The position numbers and the translations under genes are program-made. Below, piece after piece: positions 1 through 64,000 of a DNA stretch of 64,000 nt. Numbering within the stretch: the stretch's first letter is position 1; each line of letters begins with the position of its first letter. The DNA is from Opitutales bacterium. GTDB lineage: Bacteria; Verrucomicrobiota; Verrucomicrobiia; Opitutales; PNEW01. The stretch covers positions 151,401 through 215,400 of the forward strand of contig CBDANS010000004.1 of the NCBI GenBank assembly GCA_965197745.1, in the 5' to 3' direction. A model generated the notes under the pieces. That model saw only the letters and a list, made by a program, of their open reading frames with translations. It ran no database searches and was not told the origin of the DNA.

Positions 1-1
1 A

Positions 2-2251
2 CATATAAAAATATTTACGATTCTTATTCTCTTGCTCTGTTTACCGGCCAGTCTCTATGCCCTTCCTCAAGACCAGGAAGTATTTCTCGATTTTGAAGAT
101 GCCGAAGGATCGGGTGATTTTACCCTTGGTGAACCACCGAATACCATCCAGTTTGTCGGCTTCACGGTAGAGACTTTAGAAGATCCCGCGCTATTACACT
201 CAGGAACGAAAGCTATAACCCTTGGGCCCGGTCAGGAAGGGAAAATTATAAGCTTTCGCGGGATTAATACCTTGGAATTTTACGCGGCCGAATCAACGGG
301 GGGCGGCAAAATCGAGATTAGAGGAGATAAAAACAGCGAGGGAGGACTTGCTGGTGGATTTCCTGAAGTTATAACCGTGATAGGAGATAATGGCGAAGTT
401 GTTGGACTGCCGGCTAACATCAGCCCGGGAGCCAACCCTGTCTTGCAAAGCTTTCTCGCTGACAGCGGCAATTTTCTTGATGCTACGGACCTGGAATTCC
501 TTGAAGGTATAAAAGAAGTAAGGATTCTCAATGTTACAGGAAAATTTTCCATTGATGATCTTGGCTACACGCCCACGGATAAACCTGTCAATAATACGGT
601 CTATACCCGTTTTGAGTCGAGTGAAGGATTTGGGGTAGGTGATGGTGCACTGGAACCTATTACTATTGGGACTTCTCCTTATACCGCTACTTTTACCAGT
701 ACTGGTGGTGTTGGAGGTAGAATTAGAGCTAGTGGCGGCGGCTTCGCAGTTCATTCTGGTAACCAATCTTTGATTGTCCAGACGTCAGGAGGGGAATTCA
801 CCATCACTTTTGAAACGCCTGCTTATGAGGTGGATTTTTATGCAAATTGTGAACCTATATTGGGGCAGACAGGAGAAATCGATTGCACGATTGAAGTCTT
901 CGATACTAATGATAACCTGCTCGTAACCGAAACAAATTTGGAGACGTCTGTTGAAGCGACATTTAAACCCTTTTTTTTTACCTTTAATGCAAATGAATTG
1001 GGAGCACCGGGAGGCATTGGGAAGATTGTTTATAGTGATGAAGAAGATGTTAACGCTGGTGTATTTACCCGTAATGGTATCGACGATTTCGGATTCACCC
1101 CGATCGGTGCCCCGGGAAGCGGAACGGGCGGACCGCCTCCTACGCAAGGCCCCACCATCACCACCCAGCCCGCGAGCCAGGAGGTACAGTCAGGTACAGC
1201 TGTCGTTCTATCGGTAGTGGCAAGCGGTGACGATCTCACCTACCAGTGGTATACCGGCAACAGCGGTGACACCGCAAGTCCCGTCGCCGGCGCTACCAGC
1301 GGCACGTTAGACACGGGCGCTCTCACCGCGAACACCAGCTTCTGGGTACAGATTACTAACGCCGGGGGTACCGCGAATAGTGAAACCGCGGTTGTCACCG
1401 TAGCGGCACCTTCCCTACCCCTCGTTCTTGAAGGCACGGGTGATATTGCCGGTGAAAACATTCAGCATGCCAACGGGAATGTCTTCGACCAGATTTTACT
1501 CACCGGAGAGTCCGTCCAACTCCAAGCCAAACCGGGACAGATCACCCGCGTCTCTTTCATGGACGAAAACGAGGACATTGTGCAGGTAGAGTTCTCCGGC
1601 AACGGTACCTTTACCGTATCCCTCGACCCGGCCACCTTCCTGCCGCCAGCCGTCCCCCCACGCTACAACCAGGCCGTTGAGTATGTGACGGGCAAGCCGA
1701 GCGTGGTCATCGATGGAGCGGACGCCAATACCTTCTTCAGCATTTTCACGGTGGGCAGGATCAACGCCTTTAACCAGGCACTGTTTCCCGAAGGACAGGT
1801 CTATGACGCCCAGGCCGACGTGGCCCTCGTGGAAGTAGTCAACTCCACGGGACTGGGAGGGGTACAGTTATCGAACACCGTGTTCAGTGGTAGCACCGGC
1901 AAGGTCGGCTTCGATGCGCGTGGAGTACCGATCGCGGTACGCTTAACAGTAGGTGACATCGATGCCAGTGGCGATGCAGTACCGCACCTCTTGTTCGGTG
2001 AAGGATCGTTCACAGTAGCAGCGGGCAACCCTGGTTTACGCATCACCGGTGGAGACCTAGAACAGACAAACGGTGCTTCGATCGTAGTGGCAGAGAGCGG
2101 ATCGACAACAACCGGGTTTGAGACCCTGATCTCTCAGAACAACTTCAAGTCCGACAACACCCCGCAACCAACTCAGAGTGTCGGTGCGACCTTCGCTAAC
2201 GAGGATGGGGATGAGATAACAGTGACAACCGAAGAAGTGACGATCGAATAA
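2..2251 (+). CDS. Secreted/surface protein: two jelly-roll-like repeats + Ig-like domain + conserved ~270-aa C-terminal domain (5'-truncated by window edge)
   Basis: Frame is open back to nt 2 (HIKIFTILILLLCLPASLYA, signal-peptide-like). Two repeats end in IDDLGY/IDDFGF, followed by a Gly/Pro linker and an Ig motif (PTITTQP...LTYQWY...FWVQITN). C-terminal half is nearly identical to 47895..50147. Confidence 0.85.
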   Translation, partial: HIKIFTILILLLCLPASLYALPQDQEVFLDFEDAEGSGDFTLGEPPNTIQFVGFTVETLEDPALLHSGTKAITLGPGQEGKIISFRGINTLEFYAAESTGGGKIEIRGDKNSEGGLAGGFPEVITVIGDNGEVVGLPANISPGANPVLQSFLADSGNFLDATDLEFLEGIKEVRILNVTGKFSIDDLGYTPTDKPVNNTVYTRFESSEGFGVGDGALEPITIGTSPYTATFTSTGGVGGRIRASGGGFAVHSGNQSLIVQTSGGEFTITFETPAYEVDFYANCEPILGQTGEIDCTIEVFDTNDNLLVTETNLETSVEATFKPFFFTFNANELGAPGGIGKIVYSDEEDVNAGVFTRNGIDDFGFTPIGAPGSGTGGPPPTQGPTITTQPASQEVQSGTAVVLSVVASGDDLTYQWYTGNSGDTASPVAGATSGTLDTGALTANTSFWVQITNAGGTANSETAVVTVAAPSLPLVLEGTGDIAGENIQHANGNVFDQILLTGESVQLQAKPGQITRVSFMDENEDIVQVEFSGNGTFTVSLDPATFLPPAVPPRYNQAVEYVTGKPSVVIDGADANTFFSIFTVGRINAFNQALFPEGQVYDAQADVALVEVVNSTGLGGVQLSNTVFSGSTGKVGFDARGVPIAVRLTVGDIDASGDAVPHLLFGEGSFTVAAGNPGLRITGGDLEQTNGASIVVAESGSTTTGFETLISQNNFKSDNTPQPTQSVGATFANEDGDEITVTTEEVTIE

Positions 2252-2618
2252 TCCATTAAGGTTTATCGTATTCCCTCGCGGAAAAATCACCTCCGCCGCA
2301 TACGGGCTAATCGATTTTCGATTGTGAAGGATGTGTATTTTTATACCCCCCCCGCCACCTAAATTATCAGGGGAAAAGTAATTAATATTAGTCTGCGTTA
2401 TCCTTGGATATCGGCGAATCTATTGTAACTATCATTGTAACTTTGACTAAATCCTTAATCTATTAATTACATAAACATTGAAAAGTGACATGAGGTTTGG
2501 TAACCGGTGACAGAGGTTTGGTAACTTTTGTAAAAAAAGTTACCCTTACCGAGCCCCATTATCGTCATTTCAGGGGAGTGTTTTACAGCTCTTGAAGGGG
2601 CCGTTTTCGACCGTTTCT

Positions 2619-2942
2619 GGCTTTGTTGAAAAGCTCTGGTACAAATGAGAAAAAGAGTTAAATGGGGCAAGCATGAGCGAAGGAGGGCTTGTGCCATTGG
2701 TAAAAGTAGCAGTAGAGGTAGGTGAAGAGGTGATCGCACCCGACAGGCATAAATTTTCGCCGCAGCGCTGCACCCAGCCACAGTTGTCGGCCGTCTTGTG
2801 TTTGATGCGCTACGAGGATTGGACGTTGCGCGCGTCGGAGAGGCGGTTGAACGCACACAGTGAGTTGTCCCAGCCGTTGCGAGTGAAGCAGACGCCGGAT
2901 CACACCACGGGGTATCGCTTTTTTGAACGGGTTGAAGAGGCG
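2619..2942 (+). mobile_element. Truncated IS5-family element (left end + transposase N-terminus), cut by the IS3
   Basis: IS903-like terminus GGCTTTGTTGAAAAG at 2619. ORF 2673..2945 (HKFSPQ..TQPQL..LCL..PDHTT..RF) resembles IS5-family transposase N-termini and ends at the IS3 right end. Confidence 0.65.
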
Positions 2943-4260
2943 TGATCGGGTTACGTAAACTGGTCCACCGAGAGAGTTAGTCTGGAGAGGTTAATGTTGA
3001 AGTTAAGTTGGTAGAGGAAGTCAAGGCTTGGGCGCAATGAGGGCGTAGCCCGAATGGAGCCCAAGCCTTCGGTATTAATGTCTTCAGCGAAGCACCGTGG
3101 GGTGATATTGCCGAGGCTGCGGTGGGGTCGGACATTATTGTAAAGCCAGCGCCAGTCCTCGATCACCACGCGGGCTTCGGTCAAAGTCCATAGCTGTTCA
3201 CGGTTTAAACACTCCTCGCGAAAACGGGCATGCAACGATTCGATGTATCCGTTCTGCCAAGGGCTTCCTGGTTCGATATAGAGGGTTTTGATTTTCATCG
3301 CAGTTAGCCAGGCTCTCAATTCCTTTTCAATGAATGGCTTCGCATGTCGTCGCTTCGCTCCTCGGAACGGAACCGTTGTCACTGCGAATATATTGTGGCG
3401 GCCCATGACGGGCAAGCAGTTTTTGCATGATACCGCGCACCGTTTCCGCATTGATATGGCGATCAACATGGATCACTCGACACTCGCGGGTGTACTCATC
3501 GAGCACGGTCAACATTTTTAAACTGCCACCGCGGACCGTCTTATCGTGGATAAAATCCCAGGTCCAAACATGGCCGGGATGTTCGGCCTTGGTCGGCAGC
3601 CCGGTGGAAACACCCCTGCCCCGACGTCTTGGCTTGCGTTGGGGGATCGCCAAGCCCAGTTCGCGTCGTAGACCTTGCACGAGACGTTTACCCACCTCCC
3701 AGCCTTCGTCTTTCAACAGCTTCGTGATCTTCGGATAGCCCCACCTGGCATATTGCCGTGATAACCGCCTTACTGCCGCCTTCAGTTTCATTAACCAAGC
3801 ATCCGGATGCTTCGCCTTATACGCATAGGTGGAACGGTGCAGCCGAAAGTACCGGCACCCCGCTCGCATCGAACACTGGCCCCGAGCCACAAGTCTCTCT
3901 GCCACTTGCCGCTTGTGCCCAGGGCTTACAGTTTTTTTTCGAGGGTCTCCTGCAGGATCTCTATCCCCAGCATCTTGTCCGCCAGCATCCGTTTTAACCG
4001 CGCGTTCTCCTTCAAAGAGTTCCTTCATCCGCTTGGCCTGGTCGACATCAATCATCCCAAACTCACGCTTCCAGCGGTGGAAAGTCTGTTCGCTAATGTT
4101 GTTCTCGCGGCATGCTTCCAGGATCGTTTTCCCTTTGTCCGCCTGCCGCAGCATCCGTATTTTCTCTTCAGTTGTGTATCTTTTGCCTTTCATTGTCTGA
4201 GTCCTTTCTAGGTTACCCAGACTAACTTTTCAAGTGTACCAGTTTTCGTGGTCACGACCA
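2943..4260 (-). mobile_element. IS3-family element (IS407-like orfA/orfB), disrupted
   Basis: Imperfect IRs TGATCGGGTTACGTAAACTGGTCCAC..GTTAGTCTGG (2943) and TGGTCGTGACCACGAAAACTGGTACAC..GTTAGTCTGG (4260, - strand). orfA HTH MKGKRYTTEEKI; A8 slippery run near 3932-3939; orfB motifs WTWDF, SDNG, PGSPWQNGYIES, YNNVRPHRSLG. An extra base near 4015 and a ~32-nt insertion at ~3336-3367 disrupt it. No TSD seen. Confidence 0.92.
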
Positions 4261-4339
4261 GTTCCTTTCCAGGGTGTAGGCCAGATTCAGTCGAGATCCC
4301 AGGTTGATGCCCTCGCCGTCGTCTCGAAAACACGCTGCA

Positions 4340-4860
4340 GCTTACGCGGTATTGCCGAAGCTCACTGGACGACGTGAAAGCTTTGCTGGAACTGCAACAA
4401 GAAGGGGAAGAGGTCCATGCGAAGCTGCAGGAGGAAGTCGAGGCACTGGAAAGGATTCTCTCTCGCATGGAAACCCGGACCCTCCTTTCGGGACCTCACG
4501 ATGAAACAACGCCATTGTGACCATTCATCCCGGTGCTGGAGGAACTGAAAGTCAAGATTGGGCCTCCATGCTGATGCGCATGTATCTCCGGTGGGCAGAA
4601 AGAAAGGGTTATCAGACTGAAGTTACCGATTTTCAGGCTGAGGATGAGGCAGGCATCAAATCGGTCACTTTCCTGGTAGAGAATGAATTTGCCTATGGGT
4701 ATCTCTTAGCCGAGATCGGGTGCACCGATTGGTTCGCATCTCTCCCTCTGACGCCGGTTCACGAAATCACACCTCTTTCGCTTCCGTCTTCGTAACATGG
4801 GAAGTCGACGACTCGGTGGATATTGATGTGGAGGGAAAGGATCTCCGGATCGAAAACCCC
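4340..4860 (+). pseudogene. prfB: Peptide chain release factor 2 fragment (frameshifted, lacks N-terminus and GGQ)
   Basis: Across frames reads [77 protein letters not shown]. Frameshifts near 4505 and 4720. Confidence 0.88.
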
Positions 4861-5309
4861 TTTGACTGAACAACCTGTTGATCCATTCGATGGCCGGTGC
4901 GAGCGCCCAAGGAGAGAACCGCGTTCAATCTCCTGTCAAGCGGGGCCTCATCTCCCATTCGGCTATAAAAGAGATTAAGACAACGGGCGAAATCCGCCGG
5001 AAACAGCCACTCCCTCGACCTACGGCAGAGCGCGCCTCCCCTCGACTCTACTGCTCATCGTGGCCCCTCATACATGTGTGTTTCATGGTATGTTGCCACG
5101 TTAAGGATTCGCACTAATGAGCAGTGGCAATTTTAGGGAATAATTCGTTTTAATTGCTCCTACACTAGAGGTGGTTTTTGCTATTACCAAATAGATGATG
5201 ACGCAGGTTAATTTATAGACAACATTACTGTTAGCGACGCCACTGAACTTATCGATTCAACAACAATCGATCTTGGCATATCTTCTTCAATGTACCTCAT
5301 GCATCAGGT

Positions 5310-6085
5310 ATGTTTGCACTACAAGTCAGAGGAATCGGATGGGAAACTTTTCCATTAGAATTCGGACCCACTCATATCGTGCAAGTGATCGAAGTTGAAG
5401 CTAATAATGAACTTATCGTAGGTGGTTCGGGTGATTTAGTCGGGGAGAACATTCAGCATCCCAATAGAAACGTCTTTGACCAGATCCTGCTCACTGGACC
5501 ATCCATCAAGCTCAAGGCGAAGCCAGGTCAGATCATGAGAGTGTCGTTTATGGATGAAGACGAGGATATTGTCTAGGTGGAGTTCCCAGGCAAAGGCACT
5601 TTTACTGTAACTTTAGATCCAGCGACTTACGTATCTCCGAGGTTACCCCCGCACTATAACCAGCAGGTTGGGTATGTAACAGGTAAACCCAGAGTGGTCA
5701 TTGACGGTGCAGACTCCAGCACTTTCTTCAGTATCTTCACGTTGGGAAGGATCAACGCGGTGAACCAGGCATTATTTCCTGAAGGTCAGGCTTATGATGC
5801 TGAAGCCGATGTTATCCTCGTGGAAGTGATCGACTCCACCCGGAATAGGGGGGGATGCAACTTTCAAATACGGTCTTCAGCGGAAGCTCAGGAAAGGTAG
5901 GTTTGGATGCGCGAGGAGTTCCGATCGCTGTGTGCTTAACGATAGAAGACATTGACGCCAGCGAAATGCGCATCCGCATTTATTATTTGGTACGGGTTCC
6001 TTCACTGTGCTTGTAGGCAATCCAGGGTTGCGCATCACCGGAGGAGACTTGAAGCAAACAAACAGGGCATCAATTGTAGTCGCGG
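5310..6085 (+). pseudogene. Degraded member of the conserved C-terminal-domain surface protein family
   Basis: GSGDLVGENIQHPNRNVFDQILLTG..RVSFMDEDEDIV* then VEFPGKGTF. TAG at 5574 replaces the Gln of DIVQVEF; further frameshifts near 5845 and 5960; cut by an IS3 fragment after NPGLRITGGDL. Confidence 0.88.
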
Positions 6086-6655
6086 AGTGCGGATCGATGA
6101 ATACACGCGTCAATGTCTGGATATCAGAGTAGCTCGTCAACTCACCTCTAAGGACATCCGCACTGTTCTCAGCAAGACCATTGAAAAAGAGGGTGTTTCC
6201 AGCTATATCCGTAGTGACAACGGCAGTGAGTTCATTGCTCATCAAGTGCAGCAGTGGTTATCCAACAAAAAGATCAAGGCGATCTATAGCGATCCGGGCA
6301 GTCCCTGGCTACCGAGCGAAGCGACTCCTCAACGAGCGATAGCGAGAATAACAAACGGTTTCATCGAGTCATTTCACAACCGCTTACCCGATGAGTCTTT
6401 GAACCGTGAAGTGTTGCTCAGCGTGGCTGAAGCCCAATGGGTAATCGAACAATGGCGTCAGACCTACAATAATGAACATCCCTACAGTCATTTAGGCTTT
6501 AATAGCCCACAAGAGTTTGTCAGATTCCTTTCCGATCCTGGCGAAGTGAGGGCGTAGCCCGAACGTGGCCAGGATCTCTCCTATTCATCAACCCTAAAAC
6601 CATTAATCCCCGATACTCTTTAACTTAAACGTATACAAATAATGGAGCCCGATCA
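6086..6655 (+). mobile_element. IS3-family orfB 3' fragment with right IR
   Basis: IDEYTRQCL..IRSDNGSEF..PGSPW[14-aa insert]NGFIESFH..YNNEHP. Ends ..AATGGAGCCCGATCA, similar to the right IR of the first IS3. Confidence 0.85.
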
Positions 6656-6760
6656 GTGTTTTAATCAGTTGTTGCAGTTGATGTAAGTTTTCTATAGGAA
6701 CTTTTCAGATGTGGTATTCTTCTATCAAAAGAATCCAAATCATTGTTAAACAGCCCTATT

Positions 6761-8014
6761 TTAGAATTTAATATCAGTCTGCAGCCAGAACTTCTGCCGA
6801 TCTGCAAAACCATTTTCACCGTTAAAATAACTGTATTTCGCCAGTATTGACCAGTGCTTATTCATCTTTCTGGAGATGACAGCATCTATCTCATAGCCGT
6901 AGTCCTGACTACCTTCCTCAGCTGTGAACCAATGGCCAGTAATTTTAGCTGGCAGATCTTTCATTAAAGAAATTCCTGCCATCAAATAAATATCTTCCAG
7001 CCCTTGAGATGGGGTAGAGAGAAAAACATCACTCCATCCATTAAATTTATGCAAAGTGGCTAATGGGGTACGAAAACCCTGGTTGTTGTCGCTACCCAAA
7101 AGTTCGTAACCGGCACCCAATGTCAAACACTTATAGGTTGATGCGGTAACATGAAAATAATTGGCTTCGTAATTTGATGGATTATTGTTGGCATCTGTCT
7201 GATGTGCAAACTCGACATGCCATTTGAGGATCATTTCATTTTCGCTTTTGCGCGAACCTGAATACTGCATTCCATAGGTATTGCTTGAATTAGCTGCAGC
7301 ATTATTGAGATCCAGAAGATAGGCATAAAGGGTAAGTTTAGTGGATTTCTGGCCCTTGTAATCCATTTTGATCAAATGTGAACTGGATTTAAATTCCCGT
7401 TGCGCGGGTTGGGGAGCATCGTCTCCAAAAATACGATGCACCGTGTCGATATAACCATAATAAAAAATAAAATCGGGTATACTTTGATTTGTTACCGTGA
7501 CCGCATCATAGGTCTGTTCATTTTGACGGAATCCGACATTGCCGATAAAACGGGCATTATCCAAGATGATCCGTTGTCGACCAATTATTGTTGTCGTATC
7601 AAATCCTGTAATACTAACTTGAGCTCGATTTAATTCAGTTCCTTCAGGATCGGCAATTACCGTTCGGCCTGGTTGTGGGTAGGGATTAAAATTACCCTCC
7701 GATCCAATCACCCGAATATCCTCCATTTCTATCAAGGCAGAAATTCCGTTAAAACTACCAGTTTTAAAGCCCAACCGCGTACGTAACGTTACAGCGTTAG
7801 AATCATCACGGCCATCCTGATCGGCAGTTTCATAGCGCGGGCGGACATTTAGAATAATTTTGCTCTCCTTGAGCAAAGGGGGCATCTCTTTTTGTAAAAT
7901 TCGCCCTAATTCAAGTCCTTCTTGTCCCTCACAATAAAACACGAACAGGTTGAAAAGTCCGGTGGTAATTAAAAGCCTGTTAAGCCACATACATTTTAAT
8001 GCGATCAGTTTCAT
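6761..8014 (-). CDS. Outer-membrane beta-barrel, alginate export (AlgE-like) family
   Basis: Signal peptide; RPRYE..TLRTRLG, ADPEGTELNRA, GRQRIILDNARFIGNVGFRQNEQTYDA, FRTPLATLHKFNGW; terminal Phe. Confidence 0.8.
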   Translation of the reverse strand: MKLIALKCMWLNRLLITTGLFNLFVFYCEGQEGLELGRILQKEMPPLLKESKIILNVRPRYETADQDGRDDSNAVTLRTRLGFKTGSFNGISALIEMEDIRVIGSEGNFNPYPQPGRTVIADPEGTELNRAQVSITGFDTTTIIGRQRIILDNARFIGNVGFRQNEQTYDAVTVTNQSIPDFIFYYGYIDTVHRIFGDDAPQPAQREFKSSSHLIKMDYKGQKSTKLTLYAYLLDLNNAAANSSNTYGMQYSGSRKSENEMILKWHVEFAHQTDANNNPSNYEANYFHVTASTYKCLTLGAGYELLGSDNNQGFRTPLATLHKFNGWSDVFLSTPSQGLEDIYLMAGISLMKDLPAKITGHWFTAEEGSQDYGYEIDAVISRKMNKHWSILAKYSYFNGENGFADRQKFWLQTDIKF

Positions 8015-8090
8015 TGAGGATCATATTCTTTAATAACGTTATTTTCTCAAAAATAGCGAAATACTGCTGTGCATGGTTTCATTTATATAT

Positions 8091-8570
8091 TGACCTGCCC
8101 CCGTTTACTGTACCAGAGCCAGTGTTAGATCCGGCAGGATGGTAAGAGTTTTGATTTGATTAGTCCAGAGAACTGTAATCTTTGGATATTATAATTGAGC
8201 CGCCAGGATTCAACTTTTTTTTATTCTTTAACTTCAGTCGATATGCAAAATATCTCGGTGTTAAGAAGTTCATGGTTGGACCCCGTTTTTCGTACCAATT
8301 TTTAAGTGAGAGAGTTACCGGGTGTGACCTGCTCCCGTTTACTGTACCAGAGCCAGTGTTAGTTCCGGCAGGGTGGTATGGGTTTAAATTTGCTTAGACA
8401 TGGCTCTGTGGGCGTATTCGGCCGGAGGCCGATAGCCCAGAGAACTGTGTGGTCTTTGAGTATTATAATCAAGCTGTAAAAGGCTTCAAGTTTTTCTTTC
8501 ACTTCAGCCGGTATACATAATATTTCGGTGTTAAGAAATTCATCTCATAAGCGTCAATGGACGGCTAACA
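8091..8570 (-). mobile_element. Two tandem IS3-family 3'-end relics plus an intervening second IS end
   Basis: Direct repeat TGACCTGCYCCCGTTTACTGTACCAGAGCCAGTGTTAG at 8091 and 8325. The - strand encodes DEFLNTE..DYNTQRPHSSLGYRPPAEYA. A second IS3-like end starts at 8273. Confidence 0.8.
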
Positions 8571-8577
8571 GCTCTGC

Positions 8578-9591
8578 CTACTGCATATTCAAGTAATATT
8601 CCAGTAAGGTCTCCGTTCCTCCTGGTATTAGGGCCTGTCGGTTGTTCGTGGTCGGAGTATAGCCGTGTTCACGCTCGAAGCTATCGGGGAGTCCATCTTT
8701 ATTGACATCTTCAAAAAGTGGGTTGCTTTTCGTTATACGTAGATTTCCTAAAGTCGTATAAAATTCAGACCCCAGGGTGATGATTATATTATTTTCTCCG
8801 GCAACGTAGTCTAAGTCCGCGAGCCATAGTATTTCATAAATATAAAGATCCAAATAAAGATCCCAAATACCCGCTTCGCTATCCAAACGTAAGGTAAGCG
8901 TCTTCGGTACTTTTGCTTTCCCGCCTGGCTCAAGCCCAAAATAGATACCCGTGTTAATCCATTCGTCACCGTCCAGGACTCTGATGTATCCGCTCGGGAT
9001 ATTGTCCTCATTGGCATACCATTGAAAATCTAAAACCGCTCCGGCAACATTCAATCTGGTGGGATTCTCGGAATTTACGCTCACCGATGGAATGATGGTA
9101 AAAGAGCAGAAAATTACTTCCTCCTCCAAAGGCACTTCTATTTGCACTTCTCCTATCCCGCTCATGATTACAGATCTGAGGGCCCCCTGCTCATCATTCG
9201 CTTTCGCATCCACCACCGCGTTACCCGTAGTCGTAACAGCACCCGGTAAAATTCTGTCTGAGGATCCACTCGCTGTTACCTCTATCGGCTTTGGCGTCGA
9301 GAACGCGCTCCAACTCCCCGTCGAACCTGTGCGATAACTAACCCATAGATAGGGAATCTTCGCCGTTATTTCCTCCGGGTCGTCAGACCAGGAAGGAGGA
9401 AAGTATTCATCTCGATCCCTCGCACTCGCAGGAATGGGCGGGCGGATTGAAGTGACCGTGCGGCGATAAATATATTCGATTCCATCGCCGTCTTCATTAA
9501 CATTGGCGGTAATATCAGTACTTTGAGCATTAGCTAATTGGTATACTGAAAATATGAATATACAAAGACTGGATCCCCATTGTGCTTTCAT
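8578..9591 (-). CDS. Secreted hypothetical protein with C-terminal Ca-binding-like DxNxDGLPD motif
   Basis: Signal peptide (..LANA-QS), beta-rich body, FEDVNKDGLPDSFE near the C-terminus. Confidence 0.7.
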   Translation of the reverse strand: MKAQWGSSLCIFIFSVYQLANAQSTDITANVNEDGDGIEYIYRRTVTSIRPPIPASARDRDEYFPPSWSDDPEEITAKIPYLWVSYRTGSTGSWSAFSTPKPIEVTASGSSDRILPGAVTTTGNAVVDAKANDEQGALRSVIMSGIGEVQIEVPLEEEVIFCSFTIIPSVSVNSENPTRLNVAGAVLDFQWYANEDNIPSGYIRVLDGDEWINTGIYFGLEPGGKAKVPKTLTLRLDSEAGIWDLYLDLYIYEILWLADLDYVAGENNIIITLGSEFYTTLGNLRITKSNPLFEDVNKDGLPDSFEREHGYTPTTNNRQALIPGGTETLLEYYLNMQ

Positions 9592-9874
9592 TATTTTTAC
9601 TCTCTTTTGTTTAGAAATAGCATTAATTTCTATCCAATATCTCCCATATGAATATTCATAATCGTTGAAAATCGCAATTTTCTAATATTTCGAAGGAAAT
9701 TGCTGCTTCCAATATAATGTGGCAATCTCTTCTTTCGTTACTTGATGATTAAATCGGCAGTATTTAATAATTATTGCTGAATTTCCCTCTGCCTTGGTTT
9801 TTATGAGTTTATACCTTAAAGCTCTAATTATCAAGTGTTTTACCTTTTAGGGAAGGATTAACTGGTGCATGAAG

Positions 9875-9950
9875 TGATCGTACCCCTTTATTCGTACCAA
9901 TTTAAGTGAGAGAGTTACCGTGTATTTGACCTGCTCCCATTTACTGTACC
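9875..9950 (+). mobile_element. Stacked IS3-like ends (scar)
   Basis: TGATCGTACCCC..CGTACCAATTTAAGTGAGAGAGTTACCG followed at +52 by TGACCTGCTCCCATTTACTGTACC, the same arrangement as 8273/8325. Confidence 0.7.
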
Positions 9951-9955
9951 TGATA

Positions 9956-11417
9956 ATGCCTTTTGAAACTGCCGAGGGCCAAGATGAATTAAGTGCCTAT
10001 CAGATTATGGATATGCAAATGGCTCAGGAACTTGAAGCAGCGCTAAATGAAGGACTGAGGAAAAAACCGGTAGATGAAATTGGCCTGCAAGCTTTAAAAT
10101 CAAGAGTTCAGGCCATTAGAAATAGCGTTCTCCCTCAGGAGATGCATGCACCTGTTGTGCCCCCTGAAAGAACACCGAAACTGGAACCGACTGAGTAACG
10201 CAAGCTGCAGGTGAAACCAACATCGCTATGATCCGTAGAGGGCACAGACAAAAGACATTCCAATGCTCATAGCAGATCAAAATGAAGCTCATGGCGTTAC
10301 CCTTGAGGAGTATATAGCACTTCCCGCGGATGAGAAGAAACAGGTGTTGCGTGAGGGGCCAGAAAAAGTTCTCGATGACCTCTCGATGCTGCTTGAACTG
10401 CACACGATCAGCCTGCGAGATGAATCCTCGATGATAGTTCGGCTAATGGCAGCAGAATCTTCAGGCAGGCTTATGCACGAGCTTCAATGGGACAAAGCGA
10501 GGAATGTCTCCCTCCTCCCTGAATTTTCCCATGAAGATTCAGCCGCGTTCCAAGAGGCCCTGGTTGCCGCGTTATGGGATGATCATAAACAAGTTCGTGG
10601 ATCTGCTGTGGACGCCTTACCCCTTTTAGCACCCCCGAATCCACAGATTGAAGCGATTATTATAGAGGCCTATGAAGAAAACAGAATCCTAGTAGCCGAA
10701 CCCTACGAAAGTATGGCGCAAGTTGGATTCAACTCCGACCGTTTTGTGGCATTAGCCCTGAAACTGGTGCAGTCGAAATATACTTATTTTATAGCAGCCA
10801 AAGTCCTGGCTAAGTTCACACAGGAGGTTGCCTTGGATACGCTCATTGAATTGGCGGGATCAAAGGAAGTGCCCGCCAGCATGCGAGATGCTGCAGTGGA
10901 GGCATTGGCGGCTTATGGTCGGAGAGCGATGCGCGCCAAACCTGTGCTCGAAAGAATAATCGAGGATCACCCCAAACGTGGGGAAACACGGAAATATACT
11001 TACAAGGTTCCAGCTAGCGAGCTGCAACCCGGCCAAAGCTTTATTAGGTTCTTAGTAGACTACGAAACCATGAAATCTGACAGTATTGGTGTCACTGCAG
11101 CCCGCACGCTGGAGGCGATTACCTTAGACAAGCCCAAAGTCGCTAGTCATTACATGAATCCGAAAAAATTAGTTCAATTATGGCCTTTAGCTCTGCCTGA
11201 AGAGGCTCAGGTACTGAATGCGAGTTCCACTGAGTTGGATAAGCCGAATAAGCTCCCCTCTCAGATAGCCTATAAACAAGAACGATCCAAGGAAGAGCCT
11301 GAAACTGGTTACAGGGCGGATTCTCCAGAAAATCTACGGGAGCATACCTGGATATGGCTGGGAGATTTAGTTCTGGTGATAATTGCAGTTTGGATAGTGC
11401 TCAAGCCCCGCAGGTGA
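9956..11417 (+). pseudogene. Probably one disrupted HEAT-repeat protein with C-terminal membrane anchor (ORFs 9920..10198 and 10263..11417)
   Basis: HEAT-like LWDDHKQVRGSAVDAL and MRDAAVEALAAYG; C-terminal hydrophobic helix + KPRR. The N-terminus abuts the IS scar and stops lie between the two ORFs. Confidence 0.55.
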
Positions 11418-11822
11418 GAAATGCAGTTGCTGTCAATCAAGTTTCAATCGCATTAACCGGAAGAATCGACAACAAGCGATCTATAACGCAGATGAGAACC
11501 TCATAACAGCAGGGAATAGAAGCTGGGACATGAACGGATTGCACAGCCTCGAGCACTAGTCCTACTGGACGATGCTGGGCATGTAAGTAGAGGATGTTCG
11601 ACCCTTTATCCGGGCAGCGCAGTCAGACGGTAATCCGGTGGAGGGAACTGTCCTATTACTTTTTGATATACCTGTAAATCTCACCCATCCTTTCTATCCC
11701 TTAATGCATCAGGGGGAGCGAATTTAAATCAACACTTCCAATTGCGTCCAATAACGGCTTGCCCATCCCAGGTTCCAAGCTACTGTCCTCCGCAGCAGCA
11801 ATCCGAGTAATCCCTTCAATCA

Positions 11823-12746
11823 ATGTATACCATGAAAAAAAGACAAAAAGTTACCATCATCCTCTTGTTGGCTATTATGGTTCTTGGAGGAGCGTTTCTA
11901 TCTATCAGGACTCTCAATCGAAAGGATTTGCGGGTGAAGGTAGGCACGGGCGAATTCCCCCTTATTTTTGAAGATGGCGATTATGAGGATCTCGACAGGG
12001 CCAGGTTAATCTGGACGGTCAATAACCTCTATGAATCTGTTTATGATTACGAGGTTATTCCGACAGATTCTTATAAATTTTACGTGGGTGGACGTGTAGT
12101 GGAATTAAAATTCTTTCTACATGAATTAGGAAGGAGATATGGTCCTAAGATTTCATATGAAATTGGCTACTACGGCATTGTTGAAGAGGATGGAATTCAT
12201 CACCTTATTTTGACTCGGGAGTTCATCGAAGCGTTTATCGAGGCCTCATCAAAGTATGTGGAAGTCACCGATGAATTAAACAACTTCATCGACCGGCTCA
12301 ATCGGATAAATTCGGCAGAGATCGATAACCTAACTGAAGCCGAGGTCGATTCCATGTACTATATCGATCCTAATATCAATGAAGACGATTCTGATCTAGA
12401 GGATAGGAGGGAAGGTCTAAGAGTATTTACAGTAGATAAGCACTACCAATCTACCAATGTTTTATGGATTGAAGAGAGCATAGAAGTAGGGCGTTACTTG
12501 TTTGGAGAGAATGCAAAACCTATGATTGTTGGGGAAGCGATCTTTTATACGAATAAGGACAATCTTCCATGGTGGTATTCGGATGATACCACGGATTTTA
12601 ATGCGCTTTCCCCACCGTTGAACTTTGATTCGCGCATACATACCGATCCGGATACAGAACCCTTTGTTTGGGTGCCTGCTGACAAGTGCGCATTCCTCTA
12701 CGTTAATGGACAATGGAAGATAGCAGATATCATGCCGGGAACATAA
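11823..12746 (+). CDS. Hypothetical protein, N-terminal membrane anchor
   Basis: 307-aa ORF; KKRQK + hydrophobic helix; acidic body; no recognised family. Confidence 0.7.
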   Translation: MYTMKKRQKVTIILLLAIMVLGGAFLSIRTLNRKDLRVKVGTGEFPLIFEDGDYEDLDRARLIWTVNNLYESVYDYEVIPTDSYKFYVGGRVVELKFFLHELGRRYGPKISYEIGYYGIVEEDGIHHLILTREFIEAFIEASSKYVEVTDELNNFIDRLNRINSAEIDNLTEAEVDSMYYIDPNINEDDSDLEDRREGLRVFTVDKHYQSTNVLWIEESIEVGRYLFGENAKPMIVGEAIFYTNKDNLPWWYSDDTTDFNALSPPLNFDSRIHTDPDTEPFVWVPADKCAFLYVNGQWKIADIMPGT

Positions 12747-15061
12747 TTCGATCGACTGGGATGAAGCAGTTGACCGAGTAAGCTAGCAAAGACAGCCATG
12801 GTTAAGGAAGAGAAGCTAAAGGATGATGGGATTAATCATGTTTAATCTACGTGCTTCAGTATTGAGTCGGCATTCACCAACCTTACAAAGTATATCCATT
12901 ATTTTGTATGGTTGATACTATTGCAATTTCCAGTAACCCCGACGCTTGAATGGAACCTGGCTTTCTGCTTGATCTCGCGAATAACCTCCCATGTCAATCA
13001 GAGCGTTTCAGTTATGCTTGAGCAAATTCCGGGTTGTACATAATATCTCGTCGCTCTGAAGTGGCAGGACATTTTGGATCCCTGCATTACCTGTGGATAG
13101 CGTCTCACTTCGCCTGCTAACTCATGTTCCTCTTGCGAAGGGAGGACAGAGACTGCCCATTCATCGACTTCACCGCTCTCGAACAGTTGGTTGCGTACCT
13201 CGCCGGGAAAGCCTGGATGGATAGTGTATCGGCTGCCTCAGAATTTTCAGCCAACGAGAGAATCTTTAGCAGATCAATGGGTGAGCCCGGTTCCCTCAGC
13301 CATTGCAACCTCTTTCTCTTTTATATCAGCGATCGAAGTGACCTCATGCTCCATCCCGCTGGTATATCTTGCTGTTAATTGCTACCTTTGCGGGTATGTG
13401 CAATCTGTTGGTAAGGCATAGAGTTTGTCCTTGAGCGAAGGCAGTTTGGATTGTTGATAGAGCCAACGTCGATAGCCTCCGCATATGCGCCGATGAAAAC
13501 TTCAGGGTTCTACGGTTCAGTCTTAAAACAACCAGCCAAAGCACCCCTGGCACGAGTAGGACTGAAATGATATTAACTTGAGACTTCATCATCATTCTGT
13601 ACTTGTCCTAATCCTGGTCGGGCGGAGAGCTTTTTTAAGCATTCTTTGCTGTCTTTTGGTTGTGCTTTCCGGAAAGCCAGTAGCAAGCGTGAAGTCGGCT
13701 CCATCGCCATCAGCGCCATTGCCATAAGGGGTGCGCAGTGAAGTCCAGTAACAGCTAACAAGGATCATTTGAAGAACGGATCCTCGGTCCCGTTTACCCT
13801 ATGAATACATTCCGTAGATATCTCTCCAGGAGAAACTCGTGGAAGAGGCAACAGTGTAACCTCGGAGTTGACTAATCCCTGCTGGAGTCTGCCGTACTGC
13901 ATAAACGGTGAGTGTGGGTTAGCTAGCAAACTCATTGCTTGCAGTTGTGAGCAACATCTCGGTTTTGGGGCGTACAGCTTCATACTCAAATACAGATTAC
14001 TTTTTCTAATGCAAATACCTACCCCGCTAGCGGCAAAGGAAGAGCCAAAAGAGAAATTTACATACGGGAATGTATTAAATAAAAAGAACCCTCAAACCAT
14101 CAGTTAAATAATGCATTTTTTACCTGTAACCCGAACAACTGATCTGAAACCTGAGTTTCTGTGAATCTGCTTCTTCAGGAAATCTGGAGGTGTCATTAGA
14201 ACTAGAGGTCCAGTTGCGATTGGACTTGTCTCTACTGGGCGCATAAATTTATTGTTTTTCATCACAAGGGTCACTTAATGGACATTAAATCTATTCAAAA
14301 ATTCTTGGCCGATTCCTGGCTGAAGATCACCAAAAAAGTATGATTCCTGCCCATTCCTGCCAAACATTTTGAAGCAACGCCGGGAAATCAAAGGAAAACA
14401 TAAGTTATTATTGAATCGCTATTTAAGTGTAACTCATTATTATTAAATAACTTCTGATATTTTACTAATTCCAGTTCATAGTCGATATCAGCTTCCGTTG
14501 AGCACTCTTTCTCAGCCATAGTATAATAATCCAGGCATGGTTGAAGTCCCTGCCATGATATAATTTGCAGGTTCTGCGGGTTCACAACCTATTAATCACA
14601 CACTACCGGTAAAAGTTGCAGAAATTATTCGATATGCAAGGCAGGTTAAGAACGGTAAGAAGGCCTGATTATGGAGGTCTTTAAGATCCTGATACAAGGG
14701 GATACAGTATTTTCTATGTATTAACAATTGCACAGAGCGGACGACTTTCAACGCCCTGCTTTAAACCGTGTAACTTTGAGCAGGTTTTTCACAAAGCATT
14801 ACATTTCTGCATCACAATAAGATGTGAATAGTGTTAATAAGTTGATTTTTAAAGGCTTGAAGCGGTGTATAAATATCTGAACAAGGCGTCAGTAACAAAT
14901 AATAACTCTGCCTTGCTGCCTGCAATTAAATTGCAGATACCTATAATTAGACCTTACCGAATAATCTTAAAAAAGGAGAAAATCAGTCAATCGAGACCCC
15001 GAATATGCGTATAAGCTTCATCGTAAACAAAAAAAAGTTTATTTTTATTAATCAAAAACTA

Positions 15062-15112
15062 TTGACACTACATCTTGTGTTGTTAGTAAGTGGTTTCCCC
15101 AATATGTTGTGG
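15062..15112 (+). promoter_or_regulatory. Tandem NrdR boxes overlapping a TTGACA -35 element
   Basis: ACACTACATCTTGTGT (15065-15080) and CCCCAATATGTTGTGG (15097-15112), 32 bp apart, match the acaCwAtATaTwGtg consensus and lie upstream of nrdB. TTGACA at 15062. Confidence 0.85.
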
Positions 15113-15300
15113 CCGTTCTCAATAAAAACCACCCTTAAAAGAATTTATTTCAAAAATATAGCCTTTCTATTGGGGCCGTCACCATTGCGACGCATCACTT
15201 GTTCTTTATATTGGATGAATGCAGCCAGTAACCGTGGCTGCAGTTCATATACCCTGTAGTCCCAGCCTGGGGATAATCTTCAACCGTTCTTTCACCACTC

Positions 15301-16383
15301 ATGCAAACTACTTACACAATTGGTAGTAAGACGTTCGTCCTGGACCGCGATAAGGCTGAAGCAGCGTTCGCGGCTAAAAAGATCATTAATGGTCGTGAGA
15401 CGATGTATTTCAATATACTCCCTCTAAAATACCAGTGGGCCTACGAACTGTATAAAAGAATGAAGGCCAATCATTGGGAACCTGAAGATATTCCCATGCA
15501 AAAAGACTGCGAGCACTGGCGCTCCAGTGAAATCTCCGATATTGAGCGATGGATCATAAAAATGGGAATTGGTTACTTTTCCGCGGCTGAGGGCATCGTG
15601 GGTGACAATTTACTCCATGTTGTCAGGGAAGCGGTCACCGCGCCGGAACTCAAAATGGTGATAGGCAGGCATGCCCACGAAGAAAATATTCACGCTGATT
15701 CGCTTATTTACATGCTCAGTTCTCTCGGAATCAATCCCCATGAAGCAGAAGCGATGTTTGATGATGTAGAGACAATAAAGCGAAAAAATGACTTTGTCGT
15801 AAGCAATTCCAAGGATCTGCGGCGAAACCTTGATCTAACAAAAACCGAAAACAAGCAATTATTAGCTAAAAATATATTCCTGTTCGGCCAGTGTATGGAG
15901 GGGACTCAATTTTACGGGTTATTTGGGATGATACTCGCTCTCTACCGCCAGAATAAATTTCCCGGTATCGGGCAGATGTTCCGTTACACCCTGCGTGATG
16001 AATCCAATCATATTGAGCTTCAGCGCTATTTACTGATGGACCTGGTGGAGGAAAATCCAGACGTCTGGACCCCGGAGTTTAAGCAGGAATTAACCGAAAC
16101 GATGGCTGAAGCTGTGAAATTGGAAAAAGAATTTATACTGGATTGCCTGCCTGTTAACGCGGTGGGCCTAAGTGCAGATGAGTTTATCCAGTACATAGAC
16201 TTCATAGCCGATCGCCGCATGGAGGGGGTAGGGTTGAAACCCTTTAATCCGGGAGTGAAGAATCCATTCCCCTGGCTGGCTGAATTGATGGACATTAAGA
16301 AGGAGCAAAACTTTTTCGAAGGTCGTGTCACCGAATATCAGAAATCATCCGCTCTGGAAGCGGGTGATGACGACGAATTGTAA
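15301..16383 (+). CDS. nrdB: Ribonucleotide reductase beta subunit, class Ic (R2c)-like
   Basis: W.PE.I, E97, EENIH, EG..FY, RDESNH, NFFEGRVTEY; Leu at the radical-Tyr position. Confidence 0.95.
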   Translation: MQTTYTIGSKTFVLDRDKAEAAFAAKKIINGRETMYFNILPLKYQWAYELYKRMKANHWEPEDIPMQKDCEHWRSSEISDIERWIIKMGIGYFSAAEGIVGDNLLHVVREAVTAPELKMVIGRHAHEENIHADSLIYMLSSLGINPHEAEAMFDDVETIKRKNDFVVSNSKDLRRNLDLTKTENKQLLAKNIFLFGQCMEGTQFYGLFGMILALYRQNKFPGIGQMFRYTLRDESNHIELQRYLLMDLVEENPDVWTPEFKQELTETMAEAVKLEKEFILDCLPVNAVGLSADEFIQYIDFIADRRMEGVGLKPFNPGVKNPFPWLAELMDIKKEQNFFEGRVTEYQKSSALEAGDDDEL

Positions 16384-16469
16384 TACCCCCTTTCACCTTT
16401 ACCTGTTCAATTATGTTATGGCTATAGACTACTCTGCCCTCACTTATTTGAACCCGAAAAATTAAGAAG

Positions 16470-19400
16470 ATGATTCGCCACTTTACCCATGATGAAGACG
16501 TAGAACTGAAGCGTTTTGCCAATACGCCCAAAGACCAGAAACCACAATTCAATTGGCGCGATGTGATTCTTGAAGAGCGTATCCTACAGCCGGAGATTAA
16601 GGTCAATGTGAACGGCAAGGATCTTGATTTTGACCTTGCTGAAGTCGCCGAAACTATCGGCAACGCACTGACGGATTTGCATTTGTCGCGAAAGGATGAG
16701 GATATATTTAATGAAAAAAACCAGAATTTCGTAGCCTTTATTGCGCGTGTCGTGGGCGAGCGTCTGGCTGAACAACTGGAAGAAGGCGATCCTCTCAAAC
16801 TTTCACCCTATGATATATACCTCCTAATTGAAAAAGCGCTTATCGAAAGTAATGCTCACGATGTAGCAAAGAGTCTTGTTTTCAAACGGTCAGTTTCGGA
16901 AGCGGGAAACGGAAAGAACGGTGGAGTAGAGGGAGGTATTGAAACAATCAAGGTCCGCGTAATTCGGCGCAACGGGATGGTCGTTTCCTGGAATGAAAAT
17001 AAAATTGAAATTGCCGTGCGCATGGCATTCCTCTCGCGTGAACTTGATTCCGATCCTGCTATTGATATTGCCCGAGCAGTGACCGAACACATTCGCGGTC
17101 TCGACCCTGAATTTATCCATATCGAAGACCTCCAGGATCTTGTGCAGGAGGAACTCATGCGGCAGGGGCATTTCAAAGTAGCGGAAACTTATATTCGCTA
17201 CCGTTATCATCGTGCTCAGTTGCGTGAAGATACGGCGCAAGTCGGCGATGAAGATGTGCGCCAGGAATCCATGATTCTGGTCAAGCGGTCTGACGATGAA
17301 ACTTTTTTCTGGGATGGTATTGATCTGAGAAAGCGCGTGGATTTTGCCTCCATCGGGCTCGATCTTTGTCTGAATAAAGATGAGATCGAGGCTGAACTGC
17401 GCCGATCCCTATATCCCGAGATGGGAATCGAGGAATTAAATAAAACGATCATCCTGAATGCTAAGTCACTTATTGAAAAAGATGCCGATTTCGCGAAGTT
17501 TGCCGGACGTATTCTGCTCTCTTTCATTTACGAAGAAGTCCTCGATTGGAACATCGTTCGTGATGGAATTGAATCACTGAAAGATTTTCACCGCAAAGCC
17601 TTCAAGAAATTCCTTCATCGCGGAATAGAAATAGAGCGGATCGACAAACGATTAATCGATTACGATGTTGATAAACTGGCTAACGCACTCGACCCCTCGG
17701 CCGATCTTGATTTTGATTATCTCGGAATCCAGACACTTTATGACCGTTATCTTATAGTTGATAAAACTTTGAAAAAATCACGCCGTCTGGAAACACCACA
17801 ATTATTCTGGATGCGTGTGGCGATGGGGCTTTTCCCCTTGGAAAAGGATGATCGCGAAAATAAAGTAATTGCCCTTTACGGACTTTATAAAAGTCGTCGC
17901 TTCTGTTCATCAACGCCCACCCTCTTTAACTCGGGCACGCTTCATTCACAGCTTTCCTCATGCTATCTTTACAAAGTTGATGACAACATAGAATCAATCA
18001 TGATGCGTGGTATCGCGGAAAACGCTTTTCTATCAAAATGGGCCGGAGGCCTGGGGGGGAGCTGGACATCGGTGCGCGGTACCGGGAGCTACATCAAAGG
18101 AACAAATGGTGAAAGCCAGGGGGTTATCCCTTTTTTAAAATTACACAATGATCAACTTGTCGCAGTCAATCAGGGCGGCAAGCGGCGGGGATCAGGCTGT
18201 GCCTATCTGGAGAGCTGGCATAATGACATTTCCGATTTTCTGGAATTACGTAAGAATACGGGAGATGACCGGCGTCGTACCCATGATATGAATACGGCCA
18301 ACTGGATTCCCGATCTATTTATGAAACGAATGGAAGCGCGCCAGGAATGGACACTGTTTCGCACCAATGACACTCCCGATTTACACGAACTTTACGGCAA
18401 GAAATTTGAAGAACGCTACCTTGACTACGAAGCTCAAGCATTGCGCGGCGAAATTTTCAGCAAAAAAGTTAAAGCGATCGACATGTGGAAGGAAATGCTG
18501 CGAATGATTTTCGAAACAGGTCATCCATGGATAACATTTAAAGATACATGCAATGTGCGAAGCCCCCAGGACCATGTCGGGGTCATTCACAGTTCAAATC
18601 TATGCACTGAAATCACGCTCAATACAAGTGACGATGAAACGGCGGTATGTAATCTGGGGTCCATCGTTCTTGATTCTCATGTCAAGGATGACGGTAAACT
18701 TGACCATAAAAAATTACGTGAAACTATTCAAGTAGCGGTACGCGCCCTCGACAATGTTATCGATATAAATTTCTACCCGACCAAGGCGGCAGAAACCTCT
18801 AACAATCGCCACCGACCTATTGGTCTTGGCGTGATGGGGTTACATAATGCTCTTTACAAAAAAAATATCAGCTTCGCATCGCACGAAGCCATTGCCTTTA
18901 ATGATGAATTCATGGAAGCTGTTGCCTACTACGCCTACGAAGCATCGAGTGAACTTGCCGCTGAACGTGGAACATACAGCTCCTATCGTGGATCAAAGTG
19001 GGATCGCGGGAGTTTCCCACAGGATACCATTGACCTTCTCGAGGAACAACGCGGAGCCATAATTGATGTGCCCAGAGACAGCCGGATGGATTGGGCCCCC
19101 CTGCGCGAAAAAGTAAAGAAGCAGGGAATGCGCAACAGCAATGTTATCGCCATCGCTCCCACTGCGACGATCTCTAATATCATGGGGACATCACCCTGTA
19201 TTGAACCGTCCTATAAAAACCTGTTTGTAAAAAGCAATTTATCGGGAGATTTCATTGTCCTGAATCAATATCTCGTCCGCGATCTTAAAATACACGGTCT
19301 CTGGAATGCGGAGATGCTCGACCAGCTGAAGTATTTCGACGGTGAATTAACTGACATCGAGGACGTCCCGGAAGAATTGAAGGACAGATACCTTACCGCC

Positions 19401-19736
19401 TTTGGCATTGAGTACCGCTATTTAATAGAGGCCGCGGCCCGCCGGCAGAAATGGATAGACCAGTCACAGTCTGTTAATCTTTTTCTCAGTAAACCGGAAC
19501 TTAAAACGCTATCACATATGTATCGCGCGGCATGGCATAAAGGGCTGAAAACGACCTATTACCTGCGGACATTGGGCGCTTCAAACATTGAAAAAGCCAC
19601 GGTAAATGTGAAAAAAAATGTAAGTATTGCCATGGATGATAATGACGTAAATTCCCGTGAATATACGGATGAAGAGAAAAAGGCGTGCAATATAGAAGCG
19701 ATGCGCAACGGCGAAGATTGCGATGCCTGCCAGTAA
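16470..19736 (+). CDS. nrdA: Ribonucleotide reductase alpha subunit with multiple N-terminal ATP cones
   Basis: STPTLFNSG, LSSCY, SNLCTEI, AVCNLGS, AIAPTATIS, KTTYYLR, C-terminal CDACQ. Confidence 0.97.
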   Translation: MIRHFTHDEDVELKRFANTPKDQKPQFNWRDVILEERILQPEIKVNVNGKDLDFDLAEVAETIGNALTDLHLSRKDEDIFNEKNQNFVAFIARVVGERLAEQLEEGDPLKLSPYDIYLLIEKALIESNAHDVAKSLVFKRSVSEAGNGKNGGVEGGIETIKVRVIRRNGMVVSWNENKIEIAVRMAFLSRELDSDPAIDIARAVTEHIRGLDPEFIHIEDLQDLVQEELMRQGHFKVAETYIRYRYHRAQLREDTAQVGDEDVRQESMILVKRSDDETFFWDGIDLRKRVDFASIGLDLCLNKDEIEAELRRSLYPEMGIEELNKTIILNAKSLIEKDADFAKFAGRILLSFIYEEVLDWNIVRDGIESLKDFHRKAFKKFLHRGIEIERIDKRLIDYDVDKLANALDPSADLDFDYLGIQTLYDRYLIVDKTLKKSRRLETPQLFWMRVAMGLFPLEKDDRENKVIALYGLYKSRRFCSSTPTLFNSGTLHSQLSSCYLYKVDDNIESIMMRGIAENAFLSKWAGGLGGSWTSVRGTGSYIKGTNGESQGVIPFLKLHNDQLVAVNQGGKRRGSGCAYLESWHNDISDFLELRKNTGDDRRRTHDMNTANWIPDLFMKRMEARQEWTLFRTNDTPDLHELYGKKFEERYLDYEAQALRGEIFSKKVKAIDMWKEMLRMIFETGHPWITFKDTCNVRSPQDHVGVIHSSNLCTEITLNTSDDETAVCNLGSIVLDSHVKDDGKLDHKKLRETIQVAVRALDNVIDINFYPTKAAETSNNRHRPIGLGVMGLHNALYKKNISFASHEAIAFNDEFMEAVAYYAYEASSELAAERGTYSSYRGSKWDRGSFPQDTIDLLEEQRGAIIDVPRDSRMDWAPLREKVKKQGMRNSNVIAIAPTATISNIMGTSPCIEPSYKNLFVKSNLSGDFIVLNQYLVRDLKIHGLWNAEMLDQLKYFDGELTDIEDVPEELKDRYLTAFGIEYRYLIEAAARRQKWIDQSQSVNLFLSKPELKTLSHMYRAAWHKGLKTTYYLRTLGASNIEKATVNVKKNVSIAMDDNDVNSREYTDEEKKACNIEAMRNGEDCDACQ

Positions 19737-19977
19737 AAAGGCTATAAATTATTGAGGCGCTGAGAATTTTTGCCTGTCTTATGGGCCAAGTGATTAATCT
19801 TGCACTTAGAAATCACCCTGTGACCTGCCATTTATCGGACTCACCATGAAATTATCCTTTCGAATGGATACAATAATTGTTCGTCACGATAAAGGTTAAT
19901 CCCTGATAATCAGCTTGGAATTATAACCGCTATTCAGTTATTAATACTGATTAGATTAAGGTAATAACGAATATTAT

Positions 19978-20736
19978 ATGAATGTAATCTGGTTAGCTTC
20001 TTATCCGAAATCAGGGAATACCTATTTGCGGTTTTTGATCTACAATTATCTTTATGCCGAGGTTACTGAGAGCATGGAGGTTGAAAAAATAATGCCGGAC
20101 ATTCATAAATTACTCTCTACCGGTAGAGCATTGAATACGGAAATTAAGCAGACGATATTTGTAAAATCACATTTTCTTTATAGTCCCAAACACCCGTGTT
20201 ATAAAGAGACACAAGGATTTATCTATATAATTAGAAATCCGCGTGATGTATTGCTCAGTAACAGCCGCTATTCAGGAATCACAGGAAACCGGCCCATTGA
20301 TCTTAAAACTTTTGCTCAACAATTTATAAAGACGATGGGGGTCCCCCGATGGAAGAAAATGAATATGGGCACATGGCCGGAACATGTCTCCAGTTGGCTG
20401 AGCGCTACCAGTCAGCACCCCCATTTATTTATAAAATATGAAGATTTAAGAAATGATCCTTCTACTTGTTTTAAACATATAATAAATTTTTTAAAATTAG
20501 ACCTGGATGAAGAGAGAATCAAAAACGCGATTGAAAAGAGTTCACTGCAATCGATGAAGGAATTAGAAAAAAAGGAAAAAGATAATTCCACCGAAACGCT
20601 TTTCGATAACCAGGGGAAAGATAACTATTTCGTGGGTGAAGGAAAGACCAACCAATCCCTGACACACCTGGGTGATGATATTGAAGAATTTTTCCAAAAA
20701 AGATTCGGAAAGATTACAGGAATATTCGGCTACTGA
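19978..20736 (+). CDS. PAPS-dependent sulfotransferase
   Basis: WLASYPKSGNT (5'-PSB), IIRNPRDVLLS (3'-PB), KYEDL. Confidence 0.9.
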   Translation: MNVIWLASYPKSGNTYLRFLIYNYLYAEVTESMEVEKIMPDIHKLLSTGRALNTEIKQTIFVKSHFLYSPKHPCYKETQGFIYIIRNPRDVLLSNSRYSGITGNRPIDLKTFAQQFIKTMGVPRWKKMNMGTWPEHVSSWLSATSQHPHLFIKYEDLRNDPSTCFKHIINFLKLDLDEERIKNAIEKSSLQSMKELEKKEKDNSTETLFDNQGKDNYFVGEGKTNQSLTHLGDDIEEFFQKRFGKITGIFGY

Positions 20737-20740
20737 AAAA

Positions 20741-22555
20741 TCAGTCGATATCGGACTCGATAAACTGCCGATAGAGGTTTGTATAAATACCTTCGATGTT
20801 AAGAATTTCAGAATGAGTGCCGCGTTCGACAATGTGACCATGATCAAGGACCAGGACGAGATCTGCATTGCGGATAGTGCTCAGGCGATGGGCGACTACG
20901 AAACTGGTGCGACCGGCGAACAGGGTAGCCATTGATTCTTGCAGGCGGGACTCTGTTATCATGTCAATTGAACTGGTGGCTTCATCGAGGACGAGAATGC
21001 GTGGGTTGGCGATGAATGCGCGCGCGAAACATATGAGTTGTTGCTGACCGAGGGAGAGACCGGAGCCCTTTTCCGAAACTTTAGTCCTGATACCATCCGA
21101 CATGGCACCGATCAGGTCGAGGCAGTTTAACTGACGAACAGCTTCAATGACTTCATCATCGGTAGCATCCAGTTTTCCCAGGCGGATATTGTCTAACACC
21201 GTTCCGCTAAACATAAAGTTGTTTTGAAGGACAATCCCCATTTTCTGATGTAAGGACTCGCTCTTGATTTTTCTTATCTCCATCCCATCGATTAAAATTT
21301 CTCCCGCTGTGGGCAGGTAGAATTTGCTGATGAGATTGATAATTGAAGTTTTCCCGCCTCCGGTATGGCCAACAAGGGCGATAGTCTGTCCCGGCTCAGC
21401 CTTGAAATTAATGTCATGGAGGACGGGAATTTCAGGTTCATAAGCAAAAGTTACATTTCGAAACTCGACTTCTCCTTTTATCGAGTCGAGACGTTTTGCA
21501 TCGTGCATATCCGACCATTCCGGTTCAGCATCGAGCAGACGAAATACCCTTTCGGCCCCCGCCATCGCAGAGAGAGCGTCAGTAAATCGTAAACCCAGGT
21601 GAGCAATAGGACTGAAAAAAAGATTAGCGAGAAAGAAAAACGAAATTAAATCTGCCACCGGCATATTCCAGTTGGGATTCAAGGCGCCGTAACCTCCGAT
21701 CATGAGGATGGAAGCGATAAAAAACTGGGAATTGAGTTCAAGAAGAGGGATGTAAATAGCGGTGTTCCGGCTGGCTTTAAGATTATAGCTTGAGTGGTCC
21801 TGAACCAGGCGTCTGAAGATGCCGGCGTTGAGGGTTTCGCGAACAAAACCCTGGGTGACACGAATGCCTTTGACAGATTCGACGAGAGAAGCAGTCACCC
21901 GACTGAAGCTTTCCTGCAGTTCGCGCGATGCGATACTTATCTTTTTATGAAAATACTGGTTAATGATCCAGAGGATGGGAGTCATGATAAGGATTACGCA
22001 AAAAAGGACAGCATTGTAATAAGCCATAAAGATACCGGAACAGAGCATTTGGATTAACCCAACGATGGTGACGAATAACACGTTTTGAACACCTACCCGA
22101 AGGGTATCAATGTCGGTAGTCAAACGGCTGATAATACGGCCAAGGCGGGTTTTATTAAAATAACTCATAGGCATACGCATGAGCTGCCTGAAGAGCAGGT
22201 TTCTCAAGTCCTGAACCACAGATTCCCCTAATTCGAGGGCAAGCTTCTGTCGATAAACAAGCGTTATTTGAACAAAAATAGCAAAAACGCCGAAACCGAT
22301 TGCATACTGCAATATTCCGACCGGATCTTTATTAGTAATTGGGCCGTTAATCGTGATCCCCACCATTAACGCCAGGAGTGGAATAAGGGCGCCGCGCAGG
22401 ATGACGAGGAAAAAAAGTATGTTTCGCTTTAGCGCGTAAGGTCGAGTGTAAGTGAAGAGGCGCTTGATTAATTTGAACTCTAAAGGTCGCTGCTCTCTTT
22501 CCCTTGCATGCGATTTTTCAGCTCTCGCAAAGGACAAATCGTGCCTGACGCTCAT
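20741..22555 (-). CDS. ABC exporter half-transporter (TMD+NBD)
   Basis: TM helices; Walker A GHTGGGKT, LSLGQQQ, ILVLDEAT, AHRLST. Confidence 0.93.
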   Translation of the reverse strand: MSVRHDLSFARAEKSHAREREQRPLEFKLIKRLFTYTRPYALKRNILFFLVILRGALIPLLALMVGITINGPITNKDPVGILQYAIGFGVFAIFVQITLVYRQKLALELGESVVQDLRNLLFRQLMRMPMSYFNKTRLGRIISRLTTDIDTLRVGVQNVLFVTIVGLIQMLCSGIFMAYYNAVLFCVILIMTPILWIINQYFHKKISIASRELQESFSRVTASLVESVKGIRVTQGFVRETLNAGIFRRLVQDHSSYNLKASRNTAIYIPLLELNSQFFIASILMIGGYGALNPNWNMPVADLISFFFLANLFFSPIAHLGLRFTDALSAMAGAERVFRLLDAEPEWSDMHDAKRLDSIKGEVEFRNVTFAYEPEIPVLHDINFKAEPGQTIALVGHTGGGKTSIINLISKFYLPTAGEILIDGMEIRKIKSESLHQKMGIVLQNNFMFSGTVLDNIRLGKLDATDDEVIEAVRQLNCLDLIGAMSDGIRTKVSEKGSGLSLGQQQLICFARAFIANPRILVLDEATSSIDMITESRLQESMATLFAGRTSFVVAHRLSTIRNADLVLVLDHGHIVERGTHSEILNIEGIYTNLYRQFIESDID

Positions 22556-24438
22556 AATACCCCCTCTTGTTTTCCCCGTCCTGCTTTTAACAGTTTCATG
22601 CTCGCTGGATCTATAGCCTGAATATTTATGGCCTGACTATAGGTTCCTTTTTGGCGCATAAGTTCATCATGCTTCCCCATCTCAACAATACTTCCATTAT
22701 CAAGGACAATAATACGGTCGGCTCGGCGCAGGGTACTGAGACGATGGGCGACAATAAAGGTGGTTCGGCCTTGAATCGCATTCTCGATGGCTTCAAGTAT
22801 TTCATGCTCGGTTTCCGGATCGACAGCTGCGGTTGGATCATCGAGCAATAAAATGGTAGGTTCCAAGAGTAGTGCGCGGGCAATGGCCAATCGCTGTCGC
22901 TGGCCTCCGGAAAGATTAACTCCACTTTCACTGATAATACTATCATAACCATCGGGCATTTCTTCTATAAATTCGTGGGCGGCAGCTATCGTTGCCGCCT
23001 TTACGATTTGTTCGCGTGTCGCATCGGGATAACCAAAAGCAATGTTCGAAGCGATGGTATTGCTGAAGAGGAAACTCTCCTGAAAGACGAGGCCGATATT
23101 ATGTCGAATATCTTCCAATCGCAGGTTTCTTAGATCGTGACCGTCAAGAAGAATGCGACCCTCGTTGGGATCGTAAAAACGCGGGATCAAACTCATGAGC
23201 GCGCTTTTTCCAGATCCGGTGACCCCGGCAATGGCAATGACTTCTCCAGGAGCAACCGAAAAATCGACATCATTTAAAACGACATTGGTCTCATGGTATT
23301 TGAAATGAACATGCTCAAAGCGGATAGCACCCCTGGCTTGTTCCAGAGGGTGGGGATTCTCGGGCTGTGTTACTTCTATCGGGGCATCGAGTATTTCAAA
23401 AACGCGGCGTGCACCGGTTAAACTTTGCTGTATACTATCGACGATCCCGGCGAGATTCGCTATCTGACCGGAAAACTGCTGCAGGAGACCGGCAAAGACG
23501 ACGATGCCGGTACCGATGGATAATTCACCGTTCACGACAAGATAGCCCCCATAGCCTAGAAGAATTACCAGATTGAACTGGGTGAGTAATCCAACGAAAG
23601 GAGTGAAGATGGTGACATTATTGAATATCTTCTGTCTTTGTTTACGAACACTTGCAGTGGTCCGCTCAAATTTTTCGATACTGTCTTCTTCAAGGTTAAA
23701 TCCTTTAATCGTATTTATCCCTTGATTGTGTTCGACAAAGGTCATTACCAGATCATCCATGAGGATGCGGTTTTCCATGTAAAGAGGACGGGTCTTTTTA
23801 GAAAATATTGCCGAGATCACCCAGAGCAGAGGTGTTGTTGCCAGGCATGCGAAGGTGAGGGGAACATGGATATTGAGCATGTAGACAAGGTAAACAACGA
23901 GGGAGAGGAGCATAATGAAACTCTGGATAAAAACCCCTTCCATAAACCTGCGCAAAGCACCGACATCACTGGCTACACGATTGATGATCGTTCCGCTGGC
24001 ATTAGCGTCAAAAAAACGAAAGCTGAGCTTTTGCATTTTTTCGAAAACCAACGCTCGCAAGGTGGCTACGATGTCAACATAGATCAGTTTGGACATCGAC
24101 ATGGTATAGAGATAATTTAAGCATGAGCGAAAGAGGGCGAAACCGAGAATAATAGAAGCGATCGCCACAATTACGGACAATGGCGCGAGCTCAGCGGGTG
24201 GCTCGAGCCCAAAGGGCCAGTGAGGTGGATCCGTATCAGGCACAACCTGGTAACGGAGATAATCAATGCCTAATCCCGTGAGTCCCAATCCGCTCAGACC
24301 CATGAATAGCATGATCAGCTGGTAGCTCAGGACTTGAATACAACGTAATTTGTATTGCCAGCTAAACTTTAAGAGCCGAACGGTTAATGCCCAATTCGAT
24401 ATATCGTTTACTGCCGTGGTTTGTTCAGTTGCGTTCAT
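22552..24438 (-). CDS. ABC exporter half-transporter (TMD+NBD), heterodimer partner
   Basis: GVTGSGKS, LSGGQRQR, degenerate Walker B LLLDD; overlaps its partner by 4 nt. Confidence 0.93.
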   Translation of the reverse strand: MNATEQTTAVNDISNWALTVRLLKFSWQYKLRCIQVLSYQLIMLFMGLSGLGLTGLGIDYLRYQVVPDTDPPHWPFGLEPPAELAPLSVIVAIASIILGFALFRSCLNYLYTMSMSKLIYVDIVATLRALVFEKMQKLSFRFFDANASGTIINRVASDVGALRRFMEGVFIQSFIMLLSLVVYLVYMLNIHVPLTFACLATTPLLWVISAIFSKKTRPLYMENRILMDDLVMTFVEHNQGINTIKGFNLEEDSIEKFERTTASVRKQRQKIFNNVTIFTPFVGLLTQFNLVILLGYGGYLVVNGELSIGTGIVVFAGLLQQFSGQIANLAGIVDSIQQSLTGARRVFEILDAPIEVTQPENPHPLEQARGAIRFEHVHFKYHETNVVLNDVDFSVAPGEVIAIAGVTGSGKSALMSLIPRFYDPNEGRILLDGHDLRNLRLEDIRHNIGLVFQESFLFSNTIASNIAFGYPDATREQIVKAATIAAAHEFIEEMPDGYDSIISESGVNLSGGQRQRLAIARALLLEPTILLLDDPTAAVDPETEHEILEAIENAIQGRTTFIVAHRLSTLRRADRIIVLDNGSIVEMGKHDELMRQKGTYSQAINIQAIDPASMKLLKAGRGKQEGVL

Positions 24439-24626
24439 GAAGACGGGTAGTGATTAAACTATACCCGTGTATGGTTTTGGGTAGAGAAAATATATATTAG
24501 GTGGTCGTCTGATAAGTCGAGATAAAGACACGTCTGTTATGAATTCCCCGCCACGACCTAGAATCATCGATGTATAAAATGCAATCACCCACAACCGAAA
24601 GGTCAGAATTTATGATGCAATTTTTA

Positions 24627-25952
24627 TCAAACCATCATTAGGGCGGGAGTTTCGAGGATGTCTTTGAGCGACGATAAATACTGTGCCCCGACTGATCCGT
24701 CAACCACGCGGTGGTCTCCACTGAAGCCAATAGTCATGTACTGGCCAATAGAAATATTATCTTTTTCATCAACGACAGGTTTTTTAGCAATGGTGCCGAC
24801 ACTGAGAATAGCTGCGTTAGGGGGATTAATGATGGCGTGGAAACTGGTGATACCATACATGCCAAGATTGGTCACCGTAAATGTGCTCCCCGTCATATCA
24901 CCAGGGCTGAGTTTTTTATTTTTGGCTTTCAAGACGAGCGCTTTAACTTCGGAACTGATTTGACTTATACTCTTAAGGTGGGCGTCCCGAACAACGGGAG
25001 TGACAAGGCCGTCTTCCACGGTAATGGCCACGGCGAGATGAACCCCACCATGTTGCTTAATGGTCTTTACCATCCATGAGACGTTGACCTCCGGCACCTG
25101 CTGCAGGGTTTTAGCGCTGGCTTTGAGAATGAAGTCATTAATGGTAAGTTTTATGCCTCCTGTTTCAGGGGACATTGCGGCAAGTCCTTTATTGAGGGAA
25201 GCGCGCATCTCGAGAAGAGGCGCGGCATTTATCTCTATCTCCAGATAATAGTGAGGTATCGTAATCTTGGATTCGAGGAGACGTTTAGCGATGACGCTCC
25301 GCATATTTGAGATGGGAATGCTTTTCTCTAAGGCGTTCGGTGTCTCTCGAGAGGTCTCGGGAAGGGAGGAACTCGCAGCCGCAGGCGGTAAAATCCCTCT
25401 TCCTTCTGCCGCTAAAATATCAGCTTTTAAGATCCGGCCATCGGGTCCGGTTCCCACTATGGCTTCAAGGGAAATACCTTTATCAGCAGCAATTTTTCGC
25501 GCCAGGGGAGAAGCTTTTATCCGGTCACCACTCGTATCTTTTATGGGTGGATGAGAGGGTGGGGAATCAGGTTGCGATGTCTTTTCCAATTCTTTGACCG
25601 CTTGTTTTTCAAGCGTGGGGTCTCTCAACTCATCGACGGCATCGGGTTTTATTGCATCCTTTGCTGAGGCGCTGACCTTGGAAATTTTATCGGGTAATGG
25701 AGGTGGATTTTCTCCTTCTTCACCAATCGCACAGATCGGGGCGCCGATTTCCACTTCTTCACTTTCACTTACATATTGGACCAGGAGAATGCCATGAGTG
25801 AAAGTTTCCAGTTCCATCGTGGCTTTGTCCGTTTCGATCTCGGCAATCAATTCACCTTCATGGATTTTGTCTCCTGTTTTTTTCAACCATTTAACCAATG
25901 TACCCACGGTCTGGGTATCACTGAGTTTCGGCATTTCTATAATCTCAGCCAT
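24627..25952 (-). CDS. pdhC: Pyruvate dehydrogenase E2, dihydrolipoamide acetyltransferase
   Basis: Lipoyl ETDKAT, E3-binding ASPLARKIA..GTGPDGRI, DHRVVDG. Confidence 0.95.
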   Translation of the reverse strand: MAEIIEMPKLSDTQTVGTLVKWLKKTGDKIHEGELIAEIETDKATMELETFTHGILLVQYVSESEEVEIGAPICAIGEEGENPPPLPDKISKVSASAKDAIKPDAVDELRDPTLEKQAVKELEKTSQPDSPPSHPPIKDTSGDRIKASPLARKIAADKGISLEAIVGTGPDGRILKADILAAEGRGILPPAAASSSLPETSRETPNALEKSIPISNMRSVIAKRLLESKITIPHYYLEIEINAAPLLEMRASLNKGLAAMSPETGGIKLTINDFILKASAKTLQQVPEVNVSWMVKTIKQHGGVHLAVAITVEDGLVTPVVRDAHLKSISQISSEVKALVLKAKNKKLSPGDMTGSTFTVTNLGMYGITSFHAIINPPNAAILSVGTIAKKPVVDEKDNISIGQYMTIGFSGDHRVVDGSVGAQYLSSLKDILETPALMMV

Positions 25953-26096
25953 ATCAGGTAAACGACGAAGGAGGGATAATCAAATTAAGGGGCCAGAAAT
26001 CTCTTATTGCCAGTGAATTTATTCAAATTGGAAGATAAAATTGGGACAAACTATTCTCCGGGCGGGTAGGGGTTTTATCTTGGGTTAAAATAAGAA

Positions 26097-27071
26097 TTAC
26101 AAAATACTCAAAGCCGTTTGCACCACACGTTGTGGATAGGGGATCTGTTCTTTCTCCAAAGCGGGGCTGTATATCTGAGGAGCATCAATCGCGGAGACAC
26201 GCTTTATCGGAGCATCGAGAGAATCAAATACTTTATCCTGGATGATATAGGCGATTTGAGCGTCGGTCCCGCAATAAGGTTTGTTTTCTTCAACAAGGAC
26301 TACACGATTAGTCTTCTTCACCGAGTTGCATATCATCTCTTCATCAAGCGGACGTAGACTGCGGAGATCTAAAACCTCGGCACTGATCTCATATTCAGCT
26401 TCCAATATCTCCGCGGCTTTCAAGCAAGTATAGACCGCGTGACCGTGAGCGATGAGGGAGATGTCCGTTCCTTCCTTTTTAATATCCGCCTTGCCGAGGG
26501 GGATAAGGTATTCCTCATCCGGCACCTCGCATGTCATCCCATAGAGGAGGGTATTTTCCATGACACAGACGGGGTCATTGTCTCGGATCGCCGTTTTGAG
26601 AAGGCCTTTAGCGTCATAAGCGGTGGTGGGACTGACGACTTTTAATCCGGGTGTCGCCGCGGCAAAATTTTCCGGTGTATGCGAATGGGTCGCGCCCACA
26701 CCGGTCCCTCCGTTTGCCGGACCACGGATGACAAGAGGAATATTGAGTAATCCCCCGGACATATATCGTATATTAGCGGCATTATTAAAAACCTGATCAA
26801 AGGCGACATAGACGAAACTCCAAAACATGAATTCAATGACGGGACGAAGCCCCATCATGGCTGCACCGATTCCCAATCCTGTAAACCCAGACTCACTAAT
26901 AGGGGTGTCAATCACTCGGGTGGAGCCAAATTTATCGAGCAAGCCTTTAGTAACTTTATAGGCGCCATTGTATTCGGATACCTCTTCTCCCATGATGAAA
27001 ACGCGGTCATCTCGCTCCATCTCTTCGGCTAAGGCATCATTAAGGGCTTCGCGGTAATGAATAACGGGCAT
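26097..27071 (-). CDS. pdhB: Pyruvate dehydrogenase E1 beta
   Basis: GEEV..YNGAYKVT, DTPISE, GLRPVIEFM, DLRSLRPLD. Confidence 0.95.
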   Translation of the reverse strand: MPVIHYREALNDALAEEMERDDRVFIMGEEVSEYNGAYKVTKGLLDKFGSTRVIDTPISESGFTGLGIGAAMMGLRPVIEFMFWSFVYVAFDQVFNNAANIRYMSGGLLNIPLVIRGPANGGTGVGATHSHTPENFAAATPGLKVVSPTTAYDAKGLLKTAIRDNDPVCVMENTLLYGMTCEVPDEEYLIPLGKADIKKEGTDISLIAHGHAVYTCLKAAEILEAEYEISAEVLDLRSLRPLDEEMICNSVKKTNRVVLVEENKPYCGTDAQIAYIIQDKVFDSLDAPIKRVSAIDAPQIYSPALEKEQIPYPQRVVQTALSIL

Positions 27072-27124
27072 GGCTTATACAGGGATCAAAGTGATCATGA
27101 TAATTGATTCTTTCTGGGGGACTA

Positions 27125-28207
27125 TTACTCAAAGAATATAGTACCCTGCGACGTCTTGCTTTCAGGATGGTCCTCTTCCCAATAGACGTCACGCGTCAGT
27201 TCTTCAGTGGGTGGATTAGGGCTTTCATCAGCATATATGGCCGCATCTTCAGCTTCCTTGTGTGCTTCTTCTTCCATTGCTTTAGCCATATTCTCGTCGA
27301 TTACAGCTTCTTTCTCCAGCTGATGATAAAATAAGGTAATAGGGTCTTTTGTTTTACGATATTCTTCGATTTCTTCTTTTGATCGATAACTTAAACCTGT
27401 ATCTGAGACTGAGTGACCGCGGTAACGGTAGGTATCCATCTCCAACAGGGTGGGGCGGCTTTCTTCACGTGCGCGTTTCATGGCCATAAAGGTTTTCACG
27501 CGAACCTCGTAAAGGTTATTGCCGTTACAGGTATCCCATGCCATGTCGACGGTTTCAGCACGCTTGGCCAGTGGCATGCCAATGGAGTGACGTTCTACAC
27601 TCGTGCCCATCGAATATCGGTTGTTTTCTATGATATAGACAACGGGGAGATCCCATAGTGAGGCGAGATTGAGAGATTCGTAAAAGGGTCCCTGATTAGT
27701 TGCACCATCACCCAAAAAGCATAGACAGCATCCTTTTTTATTTTCATATTTCAGAGCGAAAGCGATACCAGCGCCGAGGGGGACTTGCCCGGCAACAATA
27801 CCATGGCCACCCCAGTAATTTTTATCGGGAGCGAAAAAATGCATGGATCCGCCTTTGCCTTTCGAACATCCGGTGTATTTTCCATATAGCTCAGCCATAC
27901 ATTCATTCATGCTCATACCTAAGGTCAGGGCGTAGCCATGATCGCGATAGGCAGTGATCAGGTGGTCTTCCCTATCCATGACCGATTTAACGCCCACGGC
28001 TATGGCTTCCTGCCCGGAGTAGAGATGAAGAAATCCTGCGATTTTACCCTGTTGATAAGAATGAAGTGAGCGGTCTTCGAAATGACGTATACGCAACATC
28101 TGGCGGTAAAACGCTGCTTTTTCTTCAGCGGTCAGCCGGGCATTGATAGCATCGCTCGCGAAACGGCATACACCGGATTCATCCAGCGATTCTGTCGTAT
28201 TTTCCAT
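27125..28207 (-). CDS. pdhA: Pyruvate dehydrogenase E1 alpha
   Basis: GFLHLYSGQEA, GKGGSMH, TPP motif GDGA..N, TYRYRGHS. Confidence 0.95.
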   Translation of the reverse strand: MENTTESLDESGVCRFASDAINARLTAEEKAAFYRQMLRIRHFEDRSLHSYQQGKIAGFLHLYSGQEAIAVGVKSVMDREDHLITAYRDHGYALTLGMSMNECMAELYGKYTGCSKGKGGSMHFFAPDKNYWGGHGIVAGQVPLGAGIAFALKYENKKGCCLCFLGDGATNQGPFYESLNLASLWDLPVVYIIENNRYSMGTSVERHSIGMPLAKRAETVDMAWDTCNGNNLYEVRVKTFMAMKRAREESRPTLLEMDTYRYRGHSVSDTGLSYRSKEEIEEYRKTKDPITLFYHQLEKEAVIDENMAKAMEEEAHKEAEDAAIYADESPNPPTEELTRDVYWEEDHPESKTSQGTIFFE

Positions 28208-28269
28208 AATATTTTCGTTACTCTATCCTCAACGGGTACAATGAGGAGTGAAATTAGAAGATGAGAATT

Positions 28270-28293
28270 AAAAAGGCATACATCGCCTTTTTT
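28270..28293. terminator. Possible bidirectional intrinsic terminator
   Basis: AAAAAGGC-atacatc-GCCTTTTTT just downstream of the NUDIX gene; the GC stem is short. Confidence 0.35.
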
Positions 28294-28316
28294 GCAAGAG
28301 ACAGATAATGGACTAT

Positions 28317-28814
28317 CTATTGCAATTCTTCAATGATTATTTCCAATTTCTTTCCGGGAATACAATCTGCTCTCATTGCTACAAATCGTTGTCTGTAATG
28401 AAAATAGATATCCCATAAACTGTCACGATCCGTTTCCGGGATGGGGATTTCCTTAATTTTTTCCGGTTCAAAAAAAGCGAATATCCCCTCCTCAATGGTA
28501 TCGGGCAAGTCCTGAATCGGACGAAGACAATCAAAGAGAAACATCAGCCAATGACCTGTCCCTTCGTAGCTTTTCTCGCTGATGATGGCAAAGAGATGAA
28601 GGTCTTTTTCGCTGATCTCAAGTTTTATTTCCTCGTGAGCCTCGCGGATAGCACATTCGAATGGACTTTCCCCCAGATCCATATTGAGCTTGCCGCCGAT
28701 GGGGCTCCACAATCCCTGATTAGGCATTTTGTTGCGCTGTATTAAAAGCAACTGGCCCACATGATTGCGGACAAAGATGAGTGTGCTGATGCGAAAGGGA
28801 AGGTTACTGGCCAT
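28317..28814 (-). CDS. NUDIX hydrolase (MutT-like)
   Basis: GGKL...GESPFECAIREAHEEI Nudix box. Confidence 0.88.
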   Translation of the reverse strand: MASNLPFRISTLIFVRNHVGQLLLIQRNKMPNQGLWSPIGGKLNMDLGESPFECAIREAHEEIKLEISEKDLHLFAIISEKSYEGTGHWLMFLFDCLRPIQDLPDTIEEGIFAFFEPEKIKEIPIPETDRDSLWDIYFHYRQRFVAMRADCIPGKKLEIIIEELQ

Positions 28815-28869
28815 TTCGTCCTTGCTCTACAACAAGGATAGGGATGGAGAGCAAGAACTTTTCACTTCT

Positions 28870-30240
28870 TTAACCACTCCTTTCCAGAAAATGAGTTTTC
28901 CCCTCAACGGCGTACTTCATGGAGGCCTGCATGATAGTGTCGAGTCCGAAGCGGTTGTTAATCTTATCCATGGCAAAATACATCCGAGCTAATTTCTCGT
29001 CTTCGCGAAAGAAAAGTTCGAGCTGGTTGTTTTCATTCATTTCAACGGTATGGAGTCCGATCCCGCGTATCTTATGCCCTTCTCGAAGGAATCTCGCAAA
29101 TAACGGCTTGGCGATTTCGAGGCAGGCCTTCAGCACATAATCATCCAGGTTTGTCAGCCCTTCGGTCGCAAAGCTAAACGAAATTCCCTCCCAAGTGTTG
29201 TCCTGAAAGCGGATATACCCTCCGTACTTCTCTGCCTTCCGGTTATAGCCCCGCATGCGATAGCACAATTGCCGAACGGCTTTGGCGATTTCTCCCCTCA
29301 GCCTCGGGATCTCGACCGTCCAGTCAGAAAAAGTGTGCATGTAAGTAATCTCCCGAGGAATGTGTTCAGAGGTGTCCATCACCTTCGCGCAATCTTTGCC
29401 GCAGGTTGTTTCAAAAAGTATTTTGCCGAAATAGGCTCCAAAGAGTTTTTGGAATACTCCCGGTCCCCGCTCGACGGCATCCCGGATCGTTTCGACACCC
29501 TCGTTCTTAAGTTTTTTGTAACGCCTATGCCCGATTCCCCAAACCTCATCGAGGGGAAACGGGTAGAGAAATCGGGCAGCCTCCTCTGTGTTCAGGACTA
29601 TCGTCAGGCCATCAGGTTTATGCAGGTCGGAGGCGAGTTTGGCGTAGGTCTTTGAAAAAGAAATCCCCACCGAACAGATCAGTTTTGTTTTGCCGTAGAT
29701 GGCATTTTTTAAACGCATGCCAAAGGCGGCGATTTCCCGACGATCCCGCTCGAGGAGAAAACTTACCTCAAGGAAATACTCGTCCATGGAATAAGCCTCT
29801 ACTTCATAGGCAAAGGTGCTCAGCACGGCATTAATCTCACGGGAAATCGCCTGGTATTTTTCGTAATGGACCTGCAGGGGAACAATGTAGGGACAGATCT
29901 GACCGGCTTCGTAGGCGCTCATCCCTGTTTTAATTCCCAATTTACGCGCTTCATAACTGGAAGTGGCGACAATCCCTCTCATGATCCCATTGCCCTTGCG
30001 CCAACCACCGATAATCAGGGGAATGCCGTAAAGGTTATAGCACTGTTGCTCTACCTGGGCGTAAAAACAGTCCATGTCCATGTGAAGATACAGCCGCTTT
30101 CGCTGATTGCCGGGATGCTGATGAGCGGAGGCAACGGTGTTATAAAGGGTCATCCGGTGGACATTGCGCTTTAAGTCATAGTCGCCGGTGGACTGCCAGG
30201 TATTAAAAAAATTGGCTTTTTTTTGGGTAAATGCTTGCAT
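28870..30240 (-). CDS. dinB: Y-family DNA polymerase (DinB/UmuC-like) with clamp motif and RecA-NT-like tail
   Basis: HMDMDCFYAQVE, ATSSYEAR, YSMDEYF, AKLASD..KPDG, VWGIG; tail QLELF..AMDKINNRFG. Confidence 0.88.
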   Translation of the reverse strand: MQAFTQKKANFFNTWQSTGDYDLKRNVHRMTLYNTVASAHQHPGNQRKRLYLHMDMDCFYAQVEQQCYNLYGIPLIIGGWRKGNGIMRGIVATSSYEARKLGIKTGMSAYEAGQICPYIVPLQVHYEKYQAISREINAVLSTFAYEVEAYSMDEYFLEVSFLLERDRREIAAFGMRLKNAIYGKTKLICSVGISFSKTYAKLASDLHKPDGLTIVLNTEEAARFLYPFPLDEVWGIGHRRYKKLKNEGVETIRDAVERGPGVFQKLFGAYFGKILFETTCGKDCAKVMDTSEHIPREITYMHTFSDWTVEIPRLRGEIAKAVRQLCYRMRGYNRKAEKYGGYIRFQDNTWEGISFSFATEGLTNLDDYVLKACLEIAKPLFARFLREGHKIRGIGLHTVEMNENNQLELFFREDEKLARMYFAMDKINNRFGLDTIMQASMKYAVEGKTHFLERSG

Positions 30241-30242
30241 CG

Positions 30243-30271
30243 TTAATAGATGAACATATGTTCACTATTAA
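30243..30271. promoter_or_regulatory. Palindromic operator, LexA-box-like GAAC-N4-GTTC
   Basis: TTAATAG-A-TGAACATATGTTCA-CTATTAA between the divergent polymerase and small ORF/SRAP genes. Confidence 0.65.
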
Positions 30272-30282
30272 TAAGGTCAAGC

Positions 30283-30573
30283 ATGCACAATACGCAAGTG
30301 AGGAAAATCAATGTCACGGCTTTATTTGCCGCCTTTAAAACCGGTGATATCAAACGGCGTGTCACGCCGTTAAGCTTTACGCTGCCCACGGGGGAAGACC
30401 ATAGAATCACGGCCGTCCGCAGAAGTTATACTGATAAAGTCGGCACCAGCGAGCATCTGCACTTTGTCGTTCAAACGCGGGGTCAACGCTACTTCGACAT
30501 TGTCTTCGACACCAGAAAAATATCCTGGTGGCTGGTCATTGAAATAGAAGATCCGATGATTTTTCATGAATAA
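30283..30573 (+). CDS. Small protein, possible Y-polymerase accessory (DUF6504/ImuB-C-like)
   Basis: About 96 aa, beta-rich, HFVVQT..RYFDIVFD...WWL; neighbours are the polymerase and SRAP. Start 30283 preferred because 30250 overlaps the operator. Confidence 0.55.
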   Translation: MHNTQVRKINVTALFAAFKTGDIKRRVTPLSFTLPTGEDHRITAVRRSYTDKVGTSEHLHFVVQTRGQRYFDIVFDTRKISWWLVIEIEDPMIFHE

Positions 30574-30640
30574 GACAAAGACGATAGCGGACCGAGTTGG
30601 GGCTGGACTTGATCCTGCCGACGACACACAGTAATTTGCC

Positions 30641-31387
30641 ATGTGCGGGCGCTACACCTTAACCGCGAAGAAGGAAGAATTAGTGCGAAAGTTTCTTCTT
30701 ACACAGATAGCGGAAGAACTAATGAAGGATCTCAAGCCCCGTTACAACATTGCACCGAGTCAAACAACACTGGCCGTAAGACAGTCGCCTGAGCATGGGG
30801 AGAAAGAAATCGGGGCGTTTACCTGGGGGCTTGTTCCCTTCTGGGCCAAGGATCCAAAAATCGGCTACAAAATGATTAACGCCCGTTCCGAAACAGCGGC
30901 GGAAAAACCGGCCTTCCGTGCGGCGATGAAATCCCGGCGCTGCCTCATCCCGGTGAGCGGTTTCTATGAGTGGCAGCGACAGGAGAAGAGCAGGCATAAA
31001 CAGCCCTATTATTTTTCGACAGCTTCGGGAGATCTTTTTGCCATGGCCGGACTATGGGAGTACTGGAAAAGCCCGGAGGGATCGGTCATTGTCTCGTGTA
31101 GTATTCTTACTACTTCGGCAAATGAAATAATGGAACCGGTCCACCATCGCATGCCCGTTATTATTGGCGAGGAGAACTATGATTGCTGGCTCGACCCTGA
31201 AGAAAAAAATCCGGAAAAACTGAAGTCACTGTTTAAACCTTTCCCCGGTAAACATATGACTTGCGTCCCGATCTCTACACTTGTGAACAGTCCGAAAAAC
31301 GATGCTCCCGATCTGTTATTGGAAGTAGATCTTAAAACAGGGGATTTTAAAAATCCACCCCGTGATGACCTTTTCCATGTTCAGTGA
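30641..31387 (+). CDS. SOS response-associated peptidase (SRAP/HMCES/YedK family)
   Basis: MCGRY N-terminus, RYNIAP, WGLVP.W, INARSET, GFYEW, HHRMPVI. Confidence 0.95.
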   Translation: MCGRYTLTAKKEELVRKFLLTQIAEELMKDLKPRYNIAPSQTTLAVRQSPEHGEKEIGAFTWGLVPFWAKDPKIGYKMINARSETAAEKPAFRAAMKSRRCLIPVSGFYEWQRQEKSRHKQPYYFSTASGDLFAMAGLWEYWKSPEGSVIVSCSILTTSANEIMEPVHHRMPVIIGEENYDCWLDPEEKNPEKLKSLFKPFPGKHMTCVPISTLVNSPKNDAPDLLLEVDLKTGDFKNPPRDDLFHVQ

Positions 31388-31588
31388 TACGGAGGTCCGC
31401 TTTTTTTTCTGCCGGGTTTAACAGCTCTGGAGAAGCCCACTGTCGATGAACAGGTTCTGATTGATGAGATTAGCACTGCATCAACTAAGAACTGATCATG
31501 CTCCCGAACTGTTTCAGCTCAATGCCCGGAACATTATGCGTCATCCCACTGGGCTCGACATCCATACCAATCGGGTATAACTTAAAAT

Positions 31589-31933
31589 ATGCCTCACCTG
31601 AAAATTCACACCAATATCGATGTAGACGAAGACCATCGCCATAACATTCTTCATAAGTCATCCGGGTTAGTAGCGGGAGAACTGGGTAAACCGGAAGATT
31701 TAGTGATGATAACGATTAAGCCATCAGCTCATATGATTTTTGCCGGGACCCGGGACCCGGTAGCCTTTCTTGAATTAACCAGTGTGGGACTGCCGGCTAA
31801 GAAAACAAAAGAACTTTCCCGCGTCCTCTGTAAATTGATTGAGTCCGAACTCAATATTCAAAAAGATCGTGTTTACGTTAAGTTTATAGACGTCAATCAC
31901 AGTATGTGGGGTTGGAAGGGCGATACTTTTTAA
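31589..31933 (+). CDS. MIF/phenylpyruvate tautomerase family protein
   Basis: Pro after Met, 114 aa, LGKPE..VM, DRVYVKF.D....WGW.G.TF. Confidence 0.88.
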   Translation: MPHLKIHTNIDVDEDHRHNILHKSSGLVAGELGKPEDLVMITIKPSAHMIFAGTRDPVAFLELTSVGLPAKKTKELSRVLCKLIESELNIQKDRVYVKFIDVNHSMWGWKGDTF

Positions 31934-32141
31934 AGGGAAATAATTTAGCGTTACATTGGGCTCATCAATTAATCTTTGTTCTTGTCACCGTTATAAAAAT
32001 GGCAATCCGGGTTGGGTTGCCGCGCATCTACATTTACCTCACAATCAGACACCTTGACAGGCAGTAAACGGCCGTAGGGACTCGAACAGAGACGAAGTGT
32101 TTCGATACTACGCCCTTTCAGGGTAGCAATAAACAACGCCG

Positions 32142-32621
32142 TTAATTTTTAGTGGGTTCTTCCGCTTCAATTTCATTATCATCCAGTTCTGATCGCCCAA
32201 ACATGTAATAATCAAGTGATAACAAACCCGGTCCATAAACGAAAATGAGTATGAGTAGAATGAGTACGAGGGAGGAAAATTCCAATGATTGGCCTAGAGC
32301 GATAAGCCCTTCTTCCCAATGAACAAAAAATACAGCGCCCAAAAGGACGGGGATTTGGATGAGCGCAGCGAGGCGGGTAAGAAGCCCAAGAGTGAGAAAA
32401 GCACCGCCACATAAATGAGCGAAGATAACATAATCGAGAATCCAGGAAGGCCAGCTTCTGTCATAGGCATCCAATAATATGGCGGTTGTTGGATGACCGG
32501 AAGGGGTAAACTGAATTAACCCCCGCAATAAAAGAATGAGGCCTAAATAAATGCGGATAAATTCAAACCCATATTCTTTATGAGAATTGAGCCATCGGAA
32601 AATATTTTTTAGGCGATTCAC
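32142..32621 (-). CDS. DoxX family membrane protein
   Basis: IRIYLG..L, HL.GG..L..GLLTR.AA.IQIP.L.GA, G.G.LSLD. Confidence 0.85.
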   Translation of the reverse strand: MNRLKNIFRWLNSHKEYGFEFIRIYLGLILLLRGLIQFTPSGHPTTAILLDAYDRSWPSWILDYVIFAHLCGGAFLTLGLLTRLAALIQIPVLLGAVFFVHWEEGLIALGQSLEFSSLVLILLILIFVYGPGLLSLDYYMFGRSELDDNEIEAEEPTKN

Positions 32622-32806
32622 AAATTATTCCCTCCCTGAGTTGTAATATGCCAATTAGGATAATGTTATTTCAACCTTCTCTATTAAAAGAGTATGGCAT
32701 TGATCGTATTTCGCAACTTTAGACATTATATATTTTGAAGGTTGAGATGATTTCACATCGCACTTCAATTACGCGAGCGTTTGGCAGAAATTTATTAGGG
32801 GAGGTC

Positions 32807-33739
32807 TTAATGATTTTTGGTCAGCCGAACTATCATATCATCCGCCATTGCCTCGAGACCGTATTTAGGTGACCAACCCCAGTCTCTGCGGGCTGAGGTA
32901 TCTTCTATTTCATCCGGCCAGTTTTCTACTATCGTATCGACCTCCTCGCTGGGCTCGTAATAAATCTCTACATCTTTAACGCGTTTGCATACCGCACGGG
33001 CGATTTCCTCAGCGGTTGGTGATATAGCGTGGACATTATAGACCTGTTTAGTTAATTGCTCAGGGGGTGCTTTCAATAGATCGCTAATTCCGTTTATGGC
33101 GTCATGCACGTACATTAATGAAGCACGGGTATGAGGATTGACTTTAAAGGTGTAGCGTCTCTGCTCGACAGCTTCGACAAACACCCGCGAGGCATAAGAA
33201 CTGGCAGCTCCAGCAGGAGAGAAGGGTGAAACGACGACGGGGAGTCGAAGACAGCGAAAATCCAGTCCGTGCTGGCGATGGTAATAGACTCCGAGGCGTT
33301 CGATGGCCAATTTAGTTACACCGTAAAGACCATCTGACCATTGGGGCGTGTCCTCGGTAAGATAACTTGGCAGTTTGCCGCCATAAGAGGCCAGCGAGCT
33401 GGGAAAAAAGAACCGCTCGACTCCGAATTCCAGAGCGAGTTCAAAGAGGGCAAAGGCGCCATCCATGTTTACTTCCCAGGCCATTTGACGATTCATTTCA
33501 GAACTACCGCTTAAAAGAGAGGCAAAGTGGACAATTGAATGGGGACGATGCCGCTGTAAAATCTGGCGAAGGTGTTCTTTATCGTTAAGATTTCCCTGAA
33601 CATAGACGCAATTTTCAGCGGTGTGGGTAACGGGTTCTTTGGCAATATCCATGAGGATAATCTGATTGCTAAAACCCTTCATTTCAAATGTGAGTTGGCA
33701 GGCGAGATTACCGGCACCTCCGGTTATTAAGACAGTCAT
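32807..33739 (-). CDS. NAD-dependent epimerase/dehydrogenase (extended SDR, L-threonine dehydrogenase-like)
   Basis: ITGGAGNL, H.ASLLS, FFPSS, YGVTK, GLDFRCLR, ARRDWGW. Confidence 0.85.
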   Translation of the reverse strand: MTVLITGGAGNLACQLTFEMKGFSNQIILMDIAKEPVTHTAENCVYVQGNLNDKEHLRQILQRHRPHSIVHFASLLSGSSEMNRQMAWEVNMDGAFALFELALEFGVERFFFPSSLASYGGKLPSYLTEDTPQWSDGLYGVTKLAIERLGVYYHRQHGLDFRCLRLPVVVSPFSPAGAASSYASRVFVEAVEQRRYTFKVNPHTRASLMYVHDAINGISDLLKAPPEQLTKQVYNVHAISPTAEEIARAVCKRVKDVEIYYEPSEEVDTIVENWPDEIEDTSARRDWGWSPKYGLEAMADDMIVRLTKNH

Positions 33740-33740
33740 T

Positions 33741-35018
33741 TTATAGAGATTCTCCGTCCGGCTTTAATTGACAATCGAGGAAGATCAGAGGCTCATTGCC
33801 GGTTGCCCTCAGTGTCGCTTCGATGCCTGAAGGAATACCAAAGTGATCATGGGCTTCTATGGCTTGTTCTATTCCAGCCATCTTGATCATACCCGAGCCG
33901 CGCACAATTGAGACCGCGTTAAAGCTTCGTTCTTTCATTGCCATTCCGCTTTGAGTGGTGCGCCCTACACATAACTCTAACCCCCCGACACCATTTCGGG
34001 CTGTTGCCGAGGCCGGGATTATACGATAATGACAATTTCCGTGGCGATGAGCAGCTTTCTCTAGCTCGCGCTCTAAAAAAATTGTCTGATTCATCTGCCT
34101 GCTCTGAACACGCACTTCTTTCATCGTTTTAAAATCATAGGGGCGTGGTTCTACGTCAAGAAATACACCCCACCCGCCATGCTTCAGTGAACCGAAAATA
34201 AACGGGACGTTATGCATATGGGGGGAGTCATTTACATATCCGTGCCGTGTTTCTGGTGGAATAGGCATGGCGTATCCCTCCTCAACGAGGGCGTAATAAT
34301 CACCCAGTATCGTATAGCCTCGCATCGGGTTGTAACCGAGATGGATTTCCACCCCTTCATGGTGTAAATGAGTTGGCACATCACAGCGCTCGACATCACC
34401 CAACCACGCCAGAGCCCAACTGTGATAGTCACCATAGATGAGCGGGACGATGGTTATACCGAGGTTGGGAACAATAAAACTTGCTTGTTCGGGAACTTCA
34501 TTATCTCTGGTTAGTTCGATGCCATTGCAATTGCGGATGGTGTTCATTACTTCAATAAAGCGTTGGGCAAGCTGGTCTACTTCATTATTGCTGCTGGCTG
34601 AAGCGTCTTCGACCATCGCTTCAATCACGCGGTGGATCAAAGTATCGTAACGATGCAAGGTTGATATAAGCGCACGGAAATCTTCAGGAACCGGATCCAT
34701 CGACTGATTGGCTAAATCGGTCAGCATCGCGGAAGCGTTGTGTCTATGCACCATGGCGACTTCATTGCTGCTCGCTGGCTTTTGATCCAGTAAATCACGC
34801 GTGGCGTGAAAGGCTCCGATTGTATGTCGGCGAAAAGCATAACAATAAAGGCGCGCCAACGAGATGTCCTCTTCGCTGATTCCGCGAGGGCTGCGCCCTT
34901 GAGCATGGCTTTCTTTAGCTTTGTCGATTAACCTCGCGTAATTGGTATGTGCGAAAAGTTTTATTTTATGCTTATCAGCGATGACCATGAATGAAAGTGT
35001 AATTCTCGTAAATAGCAA
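33741..35018 (-). CDS. Hypothetical cupin-domain protein
   Basis: PTHLHHEGVEIH and GYAMPIPPETRHGYVN cupin motifs; second cupin-like C-terminal segment. Confidence 0.65.
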   Translation of the reverse strand: MLFTRITLSFMVIADKHKIKLFAHTNYARLIDKAKESHAQGRSPRGISEEDISLARLYCYAFRRHTIGAFHATRDLLDQKPASSNEVAMVHRHNASAMLTDLANQSMDPVPEDFRALISTLHRYDTLIHRVIEAMVEDASASSNNEVDQLAQRFIEVMNTIRNCNGIELTRDNEVPEQASFIVPNLGITIVPLIYGDYHSWALAWLGDVERCDVPTHLHHEGVEIHLGYNPMRGYTILGDYYALVEEGYAMPIPPETRHGYVNDSPHMHNVPFIFGSLKHGGWGVFLDVEPRPYDFKTMKEVRVQSRQMNQTIFLERELEKAAHRHGNCHYRIIPASATARNGVGGLELCVGRTTQSGMAMKERSFNAVSIVRGSGMIKMAGIEQAIEAHDHFGIPSGIEATLRATGNEPLIFLDCQLKPDGESL

Positions 35019-35048
35019 TTAATTCAAATTGAGTGAAAGCCCGGTTTA

Positions 35049-35891
35049 TTATAGATAATGATTCTTTATTTCATGGACTATGCAATCTTTTGCTTCCTCA
35101 ACGGAATCTATAATTTTGAATAGCAACAAATCCTCTTCAGAAATAACACCCCATTTAATCAGGTTTTCGAAATTTATGATATCATGCCAAAACTCAGAAC
35201 CAAATAAAACAATGGGTATGAATTTATTTGTTTTACGGGTCTGAAGTAAAGTAAGCATTTCGAACAGCTCATCTAAAGTCCCGAAACCGCCTGGAAATAC
35301 AATTAAAGCTTTGGCGAGGTAGAGAAACCAGAATTTGCGAATAAAAAAATAATGAAACTCAAACCCAAGTTCCTTCGTGATAAAAGGGTTTAAATCCTGT
35401 TCAAAGGGCAAACTTATTCCCAAAGCAATCGATTTTCCCGCGGCAAATGTAGCCCCTCGATTTGCTGCTTCCATTATTCCCGGTCCGCCTCCGGAACATA
35501 TGTAGAAACGATTATTCGGGTCTTCAATGGTGTGCGACCACTCGGTCAAAGTTTGAGACAAATTTAGAGCGGCATCGTAGTATTTCGCGTTTTCATTCTG
35601 TTGCTCGGCTCTGTGCAAGCGATTGTTTTGCTCCTTTGTAGGTATATCAGTTTTAGCAATTTCCTTTTTAATATTTTCTAAATCACGGTTTACCTGTTCC
35701 GGATCTTGAATTCGGGATGAGCCAAACATAACGATGGTGTTATGCACGCCATACTTCTGAAGTCGCTGTTCGGTTTCTAATAGTTCACACTGGACCCGAA
35801 TCGACCTTGCGATTGCGCTATTTATAAATTCGTGGTTATTATAGGCTTTTACCATAGACTTTTCAGATATTTTATTATTTTTATTTTTCAT
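35049..35891 (-). CDS. LOG family nucleotide phosphoribohydrolase
   Basis: FGSSR, GGGPGIMEAANRGA, PGGFGTLDELFE. Confidence 0.92.
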   Translation of the reverse strand: MKNKNNKISEKSMVKAYNNHEFINSAIARSIRVQCELLETEQRLQKYGVHNTIVMFGSSRIQDPEQVNRDLENIKKEIAKTDIPTKEQNNRLHRAEQQNENAKYYDAALNLSQTLTEWSHTIEDPNNRFYICSGGGPGIMEAANRGATFAAGKSIALGISLPFEQDLNPFITKELGFEFHYFFIRKFWFLYLAKALIVFPGGFGTLDELFEMLTLLQTRKTNKFIPIVLFGSEFWHDIINFENLIKWGVISEEDLLLFKIIDSVEEAKDCIVHEIKNHYL

Positions 35892-36138
35892 TTATTAACG
35901 GGTTCACAGGCAGAAAATAACTGATTTAAGTAAGTAATTATTGAAGGAATCTGCAATGTCATTGGGATATTGCTTCCCCATCAGTTCTCAAGTATTACAT
36001 GCTCAATAAAGGGAATCCGGGCGGTGAAGACAATATCAGCGAGGCTTCGCCACAGCAGGTATTTAAGGTCAGAGAACGGTTCTTTCTGACAGGGGCAATA
36101 GCTTATTGCGAATTATCCCAGTTGCCCCTTTCGCACAT

Positions 36139-36609
36139 TCAAGGAGAAGGGGAGGAGGCCTTTTCTTTCCTTCCTTCGCCAAAAACGTAGTAATCCAAAG
36201 ATAAACGGCCTGATCCTATAACAAAAAATAAAATGAGTAAAAAAAGAACGAGAGCAGAAAATTCGAGAGATTGACCCAGAGAAAAAAGGCCTTCATGCCA
36301 GTGAATGAGAAAGACAGCGCCAGCGAGAACGGGAATTTGCACAAATGCCGATATACGCGTCAGCAAACCAACGGCGAGCAGTGCGCCGCCACATAAATGG
36401 GCGATCATCACGTAGTGTAAGATTAATGCGGGGACACCCCAACTGTTATCCATATTTAATATCAAGTCGGAGGTTGTGGACCTCCCGGATGATGTGAATT
36501 GGATAACTCCTCTAACTAATAAGCCGATGCCGAGATAGATGCGAAGGATATCGACACCATAATCTCTGCGCGCATTAACCCATTCAAGTACTTTTATTGG
36601 ACTACTCAT
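36139..36609 (-). CDS. DoxX family membrane protein (paralog of 32142..32621)
   Basis: Same motifs; shares LGQSLEFS.LV and LSLDYY.FG. Confidence 0.85.
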   Translation of the reverse strand: MSSPIKVLEWVNARRDYGVDILRIYLGIGLLVRGVIQFTSSGRSTTSDLILNMDNSWGVPALILHYVMIAHLCGGALLAVGLLTRISAFVQIPVLAGAVFLIHWHEGLFSLGQSLEFSALVLFLLILFFVIGSGRLSLDYYVFGEGRKEKASSPSP

Positions 36610-36802
36610 AATAAATCCCTATCATTATTCTGAATTAGACAGCAATATAATAACGGTATAACAGCGACTGCTCTTGCTTAGATTTTAATGAATATTTCTG
36701 CCATTGCAAACGATTGTGATGGATAGTGGAAAATGTTTTCCAGATTAATCTTCAATCACGTATAATTTGACAGATATTGCCGGAATGCATAAAGGCTTTG
36801 GA

Positions 36803-37813
36803 ATGAAGTATAAATTATTAGGTAAAACGGGAGTAAAAGTTTCTTCTCTATGTTTTGGGACGATGTCATTTGGCGGGGATGCCGACGAGAAAGAATCGAC
36901 AAAGATGTTTCATCGTTGTCGCGATTTGGGTATCAATTTTTTCGATTGCGCAAATGTCTACGCCGAAGGGCTCTCGGAGGAAATTTTAGGTAGATTAATA
37001 GCTGATTGCAGGGATGAAGTAGTAATTACGAGTAAAGTATATGGTCGCACCGGACCGGGTGAAAACGAGAGAGGGTCATCCCGTAGAAATATTATTCTCG
37101 CCGTCGAAAAAAGCCTTCGGCGATTAAATACTGACCATCTCGACCTCTATTTTTTTCATGGTTTTGATAATGATACCCCCATTGAAGATTCGCTTCGAGC
37201 CATGGATGATCTCGTTAGTCAGGGTAAAATTCTTCATCCTGCCGTAAGTAATTGGGCCGCCTGGCAAATAGCAAAAGGATTAGGGATATCGAGCCGTGAT
37301 GGGCTCGCTCCTTTTGTGTGTGTTCAACCCATGTATAACCTTACGAAAAGGCAGGCAGAAGTAGAAATATTTCCCTTATGCCAGTCTGAACAACTCGGTG
37401 TCATCCCCTACAGTCCGTTGGGTGGTGGTCTGCTTACAGGTAAATATGGTGTTGGTCAGAAGCCGGATAGCGGAAGACTCCTGGAAAATAAAATGTACGA
37501 AACCAGGTATGGTGCCCCTTTTTATTATGAAGTAGCGGACCGTTATACTGAATATTGTCGTGAGAAGAAGGTGAATCCCGTAACCTTAGCAGTGGCATGG
37601 GTAATGGCCCATCCCGCAATTACGGCGCCTATCATTGGAGCCCGCAGCCTGGAACAATTGGAGCCATCCCTTGCTGCCCTGGAAGAAAATATAAATCCGG
37701 AAAGGTGGCTGGAAATCTCAGCGCTTTCACCTGCGCCTTCAATCGCCACGGACCGGCGAGAAGAACATAATGAGAGCCCATTTCCCATTTGCCTGATTTC
37801 ATTTGATTTGTAA
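36803..37813 (+). CDS. Aldo/keto reductase
   Basis: LGKTG.KVS.LCFGTM, FDCANVY, SLRRL.TD..DLY, QPMYNL, YSPLGGGLLTGKY; ATG at 36803 is the likely start. Confidence 0.93.
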   Translation: MKYKLLGKTGVKVSSLCFGTMSFGGDADEKESTKMFHRCRDLGINFFDCANVYAEGLSEEILGRLIADCRDEVVITSKVYGRTGPGENERGSSRRNIILAVEKSLRRLNTDHLDLYFFHGFDNDTPIEDSLRAMDDLVSQGKILHPAVSNWAAWQIAKGLGISSRDGLAPFVCVQPMYNLTKRQAEVEIFPLCQSEQLGVIPYSPLGGGLLTGKYGVGQKPDSGRLLENKMYETRYGAPFYYEVADRYTEYCREKKVNPVTLAVAWVMAHPAITAPIIGARSLEQLEPSLAALEENINPERWLEISALSPAPSIATDRREEHNESPFPICLISFDL

Positions 37814-37954
37814 GGCATGCCGATGGCAATATCGTCAATGGAGGACAAGCTTTCAATTTGGCGGTAGCACTTTCATCTTTCATTATTAGTCAGGGTATCG
37901 TTATCCAGCTGAAGATAGAGGTATTCTATCTCATACGGGAGATGCGCCAGGGTA

Positions 37955-39304
37955 ATGTTTGATTTAATAAAAATAAACATTTTTAAATTTATTTTGGGAT
38001 TATCTCTCGTTGGTATCTCCTCATATTTTTTTATTGATCGCGTCGGGGGTCTGTTTCAATCGCCTTATCAAAGTGCGATCAGAGGTTGGGATGATTCTTT
38101 CTATTTTTACTGGTTGAGATCTTTCATCGTCGATGGCGATTTTGATTTCTCCAATGATATTGTTTACTGCAATACCTTTGACGAAGAAACACGGCAACAT
38201 GCTTTATCCATGCCCCTCACCGAGAGTGGGTATTTACCCAACAAGTATCCGGTCGGATGGGCAATGAGCAGTGCTCCGTGGTATTTTGTGGGGGCGACGA
38301 TTACGAGGGTTATAAATTTTTTCGGGGTAAGTCTGCTGAAAGATGGGTACGGACCGTTTTATCAATTATTCATAATGATTGGTCAGTGGATATATGGGGG
38401 ATTAAGTTTATTTTTCGCATACAAAGTCTGCCGGCGTTTTTTTAATAGTGAGAACGCTTTTTTAGCGGTCGCCATTACCTGGTCGGCATCTTCCCTATTT
38501 TATTACCAGAATATTCAATTATCGATGACGCACAACCTCTCGTTTTTTGCTATTACCGGTTGCTATTGGGTCACGCTCACTATCAGGGAGAAGACAAATT
38601 CACTCTTTCTATGGACAGCTTTAGCGATGTTCAGTGCGACGGTCATTTTATCGCGGCTGCAAGGGGCCGTTTATCTCGTTTACCCGGCTGTGGTAATCCT
38701 GAAATTATTACATCATGATAAAAAATTAATACCCTTTATTATTATTTTTTTAATCGTTGGCACTCTCGCTTTACTCCCTCAAGTATATGCATGGAAAGTG
38801 CTTTATGGTCAGTATCTTCCATATACCTACGGTGACGAAGGGTTTAACTGGTTAGCGCCCGCGCTGGGGAAGGTTCTCTTTTCTTCATACCATGGCTGGG
38901 TTTACTGGACTCCTTTAATCCTTATTGCTCTTTTCGGATTCTTTTACTGGATCTGGAAATCAAGGAACATTGAGGCCACCACCTGGACCCTGGCATTACT
39001 TGCGACGGTCTACATAAATGCGTCCTGGCATGACTGGACATTTGGCGCGTCGTTTGGAGCTCGCGCTTTTGAAGGCGCTACTTTATTTGCCATGGTCGGA
39101 CTCGGTAATATTCTGCAATTAACTGAGGCCAGGATACAGCTAAGAAATCTGTTTATCATTCTATGTTTATTCTTTTCCCTGTGGAATATAAACCTGACTT
39201 TACTCGTTAGGTTTTGGAAATATTCGGGTATCACCTTAACGCAATCGGTTACCTACGAAGAGATCATTAATGGTTCTTACAAATTCTGGTTTGAGAAAGA
39301 CTGA
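37955..39304 (+). CDS. Polytopic GT-C-fold glycosyltransferase-like protein
   Basis: Multiple TM helices; DD..Y..LRS...DGD.DF, NKYPVG, W.FGASFGAR.F. Confidence 0.65.
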   Translation: MFDLIKINIFKFILGLSLVGISSYFFIDRVGGLFQSPYQSAIRGWDDSFYFYWLRSFIVDGDFDFSNDIVYCNTFDEETRQHALSMPLTESGYLPNKYPVGWAMSSAPWYFVGATITRVINFFGVSLLKDGYGPFYQLFIMIGQWIYGGLSLFFAYKVCRRFFNSENAFLAVAITWSASSLFYYQNIQLSMTHNLSFFAITGCYWVTLTIREKTNSLFLWTALAMFSATVILSRLQGAVYLVYPAVVILKLLHHDKKLIPFIIIFLIVGTLALLPQVYAWKVLYGQYLPYTYGDEGFNWLAPALGKVLFSSYHGWVYWTPLILIALFGFFYWIWKSRNIEATTWTLALLATVYINASWHDWTFGASFGARAFEGATLFAMVGLGNILQLTEARIQLRNLFIILCLFFSLWNINLTLLVRFWKYSGITLTQSVTYEEIINGSYKFWFEKD

Positions 39305-39540
39305 TTTACGCTCTCGACCGTAAAGGGGAAGGCGAGGTGATATTTCTCCTCAAGCCCAACAAACTGCCCTCCAACAATATAGTCCACATAATTTAGTTAA
39401 AAATACTGCTACTCCAGGCAACTGATTTAAAGATCATCTGGAGCTCATTCATAAATTTAAGAAATGTATTGTAACTTACCGAATCTGTTGTCTAATTAAT
39501 ATCTTAAGCCAGGTCAATTTTCTGGCTGTGGGGAAATAAA

Positions 39541-40390
39541 ATGAAACTGAGATACCTGAAATATTCGATGCCGACGGTGATCAGCGCGGCTATTCTGATA
39601 TTTTTAGGTACTGGTTTTCGCGGCTCCAGCTTGTCGGGTCGCAGTATCGTAGAAAAGCAAAGGGAGAAGTTTACGACCAGGGGACAAATCGAGATTTTTA
39701 AAATGGTGAGTCTCGACAAGCAGGGGAATATTATTTCGCGTGAAGCCATTCGTTTGGTGCGGATTGATAATAATGGCACCCGACGAATATTGCTGCGTCT
39801 GATCAATCCGGAGGAGGTGAAAGGAGTATCACTATTGAGCATACATATTTCTCCCAGCGAAACCGAACAATACCTTTACATGCCTGCGCTGAATACTGTT
39901 CAACGTATTAGCGGCAGCGGGAAAAAAGGTAATTTTATCGATTCGGATTTTGCCTATGAAGATCTTCTGCAAAGTACACCAAAAAATTACCTCTACGAGC
40001 GCAAGTTGGATGAGCGGCTAAACGGTGTCGTCTGTTACGTGATCGAGGCCAAAGTGCAAGACGAGGAGGCAAAAAAAATTCACAAACTATTCAAAGAGAG
40101 TGCTTTGGATTACACATGTGGATTTCACTCTGCAAAGGGTGGATCACTATGATCACCAGAGAAAACTGGTTAAGACTTTAACCCTTTCCGATTTCGAAAA
40201 AAAAGCGGAAAACCTCTTGGTGCCCACTCACATGGAAATGGTGCACCACCTTAAAAAGACCTCCTCGTTGTTCGTTATCACGAAAGGGAAATACAATTTA
40301 TCCTTGGAGAAAAAGTATTTCACCCCTGAAGGATTAAAAAATTGGAACGGGGATGATGAAGCCACTATCCTGGCAAACCTTGAGCCATAA
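39541..40390 (+). pseudogene. LolA-like outer-membrane lipoprotein-sorting protein, frameshifted at A8 (40071-40078)
   Basis: P.EVKG..LL, QYLYMPAL..VQRI, F.DSDFAYEDL. Removing one A gives AKKFTNYSKRVLWI and joins the two ORFs. Confidence 0.85.
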
Positions 40391-40486
40391 TTAATTGCGA
40401 TCAGAGGCAAGCTTCACCTGCTTTAAATTTTTCAATTCGTGCGCCATCCGTATACCATTGTATTGTAATAAAGAGGACGCTCCCCG

Positions 40487-43267
40487 GTGTGGAGACTTAT
40501 AAAGTTCAGCTATCAGTATACCGCACCGGTTTTGGTGGTTATTACGGTCTTAATGATCTTAGCGGGATCGCAGCTTGATAAAATCCGCTTAGAGGTTTCA
40601 GCTGATGAATTGCTTCCCCGACAGAGTAGATTGCGGGAAGAATATGATTCAATACGTTCAGCTTTCGGTTCGGATAAAGTTGTTGCTGTATATATTGAGG
40701 ACGCAGCATTATTCACGCACGCGCGTCTGACACGGCTTGAAGAATTATATGATACACTATCCAACCTGGGTGGGGTGCAAAGGTTAGAGAGCCTATTTAA
40801 TATCAGTCATATAAAATACAAGGATGGGTGGTTAGAGACAGGACCCATTCTCGATATCATTCCCGAGGATGCCGACGAACTATTAAAGCTCAAGGAGGAA
40901 GCGGTGAGCAATCCACTCTTGCGCCGCCGGGTAATTTCTGCTGATGGCAATGCAACGCTTCTAACGCTCTACCTCGAGGAAAGCGCTTCTCCGCACGGCG
41001 CTGAAAATATTGATCAGGTAGCCGAAGGCATGGAGATGGGAAGATGGAGTTTTGAGCGGTACATTTACATGCAAATAGAAGAGACCCTTAAAGATTTCAG
41101 CGGTGATTTTGACCGGGTATTTCAAGTGGGTACTGCTGCCATGCAGGTGGAGATGAAACAATTTATCATTGAAGATCAACGCTACCTGCTTCCTCTCTCC
41201 GCGTTACTGGTTGTTTTAATTATTGGAGTGGCTTTGCAGAATGTTCATGCAGCCGTAGTCCCCGTAAGTAATGCGATTCTCAGCACGATCTGGACTCTCG
41301 GGTTGCTCGCCTTTCTCGATATTCCAATCAATATGCTCAATTATATTGTTCCAGCTCTCATTATCGTGGTGGGGGCAACGGAGGACGTGCACATTCTTGC
41401 GGAATTTATTGAATCGCGAAGAAGTGGATATGAAGGGCCACGAGCCATGCTGAAAACTGCGCATAGAATTGGGCTCACATTATTTTTAACCGCAACTTCC
41501 ACTATCCTCGGGTTTGCCGCCACAGGCTTAACGGATATAATTGCCATGCGTCACTTTGGTATTGCCGCTTCTCTGGGAATGATGTGCCGGTTTCTGGCTT
41601 CAGTCTTTTTTCTCCCCGCCTATCTTCGAATATTTCAAAATCAGTTTTCGAGCAAATCGAGGCGAGGCGTGGTTAACTTTGCGCGATTATATGCGGAAAA
41701 ACTCGCCTCTAATATTATGCGGGGGTTGATCAAGCACCCGGCAGTCATCATCTCATTATTTGTAGTTATCGCGCTACCCTGTCTTTTTTTTGCAAAGCGT
41801 ATTTCATTAAATAATGATTTACCTGCTTTCTTACGTGAGGACTCCAAGGTCGTTCAGAATATCAATACTGTGGCCGAGCGGTTATCCGGATCTAAAGTCA
41901 TAAATATCACCCTCAATGGTAATGCGGGTGATTTTAAGCGAAGTGAAAATCTTCAACGTCTTAAAGATCTCAGTGAGGAACTTAGATCGATGGAAGAACT
42001 CGATAATGTCGTGTCCCTTGCCGACTACATTTGCCTTGTCAACCGGGAGATGCAGGGAGGCGCTTCCGAACAATATATGATTCCTGAAAACAATGCTCTT
42101 ATCGCGCAATACCTGATCTTTTTCCACAGCAGTGATCTGCGACCCTACGTGACTCATGATTATGCCAAAGTCAATATCGCGATACGAACTAATATTGGTA
42201 ACAGCACCCATTTTAACCAACTGGTAGATAATATTCGGGATCTGCTCGATAGTGGGCGATTCGGTCCTCTTGTTTATTCGGTGACGGGCAAGTCGGTTCT
42301 TGTCGCCGCGGCCGTGGACAATATTGCAAAAGGGCAGCTGACCTCTCTTAGTTCAATTACAATATTACTATTTGTCATCGTTACGATTCTCTTTCTTTCA
42401 CTGCGCTGCGGGTGTCTCGCCGTCTTGGCAAATCTCTTTTCCATTGCGGTTATTTTCGGGCTCATGGGTTTGGCTCAGATACCCCTTAATCTCGGCACCT
42501 GCATGGTAGCGGCTATCACTATTGGTATCGGTGTCGATGACACGCTCCATTTGATGGTGCAATACAATCGTGAACTCAAAGTGCTTAAAGATGAAAAAAA
42601 AGCGCTCGAACAGGCGCTCCGCATCGAAATCCTGCCCGTTATGGTCACCTCCATCAGCCTCGCTGTTGGTTTTCTTGTCCTCTCCTTTTCCAGTTTTCTT
42701 CCCGTGAAGCAATTTGGAGCGCTCAGCGCCGTAGTTATCCTGCTCGCTGTGGTCGCCGATATGATATTAACCCCCGCTCTCTTTTCGACCACGCGACTGA
42801 TAACGATTTGGGATTTGCTGGGAATAAAACTGCAGAAAACGCTCCAGGAAAAATGCCGCCTTTTTCAAGGTATGAGCATATGGCAGATAAAAAAATTTAT
42901 CCTCCTCTCACACCTTGTAGAATACCGGAAGGGAACTTTGATAATGCGCGAGGGGGAACTCGCCCATGTTATGTACATCATCATTGAAGGCGAACTTGAA
43001 GTATCCAAATTAATCAATAAGGTAAATACCAATCTAGCTAAACTCACTATCGGTGATGCGGTTGGAGAGATAGCCCTCGTGCACCAAAATAAAAGAACGG
43101 CGGATGTTCGAGCTATCACCGATGCCAAAATGCTTGCCATTGACTGGGAATCCCTGGAGAAAATCCAACGGTACTCACCCTATCTCGCTTCCAAATTTTA
43201 TCTCAATCTCGCACGCGTTCTTGGCCTTCGCATCGTGCAGACCGTGAGTCGTATCGAGAGAGGATAG
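40487..43267 (+). CDS. MMPL/RND family transporter with C-terminal cyclic-nucleotide-binding domain
   Basis: Two RND halves (IVVGATEDVH, GIGVDDTLH); tail EGE....MYII.EG.LEV..GD.VGEIAL....RTADVRA. Confidence 0.9.
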   Translation: MWRLIKFSYQYTAPVLVVITVLMILAGSQLDKIRLEVSADELLPRQSRLREEYDSIRSAFGSDKVVAVYIEDAALFTHARLTRLEELYDTLSNLGGVQRLESLFNISHIKYKDGWLETGPILDIIPEDADELLKLKEEAVSNPLLRRRVISADGNATLLTLYLEESASPHGAENIDQVAEGMEMGRWSFERYIYMQIEETLKDFSGDFDRVFQVGTAAMQVEMKQFIIEDQRYLLPLSALLVVLIIGVALQNVHAAVVPVSNAILSTIWTLGLLAFLDIPINMLNYIVPALIIVVGATEDVHILAEFIESRRSGYEGPRAMLKTAHRIGLTLFLTATSTILGFAATGLTDIIAMRHFGIAASLGMMCRFLASVFFLPAYLRIFQNQFSSKSRRGVVNFARLYAEKLASNIMRGLIKHPAVIISLFVVIALPCLFFAKRISLNNDLPAFLREDSKVVQNINTVAERLSGSKVINITLNGNAGDFKRSENLQRLKDLSEELRSMEELDNVVSLADYICLVNREMQGGASEQYMIPENNALIAQYLIFFHSSDLRPYVTHDYAKVNIAIRTNIGNSTHFNQLVDNIRDLLDSGRFGPLVYSVTGKSVLVAAAVDNIAKGQLTSLSSITILLFVIVTILFLSLRCGCLAVLANLFSIAVIFGLMGLAQIPLNLGTCMVAAITIGIGVDDTLHLMVQYNRELKVLKDEKKALEQALRIEILPVMVTSISLAVGFLVLSFSSFLPVKQFGALSAVVILLAVVADMILTPALFSTTRLITIWDLLGIKLQKTLQEKCRLFQGMSIWQIKKFILLSHLVEYRKGTLIMREGELAHVMYIIIEGELEVSKLINKVNTNLAKLTIGDAVGEIALVHQNKRTADVRAITDAKMLAIDWESLEKIQRYSPYLASKFYLNLARVLGLRIVQTVSRIERG

Positions 43268-43274
43268 ACGATTT

Positions 43275-43301
43275 GGAAGATGTCGGACTTCGTCCTCGGT
43301 A
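43275..43301 (-). repeat. Micro-element TACCGA-GGAC.GAA.GTCC-GACATCTTCC (one of six copies)
   Basis: Related copies at ~3336-3367(-), 6310-6352(+), 47771-47793(-), 62637-62661(+), 63707-63730(+). Confidence 0.7.
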
Positions 43302-43436
43302 CCATTGGCGATTCGCCGTTGCTCTTCGAGCTATGGCGTAACATGTTGCTGAACGCACATCTCAGTATCGTCTATTATTAAAAAAAACTTTTGTTATTAA
43401 TAAAATTAAATTAGGATTTTTTACTAATGGATAAAA

Positions 43437-43512
43437 GGGGCCGTAGCTCAGTCGGAAGAGCGCTACACTCGCATTGTAGAGGTCGCCGGTTCGATTCCGG
43501 TCGGCTCCACCA
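43437..43512 (+). tRNA. tRNA-Ala (anticodon CGC)
   Basis: 76-nt cloverleaf GGGGCCG..CGGCTCC-A-CCA; G3:U70; anticodon arm CTACA-CTCGCAT-TGTAG; GGTTCGATTCC T-arm. Confidence 0.96.
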
Positions 43513-43640
43513 AACTTTGCATTGCAAAGTTTGCCCTCCATAGTTTTCCCGCAAATGCTGGACGGAACGAAGGATGGGCATTTCGCATTCAAAAGCTAAT
43601 AGATTATCATCACCTTCGCAACTCAACGTCAGCAATTGGA

Positions 43641-46280
43641 TCACTCAAGGGTCACAGCTTCGACGATGACATTGATTTTCCAACCATTGGCATTCGAAAA
43701 GGACACTTCACCGCTAATGTTCTGTCTCGGCTGCAGAGTTCCATCAGATTTAATATTATCTTGAGATATCAGTGTTTCGAACCCCGGCGTTTCTGAACCG
43801 CTTGGAGCAATAATAATGGGAGCATTATTGCTTTGAACCAAATCCCCCCCAATTATTCTCAAGCCAGCGTTTGGAGCTTCCACCGTGAAAGAGTTTTCCC
43901 CAAAACGAAGATAAGGCACCGCCTCATCAGAGGCATCAATTTCACCGACCAGGGCACGGACTGCTACGGGCACGCCGTTGGCGTCAATGCCTACTTTCCC
44001 CGTGGATCCCGTAAAGCGTGTGTTGGCGCTTTGAATACCACCGAAACCGGTTGAATTTTTTATTTCTATTAAAGAAACATCGGCCATTGCATCGTAGACT
44101 TTTCCCTCCGGAAATAATGCCTTGTTTACCGCATTGGTCGGTCCCACCGTGTAGACACTTAAGAAGGTGTTTTCGTCTGCTTCTTCAACCGTTATGCGTG
44201 GCCGCCCTTTAACGTATAATACATTCTGGTTATATTTCTCTGGATAGGCGGGCAGGGGTTGGGTGATAGCATCAAGGGTGATGGTAACCACGGCATTACC
44301 GGAGAATTCCACCTGCACGATATCATCGGTTTCATCTATAAAAGCGGCACGTATAATCTCATTCTCTACTGATCGCATTACGGCGAACGGACCTGTAAGT
44401 AACACCTGGTTATAAAAATTGCCATTGGGATGACGAATTGCTTCCCCAACCACATTCCCCCATCCTTTTATTAAGATATTATCTTTTCCCTGGGGTTGGT
44501 CATTTTCATCTATTTCTATATCGGTAACAATGATTTCAGTAAAACCTGCATTGTTATTTTCATCGCTTTCTTTTATTCTTTCAAAAGGATCGACAATATA
44601 CCCTAAATAATACGTATCGGGGTTAAGGTTCATGGGGATAATAACCTCGAAAAAATTACCCTCAGATATACCGGAAAGTAATCCTGACTCTGTAAAATTA
44701 CCCAGGTTCGTATCTTTGGTTGTTATATTTTCATCTACGGAGAGGTAAAGCCCGTGTTCATATTCAACGGCTGGTCCAAGCCCTGAATTACTCCGGAAGA
44801 AATCGACAAGAACTTTCTCACCGGAGATCACTGATGTGCTGGCGACATTTATTGAGCTGACCGCTAAGTCGGGTAAACTGTTGGGTTCAGTGAATTCAAC
44901 AGAGAGGGTGTAGGGGCCGAGGCCGTTTTCTTTGTAGTGACTGACCATGAGGTAACAGGTTCCTGGATCAAGATCGACTGACATAAGAAAATTACTGCCC
45001 GAACTGCTTTCATTGACAATGGCAACCTTGTTACCCAATTCGTTTTGCAGGATGAAACTATCATCGATGATTTCAATCGCATCTGTATTACCAGGCGTAA
45101 AGTTAGCAAGCGTGCCTGTGCGCTTGCTGCCCGAACCGCTTTCATCGTCGATGAAAATAATGTTTCCCAAAGCATTCTGCAGGATGCCTACGGTGTCAGT
45201 ATTCCCGGAAGTAAATACGGAAAGCGTCCCCGGGTGCTCTACTTCGATCCGAAAATAGTCAAGGTCACTTGCTGTTTCGATGATCCCGGGTATCGCGCTG
45301 TTAAGGGCAACCACAGTAGCGGTCTCACGAGAATCTCCATGATCATCTGATGTAGGAAGTTGGGTATCGGATTCCGCTGACTTTATTAATAGTGAAACCG
45401 CGTCGTCGATACCAACAACAAATAAATACTCGTCAGGAATTTCACTGGCCACAATGCCGATTACACCCCAATCGTTAGTCCCGTCGGGGAAAGTGATATG
45501 ACCATAAACAGGTCCACCGCTATTACCGGGACCGGTGAAAAGATCGTCGGTTTTATAAAGGCGTCTGGAATTATCTAAACGGTCGTTATAGTTAACTAAT
45601 TTAAAATTGGCCAAACTTCCATAAAGACTGGTTGAATGCATGGTATGGCGTCTGGGGTCAGTACTGCTGTAGCCCAGACTGGGATAGCCAATTATCATTT
45701 TTTCCGAGCTTTCCGTGATAAGATTGCTGCCCCACGCAGTGTGTCCACCATTAGCGACATCCTCAAAAAATATAAGGCAGATGGCATCGAGATTAACTTG
45801 TTCAAATGATGAGCTGCGTCTGCCAGGATCAAAAAGGCGCGTCGCCTTAGCGTAGTCGGAAAAAATACGGTATGACTGTGCCCCAACCGGGGCTTCAAAT
45901 ATATTGGCAAGTGAATGCTGTAATCGCCAACGGTAAGAGCCCGATGCAAATTTCAAGTTCCCTTCATCATAAAACAAGTGAGCTGAAGTGAGGACAACTT
46001 TTTCAGAAATGGCGACGCCGGTGGCTTCAGCGGTTATAATCGAGGGTGAGAATACTTTCCCCACCATATTAAAAGGGTATTCACTGATCTTATTGTCGGG
46101 TAAAGGGGTAGAAATTCTTTGCGCGAGGAGCTTCGGTAAAAAAAATGGCATGGAGATTACAGCAACGATTAAAAAGAACCGGTGCAATCGACGGTACGCT
46201 GTTATTTCTCGATAAATATTCACGGTAATTAATTCCGAGACATTAAAATCCACCTCTTTCCGCTGATGCGACATTATCAC
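43641..46280 (-). CDS. Secreted trypsin-like serine protease + PPC-like + CARDB domains + conserved C-terminal domain
   Basis: VLTSAH, NLDAICL, GNSGGPV triad; DDHGD..DLDYFR; LPDLAV..ESDENNN; tail HPNGNFYNQVLLTG..DIVQVEFSG..VEAVTLE. True start may be downstream of 46280. Confidence 0.88.
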   Translation of the reverse strand: MIMSHQRKEVDFNVSELITVNIYREITAYRRLHRFFLIVAVISMPFFLPKLLAQRISTPLPDNKISEYPFNMVGKVFSPSIITAEATGVAISEKVVLTSAHLFYDEGNLKFASGSYRWRLQHSLANIFEAPVGAQSYRIFSDYAKATRLFDPGRRSSSFEQVNLDAICLIFFEDVANGGHTAWGSNLITESSEKMIIGYPSLGYSSTDPRRHTMHSTSLYGSLANFKLVNYNDRLDNSRRLYKTDDLFTGPGNSGGPVYGHITFPDGTNDWGVIGIVASEIPDEYLFVVGIDDAVSLLIKSAESDTQLPTSDDHGDSRETATVVALNSAIPGIIETASDLDYFRIEVEHPGTLSVFTSGNTDTVGILQNALGNIIFIDDESGSGSKRTGTLANFTPGNTDAIEIIDDSFILQNELGNKVAIVNESSSGSNFLMSVDLDPGTCYLMVSHYKENGLGPYTLSVEFTEPNSLPDLAVSSINVASTSVISGEKVLVDFFRSNSGLGPAVEYEHGLYLSVDENITTKDTNLGNFTESGLLSGISEGNFFEVIIPMNLNPDTYYLGYIVDPFERIKESDENNNAGFTEIIVTDIEIDENDQPQGKDNILIKGWGNVVGEAIRHPNGNFYNQVLLTGPFAVMRSVENEIIRAAFIDETDDIVQVEFSGNAVVTITLDAITQPLPAYPEKYNQNVLYVKGRPRITVEEADENTFLSVYTVGPTNAVNKALFPEGKVYDAMADVSLIEIKNSTGFGGIQSANTRFTGSTGKVGIDANGVPVAVRALVGEIDASDEAVPYLRFGENSFTVEAPNAGLRIIGGDLVQSNNAPIIIAPSGSETPGFETLISQDNIKSDGTLQPRQNISGEVSFSNANGWKINVIVEAVTLE

Positions 46281-47403
46281 GCAAGCGGCTTACGAGTAAT
46301 TCAAGCTGTGGTCTTAAATGTTGAAATCGGTTATCATTCAACCATGTTTCAGCTTGTCCTAAACTGGAACGATCAATTTTTGCCATTTCCCCTAATGTAT
46401 ATGAAGGGTTCTCAGTAAGCAAATTATTGGACATAATTAAATTGAAGTTTGGGAATAACGCGACGAAAACTTCAACTTCTTCTACTGTAGTGTCAGTATT
46501 GGATAGATAGGTTTCGACGATTTCCTTCTGACGGCTATCGGTAATAGCTGCGCGCGAAAAAAATCCTGCCCGTGTATCAGGGTGGTCAGATAATAGACGG
46601 GGTTGTTCCAGTAAAATACTTAGAGATTGTCGGGTGTCAACGAGGACCATTTTGTCCATTGCCATAAATGCGGCATGAGCCAGGGCTTTGGGATTATCCT
46701 GGTCCAGCATGGCGGCAAATTCTGGAAGGTTGTCCATTGATTGCGTGTAAACGGCAACATCAAAACTATGCAGGTAACCGGCAGTCGGATTTTCCCGCCA
46801 GGGGTCATGGGTCAACGCTTCATGTAATTTTTCTTTAAGAAGGGGGATACTGCGGGACTGAGGATTATTCCATGCAACATTGCGCAGTGATATGGCCCAT
46901 TCGTCAGGTGAATCTTTGCTTCTGAATACATCGTTGGCGTAATCAGCCGCGATCTCGGGATCAACAATGCCCAATACATCCAATAGCATAACGCGCAGGG
47001 TAGGGGATCCAGATAAAAAACCTCTCTTATCAACGTGGAAACTGAACCCCGTTTCTGTATCTATTCCTGACTCTAGAAACTGTATAATAGCCCGGATGTT
47101 CGAATCGGAAGCATCTGAGATTAATGTTTTACGTAAAGTGTCAATAGTGTTGCGTGCCGCTTCGGAACCCGGAGCATTTTTAATTTTATCATACGTCTCA
47201 CGAATCGGATTCGTTATCCGCAGTCGGTTTTGACTGGATTTATCCTCGGTTGGAGAATTAGGTGACTTTGGTTTACCCTCAGTCGTGTAAGGTGATTGCG
47301 GACTTAGCTTCCCGTCACGTTTAAGAACAATCCATGCCACGGTAATGACGACTATAGTGATGCCAATAGTGGCAGTCAAAACATGACGTTTTTTCCGGAG
47401 CAT
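46243..47403 (-). CDS. Membrane-anchored helical hypothetical protein, probably co-transcribed with the protease
   Basis: Basic N-terminus + TM helix, Pro-rich linker, helical body; overlaps or abuts the protease gene. Confidence 0.7.
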   Translation of the reverse strand: MLRKKRHVLTATIGITIVVITVAWIVLKRDGKLSPQSPYTTEGKPKSPNSPTEDKSSQNRLRITNPIRETYDKIKNAPGSEAARNTIDTLRKTLISDASDSNIRAIIQFLESGIDTETGFSFHVDKRGFLSGSPTLRVMLLDVLGIVDPEIAADYANDVFRSKDSPDEWAISLRNVAWNNPQSRSIPLLKEKLHEALTHDPWRENPTAGYLHSFDVAVYTQSMDNLPEFAAMLDQDNPKALAHAAFMAMDKMVLVDTRQSLSILLEQPRLLSDHPDTRAGFFSRAAITDSRQKEIVETYLSNTDTTVEEVEVFVALFPNFNLIMSNNLLTENPSYTLGEMAKIDRSSLGQAETWLNDNRFQHLRPQLELLVSRLRDNVASAERGGF

Positions 47404-47485
47404 TATTTTAAAAGATTAGTCGATACCGAGTGTAATTAGGTATTCGCGATTGCGCGTTGTCAAAAGTCTAATGTCGAAATTAAAG

Positions 47486-47885
47486 AAGCGTGCTTGACGA
47501 CCGTAGCATGTCACTATACAGCGAAGGCTGTTCCCTAGCACGCTTCTTCAATTGCGACATTCTCAAACGCGCCAGGGACACGATTCGACTGAGCTCATCG
47601 CAGGTTGCGTTCCACCTAATTGCCTGACACATGGCTATTATTTATGAGATCACTGTCTAACCATCCTGGATCTTGCATCGTGCATCATTCAATCGTTAAC
47701 TCTTCAGTCGTCACCTTAACTTTGCCCATACCGGGGAAATGTCGCTCACATATTGACATTCCCCTGGAATGGAAGATGTCGCTGCGCTCGGAAGCCGTGG
47801 TCGGTTTTCACCTCCCTCGCAATGACAATTTTATAAAATCTCTTTTTGTGGCTATTCCCAATCGAAAATCGAAAATCAGCATTCG
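47486..47885. repeat. Mosaic of short palindromic and heptamer repeats containing an orphan gene tip
   Basis: AAGCGTGC..GCACGCTT, AACGCG..GGGACA..GCGTTCCAC, CCCCTGGA..CCTCGCAATGAC, (AATCGAA)n; the - strand at 47685-47726 encodes GKVKVTTEELTIE*. Confidence 0.65.
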
Positions 47886-47894
47886 GCAATGATT

Positions 47895-50147
47895 TTATTC
47901 AATCGTGATCTCTTCTGTCGTTACCTCGATCGCATCCCCATCTTCGTTGGCGAAGGTGGCATCAATGCTCAGGGTCGGCTGAGGGGTGTTGTCGGACTTG
48001 AAGTTGTTCTGGGTGATCAGGGTCTCAAACCCGGTCGTTGTCGAACCACTCTCCGCGACGACGACCGCAACGCCATTTGTCTGCAACAAGTCGCCCCCGG
48101 TGATCCTCAACCCGGGGTTGCCCGCGGGTACCGTGAAGGACCCTTCTCCGAACAGGATGTGGGGCACCGCATCACCATCGGCGTCGATGTCGCCTACCGT
48201 TAAGCGTACCGCGATCGGCACACCGCGCGCGTCGAAGCCGACCTTGCCCGTGCTTCCACTGAACACGGCATTCGATAACTGCACTCCTCCCAGTCCCGTG
48301 GAGTTGACTACTTCCACGAGACTCACGTCGGCCTGGGCGTCATAGACTTGACCTTCGGGGAAGAGTGCCTGGTTAAAGGCGTTAATCCTGCCCACGGTAA
48401 AGATGCTGAAGAACGTATTGGCGTCCGCTCCGTCGATGACCACGCTCGGCTTGCCCGTCACGTACTCGACGGTCTGGTTGTAGCGCGGAGGAATGGCTGG
48501 GGGCAGGAAGGTGGCCGGGTCGAGGGTTACGGTAAAGGTACCGTTGCCTGAGAACTCTACCTGCACAATGTCCTCGTTTTCGTCCATGAAGGAAACGCGG
48601 GTGATCTGTCCCGGTTTGGCCTGAAGTTGGACGAACTCTCCGGTGAGTAAAATCTGGTCGAAGACGTTACCGTTGGCATGCTGAATGTCTTCCCCGGCGA
48701 TATCGCCCGAGCCGTCGAGGACGAGGGGTACGGAGGGCGCAGCTACGGTGATGGTCGCGGTATCACTGTCAGCAGTGCCGCCGGCGTTCGCTACCTGTAC
48801 CCAGTAGTTCGTGCTCATGGTGAGCGCACCGGTTGTCAGCGTGCTGCCGTTTGCGCCGGCGACGGGAGCTGCGGTGTCACCGCTGTTACCGGTATACCAC
48901 TGGTAAGTAAGATCATCGCCACTGGCGGCTACGAATAAAACAACAGCGGTCCCGGACTGCACCTCCTGGCTCGCGGGCTGGGTCGTGACCGTGGGAGCGC
49001 TGGGACCTCCTCCATTGCCGCTGGAGGCGCCGATAGGAGTAAAACCAAAATCATCGATGGCGATATGAGTGAAACTGCCAGCTATAGAAGAAATGGCAGG
49101 ACTGTTGGAAAAGGTAATTTTTCCAATCCCTCCTGGTGCTCCCAGTACATCCGCATTGAAGTCAAAAAAGGTGAAGGGGACTTCAAATTCAATACTGATA
49201 TTATCCGGGATATCTGTAGTGGAAATAAGCAGGTTATCATTGGTGTCGAAGACTTCGATCAATGCATCTCCCTCTATTTCACGGACCGCATAAAATTGCA
49301 CGCGCGCTGCAGGTGTTTCAAAAGTAATCGTTCCTACAAGTTCATTTTCAATTGCCCAGATAGCCGAAGCATCTTGTCCGGCAGAAGTTCCGCCAGCGAA
49401 GAAGAGAGAAGGATAGGTGTGATTATAGCGGGTTAACCCGGAAGCACTTTGGACAAGGCCACCGGTGAAAGTAGCGGATACGGGAGATGTCCCGAGGGTA
49501 AAATTTGCCCGGTTAGCGAAGACGGGACTACCGAATTGTAATCCTTCAAAATCATCATATACGGTATTATCCGGTGGTCCCACTACATAAGAAAAGCCAA
49601 GATCATCGATAGCGACTTGCCCGGTGGCGTTGATGATTTTTAATTCTGTTATACCGTTAGTAAAATCAAGGTCAGTGGGGTCTGCAGCAGTTCCACTGAA
49701 CGCGACAAAACTTTGTAATAGCGGATTCGCGCCGGGACTAATGTTAGTCGGTAAGCCTGTGACCGTCCCTTGTTGGGACAAGACGGCAAAATTTTTATCG
49801 CGTAATTCGATACGACCCCCACCTCCGGTGTCCACCGCATAAAATTGGAGAGAATTAACGCCCCGTTCAAAGAGGATTTTCCCTTCTGCAACCCCGGCGG
49901 AAAGCATCAGGGCTTTACTCCCTGAGTGATAAAGAGCGGGATTGCCGACGGACAACAAATCAAAGCCGATCACTCGTATGCTATTAGGTGATTCACCGAT
50001 GATGAATTCCGCTCCTTCTCCCGTTACATTTTCAAAATCAAAGAACGTGTTGAGATCTTGAGGGGCTGCATTGAGTGCCAGGGAGTGCCCCAGTGACAAT
50101 ACTAGAACCGTTAGAAGATTTCTATATTTCATAATTTCATTCCTCAT
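47895..50147 (-). CDS. Secreted/surface protein, paralog of 2..2251
   Basis: Signal peptide; two IDDLGF/IDDFGF repeats; Ig domain; C-terminal domain ending VTTEEITIE. Confidence 0.9.
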   Translation of the reverse strand: MRNEIMKYRNLLTVLVLSLGHSLALNAAPQDLNTFFDFENVTGEGAEFIIGESPNSIRVIGFDLLSVGNPALYHSGSKALMLSAGVAEGKILFERGVNSLQFYAVDTGGGGRIELRDKNFAVLSQQGTVTGLPTNISPGANPLLQSFVAFSGTAADPTDLDFTNGITELKIINATGQVAIDDLGFSYVVGPPDNTVYDDFEGLQFGSPVFANRANFTLGTSPVSATFTGGLVQSASGLTRYNHTYPSLFFAGGTSAGQDASAIWAIENELVGTITFETPAARVQFYAVREIEGDALIEVFDTNDNLLISTTDIPDNISIEFEVPFTFFDFNADVLGAPGGIGKITFSNSPAISSIAGSFTHIAIDDFGFTPIGASSGNGGGPSAPTVTTQPASQEVQSGTAVVLFVAASGDDLTYQWYTGNSGDTAAPVAGANGSTLTTGALTMSTNYWVQVANAGGTADSDTATITVAAPSVPLVLDGSGDIAGEDIQHANGNVFDQILLTGEFVQLQAKPGQITRVSFMDENEDIVQVEFSGNGTFTVTLDPATFLPPAIPPRYNQTVEYVTGKPSVVIDGADANTFFSIFTVGRINAFNQALFPEGQVYDAQADVSLVEVVNSTGLGGVQLSNAVFSGSTGKVGFDARGVPIAVRLTVGDIDADGDAVPHILFGEGSFTVPAGNPGLRITGGDLLQTNGVAVVVAESGSTTTGFETLITQNNFKSDNTPQPTLSIDATFANEDGDAIEVTTEEITIE

Positions 50148-50227
50148 TTGAATTTATAGCGAAAGGATTAAAAGCGCCTTATCAATGTACCTCTCATTAA
50201 TCCATGTTCAACCTTATAGTAGATTTT

Positions 50228-53053
50228 CTAGAGATCGATCCGAACTTCACTCAATTTTGGTGAACCGCACCCATAGGGTGAAATAAATGTCGCTTTATAT
50301 TGCAGCCATTGGGCTTCACTTGGAATTTCCTCAATCGTTTCACCGGATGTTTTATAATAGGTGTTGTCCCCATCCGGGCCCCTCCAGGCGGCAGCCTCAA
50401 GACCCGCTTTCGTTTTACTCCACCGGAGCTGGAATTTAATTTTTAAGAGTTCTGTCTCTTCACTTTCCCAATGGATGTTGCTCGCCTCTCTATTACCCAG
50501 CTCGAAGGGTGGTGAAAAATAATGCTCTTCGGGCTTCCGCGTGAAGGCATTACCGTGATCATAGGAATACATCCCATGGGGGCCCAAACCGGGAAGCCGT
50601 GTCGGCGCTTTCGCAAAGAACCCATCGGGACCATTCCAGTATATCAACGAATCAACCTGGTGGCCGATATCATCACGGTGGCACGCCAGGACGATATCGA
50701 TCCAGCCGTTTCGATTTAAATCAATTTGAATAACGTCACCCGACCCGTAAGCTTCAAAGTTTACTGGGTTTTCAAGGTCCAGTCCTTTACCGTTACCCCA
50801 GAATAACTGGGCGGGTGGAACGCGTGTCGTAGGTGTTGCATAGGCTGTGACCATGAGATCCAAATTGCCATCATTATTATAATCCGCGACACCCGTATAC
50901 CTGGCACTGTAGGCGCCAAAGTATTCCTGAATATTTTTTGGATCATAACCGTCAGGGCCGCCATAAAAAATACGGAAGGTATCTTTATGGCGAAGGCGGG
51001 TGCCGAGGATGCTCGCAATCATGTCCAACCAGCCATCATTATTCAGGTCGGCAAAATTTATTTTTACTGCATCTCCCGTAGCGGCGCAGGGAAGATATTG
51101 CACATTGCTCTCGGAAAAACCATCAGCTTGACCAAAGTAAATCAATAACTGATTCCGAAAATCATGGAAGGCAATATCGATGTAGCCGTCTTTATTAACA
51201 TCCCCGATCGCGGCACTGAAACCGTAATTTTCTAAACGCTCGGTGCGTGAATCTGAAAATCCATCCTCGGATCCATAAAAGATGATCGATCTTTTTTCAG
51301 GATCATCCTGGACTTCATACACTATCGATACTGCGAGAAGATCGAGATAACCGTCACGATTAAAATCTGTGGTTTCGACATCGAAATGTGCACGCCCCCC
51401 CGTGGGTAAATCGGTAAACTTATCAAGGCTGATACCTTCAGGCACTCCCGCGTATACGCGCAAAGCATTGGGAATGCTGAACACGACTTCCGGGTATCCG
51501 TCCAGGTTTAAATCAGCAATGAGTGCGACATTACTATGTTTAGTTTCCAGTATAATGCGGTTTTCAACACTGTACTCAGCTTCGGCGTTTCCAAGATAGA
51601 CATAAGAGGGCACATTACTGACATGGCCATCATTAACATTGTTAAATATCACTTCCGGTACTCCGTCCCCGTTGAGATCCCCCGCAGTGTTCCCTATTAC
51701 CCCTTTAGTCGGAACCCAGCTCGTGTTGTCATCGGAATAACCGTCAGGTCCATTCCAATAGATAGGAGACTTCGTTTTATATTCATTTCCCTCGAAGTGC
51801 TTGCTGATGATCAGTTCAGGAAGATCATCTCCGTCGAGATCGGCAGCTGTTATCCAACGGGGATTTTTCACATTAACAGTTGATTTCACCTTTTCCAGGT
51901 TGTCGCCAGAACGGATTTGAATACCATCGGTGGTCGCGACAAGAAGATCAGGGATCCCATCGGCATTGACATCGGCAATGGCGGCGCGAATTATTTTCTC
52001 GCTGAATTCTGAGGTGAGCCCGGTCCCCTTAATAATCACCGGGTTTTCACTGTCTATCGATCCGTTTTCATTCCAGTAGACGCGAACTTGACCACCACCG
52101 CTGAAAGTAATGTCAATGTTCCCGTCTCCATTCAGATCTTCAAGGATGACCTGACTTGCCCCATAGGTAGGTAATGGTAATGGTTCCTCGGTCTTTACAC
52201 CATCCTTTGTTCCCCAGTATAACAGCGATTCGGTATTGGGGTCGATTTTTCCTACCCGGGAACTGGCCAAAACAATATCCGAGTAACCATCACTGTTCAG
52301 ATCTCCTGTTGCGATTCCCACGGCTCCTGTAGCCATCATTCCGTATTCCTTACCCTTATCATCAAAGCTGCGGTTATCTCCTTGTATATAGACGTGAGTT
52401 AACCGTGGTTTTGCCGGATTGTGACTGTCCTTCCACGCGGAGGGCATGACCAGGTCAAGCCGTCCATCACCGTTAAGGTCGACGGCTACTACATCAAAGG
52501 CCCCGATCGTCGGAAGATCGGTGCGGCTCGCTTCCGGTCCATCGGGCCCTCCCCAATAAATATAGCAAGGCAATTCGGAAGTGACTCCATTGTGACCAAT
52601 CATTGTTACTAAATCGTTATGGCCATCTCCATCCACGTCGATGACCTTGCTCATCAATCCACTGTCCGCGGACATTTGGTGTCGTTTCCAATTCTCACCC
52701 GAACTTTTCTCGAGTGAATAGACCCAGGTGGGACCGCGTTCGACTCTATCGTGAGAATTAGCGAGAACGATATCGACATAACCGTCACGGTTAACATCGA
52801 AATGGTTTATGATCTCAATCTCCCCCTTGGCGTTCACGTAGAGATTGTTTCCCGCGTTTTCGAATTGACCCTGGGAAAACCCATCAAAACCGCGATGCAC
52901 CCAGACTTCGGGTGCTTTCATTTCTTCAGCTTCCTTACGCGCTTTGCCCATGGAAAAAAGTGAGCTGCTGAATAATAACAGCATCGCAATTGCAGTTATC
53001 GTCGAGCGTGCCGGGTGTGGATAATGGAGAGCGGGCTTTTTCTTGTTTTTCAT
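50228..53053 (-). CDS. Secreted FG-GAP/VCBS-repeat beta-propeller protein
   Basis: More than ten DxNxDGxxD repeats with YWG motifs; signal peptide. Confidence 0.88.
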   Translation of the reverse strand: MKNKKKPALHYPHPARSTITAIAMLLLFSSSLFSMGKARKEAEEMKAPEVWVHRGFDGFSQGQFENAGNNLYVNAKGEIEIINHFDVNRDGYVDIVLANSHDRVERGPTWVYSLEKSSGENWKRHQMSADSGLMSKVIDVDGDGHNDLVTMIGHNGVTSELPCYIYWGGPDGPEASRTDLPTIGAFDVVAVDLNGDGRLDLVMPSAWKDSHNPAKPRLTHVYIQGDNRSFDDKGKEYGMMATGAVGIATGDLNSDGYSDIVLASSRVGKIDPNTESLLYWGTKDGVKTEEPLPLPTYGASQVILEDLNGDGNIDITFSGGGQVRVYWNENGSIDSENPVIIKGTGLTSEFSEKIIRAAIADVNADGIPDLLVATTDGIQIRSGDNLEKVKSTVNVKNPRWITAADLDGDDLPELIISKHFEGNEYKTKSPIYWNGPDGYSDDNTSWVPTKGVIGNTAGDLNGDGVPEVIFNNVNDGHVSNVPSYVYLGNAEAEYSVENRIILETKHSNVALIADLNLDGYPEVVFSIPNALRVYAGVPEGISLDKFTDLPTGGRAHFDVETTDFNRDGYLDLLAVSIVYEVQDDPEKRSIIFYGSEDGFSDSRTERLENYGFSAAIGDVNKDGYIDIAFHDFRNQLLIYFGQADGFSESNVQYLPCAATGDAVKINFADLNNDGWLDMIASILGTRLRHKDTFRIFYGGPDGYDPKNIQEYFGAYSARYTGVADYNNDGNLDLMVTAYATPTTRVPPAQLFWGNGKGLDLENPVNFEAYGSGDVIQIDLNRNGWIDIVLACHRDDIGHQVDSLIYWNGPDGFFAKAPTRLPGLGPHGMYSYDHGNAFTRKPEEHYFSPPFELGNREASNIHWESEETELLKIKFQLRWSKTKAGLEAAAWRGPDGDNTYYKTSGETIEEIPSEAQWLQYKATFISPYGCGSPKLSEVRIDL

Positions 53054-53112
53054 ATTATATACATTTTCAAGAGACGTCGTTTGAACATTATCATTCTACT
53101 CGAGATTGTAAT

Positions 53113-53922
53113 TTAATTATTTGATTCCTTTAAAATTTTATTAGTGGCCTGCAGCGCGCTGCTATAACCGTCTCTAAGCGCGTCGAGATCCTGAATACAG
53201 TTAAGCCAGCGAACTCCCTTCTCAACGACATTACGCATTGATTCGTTCGGTGCGACCGGGGTCCCCATAACTTTGCCATGGGTGCGGCAGGCTGCGCCGA
53301 CTTTGTCATAGACTTCCAATATTTTTTCATGATTGATCGGATGATCAGCTTCACCGACCACGCCGTAACTTTGCGAGAGATCGCCATGACCGACAAATAA
53401 CAAATCTATTCCCTCGATCGCGGCAATAGCGTCGACATTATCGACACCTTCTTTATCTTCGATCATCACTCCGAGCAGGGTGTGTTCGTTGGCCTTTTCC
53501 ACATACTTTTTCAACCCAAGCTTACCGTAGTGAGAATCTCGACCTAAACCCATACCACGCATCCCGATCGGTTGATATTTTGCCATGCTAACAAAATGAC
53601 GCGCGTCATCGGCGCTTTTACAATGCGGCCAGATCAAACCACCGGCGCCCAGTTCCAGGGGCTTGATGACCTGGTTATAAGGTCCATGGGGGATGCGGAC
53701 AATAGCATCAAGATCTGCCATGCGTGTGGCTATAATCAAATTCGATAGTCCATCAAGACTGAGGTGCGTGTGTTCCATGTCAATCCACACACAGCTGTAA
53801 CCGGCTTGAGCAATCATCTCAACAACGACCGGATTAAATACCCGGTTGATATCCGCAAGGACGACCGATTCACCCCTGAGCAGCGCCGCTTTTGTTCTGT
53901 TAACTTTAAATTGGGTATTCAT
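53113..53922 (-). CDS. HpcH/HpaI class II aldolase
   Basis: WIDMEH, P.GMRG, VMIE, IDLLFVG.GDLS. Confidence 0.9.
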   Translation of the reverse strand: MNTQFKVNRTKAALLRGESVVLADINRVFNPVVVEMIAQAGYSCVWIDMEHTHLSLDGLSNLIIATRMADLDAIVRIPHGPYNQVIKPLELGAGGLIWPHCKSADDARHFVSMAKYQPIGMRGMGLGRDSHYGKLGLKKYVEKANEHTLLGVMIEDKEGVDNVDAIAAIEGIDLLFVGHGDLSQSYGVVGEADHPINHEKILEVYDKVGAACRTHGKVMGTPVAPNESMRNVVEKGVRWLNCIQDLDALRDGYSSALQATNKILKESNN

Positions 53923-54130
53923 AAAATTGATTTAATACCGATATAGTTAGGACATTCAAGCTAGAGTAAGCCGGAAATATCAATGTGGGTCAAATTAGCG
54001 ATTGTTTAAGCCAGGTTTAGAGCGTGGGGAGAACGGCTTAGGGGCTGATTATTAGTCCTTCCTCAAAAAGGAAATGCTCAATTCAAGCATCTCAGATGGC
54101 TTTCATTTCCCGAAAAAGATTTCAATGATA

Positions 54131-55609
54131 TCACTTAATTTTCTTTTTATTAATTGTGCCTTCAACGATTTGCGCCATCCGCTGAAATTCGTCCTCGTTT
54201 CGTTTGATATCGTTAGGATTTAAATCGGCATAGTTGTTGCGCAATTCGGCCATTAAATAACTGCGCCGTAATGTGTGGTTGTCGTGTCTACCCCAAAACA
54301 ATTGAGATATCAGGACACTATTATTTTCTGCCATTAATTTCCACACACGGGGGGCTTCGCGAGGATCATATCCCGCGGCGACCATGTATTCGAGGCCAAT
54401 GCGATCTGCCTGATTTTCAAGTTTCCTGGAGTATCCGTTGCGAATGGCATTAGCAGTCATATCAAGAACATCCGGGACTACGTTCACCCCCATAGCAGCG
54501 GCGGCGATGGCCCCGATACGGATAGCTATCAGTTCTCCCCTGCGGTGATCGCGCTGACGACGTAAGTGTTCCTGGATAGCATGAGCTATCTCATGTCCCA
54601 GGACTGAAGCTAACTGAGCTTCATTTTCCAGCAACTCGAAGATCGGTGAGAATACTACGATAACCCCGTTAGGTAATGAGAAGGCATTGAACTGCTTGCC
54701 TTTGACGAGAAAAAACTTGAATGGAATCTTATTCGGATCGTCGTCGGCCAATGATCGTTGGTAGTAGGGAATTAAACTTTCACCTATTCGGCGGATGTAG
54801 GCTTGTGCTTCTTCGCTGGGAACGAGCTTAAAAGCGCCAACTCTCGTGATACTAAGCACACCGGGTTTTAGTTTCTCATAATTCGGCTCTCGAATTTTTG
54901 GGGTAAGTGTCCTCCCTAATTTAACTTCCCTATTTAACAGCTCGTTGCGCATGAATTCCAATTTGAGCGCGAATATACTACCGTCATCCTCACGGTAGCC
55001 TTCATAAGTCATGAATGTATCCGGTCCAATCTCGTCGAGGGATTGCAGGGGACGAATATAATTCCTCATCGCTTCTTCTTGCTGCTCATTTACCCCTTTT
55101 CTTTTTTTCCGAGCTTCTTTTTTTAAAGCTATTCTCTCAGACTTGTTCAGCTTGAAAACCACCTCTGTCGATGGTCGAACCTGAATACGTTGACCATCGG
55201 CGAAAAAACGACCGACCCATCCGTCAGATTCTCTCACTAGTTTTGGTGGACGTTCGAGAAGAGCGGTGCGCTTAATTCTTTTAAATTCCTCGAGGAATAT
55301 CATGATCGATTGTGCCTCTACAATACCTGTTTCCTCATGGTATAAACCGTTGATCCTAACTTCTGTGCCAATACGTATATCCACGGGACCGACATATACA
55401 GATAGCGCACTATCAGCTTTCTCTATTTCCAGTATCAGATCCGGATCGCGTTCGATACGATAATCTTCAATTTCAAAAGATGTTGGAGAAACAATATTGG
55501 TTACAAAGCCGCGAATTGTTATCGGTTGCGTTTCCGCGATGACAACGGAACTAAGCGTAATTGCAAAAGCTAAAAAAAGTGCTGGATATTTAATGGAGCT
55601 TTTCATCAC
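54131..55609 (-). CDS. M48 family zinc metallopeptidase with N-terminal DUF5666-like repeats
   Basis: NAFSLPNG, ASVLGHEIAH, YSRKLENQADRIG, AGYDP; signal peptide. Confidence 0.88.
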   Translation of the reverse strand: MMKSSIKYPALFLAFAITLSSVVIAETQPITIRGFVTNIVSPTSFEIEDYRIERDPDLILEIEKADSALSVYVGPVDIRIGTEVRINGLYHEETGIVEAQSIMIFLEEFKRIKRTALLERPPKLVRESDGWVGRFFADGQRIQVRPSTEVVFKLNKSERIALKKEARKKRKGVNEQQEEAMRNYIRPLQSLDEIGPDTFMTYEGYREDDGSIFALKLEFMRNELLNREVKLGRTLTPKIREPNYEKLKPGVLSITRVGAFKLVPSEEAQAYIRRIGESLIPYYQRSLADDDPNKIPFKFFLVKGKQFNAFSLPNGVIVVFSPIFELLENEAQLASVLGHEIAHAIQEHLRRQRDHRRGELIAIRIGAIAAAAMGVNVVPDVLDMTANAIRNGYSRKLENQADRIGLEYMVAAGYDPREAPRVWKLMAENNSVLISQLFWGRHDNHTLRRSYLMAELRNNYADLNPNDIKRNEDEFQRMAQIVEGTINKKKIK

Positions 55610-55693
55610 TTAAGTGCATCAACCATAGCACGAAATGCGAACATCAGCAAATATCGTTTGTGTGGATGTAGATTATATTTACAAATTGTGAGG

Positions 55694-55809
55694 AGTCGAA
55701 AGTCTAAGGTCGAATGATAGAGAGCCATGCAAAGCAAGTCGGCTTCGCTCTCGATACGCATTTATCTATTGACCTTCGACTTTCGACCTTCGACTTTCGA
55801 CCTTTGACT
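55694..55809. repeat. Inverted heptamer arrays (RGTCKAA)n / (TTVGACY)n
   Basis: 55694-55714 and 55769-55809; also 57172-57202, 57401-57430, 58485-58511, 61671-61705, 62939-62959. Confidence 0.85.
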
Positions 55810-55820
55810 ATTTAAATACC

Positions 55821-56657
55821 ATGCTATCGGATATAGAGAGAGATAAACGAATTTCGCGAGGACTGGATTTTATTAATGAAAACGGGTCGGACCATACGAA
55901 GGCTATTGCTAATGCCATTGTGAATCCGGAAGTTGAGGATGAAGCGCTGAAAGAGCTGCAGCCATTTCAGAATAAGGACGGTGGTTGGCGGGGAATGGAT
56001 AGTGATATGAAAGGGCCCATCTCCACCATTTCCTGTACCTGGGTAGCGATGCAGTGGCTGTCCTGGCTTAATCAAAAGGATTCGGAATGTGTAAAGAAGA
56101 CCGTTGATTTTTTAATAAAGGTTCAAAATAAAAACGGATCCTGGGATGAACCAGAAGCGATATTAAAATACGACCCTCCGCCCTGGATGGTTCCTGGAGA
56201 ACACGAAAATCAACTATGGTTGACCTCTGCCATATGTTGCCAGCTGATGGAGATAAATAAAACAGCTGAGGTTAATTTTAACGAGGCAATTGATTTTCTC
56301 CGAGGGGGATGGGACGGTGAGTGTTTTAACAGAGACGCCCATCCCCATTGGATGGCGATCGTTATCTTTTACCATCTTCGCGAGGATTCAAAAGTAAACG
56401 AGGCTATTGCCGAGGGATGTAAACAGTTTTTGATCTCTAATACATCAGAGGGAAAAGAAGACCCCATTGATTATGTTGATATTGCCTACGCATCGCTTCG
56501 TGTCGGTAACTGGGCGGATGATTTATTGAAAATATCAATCGATAGACTATTGGAAAGCCAGGCCGAAGATGGCGGTTGGATCACAAATTATGGTGATCAA
56601 CATCGTTCGATGGGAACAGCAAGAGCTATCTACCTGATTAAAATATTACCCAGGTAA
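55821..56657 (+). CDS. Prenyltransferase/squalene-cyclase (QW) repeat protein
   Basis: QNKDGGW, QNKNGSW, QAEDGGW repeats. Confidence 0.78.
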   Translation: MLSDIERDKRISRGLDFINENGSDHTKAIANAIVNPEVEDEALKELQPFQNKDGGWRGMDSDMKGPISTISCTWVAMQWLSWLNQKDSECVKKTVDFLIKVQNKNGSWDEPEAILKYDPPPWMVPGEHENQLWLTSAICCQLMEINKTAEVNFNEAIDFLRGGWDGECFNRDAHPHWMAIVIFYHLREDSKVNEAIAEGCKQFLISNTSEGKEDPIDYVDIAYASLRVGNWADDLLKISIDRLLESQAEDGGWITNYGDQHRSMGTARAIYLIKILPR

Positions 56658-56691
56658 AATTAATAACGTAGGAATTATTCTAAAAAAATTT

Positions 56692-57162
56692 GTGGATAAA
56701 ATATTCTGGCTTATTCCGGAGAAGCTCGCCGGCCGGCCCGGTCCCGACACTGAGCCGTGGAACCTTGCTTCTTTGCGTGAGGGTGGCATTGGAGCGATCC
56801 TCTCCGTGAACGACGGTCGACTGTGCGATCCCAACGAACTTCAAGCCCAGGGTATCAATTACCTTTGCACCCCTTTTTCAGACTACGCTCCTCCCATTCC
56901 CGGTAATGAAAAGACTTGTCTGGCCGCTCTGCCTAAAGCTTATGCCTTTGCGAAGAGTGAAATAGGGAAGGGGCACGGAGTTATCGTTCACTGTTCAGCG
57001 GGGAAAGATAGAACCGGCCTCTTTCTCTCTTATTTCCTCATGCAGCAGGACGGTTTATCTCCAACCGAAGCGATGCAAGCTGTCCGAAAGGTTCGACCAA
57101 TTGCATTCACGGCGTGGGGATGGGAACCGTTTGTCGAATTGGTACTCGAAAGCTGTGTGTGA
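56692..57162 (+). CDS. Dual-specificity/tyrosine protein phosphatase
   Basis: VHCSAGKDRTG (HCX5R). Confidence 0.9.
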   Translation: MDKIFWLIPEKLAGRPGPDTEPWNLASLREGGIGAILSVNDGRLCDPNELQAQGINYLCTPFSDYAPPIPGNEKTCLAALPKAYAFAKSEIGKGHGVIVHCSAGKDRTGLFLSYFLMQQDGLSPTEAMQAVRKVRPIAFTAWGWEPFVELVLESCV

Positions 57163-57210
57163 AAAGGGGGGAGTCGAAGGTCGAAGGTCTAATGTCTAAA
57201 GTATTTTAAT

Positions 57211-57305
57211 GGAGGGACGTGCTCCGTCGCGTCCGTAACCAATATTTAAAATAGGAATATAAATAATTTTCAAATTTTAGCGGACGCGACGGAGCGCATC
57301 CCTCC
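57211..57305. repeat. Inverted REP-like doublet (GGAG + palindrome)
   Basis: GGAG-GGACGYG-CTCCGT-CGCGTCC, AT-rich spacer, inverted copy. Other copies 58174-58317, 61534-61557, 62737-62832, 63785-63808, with covarying stem GGCCACG/CGTGGCC. Confidence 0.85.
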
Positions 57306-57438
57306 ATTTCATTTTTTGTGCATCTTGCTTACTGACCATAGTCCCGCTACCGTGGGACGGCGATTGGTGGTTATTAATTATTAATAATAAAAACTTGATA
57401 CCTTCGACAATCGACCTTTGACTTTCGACCCTATCCCC

Positions 57439-58125
57439 ATGAAATACAAAGCGATAATTTTTGATTTGTTTGGGACGCTTGTAGATAATTTCTCTCTCGT
57501 TGGGCATGAGCGAGTGCTGAAGAGAATGGCAACTATCCTTTCGGTTCCATCTGAAGCTTTTGTCCATCTAACGGTCAGCACCTTCCATGAACGGGCAACC
57601 GGGGTATATCCCAACACCGAAGCTTTTATCCGATATGCCTGTAAAGCACTTGGAGGTAACCCTGGTGAAGAGGTTATAAAGTCAGCGGTACAGATCAGAG
57701 CTGATTTTGAACTTCGTGCGATGGCCCCACGTGATGACGCACTAGAGACTTTAAAGGATTTAAAAACCATGGGTTACAGGATTGGTCTGATAACTAATTG
57801 CACCTCCGAAGCGCCCGATTTATGGGCGGAAACACCCTTTGATCTACTTATAGATATCCCCATATTTTCTTCTTCGGTAGGGTTTATGAAGCCGGACCCA
57901 AGAATTTATCATTTAGCCTGTGAAAAATTAAAGGTTTCTCCGCACGATTGCCTTTTCATCGGGGATGGGAGCAATCAGGAACTCACCGGCGCCACTCAAG
58001 TGGGGATGGAAGCAGTCCATATTCGTATACCCGATGAAGAGCACGAGGATGCCTATATGATAGATGGTGAAGAATGGAATGGAACATCTATCTCGGCATT
58101 AAACGAAGTTTTGGAATTGGTATGA
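57439..58125 (+). CDS. HAD family hydrolase
   Basis: FDLFGTL, LITN, KPDPRIY, FIGDG. Confidence 0.92.
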   Translation: MKYKAIIFDLFGTLVDNFSLVGHERVLKRMATILSVPSEAFVHLTVSTFHERATGVYPNTEAFIRYACKALGGNPGEEVIKSAVQIRADFELRAMAPRDDALETLKDLKTMGYRIGLITNCTSEAPDLWAETPFDLLIDIPIFSSSVGFMKPDPRIYHLACEKLKVSPHDCLFIGDGSNQELTGATQVGMEAVHIRIPDEEHEDAYMIDGEEWNGTSISALNEVLELV

Positions 58126-58524
58126 TGAAATATAAGGTTCAAGTAACTTGCTGGGAGTCTAATATCTTTTATTGGAGGGACGCGCGGATGCTTGTCGGCC
58201 ATAGCCTCCCGCGACTGCGGGACGGAGCGATGGCTGATCGCGTCCGTAACCAATATATAAAATAAGAAAATAATTGATTTTTAAAATTTTAGCGGACGCG
58301 ACGGAGCGCGTCCCTCCATTTGCAACAAACATGAAATAAATAAGTGGAGCGAGCTGTCCTAGTACGCTTTCTCTTTTTGTGATTTTTGTGCCTATTGTGG
58401 CTATCTCTAACGCAGACGAAGACGAAGATTTTAATGACTAATCATCCTCGAATTATATGAATAAACACATAACACTTGTTTCCCTTGACCTTCGACCTTA
58501 GACTTTCGACTCACATTTCCCCCT

Positions 58525-59104
58525 ATGAGTATCGAGATTATCGAAGAACCGGTATCTGCTTTAGCTGCCTATGGCGAAGTGTCGATTGCCTTTGAAGTGA
58601 AATCTCAATTGCGAATAGAATCGATTAACAATGGGCTGGGTGGGGTCCTTTTTAAAGAAGAGGAAATCGAAGATCCCTATATAAAGGACCCGGATCTGAT
58701 TGAAGGTGAAAGGCCCCCTTCAATGGGCGAAGACCATGGATACAACCCATTGGGGTGTTTTATCAGCCTTTGATAATGCTCAAAGAATTGGGGGCGCGGT
58801 AGTCGCATGGAAAACACCAGGTATACTTTATATGCTTGAAAATCGTGATGATCAGGCCGCCCTGTGGGACATCCGGATTCATCCCGATCATCGTGGCCAG
58901 GGGGTGGGCACTCTATTGTTCAGCGGTGCTGCTGATTGGGCCCGTGATAAGGGATGTCGTTTGTTAAAAATTGAAACCCAAAATAATAATGTGTCAGCAT
59001 GTAGGTTTTATGAACGACAAGGATGTAACCTCGGAGCGATCAACCGCTATGCATATCCAGATTTACCCGAGGAGATTCAACTATTATGGTGCCTGGAACT
59101 ATAA
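58525..59104 (+). pseudogene. GNAT acetyltransferase (streptothricin acetyltransferase-like), frameshifted near 58710
   Basis: Two overlapping ORFs; LWDIRIHPDHRGQGVG..KIETQNNN..ACRFY; one extra base in GAAAGGCCCCC. Confidence 0.8.
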
Positions 59105-59119
59105 TGTGACATCGCCGTT

Positions 59120-59197
59120 TTCGTGTTCGTCATCGTCTTCGTCCCTGAATTACACCCTATTGTCATTGCGAGCGAAGCGTGGCAATCCAGGCAGATG
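59120..59197 (+). repeat. Duplicated block: (TCGTCW)n + GTCATTGCGAG..GCAATCC palindromic element
   Basis: Close match to 61357-61439; both copies directly follow GNAT genes. Confidence 0.8.
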
Positions 59198-59341
59198 TCT
59201 GTTGCGTATCGAGAGCAGGTTAAATAATAATTATCGTCATCGTCCCGTATATTAATTACAATTTAATACGCGTTTATAACCTTTACACAAGTTTAATTGT
59301 GTGTTATATTTACCCTTAATTAAACCAAAATTAAGGACAAT

Positions 59342-60196
59342 ATGAAAAGTTTCTATGAATTCCAAAAGCAATTCCCTAACGATGAAGCATGTTTGCAACG
59401 TATTATGGTTGAGCGCTATGGTGGCACAGAGCTTGACTGCCCAAAATGTGACGCTTTTAGTAAGTTTTATCGCATGACAAGAGATCGTGGATATGTATGC
59501 CAACACTGTGGTCATCATCTTTACCCATGTGTTGGAACACTTATGGGGAATACCCACCTTCCTCTCCATAAGTGGTTCTACGCCATGTATTTGTTTTCTA
59601 CTTCTCGGCATGGTGTTGCAGCAATGGAACTGAGTCGGCAACTTGACGTGCCATACAAAACCGCATGGCGTATGGCGCACGAAATTCGCAAATATATGGC
59701 GGACGTTGACGGTGAAAATACTTTGAAAGGTATTGTAGAAGCCGACGAAATCTATATTTGGGGGAGACATTCTGGGGGCAAGCGTGGACGTGGTGCATCT
59801 AATAAAACGGTGGTCTTTGGGATGCTTGAACGTAACGGCGAAATAATGACTAAAATTGTTCCTAATGTTCGCAAACACGTCCTTCAACCCATTGTTAAAG
59901 AAAACGTGAAACAAGGAAGCATAATGCATACTGATGAACTCCGATCTTATAATGGGATTAATAAAATTGGTTATAGGCATAGAACTGTTAATCACGGGGA
60001 TGGCGAATATAGTCGGGGAGATATTCATGTTAACGGGATTGAGGGGTTCTGGGCGCGCTTGAAGCTTTCGATACGCGGGACGCACGTCCACGTTTCGAAG
60101 AAGCATCTCCAGAAATATGTGAAGGAGTTTGAATATCGCTACAATCGTCGGGATTGGCCGAACGCGATTTTTGGGGATTTGGTCGCAAATCTTTAG
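59342..60196 (+). CDS. IS1595 (ISXO2-like) DDE transposase
   Basis: Zn ribbon CPKC..CQHC, VEADE, KRGRG, HTDE, HVNGIEGFW, YVKEFEYRYNRR. Confidence 0.95.
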   Translation: MKSFYEFQKQFPNDEACLQRIMVERYGGTELDCPKCDAFSKFYRMTRDRGYVCQHCGHHLYPCVGTLMGNTHLPLHKWFYAMYLFSTSRHGVAAMELSRQLDVPYKTAWRMAHEIRKYMADVDGENTLKGIVEADEIYIWGRHSGGKRGRGASNKTVVFGMLERNGEIMTKIVPNVRKHVLQPIVKENVKQGSIMHTDELRSYNGINKIGYRHRTVNHGDGEYSRGDIHVNGIEGFWARLKLSIRGTHVHVSKKHLQKYVKEFEYRYNRRDWPNAIFGDLVANL

Positions 60197-60276
60197 AGCA
60201 CGCTGCTTTGATCAGTGCATTAAACCTCGCCTGTGATTTAGTTGTCATTTTGAGTCATTAAGCGTTCTATTTCTGA

Positions 60277-60684
60277 TCATGGTATGGTAACAAAGCAATC
60301 AACGAGTAATTGATAAGCTCCTTTCCTCTTACAGCCACGTTTACCACGTACATATACTACAGTTCCAACATCGTATGGAGGGCGTTTATAATCTTTTGTA
60401 GAGCATTGAATGTCGTATAAAAATTCGCCTTGCATATCTCGAGCAAAAAAGTGATCGAGACCATCAATATTCTCAACTCTCAAAACATATATCACATAGT
60501 TTTGTTTGAAAACAAAAAGCCACGTTTTTAATTCAGGAATAGCACATAAAAGAACACACAAAAGCATCAAACTTGCAAAGCCAAACAATATCATTGTGGA
60601 CTCCTGGTGGATGTAGAACTCGATAATAAGACCAATCCCGACTCCAAAGCCAAACAGGAAACAGTTTCTAAGTCTTTTAACCAC
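60277..60684 (-). CDS. IS passenger: small two-TM hypothetical protein
   Basis: 135-aa ORF inside the IRs with two hydrophobic helices; its 5' part is repeated in the second IS copy. Confidence 0.6.
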   Translation of the reverse strand: MVKRLRNCFLFGFGVGIGLIIEFYIHQESTMILFGFASLMLLCVLLCAIPELKTWLFVFKQNYVIYVLRVENIDGLDHFFARDMQGEFLYDIQCSTKDYKRPPYDVGTVVYVRGKRGCKRKGAYQLLVDCFVTIP

Positions 60685-60793
60685 TTATGTTTCATAATTA
60701 ATGGTTGTTGTCTTGTGTTAAGGTTATAAACGCGTTTTAATAAGCACTCAATTTAAGACGAAGGCGGAGAGGCAGACGAAGACGAAGATTATC

Positions 60794-61339
60794 ATGACCA
60801 CAATTAATATACGTTGCGAGACTGCAGCCGACTATGAAGCCATCTTCTCGATCAACAGTCGCGCTTTTAAATCGGATGGAGAAGCGCGATTGGTCAGCGC
60901 TCTCCGGGAACAGGGCGCCTTCGATCCTAACCTCTCCCTGGTCGCTGAGAAAGAGGGACACTTAGTCGGGCATATTTTATTTACCCCCGTTGAAATTGGT
61001 GGTGAAGCAGAAACCGTGAAAGCGCTGGGTTTGGGACCGATAGCCGTTCTGCCCGAGTACCAGAGACAAGGGATTGGCTCTAAACTCATTGAAGAGGGAC
61101 TTTCCGCGTGTAGGCGATACGAACACAAGATTGTATTCGTGGTTGGTCACCCTGAGTATTACCCGCGTTTTGGATTCCTGCCTGCTTGATCCAAAGGATT
61201 AAGACTAACCTATCATGTGCCTGATGATGTATTCATGGTGCAGGAATTAATGCCCGGTGGATGCGATGGAGTTTCGGGAACGGTGAAGTATCACTCCGAA
61301 TTTAATTTGCTTAGGGACAATAAAAGGAAGGAGAAATAA
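60794..61339 (+). pseudogene. YhbS-like GNAT acetyltransferase with in-frame TGA (61187-61189)
   Basis: LGPIAVLPEYQRQGIGS..VVGHPEYYPRFGF.PA*, then in frame SKGL..VPDDVFMVQEL..GTVKYHSEF, the normal family C-terminus. Confidence 0.85.
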
Positions 61340-61717
61340 TAATACATCTCTTCGTCTTCGTGTTCGTCGTCGTCTTCGTCACTGAATTACTCCCTATTGA
61401 AATTGCGAGAAGCAACGCGACGAAGCAATCCAGGCAGATAATGTTACGCTACAGACATTCCCCTGGATCGCCGCAGTCGGCTTCGCGTCCTTCGCGATGA
61501 CACAATAGAATAATCAATATTAGCAATACGCACGGCCACGACGGAGCGTGGCCCTCCCTATGGATAAACCCGGAGATTCGACAATTATTTATTGCAGAAT
61601 ACTGATTACGAATGCGCATTGATTAACTTTAATTCCGCATTACCTCTTACACGCATTCACGCATTTCCCCTTTGACTTTCGACCTTAGACCTTTGACTTT
61701 CGACTCTTTTACCCATC

Positions 61718-62533
61718 ATGAATATGAAATACTTTACTGCGGTGATTTGGATTTTACTCGTTTTTCCTGCAGCTTCTCTTTCACAGAAGATTCCCGACAC
61801 CGTCTTCCTGGAGGAGCTTACCTGGACTGAAGTGCGGGATGCAATTGAGGCGGGAAATACTTCGATCATTTTTCCCACTGGTGGCACCGAACAGAACGGT
61901 CCACATTTGGTTTTAGGGAAGCATAATTATATCGTCAGACACACAGCCGAACAAATCGCCCGAAGGCTTGGCAATGCATTAGTCGCTCCCGTACTCGCTT
62001 ATGTGCCTGAAGGAGATCTTGATCAACCTGCCGGTCATATGCATTACCCTGGCACTATAACATTGCCTAACGAGTACTTTATGAAGGTGGCAGAATATGC
62101 GGCGCGAAGCTTTAAGGTGAATGGGTTTAAAGATATCATCCTCCTTGGTGACAGTGATAAAAATCAAGCCGGATTGGAAGCGGTTGCTGAGATGCTCAAC
62201 CGGGAATGGGCCGATACCGATGTTCGTGTCCACTACGTGTCCGAATACTACTACGGGGGAAGCCGCATATTAGATTGGTTACAGGAACAAGGTGAAACAC
62301 CAGAAGATATCGGTCAACATGCAGGATTGGTAGCTACTTCGATACTTCTGGCTATCGATGCAACATTAATTCGAGAAGCCAAGTTAGAGCCGAGCAGCAA
62401 TTATGATGAAATGGGATTCACCGGCAACCCCTCACACGCGAGCGTTGCCTATGGCCAAAAAGCACTTGAGTTTAAGATAGAAGCCGCCCTAGTTCAAATC
62501 GAAATACTAATGTCGGAAGCAAGAAATAACTGA
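61718..62533 (+). CDS. Creatininase/amidohydrolase family protein with signal peptide
   Basis: LEELTW.EV, PTGGTEQNGPH, HYPGTI, HAG..TS. Confidence 0.88.
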   Translation: MNMKYFTAVIWILLVFPAASLSQKIPDTVFLEELTWTEVRDAIEAGNTSIIFPTGGTEQNGPHLVLGKHNYIVRHTAEQIARRLGNALVAPVLAYVPEGDLDQPAGHMHYPGTITLPNEYFMKVAEYAARSFKVNGFKDIILLGDSDKNQAGLEAVAEMLNREWADTDVRVHYVSEYYYGGSRILDWLQEQGETPEDIGQHAGLVATSILLAIDATLIREAKLEPSSNYDEMGFTGNPSHASVAYGQKALEFKIEAALVQIEILMSEARNN

Positions 62534-62984
62534 CGTACTAAAGTGATTCGGGTAGTAAGCAGTACCTGTCACACCATAGCTCTACTTAGCAGAGCGACGG
62601 TTGATCCCTTCTGCATATATTTTTTATGATAGCCACTACCGAGCCGAAGGCGACATTTTTCAAAGGCACAAGAGGGAATTTTAAATAAAAGAGAAATTTT
62701 ACAGGAAGAACGGAAAGATCGGAAAGAAATAACTCTGGAGGGCCACGCTCCGTCGTGGCCGCTTAAAATTGAGAATCATTTATTTTTTTTATTTTAAATA
62801 ATGGTTACGGACGCGACGGAGCGCGTTCCTCCAGATGAAATGGTGGAACGCGATGTCCCTATCGCGTTATATCTTAGCTACTAAATAAAGAAGCGTGCTG
62901 GGGCACACCGCTCCACCTGACACTTAACACTTGTTTCTTTTGACTTTAGACTTTCGACTTATATCCAACGCGCGACCGCGCTTT

Positions 62985-63677
62985 TCATTCCGATTGATCA
63001 TCGGTAATTTCCATCAGGCTTCTCCCTAGAAATTCAGCCACATCATCATTGGATTTTGTTTCGGGCAGTTCTTCGTAGTAACGGCATTGAAATTCGACTA
63101 CAGAAAAAGGTTTGGGGAGATAAAAACGGTCCCAACTCTTAAGGCGCCAGGCGTTGTGGAACTTACCGGTGATAAGAAGGACAGGTGATTTCGCCTGGCG
63201 CGCGACGAGAGCGGCGCCCGGTTTGAACTGGTAGCGCGGACCACGGGGTCCGTCGGGGGTAATCGCGATGTCGTTGCCTGAAGTGATTTGATTGACGAGC
63301 TCACGGGTCGCAGTGACGGCGCGGTAGCTGCTGGAACCGCGGACCGCCTTAAGTCCAGCAAAGGAGAGAAAAGCGGTCAGCCAGGCACCGTCGCCACTTG
63401 CGCTGATCAGTCCGTACATCAGCCGGTGATAGCGGTAACGCCTGATAATTTCCGAAGCGACAAAGAGCCAGTTGTGCCAGATGATAACCACCGCCGGGAT
63501 ATCAGACCTGCATATCAATCGATGATTTTCAGAGGTGATTTTAAAACGCAAGGAAGCGCCCCATAAACGAAGCAATACACTTAAAGGCCAGAACGCCACA
63601 TAGCGCCAGCCAGCTAAATGCTGAATATTCGGTGCGCTTTCACCTTCTGCATCCGTTGCTGTCGTCTTTTCCTGCAT
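62985..63677 (-). CDS. DUF374 lysophospholipid acyltransferase-like protein
   Basis: WH, LISASGDG, VRGSS, ITPDGPRGP, SWDRF.LP.PFS. Confidence 0.88.
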   Translation of the reverse strand: MQEKTTATDAEGESAPNIQHLAGWRYVAFWPLSVLLRLWGASLRFKITSENHRLICRSDIPAVVIIWHNWLFVASEIIRRYRYHRLMYGLISASGDGAWLTAFLSFAGLKAVRGSSSYRAVTATRELVNQITSGNDIAITPDGPRGPRYQFKPGAALVARQAKSPVLLITGKFHNAWRLKSWDRFYLPKPFSVVEFQCRYYEELPETKSNDDVAEFLGRSLMEITDDQSE

Positions 63678-63833
63678 GGCATTATCTTTATAGCCACAAG
63701 AGGCACTACCGAAGCGAAGCGAGATCTTTCAAAACCACAAGAAAATATTACAGAATGAGCCGGTGGGGCGGTAATAATAGCACTGGAGGGCCACGCTCCG
63801 TCGTGGCCGTAACCATTATTTATAATAAGAAAA

Positions 63834-64000
63834 CGCGTTTATAACCTTAACACAAGACAACAACCATTAATTATGAAACATAAGTGGTTAAAAGACTTAG
63901 AAACTGTTTCCTGTTTGGCTTTGGAGTCGGGATTGGTCTTATTATCGAGTTCTACATCCACCAGGAGTCCACAATGATATTGTTTGGCTTTGCAAGTTTG
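63834..64000 (-). mobile_element. Second IS1595 copy (right end, inverted; runs off the window)
   Basis: 63834-64000 is the reverse complement of 60568-60734. Confidence 0.93.

Follow-up and report, generated by a model that had tools for sequence, protein, structure and literature searches.

Mobile DNA of only about 25 bases has, to our knowledge, been described in one bacterial lineage, the Nostocaceae (in 2008), and its mechanism is unexplained. The small dispersed repeats of this group (SDR1-8), the work of Elhai and co-workers, are reportedly ~21-27 nt long and present in many copies per genome, and SDR4-6 are said to have conserved ends around a variable hairpin-forming centre. The repeats reportedly insert without target duplication, as shown by filled and empty sites, and are said to be nested in other repeats and located at short iterated sequences. 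We know of no enzyme for the SDRs.

Passages of PMC5861425 suggest that HIP1 may be the SDR5 insertion site, and they give no SDR-like repeat outside the Nostocaceae among the cyanobacteria examined; the Nostocaceae SDRs are also cited in a passage of PMC3116915. REP sequences, as treated in parts of PMC3116915 and PMC3733652, carry a GTAG/CGTC tag 5' of a family-specific palindrome and flank a RAYT gene. The Ssn protein, according to sections of Chenal et al. 2025 (PMC11893778), binds its hairpin only as ssDNA and cuts a few bases upstream, and the NTS is given there as CGTCATTCCCGCGMAVGCGGGAATCYRG. Very small DNA hairpins have been studied for their stability, and excerpts of PMC13037366 give melting temperatures of 76.5 C for GCGAAGC and 71.5 C for GCGTAAGC, and place such mini-hairpins at ssDNA priming sites, namely the phage G4 origin and RSF1010 ssiA.

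We analysed a window of 64,000 nt (G000:C4:151401-215400) from the genome (G000) of a marine Opitutales bacterium, 4.45 Mb in 7 contigs with ~45% G+C. An earlier note on this DNA had described a micro-element with fixed flanks and a covarying hairpin at six sites. We conclude that the micro-element probably represents a family of insertion elements restricted to this lineage, very small (23-34 nt), without coding capacity and non-autonomous, moved by a putative enzyme acting in trans. It has apparently been inserted at about a hundred places in this genome, among them spacers, a transposon and other repeats, and would be among the smallest apparently mobile DNA units known.

Copies in the window and their orthologous sites

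The four short sites were found exactly as first reported, at 43275-43301 (-), 47771-47793 (-), 62637-62661 (+) and 63707-63730 (+). The clearest comparison was obtained for the copy at 63707-63730, which lies upstream of a DUF374 gene (62985-63677, -). It consists of TACCGA, AGC-GAA-GC(G) and GAGATCTTTC, and stands between gaggcac and aaaaccacaag. We observed that the orthologous sequence reads GGCAC|AAAAACCAC in the related genomes G001 and G002 and GGTAC|AAGAACCAC in G003, as against GGCAC[TACCGAAGCGAAGCGAGATCTTTC]AAAACCAC in G000; the site is thus exactly empty in all three relatives. It is also a unique, non-palindromic site.

The copy at 43275-43301 (-), with TACCGA, GGAC-GAA-GTCC and GACATCTTCC, begins 8 nt past the stop of an RND-transporter gene (40487-43267), in a spacer of AATCG-type short repeats upstream of a tRNA. 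This tRNA (43437-43509) was the sole match when Rfam 15 was run on the window, and the micro-element has no Rfam family. The copy was absent from the orthologous RND-transporter/tRNA spacer of G001, G002 and G003. At 62637-62661 (+) the copy consists of TACCGA, GCC-GAA-GGC and GACATTTTTC, between atagccac and aaaggcacaag, and an identical copy is present at the orthologous place in G001, indicating an insertion common to both genomes. Two of the three testable window sites (63707 and 43275) therefore appear, from these alignments, to have arisen after the split from the sister genus.

The fourth copy, at 47771-47793 (-), has TTCCGA, GC-GCA-GC and GACATCTTCC. Its host is a longer repeat arm of the Ssn type (SRM / CGTC-tagged type; 47761-47827, -), where it interrupts the 3' strand of the outer stem; the arm reads tgtcattgcgaggg, inner hairpin, gaccacggc, the element, and attccagggg. 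Genome-wide, 46 filled arms share the context gaccacggc|element|attccagggg, and in 89 empty arms the sequence is gc|aatccagg or gc|gatccagg. No unique orthologue could be picked for this site, as the end of the neighbouring gene (~47900-48600) is a domain with more than 80 repeats in G001 and G002.

Polymorphism among sequencing reads was also evaluated. Nine runs from three studies cover the window at 42500-48500, all as Logan contigs and with no RNA dataset listed among them, and four of these runs were compared. Contigs reach or cross the copy at 43275-43301 in its filled form, over 42500-43297 in all four runs and over 43273-43482 in X1 and X5. In these four runs, whose contigs break within the element and drop rare variants, no contig joint skipped the 43275 or the 47771 copy.

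Genome-wide search and anatomy of the micro-element

The genome was searched with the strict pattern T[AT]CCGA-N5-16-GA[CG]AT[CT]TT[CT]C, taken from the earlier note, without any hairpin condition. We observed 60 matches, compared with 2, 0, 1, 0 and 2 in five control genomes of equal size generated by a third-order Markov model, so that the enrichment of the flank motif over controls that the earlier note had anticipated is borne out. A relaxed scan (left flank at least 5/6, right flank at least 8/10, closing stem at least 2 bp) gave 151 matches; 106 of them have no more than two flank mismatches and seem genuine, and those with three are mostly noise. Copies with exact flanks numbered 49 in G000, 69 in G001 and 90 in G002, and the reversed pattern gave 0-1. 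A core lacking the hairpin (TACCGAGACATCTTCC, up to one mismatch) gave no match.

The unit consists of TACCGA, a hairpin and GACATCTTCC, followed nearly always by A, and measures 23-34 nt. The hairpins fall into lengths of 7-8, 11-12 or 18 nt, with three types overall: a GCGNAGC/GCGNNAGC mini-hairpin, G(G/A)(G/A)C-GNA-G(Y)(Y)C, and GTCCCGC-N4-GCGGGAC. The 7-8 nt class comprises 43 copies (GCGCAGC 18, GCGTAGC 5, GCGAAGC 2, and the GCGTAAGC type in IS copies), the 11-12 nt class 33 copies (GGGC-GNA-GCCC, GGAC-GAA-GTCC and GAGC-AAA-GCTC), and the 18 nt class 22 copies (GTCCCGC-N4-GCGGGAC). Altogether 68 distinct hairpins occur across the 106 copies (those with up to two flank mismatches), and the commonest loops among them are GCA (19), GAA (17), GTA (10) and AAA (6).

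The hairpin itself is strongly maintained. A full-length stem with a 3-4-nt loop was present in 45 of the 60 strict matches, against a mean of 5.8 and a maximum of 13 in 200 shuffles of the inner part, and compensatory pair changes were seen in the 11- and 18-nt classes (e.g. G-C to A-T, C-G to T-A and T-A to C-G). Pairing is thus kept despite stem variation, as had been proposed from the window copies. These figures also dispose of the suggestion that the family is a chance resemblance among short GC-rich hairpins, for which one could cite the single non-hairpin flank matches that occur about once per 30 genomes in unrelated Verrucomicrobiota (12 of 400). With 60 matches against 0-2 in controls, with each of three genomes holding 49-90 copies where the reversed pattern yields 0-1, and with hairpins far above the shuffled mean, the counts already refute chance, and we consider this explanation practically untenable.

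The 7- and 8-nt classes match the GCGNAGC / GCGNNAGC consensus letter for letter, the IS copies having GCGTAAGC / GCATAAGC. Tandem sheared G-A pairs can extend a stem, and the hairpin here is bracketed by GA...GA. Such brackets surround 106 of the 629 perfect 4-bp hairpins topped by C-GNA-G in the genome, where chance would give ~1/256. Other GA..GA frames were also observed: CAATGA-hairpin-GAATGGAGCC and [AC]AGTGA-hairpin-GAACGCGGCC near IS ends, and CGAGGA-GCGAAGC-GACGACATGC within IS3 genes. Nearest-neighbour DNA parameters, which do not capture 2-bp GNA mini-hairpins, gave 0 kcal/mol for the 7-nt class, and its stability therefore rests on the melting data given in excerpts of PMC13037366 rather than on computation.

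The abundant hairpin sub-variants differ between genomes: GAGCGTAGCTC, for instance, is frequent in G001 and missing from the list for G000. This is consistent with resident copies serving as templates, and new copies may accordingly be made from existing ones in a replicative process.

Sequence contexts and junctions

The micro-element was found in sequence contexts of at least five unrelated kinds. Forty-four of the 106 copies lie in the arms of the longer Ssn-type hairpin repeat, 17 among AAATC-type short repeats, 14 between ..GCCAC and AAAGGCAC.. units (GCCAC/GCAC repeats), 8 within copies of one IS3 element and 3 in AACCCTG heptamer arrays; the remaining 20 lie elsewhere, some of them doubtful. 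The copies are intergenic, often just past stops or upstream of starts. Stop-free frames of at least 150 codons hold 24 of the 106. Seven non-IS cases were inspected, and all were in the extension upstream of the likely start; eight of the remaining copies in such frames belong to the IS context. No copy among the 106 was therefore found inside a real protein gene other than those of IS elements, the long-frame cases being judged by inspection.

Copies have been added at precise places in these unrelated sequences, and the 5' junction is sharp, after C or G. Immediately 5' of the element, 68 of the 106 copies have C and 24 have G, and 98 have A immediately 3' of it, in agreement with the junction "between C/G and A" that was first read from the window. 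A target duplication was not clear at any non-array site compared, which upholds the earlier observation for such sites. When the genome was searched with joined flanks, an empty paralogous counterpart was found for 54 of the 106 copies, and several of these pairs are 95-98% identical over 60 nt. Clean filled/empty pairs were not obtained for three G001 copies compared with G002, as these regions are mosaic repeat clusters.

In most comparable pairs, length bookkeeping indicated that the element plus A takes the place of two target bases. The bases lost are AA at the 63707 orthologue, and likewise in the GCCAC/GCAC units and the AACCCTG arrays; in the IS3-family element IS_a they are AG, and, judging from the array period, they would be CT or GG in the ATCGCT and GGGATC arrays of other MAGs. 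In tandem arrays this two-base replacement is indistinguishable from a duplication of 4-5 nt (CCCTG, ATCG) plus A. In Ssn-type arms, AA or GA is replaced by the element plus AT. The bases 3' of the element in filled arms (n=46) are ATT in 36, ACT in 5 and AAT in 5, compared with AAT in 67, GAT in 19, ATT in 2 and AGT in 1 of the empty arms (n=89) at the same position. The right junction is thus non-uniform, with +A in some contexts and +AT in others, and a linked A-to-T change in the Ssn arms. Simple cut-and-paste would not give such junctions; a sharp 5' end with a slightly variable 3' junction would instead recall one-ended or copy-in processes.

Insertion into arrays was both strand- and phase-specific, reading ...CCCTG|element|ACCCTG and ...ATCG|element|AATCG. 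In a sample of 23 G001 copies (from 20 of the 69 sites, chosen among matches with an 11-nt hairpin), 12 had the ...CC(C/T)G|element|ACCCTG-like arrangement, all in one orientation, and the opposite orientation was not seen. The fixed array phase and orientation were seen in G001, in two other MAGs and in the more distant genome G015, where one copy lies at the edge of an (ATGGTGA)n array. The phase-exact position hence recurs in arrays of unrelated units, namely AACCCTG, ATCGCT, GGGATC and ATGGTGA. Four copies (C6:1377391, C7:925667, C6:586310 and C6:723954) have chimeric flanks of two context types, which indicates that recombination at copies, besides insertion, shapes the contexts.

Micro-inserts in IS3 elements

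The window contains an IS3-family element of 1318 bp (IS_a, 2943-4260, -), recognised from Pfam rve/HTH matches, a copy census and an alignment. As other IS3 copies had been proposed as a source of filled and empty alleles, we compared the full-length IS_a copies and observed that a 23-nt TACCGA element stands beside an A8 run in 6 of 40, and that 34 are empty, including the window copy. An outgroup copy only 75% identical to the others was also empty beside the A8 run. The youngest copies (~99.6-100% identical) showed no new insertion of the micro-element among the 40 aligned.

A related micro-insert (net +31 nt) lies at 3335-3368 (-), within the IS3 transposase ORF, and reads GTTCCGAG-GA-GCGAAGC-GAC-GACATGCGAAGCCA. 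Its frame, TTCCGA-GGA-GCGAAGC-GAC-GACATGCGAAGCC, is related to that of the TACCGA element yet different. This 31-nt insert is indel-polymorphic and is carried by 35 of the 40 full-length copies. IS_a without the insert has one ORF of 415 codons, and with it two ORFs of 300 and 173 codons in different frames. No insert was found in a second IS3-like element (~5300-6800), whose homologues align there with only ~3 gaps; the resemblance at 5919-5950 looks like ordinary coding sequence. Of the six sites first reported, the four short ones and the insert in the first IS3 copy have thus stood, the latter with its different frame, and the second IS3-like element has been dropped.

The Ssn-type hairpin arms

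The longer repeat that holds many of the copies reads TGTCATTGCGAGG, inner hairpin, GACG(A/C)(A/G)GC, AATCCAGG..., and occurs in inverted pairs. It is like the NTS/SRM-ssn repeats in sections of PMC11893778, having GTCATTGC...GCAATCCAGG arms in inverted pairs around a GIY-YIG gene of ~100 codons, and it also matches the CGTC-tagged REP super-family as presented in parts of Di Nocera et al. 2013 (PMC3733652). Four inverted arm pairs in the genome enclose a small GIY-YIG gene of ~100 codons, at C7:1542004-1542222, C7:1545659-1545877, C7:483646-483864 (with one stop) and C6:787949-788140 (broken). The proteins were identified as GIY-YIG by a PF01541 search. Three of the four gene-bearing units are filled with the micro-element and one is empty.

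Among the 135 arms counted, 46 were filled and 89 empty. Within the arm, the micro-element interrupts the outer stem (ATTGC / GC|AAT) on its 3' strand, at a fixed position, GC|AATCC, and this insertion point lies three bases before the C that sections of PMC11893778 report as most important for Ssn binding. The micro-element is a passenger within the arm, in contrast to the SRM, and also occurs far from any Ssn-type arm. Its assignment as an SRM/NTS repeat, a class of inverted hairpin repeats of 20-50 nt flanking an ssn gene (cd10448-type GIY-YIG), was rejected, since 62 of the 106 copies lie outside Ssn-type arms and 89 of the 135 arms are without it. By the same counts it is more than a piece of a known longer repeat, a case that the earlier note had named as grounds for refutation.

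The arms bring up a different explanation, namely that the micro-element is a passive module of mosaic repeats (Ssn-type/CGTC hairpins, GCCAC/GCAC units and short arrays), shuffled by recombination, gene conversion and slippage in the manner of BIMEs, and so carried along rather than inserted. This would account for the 44 of 106 copies in Ssn-type arms and for the core of the arm, GA-hairpin-GAC, whose grammar and three hairpin size classes match those of the micro-element. The alteration of the neighbouring base (ATT in 36 of 46 filled arms, AAT or GAT in 86 of 89 empty ones) is what co-conversion of a short tract would give, and the chimeric left and right flanks, as well as the lack of any enzyme found, point the same way. 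However, passive shuffling does not explain the exact empty orthologous site at 63707, with flanks unchanged in three genomes, or the insertion beside the A8 run in 6 of 40 IS3 copies, where there is no homology to repeat modules. Moreover, the non-arm copies lie a median of several kb from the nearest Ssn-type arm, and the phase-exact position recurs in arrays of four unrelated units. We consider passive shuffling unlikely as the main explanation and favour insertion.

Distribution among genomes

The carriers are G000, G001 and G002, which form one family (f1), and G015, from another family of the order. G015 has 6 exact-flank copies, five of them with the hairpin GTTGAAAAC. The other 27 genomes of the same order showed none, or one non-hairpin match each, and the family was not found in 400 further Verrucomicrobiota. 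When GTDB contigs (one genome per species) were searched with the 23-mer TACCGAGCGNAGCGACATCTTCC, which contains a GCGNAGC hairpin, only three Opitutales/Puniceicoccaceae MAGs were recovered. A literature search on both flank strings gave only primer-type matches among the papers listed.

This distribution bears on whether the micro-element could be a selected cis-acting signal, either an ssDNA initiation or primase-loading site that excludes SSB, or an RNA stabiliser or terminator. The extraordinary stability of GCGNAGC/GCGNNAGC mini-hairpins and their presence at the phage G4 origin and RSF1010 ssiA (excerpts of PMC13037366) would fit such a role, as would the intergenic position of copies near stops and starts and the strong conservation of the flanks over three genomes. 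A functional signal would not be expected, though, to be confined to one family and one other genome among 431 Verrucomicrobiota searched, to occur within transposase genes and other selfish repeats, or to stand in both orientations relative to neighbour genes, as it does within the window alone. Two of the three testable window sites are, furthermore, missing in the sister genomes with no sign of replacement, and there is no Rfam match. A selected signal is accordingly a very improbable explanation, and we return below to insertion by an enzyme acting in trans.

Search for an enzyme

The earlier note had suggested looking for a nuclease or transposase gene flanked by the motif. A single Y1 transposase (PF01797) match was found in G000, at C6:163380-163706, in a broken frame (199 + 175 codons), and there was no copy of the micro-element within ~1.7 kb of it. 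As this is the only Y1 gene and it is neither intact nor bracketed by the motif, a RAYT link was rejected. Among the 31 relatives, Y1 genes occur in 16 regardless of the motif, and small GIY-YIG genes in 26, including motif-free ones, so that the presence of GIY-YIG genes shows no exclusive link either.

We also listed the genes between pairs of copies up to 6 kb apart, and no recurrent gene was seen in this list. The one inverted pair that stood out (C7:1541906 and C7:1545942) proved to consist of two Ssn-type units. The expectation of a motif-flanked enzyme gene was therefore not borne out in G000.

A model for insertion

These observations suggest how the micro-element may spread. Insertion would occur when the target is single-stranded or slipped, since insertions are found in arrays, in palindrome arms and next to the A8 run of an IS3 element. 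A nuclease or strand-transferase acting in trans would read the two fixed flanks and not the sequence of the hairpin. The element may be recognised as a single-stranded DNA structure, because the targets are arrays and palindrome arms, because insertion is strand- and phase-specific, and because this type of hairpin is extremely stable as DNA. On the single contig of G001, the listed copies show by eye no bias towards the lagging-strand template. Against this model stands the fact that no enzyme has been linked to the family; Y1 and GIY-YIG genes are also found in motif-free relatives. The empty youngest IS_a copies, the uneven right junction and the chimeric flanks also speak against it. The earlier reading of a non-autonomous element thus stands as regards a discrete non-coding unit, far shorter than a MITE, that is present or absent at matching sites; its ssDNA recognition by an enzyme is still inferred.

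A more specific and tentative version, which we hold to be doubtful, is an undescribed ssDNA insertion chemistry in which a cassette of ~25 nt is copied and spliced, in a strand- and phase-specific manner, into slipped or hairpin DNA with the replacement of two bases, by an Ssn-type GIY-YIG nuclease, for which the micro-element's commonest target is the enzyme's own recognition hairpin, or by an enzyme common to this Opitutales family. If this were true, the mechanism of very small mobile repeats would be open to testing, the substrate being defined and the candidate enzymes few.

The micro-element would be of use for such work on account of its clean anatomy, with two fixed flanks, a variable hairpin, a sharp 5' junction, about two bases replaced and a fixed phase in arrays. 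Its repeatable target within the hairpin recognised by Ssn nucleases, a family amenable to biochemistry, also offers concrete substrates in vitro. For annotation there is a warning, as inserts of this kind can divide a transposase gene or change the hairpins read by Ssn-type enzymes. If the micro-element is only decayed selfish DNA, its interest is modest.

Comparison with known systems

The micro-element was compared with the known classes of short mobile and repeated DNA. MITEs have terminal inverted repeats and a target-site duplication and are usually >70 bp. This assignment was rejected, as TACCGA and GACATCTTCC are not inverted repeats, no duplication was seen at non-array sites, and the unit measures 23-34 nt. 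Derivatives of IS200/IS605 have two different subterminal hairpins and are inserted 3' of a single fixed tetra- or pentanucleotide; the micro-element has a single hairpin and is preceded by ..GGC, ..AGC, ..CAC, ..CTG, ..TCG or ..TAC, and was not assigned to this group.

REP/REPIN sequences with RAYT (Y1/HUH), as treated in parts of PMC3116915 and PMC3733652, are alike in being short intergenic hairpin repeats, often clustered, that are thought to be handled as ssDNA and show no target duplication. The micro-element was nevertheless not placed among them, as its palindrome is variable and its flanks fixed, and TACCGA and GACATCTTCC are not GTAG/CGTC tags; a GTAG is seen on the opposite strand alone, 3' of the hairpin, and needs one flanking base to be complete. 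As for the SRM repeats, the cited sections of PMC11893778 show Ssn cutting ssDNA, not inserting anything. The 7- and 8-nt classes fit the consensus of the mini-hairpin DNA of Hirao and co-workers (excerpts of PMC13037366; d(GNA) loops, PMC3201870). That work, in the excerpts of PMC13037366, covers physical chemistry and priming sites and not dispersed repeats, and the 11- and 18-nt classes of the micro-element are, in contrast, ordinary longer stems.

The closest known system is that of the SDRs. The micro-element is alike in size class (23-34 nt) and in copy number (106 in G000; with exact flanks, 69 in G001 and 90 in G002), in having fixed ends around a variable hairpin (68 hairpins in 106 copies), in its orthologous presence and absence without target duplication (63707 and 43275), and in its nesting within other repeats and short iterated arrays. 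It differs in belonging to a different phylum, and the likeness is drawn from the descriptions of SDRs and not from their consensus sequences. Its hairpin spans three size classes, up to 18 nt, its junction replaces about two target bases, and one of its main targets is a fixed position in Ssn-type hairpin repeats. By this comparison the micro-element would seem to work like an SDR, and we do not file it as a member of that group; as far as we know, it is a second, unrelated case of mobile DNA of ~25 bases beside that of the Nostocaceae.

Related inserts in IS3-family elements, and hairpins in or near IS elements

We observed that IS_a, a 1318-bp IS3-family element with 40 full-length copies in this genome (window copy at 2943-4260, minus strand), carries a 31-nt micro-insert at window 3335-3368 (minus strand) that is related to the micro-element. 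In 35 of the 40 copies, this insert cuts the IS3 transposase into 300 and 173 codons in different frames. The insert-bearing copies include at least 17 near-identical ones, and these have evidently spread recently. Two insert-free copies were translated: one gave an uninterrupted ORF of 415 codons, and the second showed the usual two-frame arrangement. The IS_a copies with a split transposase may depend on the few intact ones acting in trans; alternatively, the insert may be overcome through frameshifting or by being removed.

A longer relative of the micro-element, the 41-nt TACCGA-GCGAAGC-GACACCTCAACGAGCCAAAGCGAGAATA, was seen outside the window in nine other IS3-family genes of this genome (sites include C5:25808, C5:279238, C6:565960, C7:161092, C7:970689 and C7:468551), where it lies between the PGSPW codons and the QNG codons. 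Within IS_a, the 41-nt insert was found once, in a divergent copy.

GA-bracketed hairpins were also present in or near IS elements, each within a longer stem on the plus strand. Two of these were GGGCGTAGCCC (window 3035-3061 and 6544-6570), and a third was GGCCGGAGGCC (8414-8440). Across the genome, the frames of these hairpins were represented by 42 copies (CAATGA..GAATGGAGCC), 40 copies (AAGTGA..GAACGTGGCC) and 9 copies (GTATTC..GATAGCCCAG).

Surroundings of the micro-element copies

The micro-element copy at 43275-43301 (minus strand) lies in a spacer, and directly downstream of this spacer is a tRNA gene (43437-43509, plus strand) that is conserved in the three related genomes, G001-G003. 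At window ~47900-48600, the 3' end of the gene at 47895-50147 (minus strand) had more than 80 matches (79-89% identical) in G001 and G002, and the summed contig depth from public runs was up 30-fold over this stretch.

The ~130 nt around the copy at 62637-62661 (plus strand; window 62600-62740), a copy that G001 shares, were almost identical to those of G001 (C1 ~316,950-317,080), while the flanking genes showed ~86% identity between the two genomes. A repeat unit or a recent exchange may account for the whole of this near-identical segment. Window 62560-62760, in the last part of contig C4, is also the same sequence as the start of C7 (C7:540-760), and this common sequence includes the micro-element (C4:214037, C7:647). 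The two contigs are probably overlapping or adjacent in the genome. Beyond each of the last two micro-element copies in the window (62637-62661 and 63707-63730, both plus strand) lies another dispersed hairpin repeat, GGAGGGCCACGCTCCGTCGTGGCC, at 62725-62760 and 63780-63810. The same repeat was also found near many other micro-element copies.

Paired Ssn-type units

Ssn-type units consist of inverted hairpin-repeat arms around a small GIY-YIG nuclease gene. At C7:1541900-1546000, we observed a facing pair of near-identical units of this type, ~3.4 kb apart, each made up of an inverted-repeat arm, a micro-element, the GIY-YIG gene and an arm. The ~3.4 kb between them includes one ORF of 424 codons and one of 279, and the pair together with these enclosed ORFs could be a composite element.
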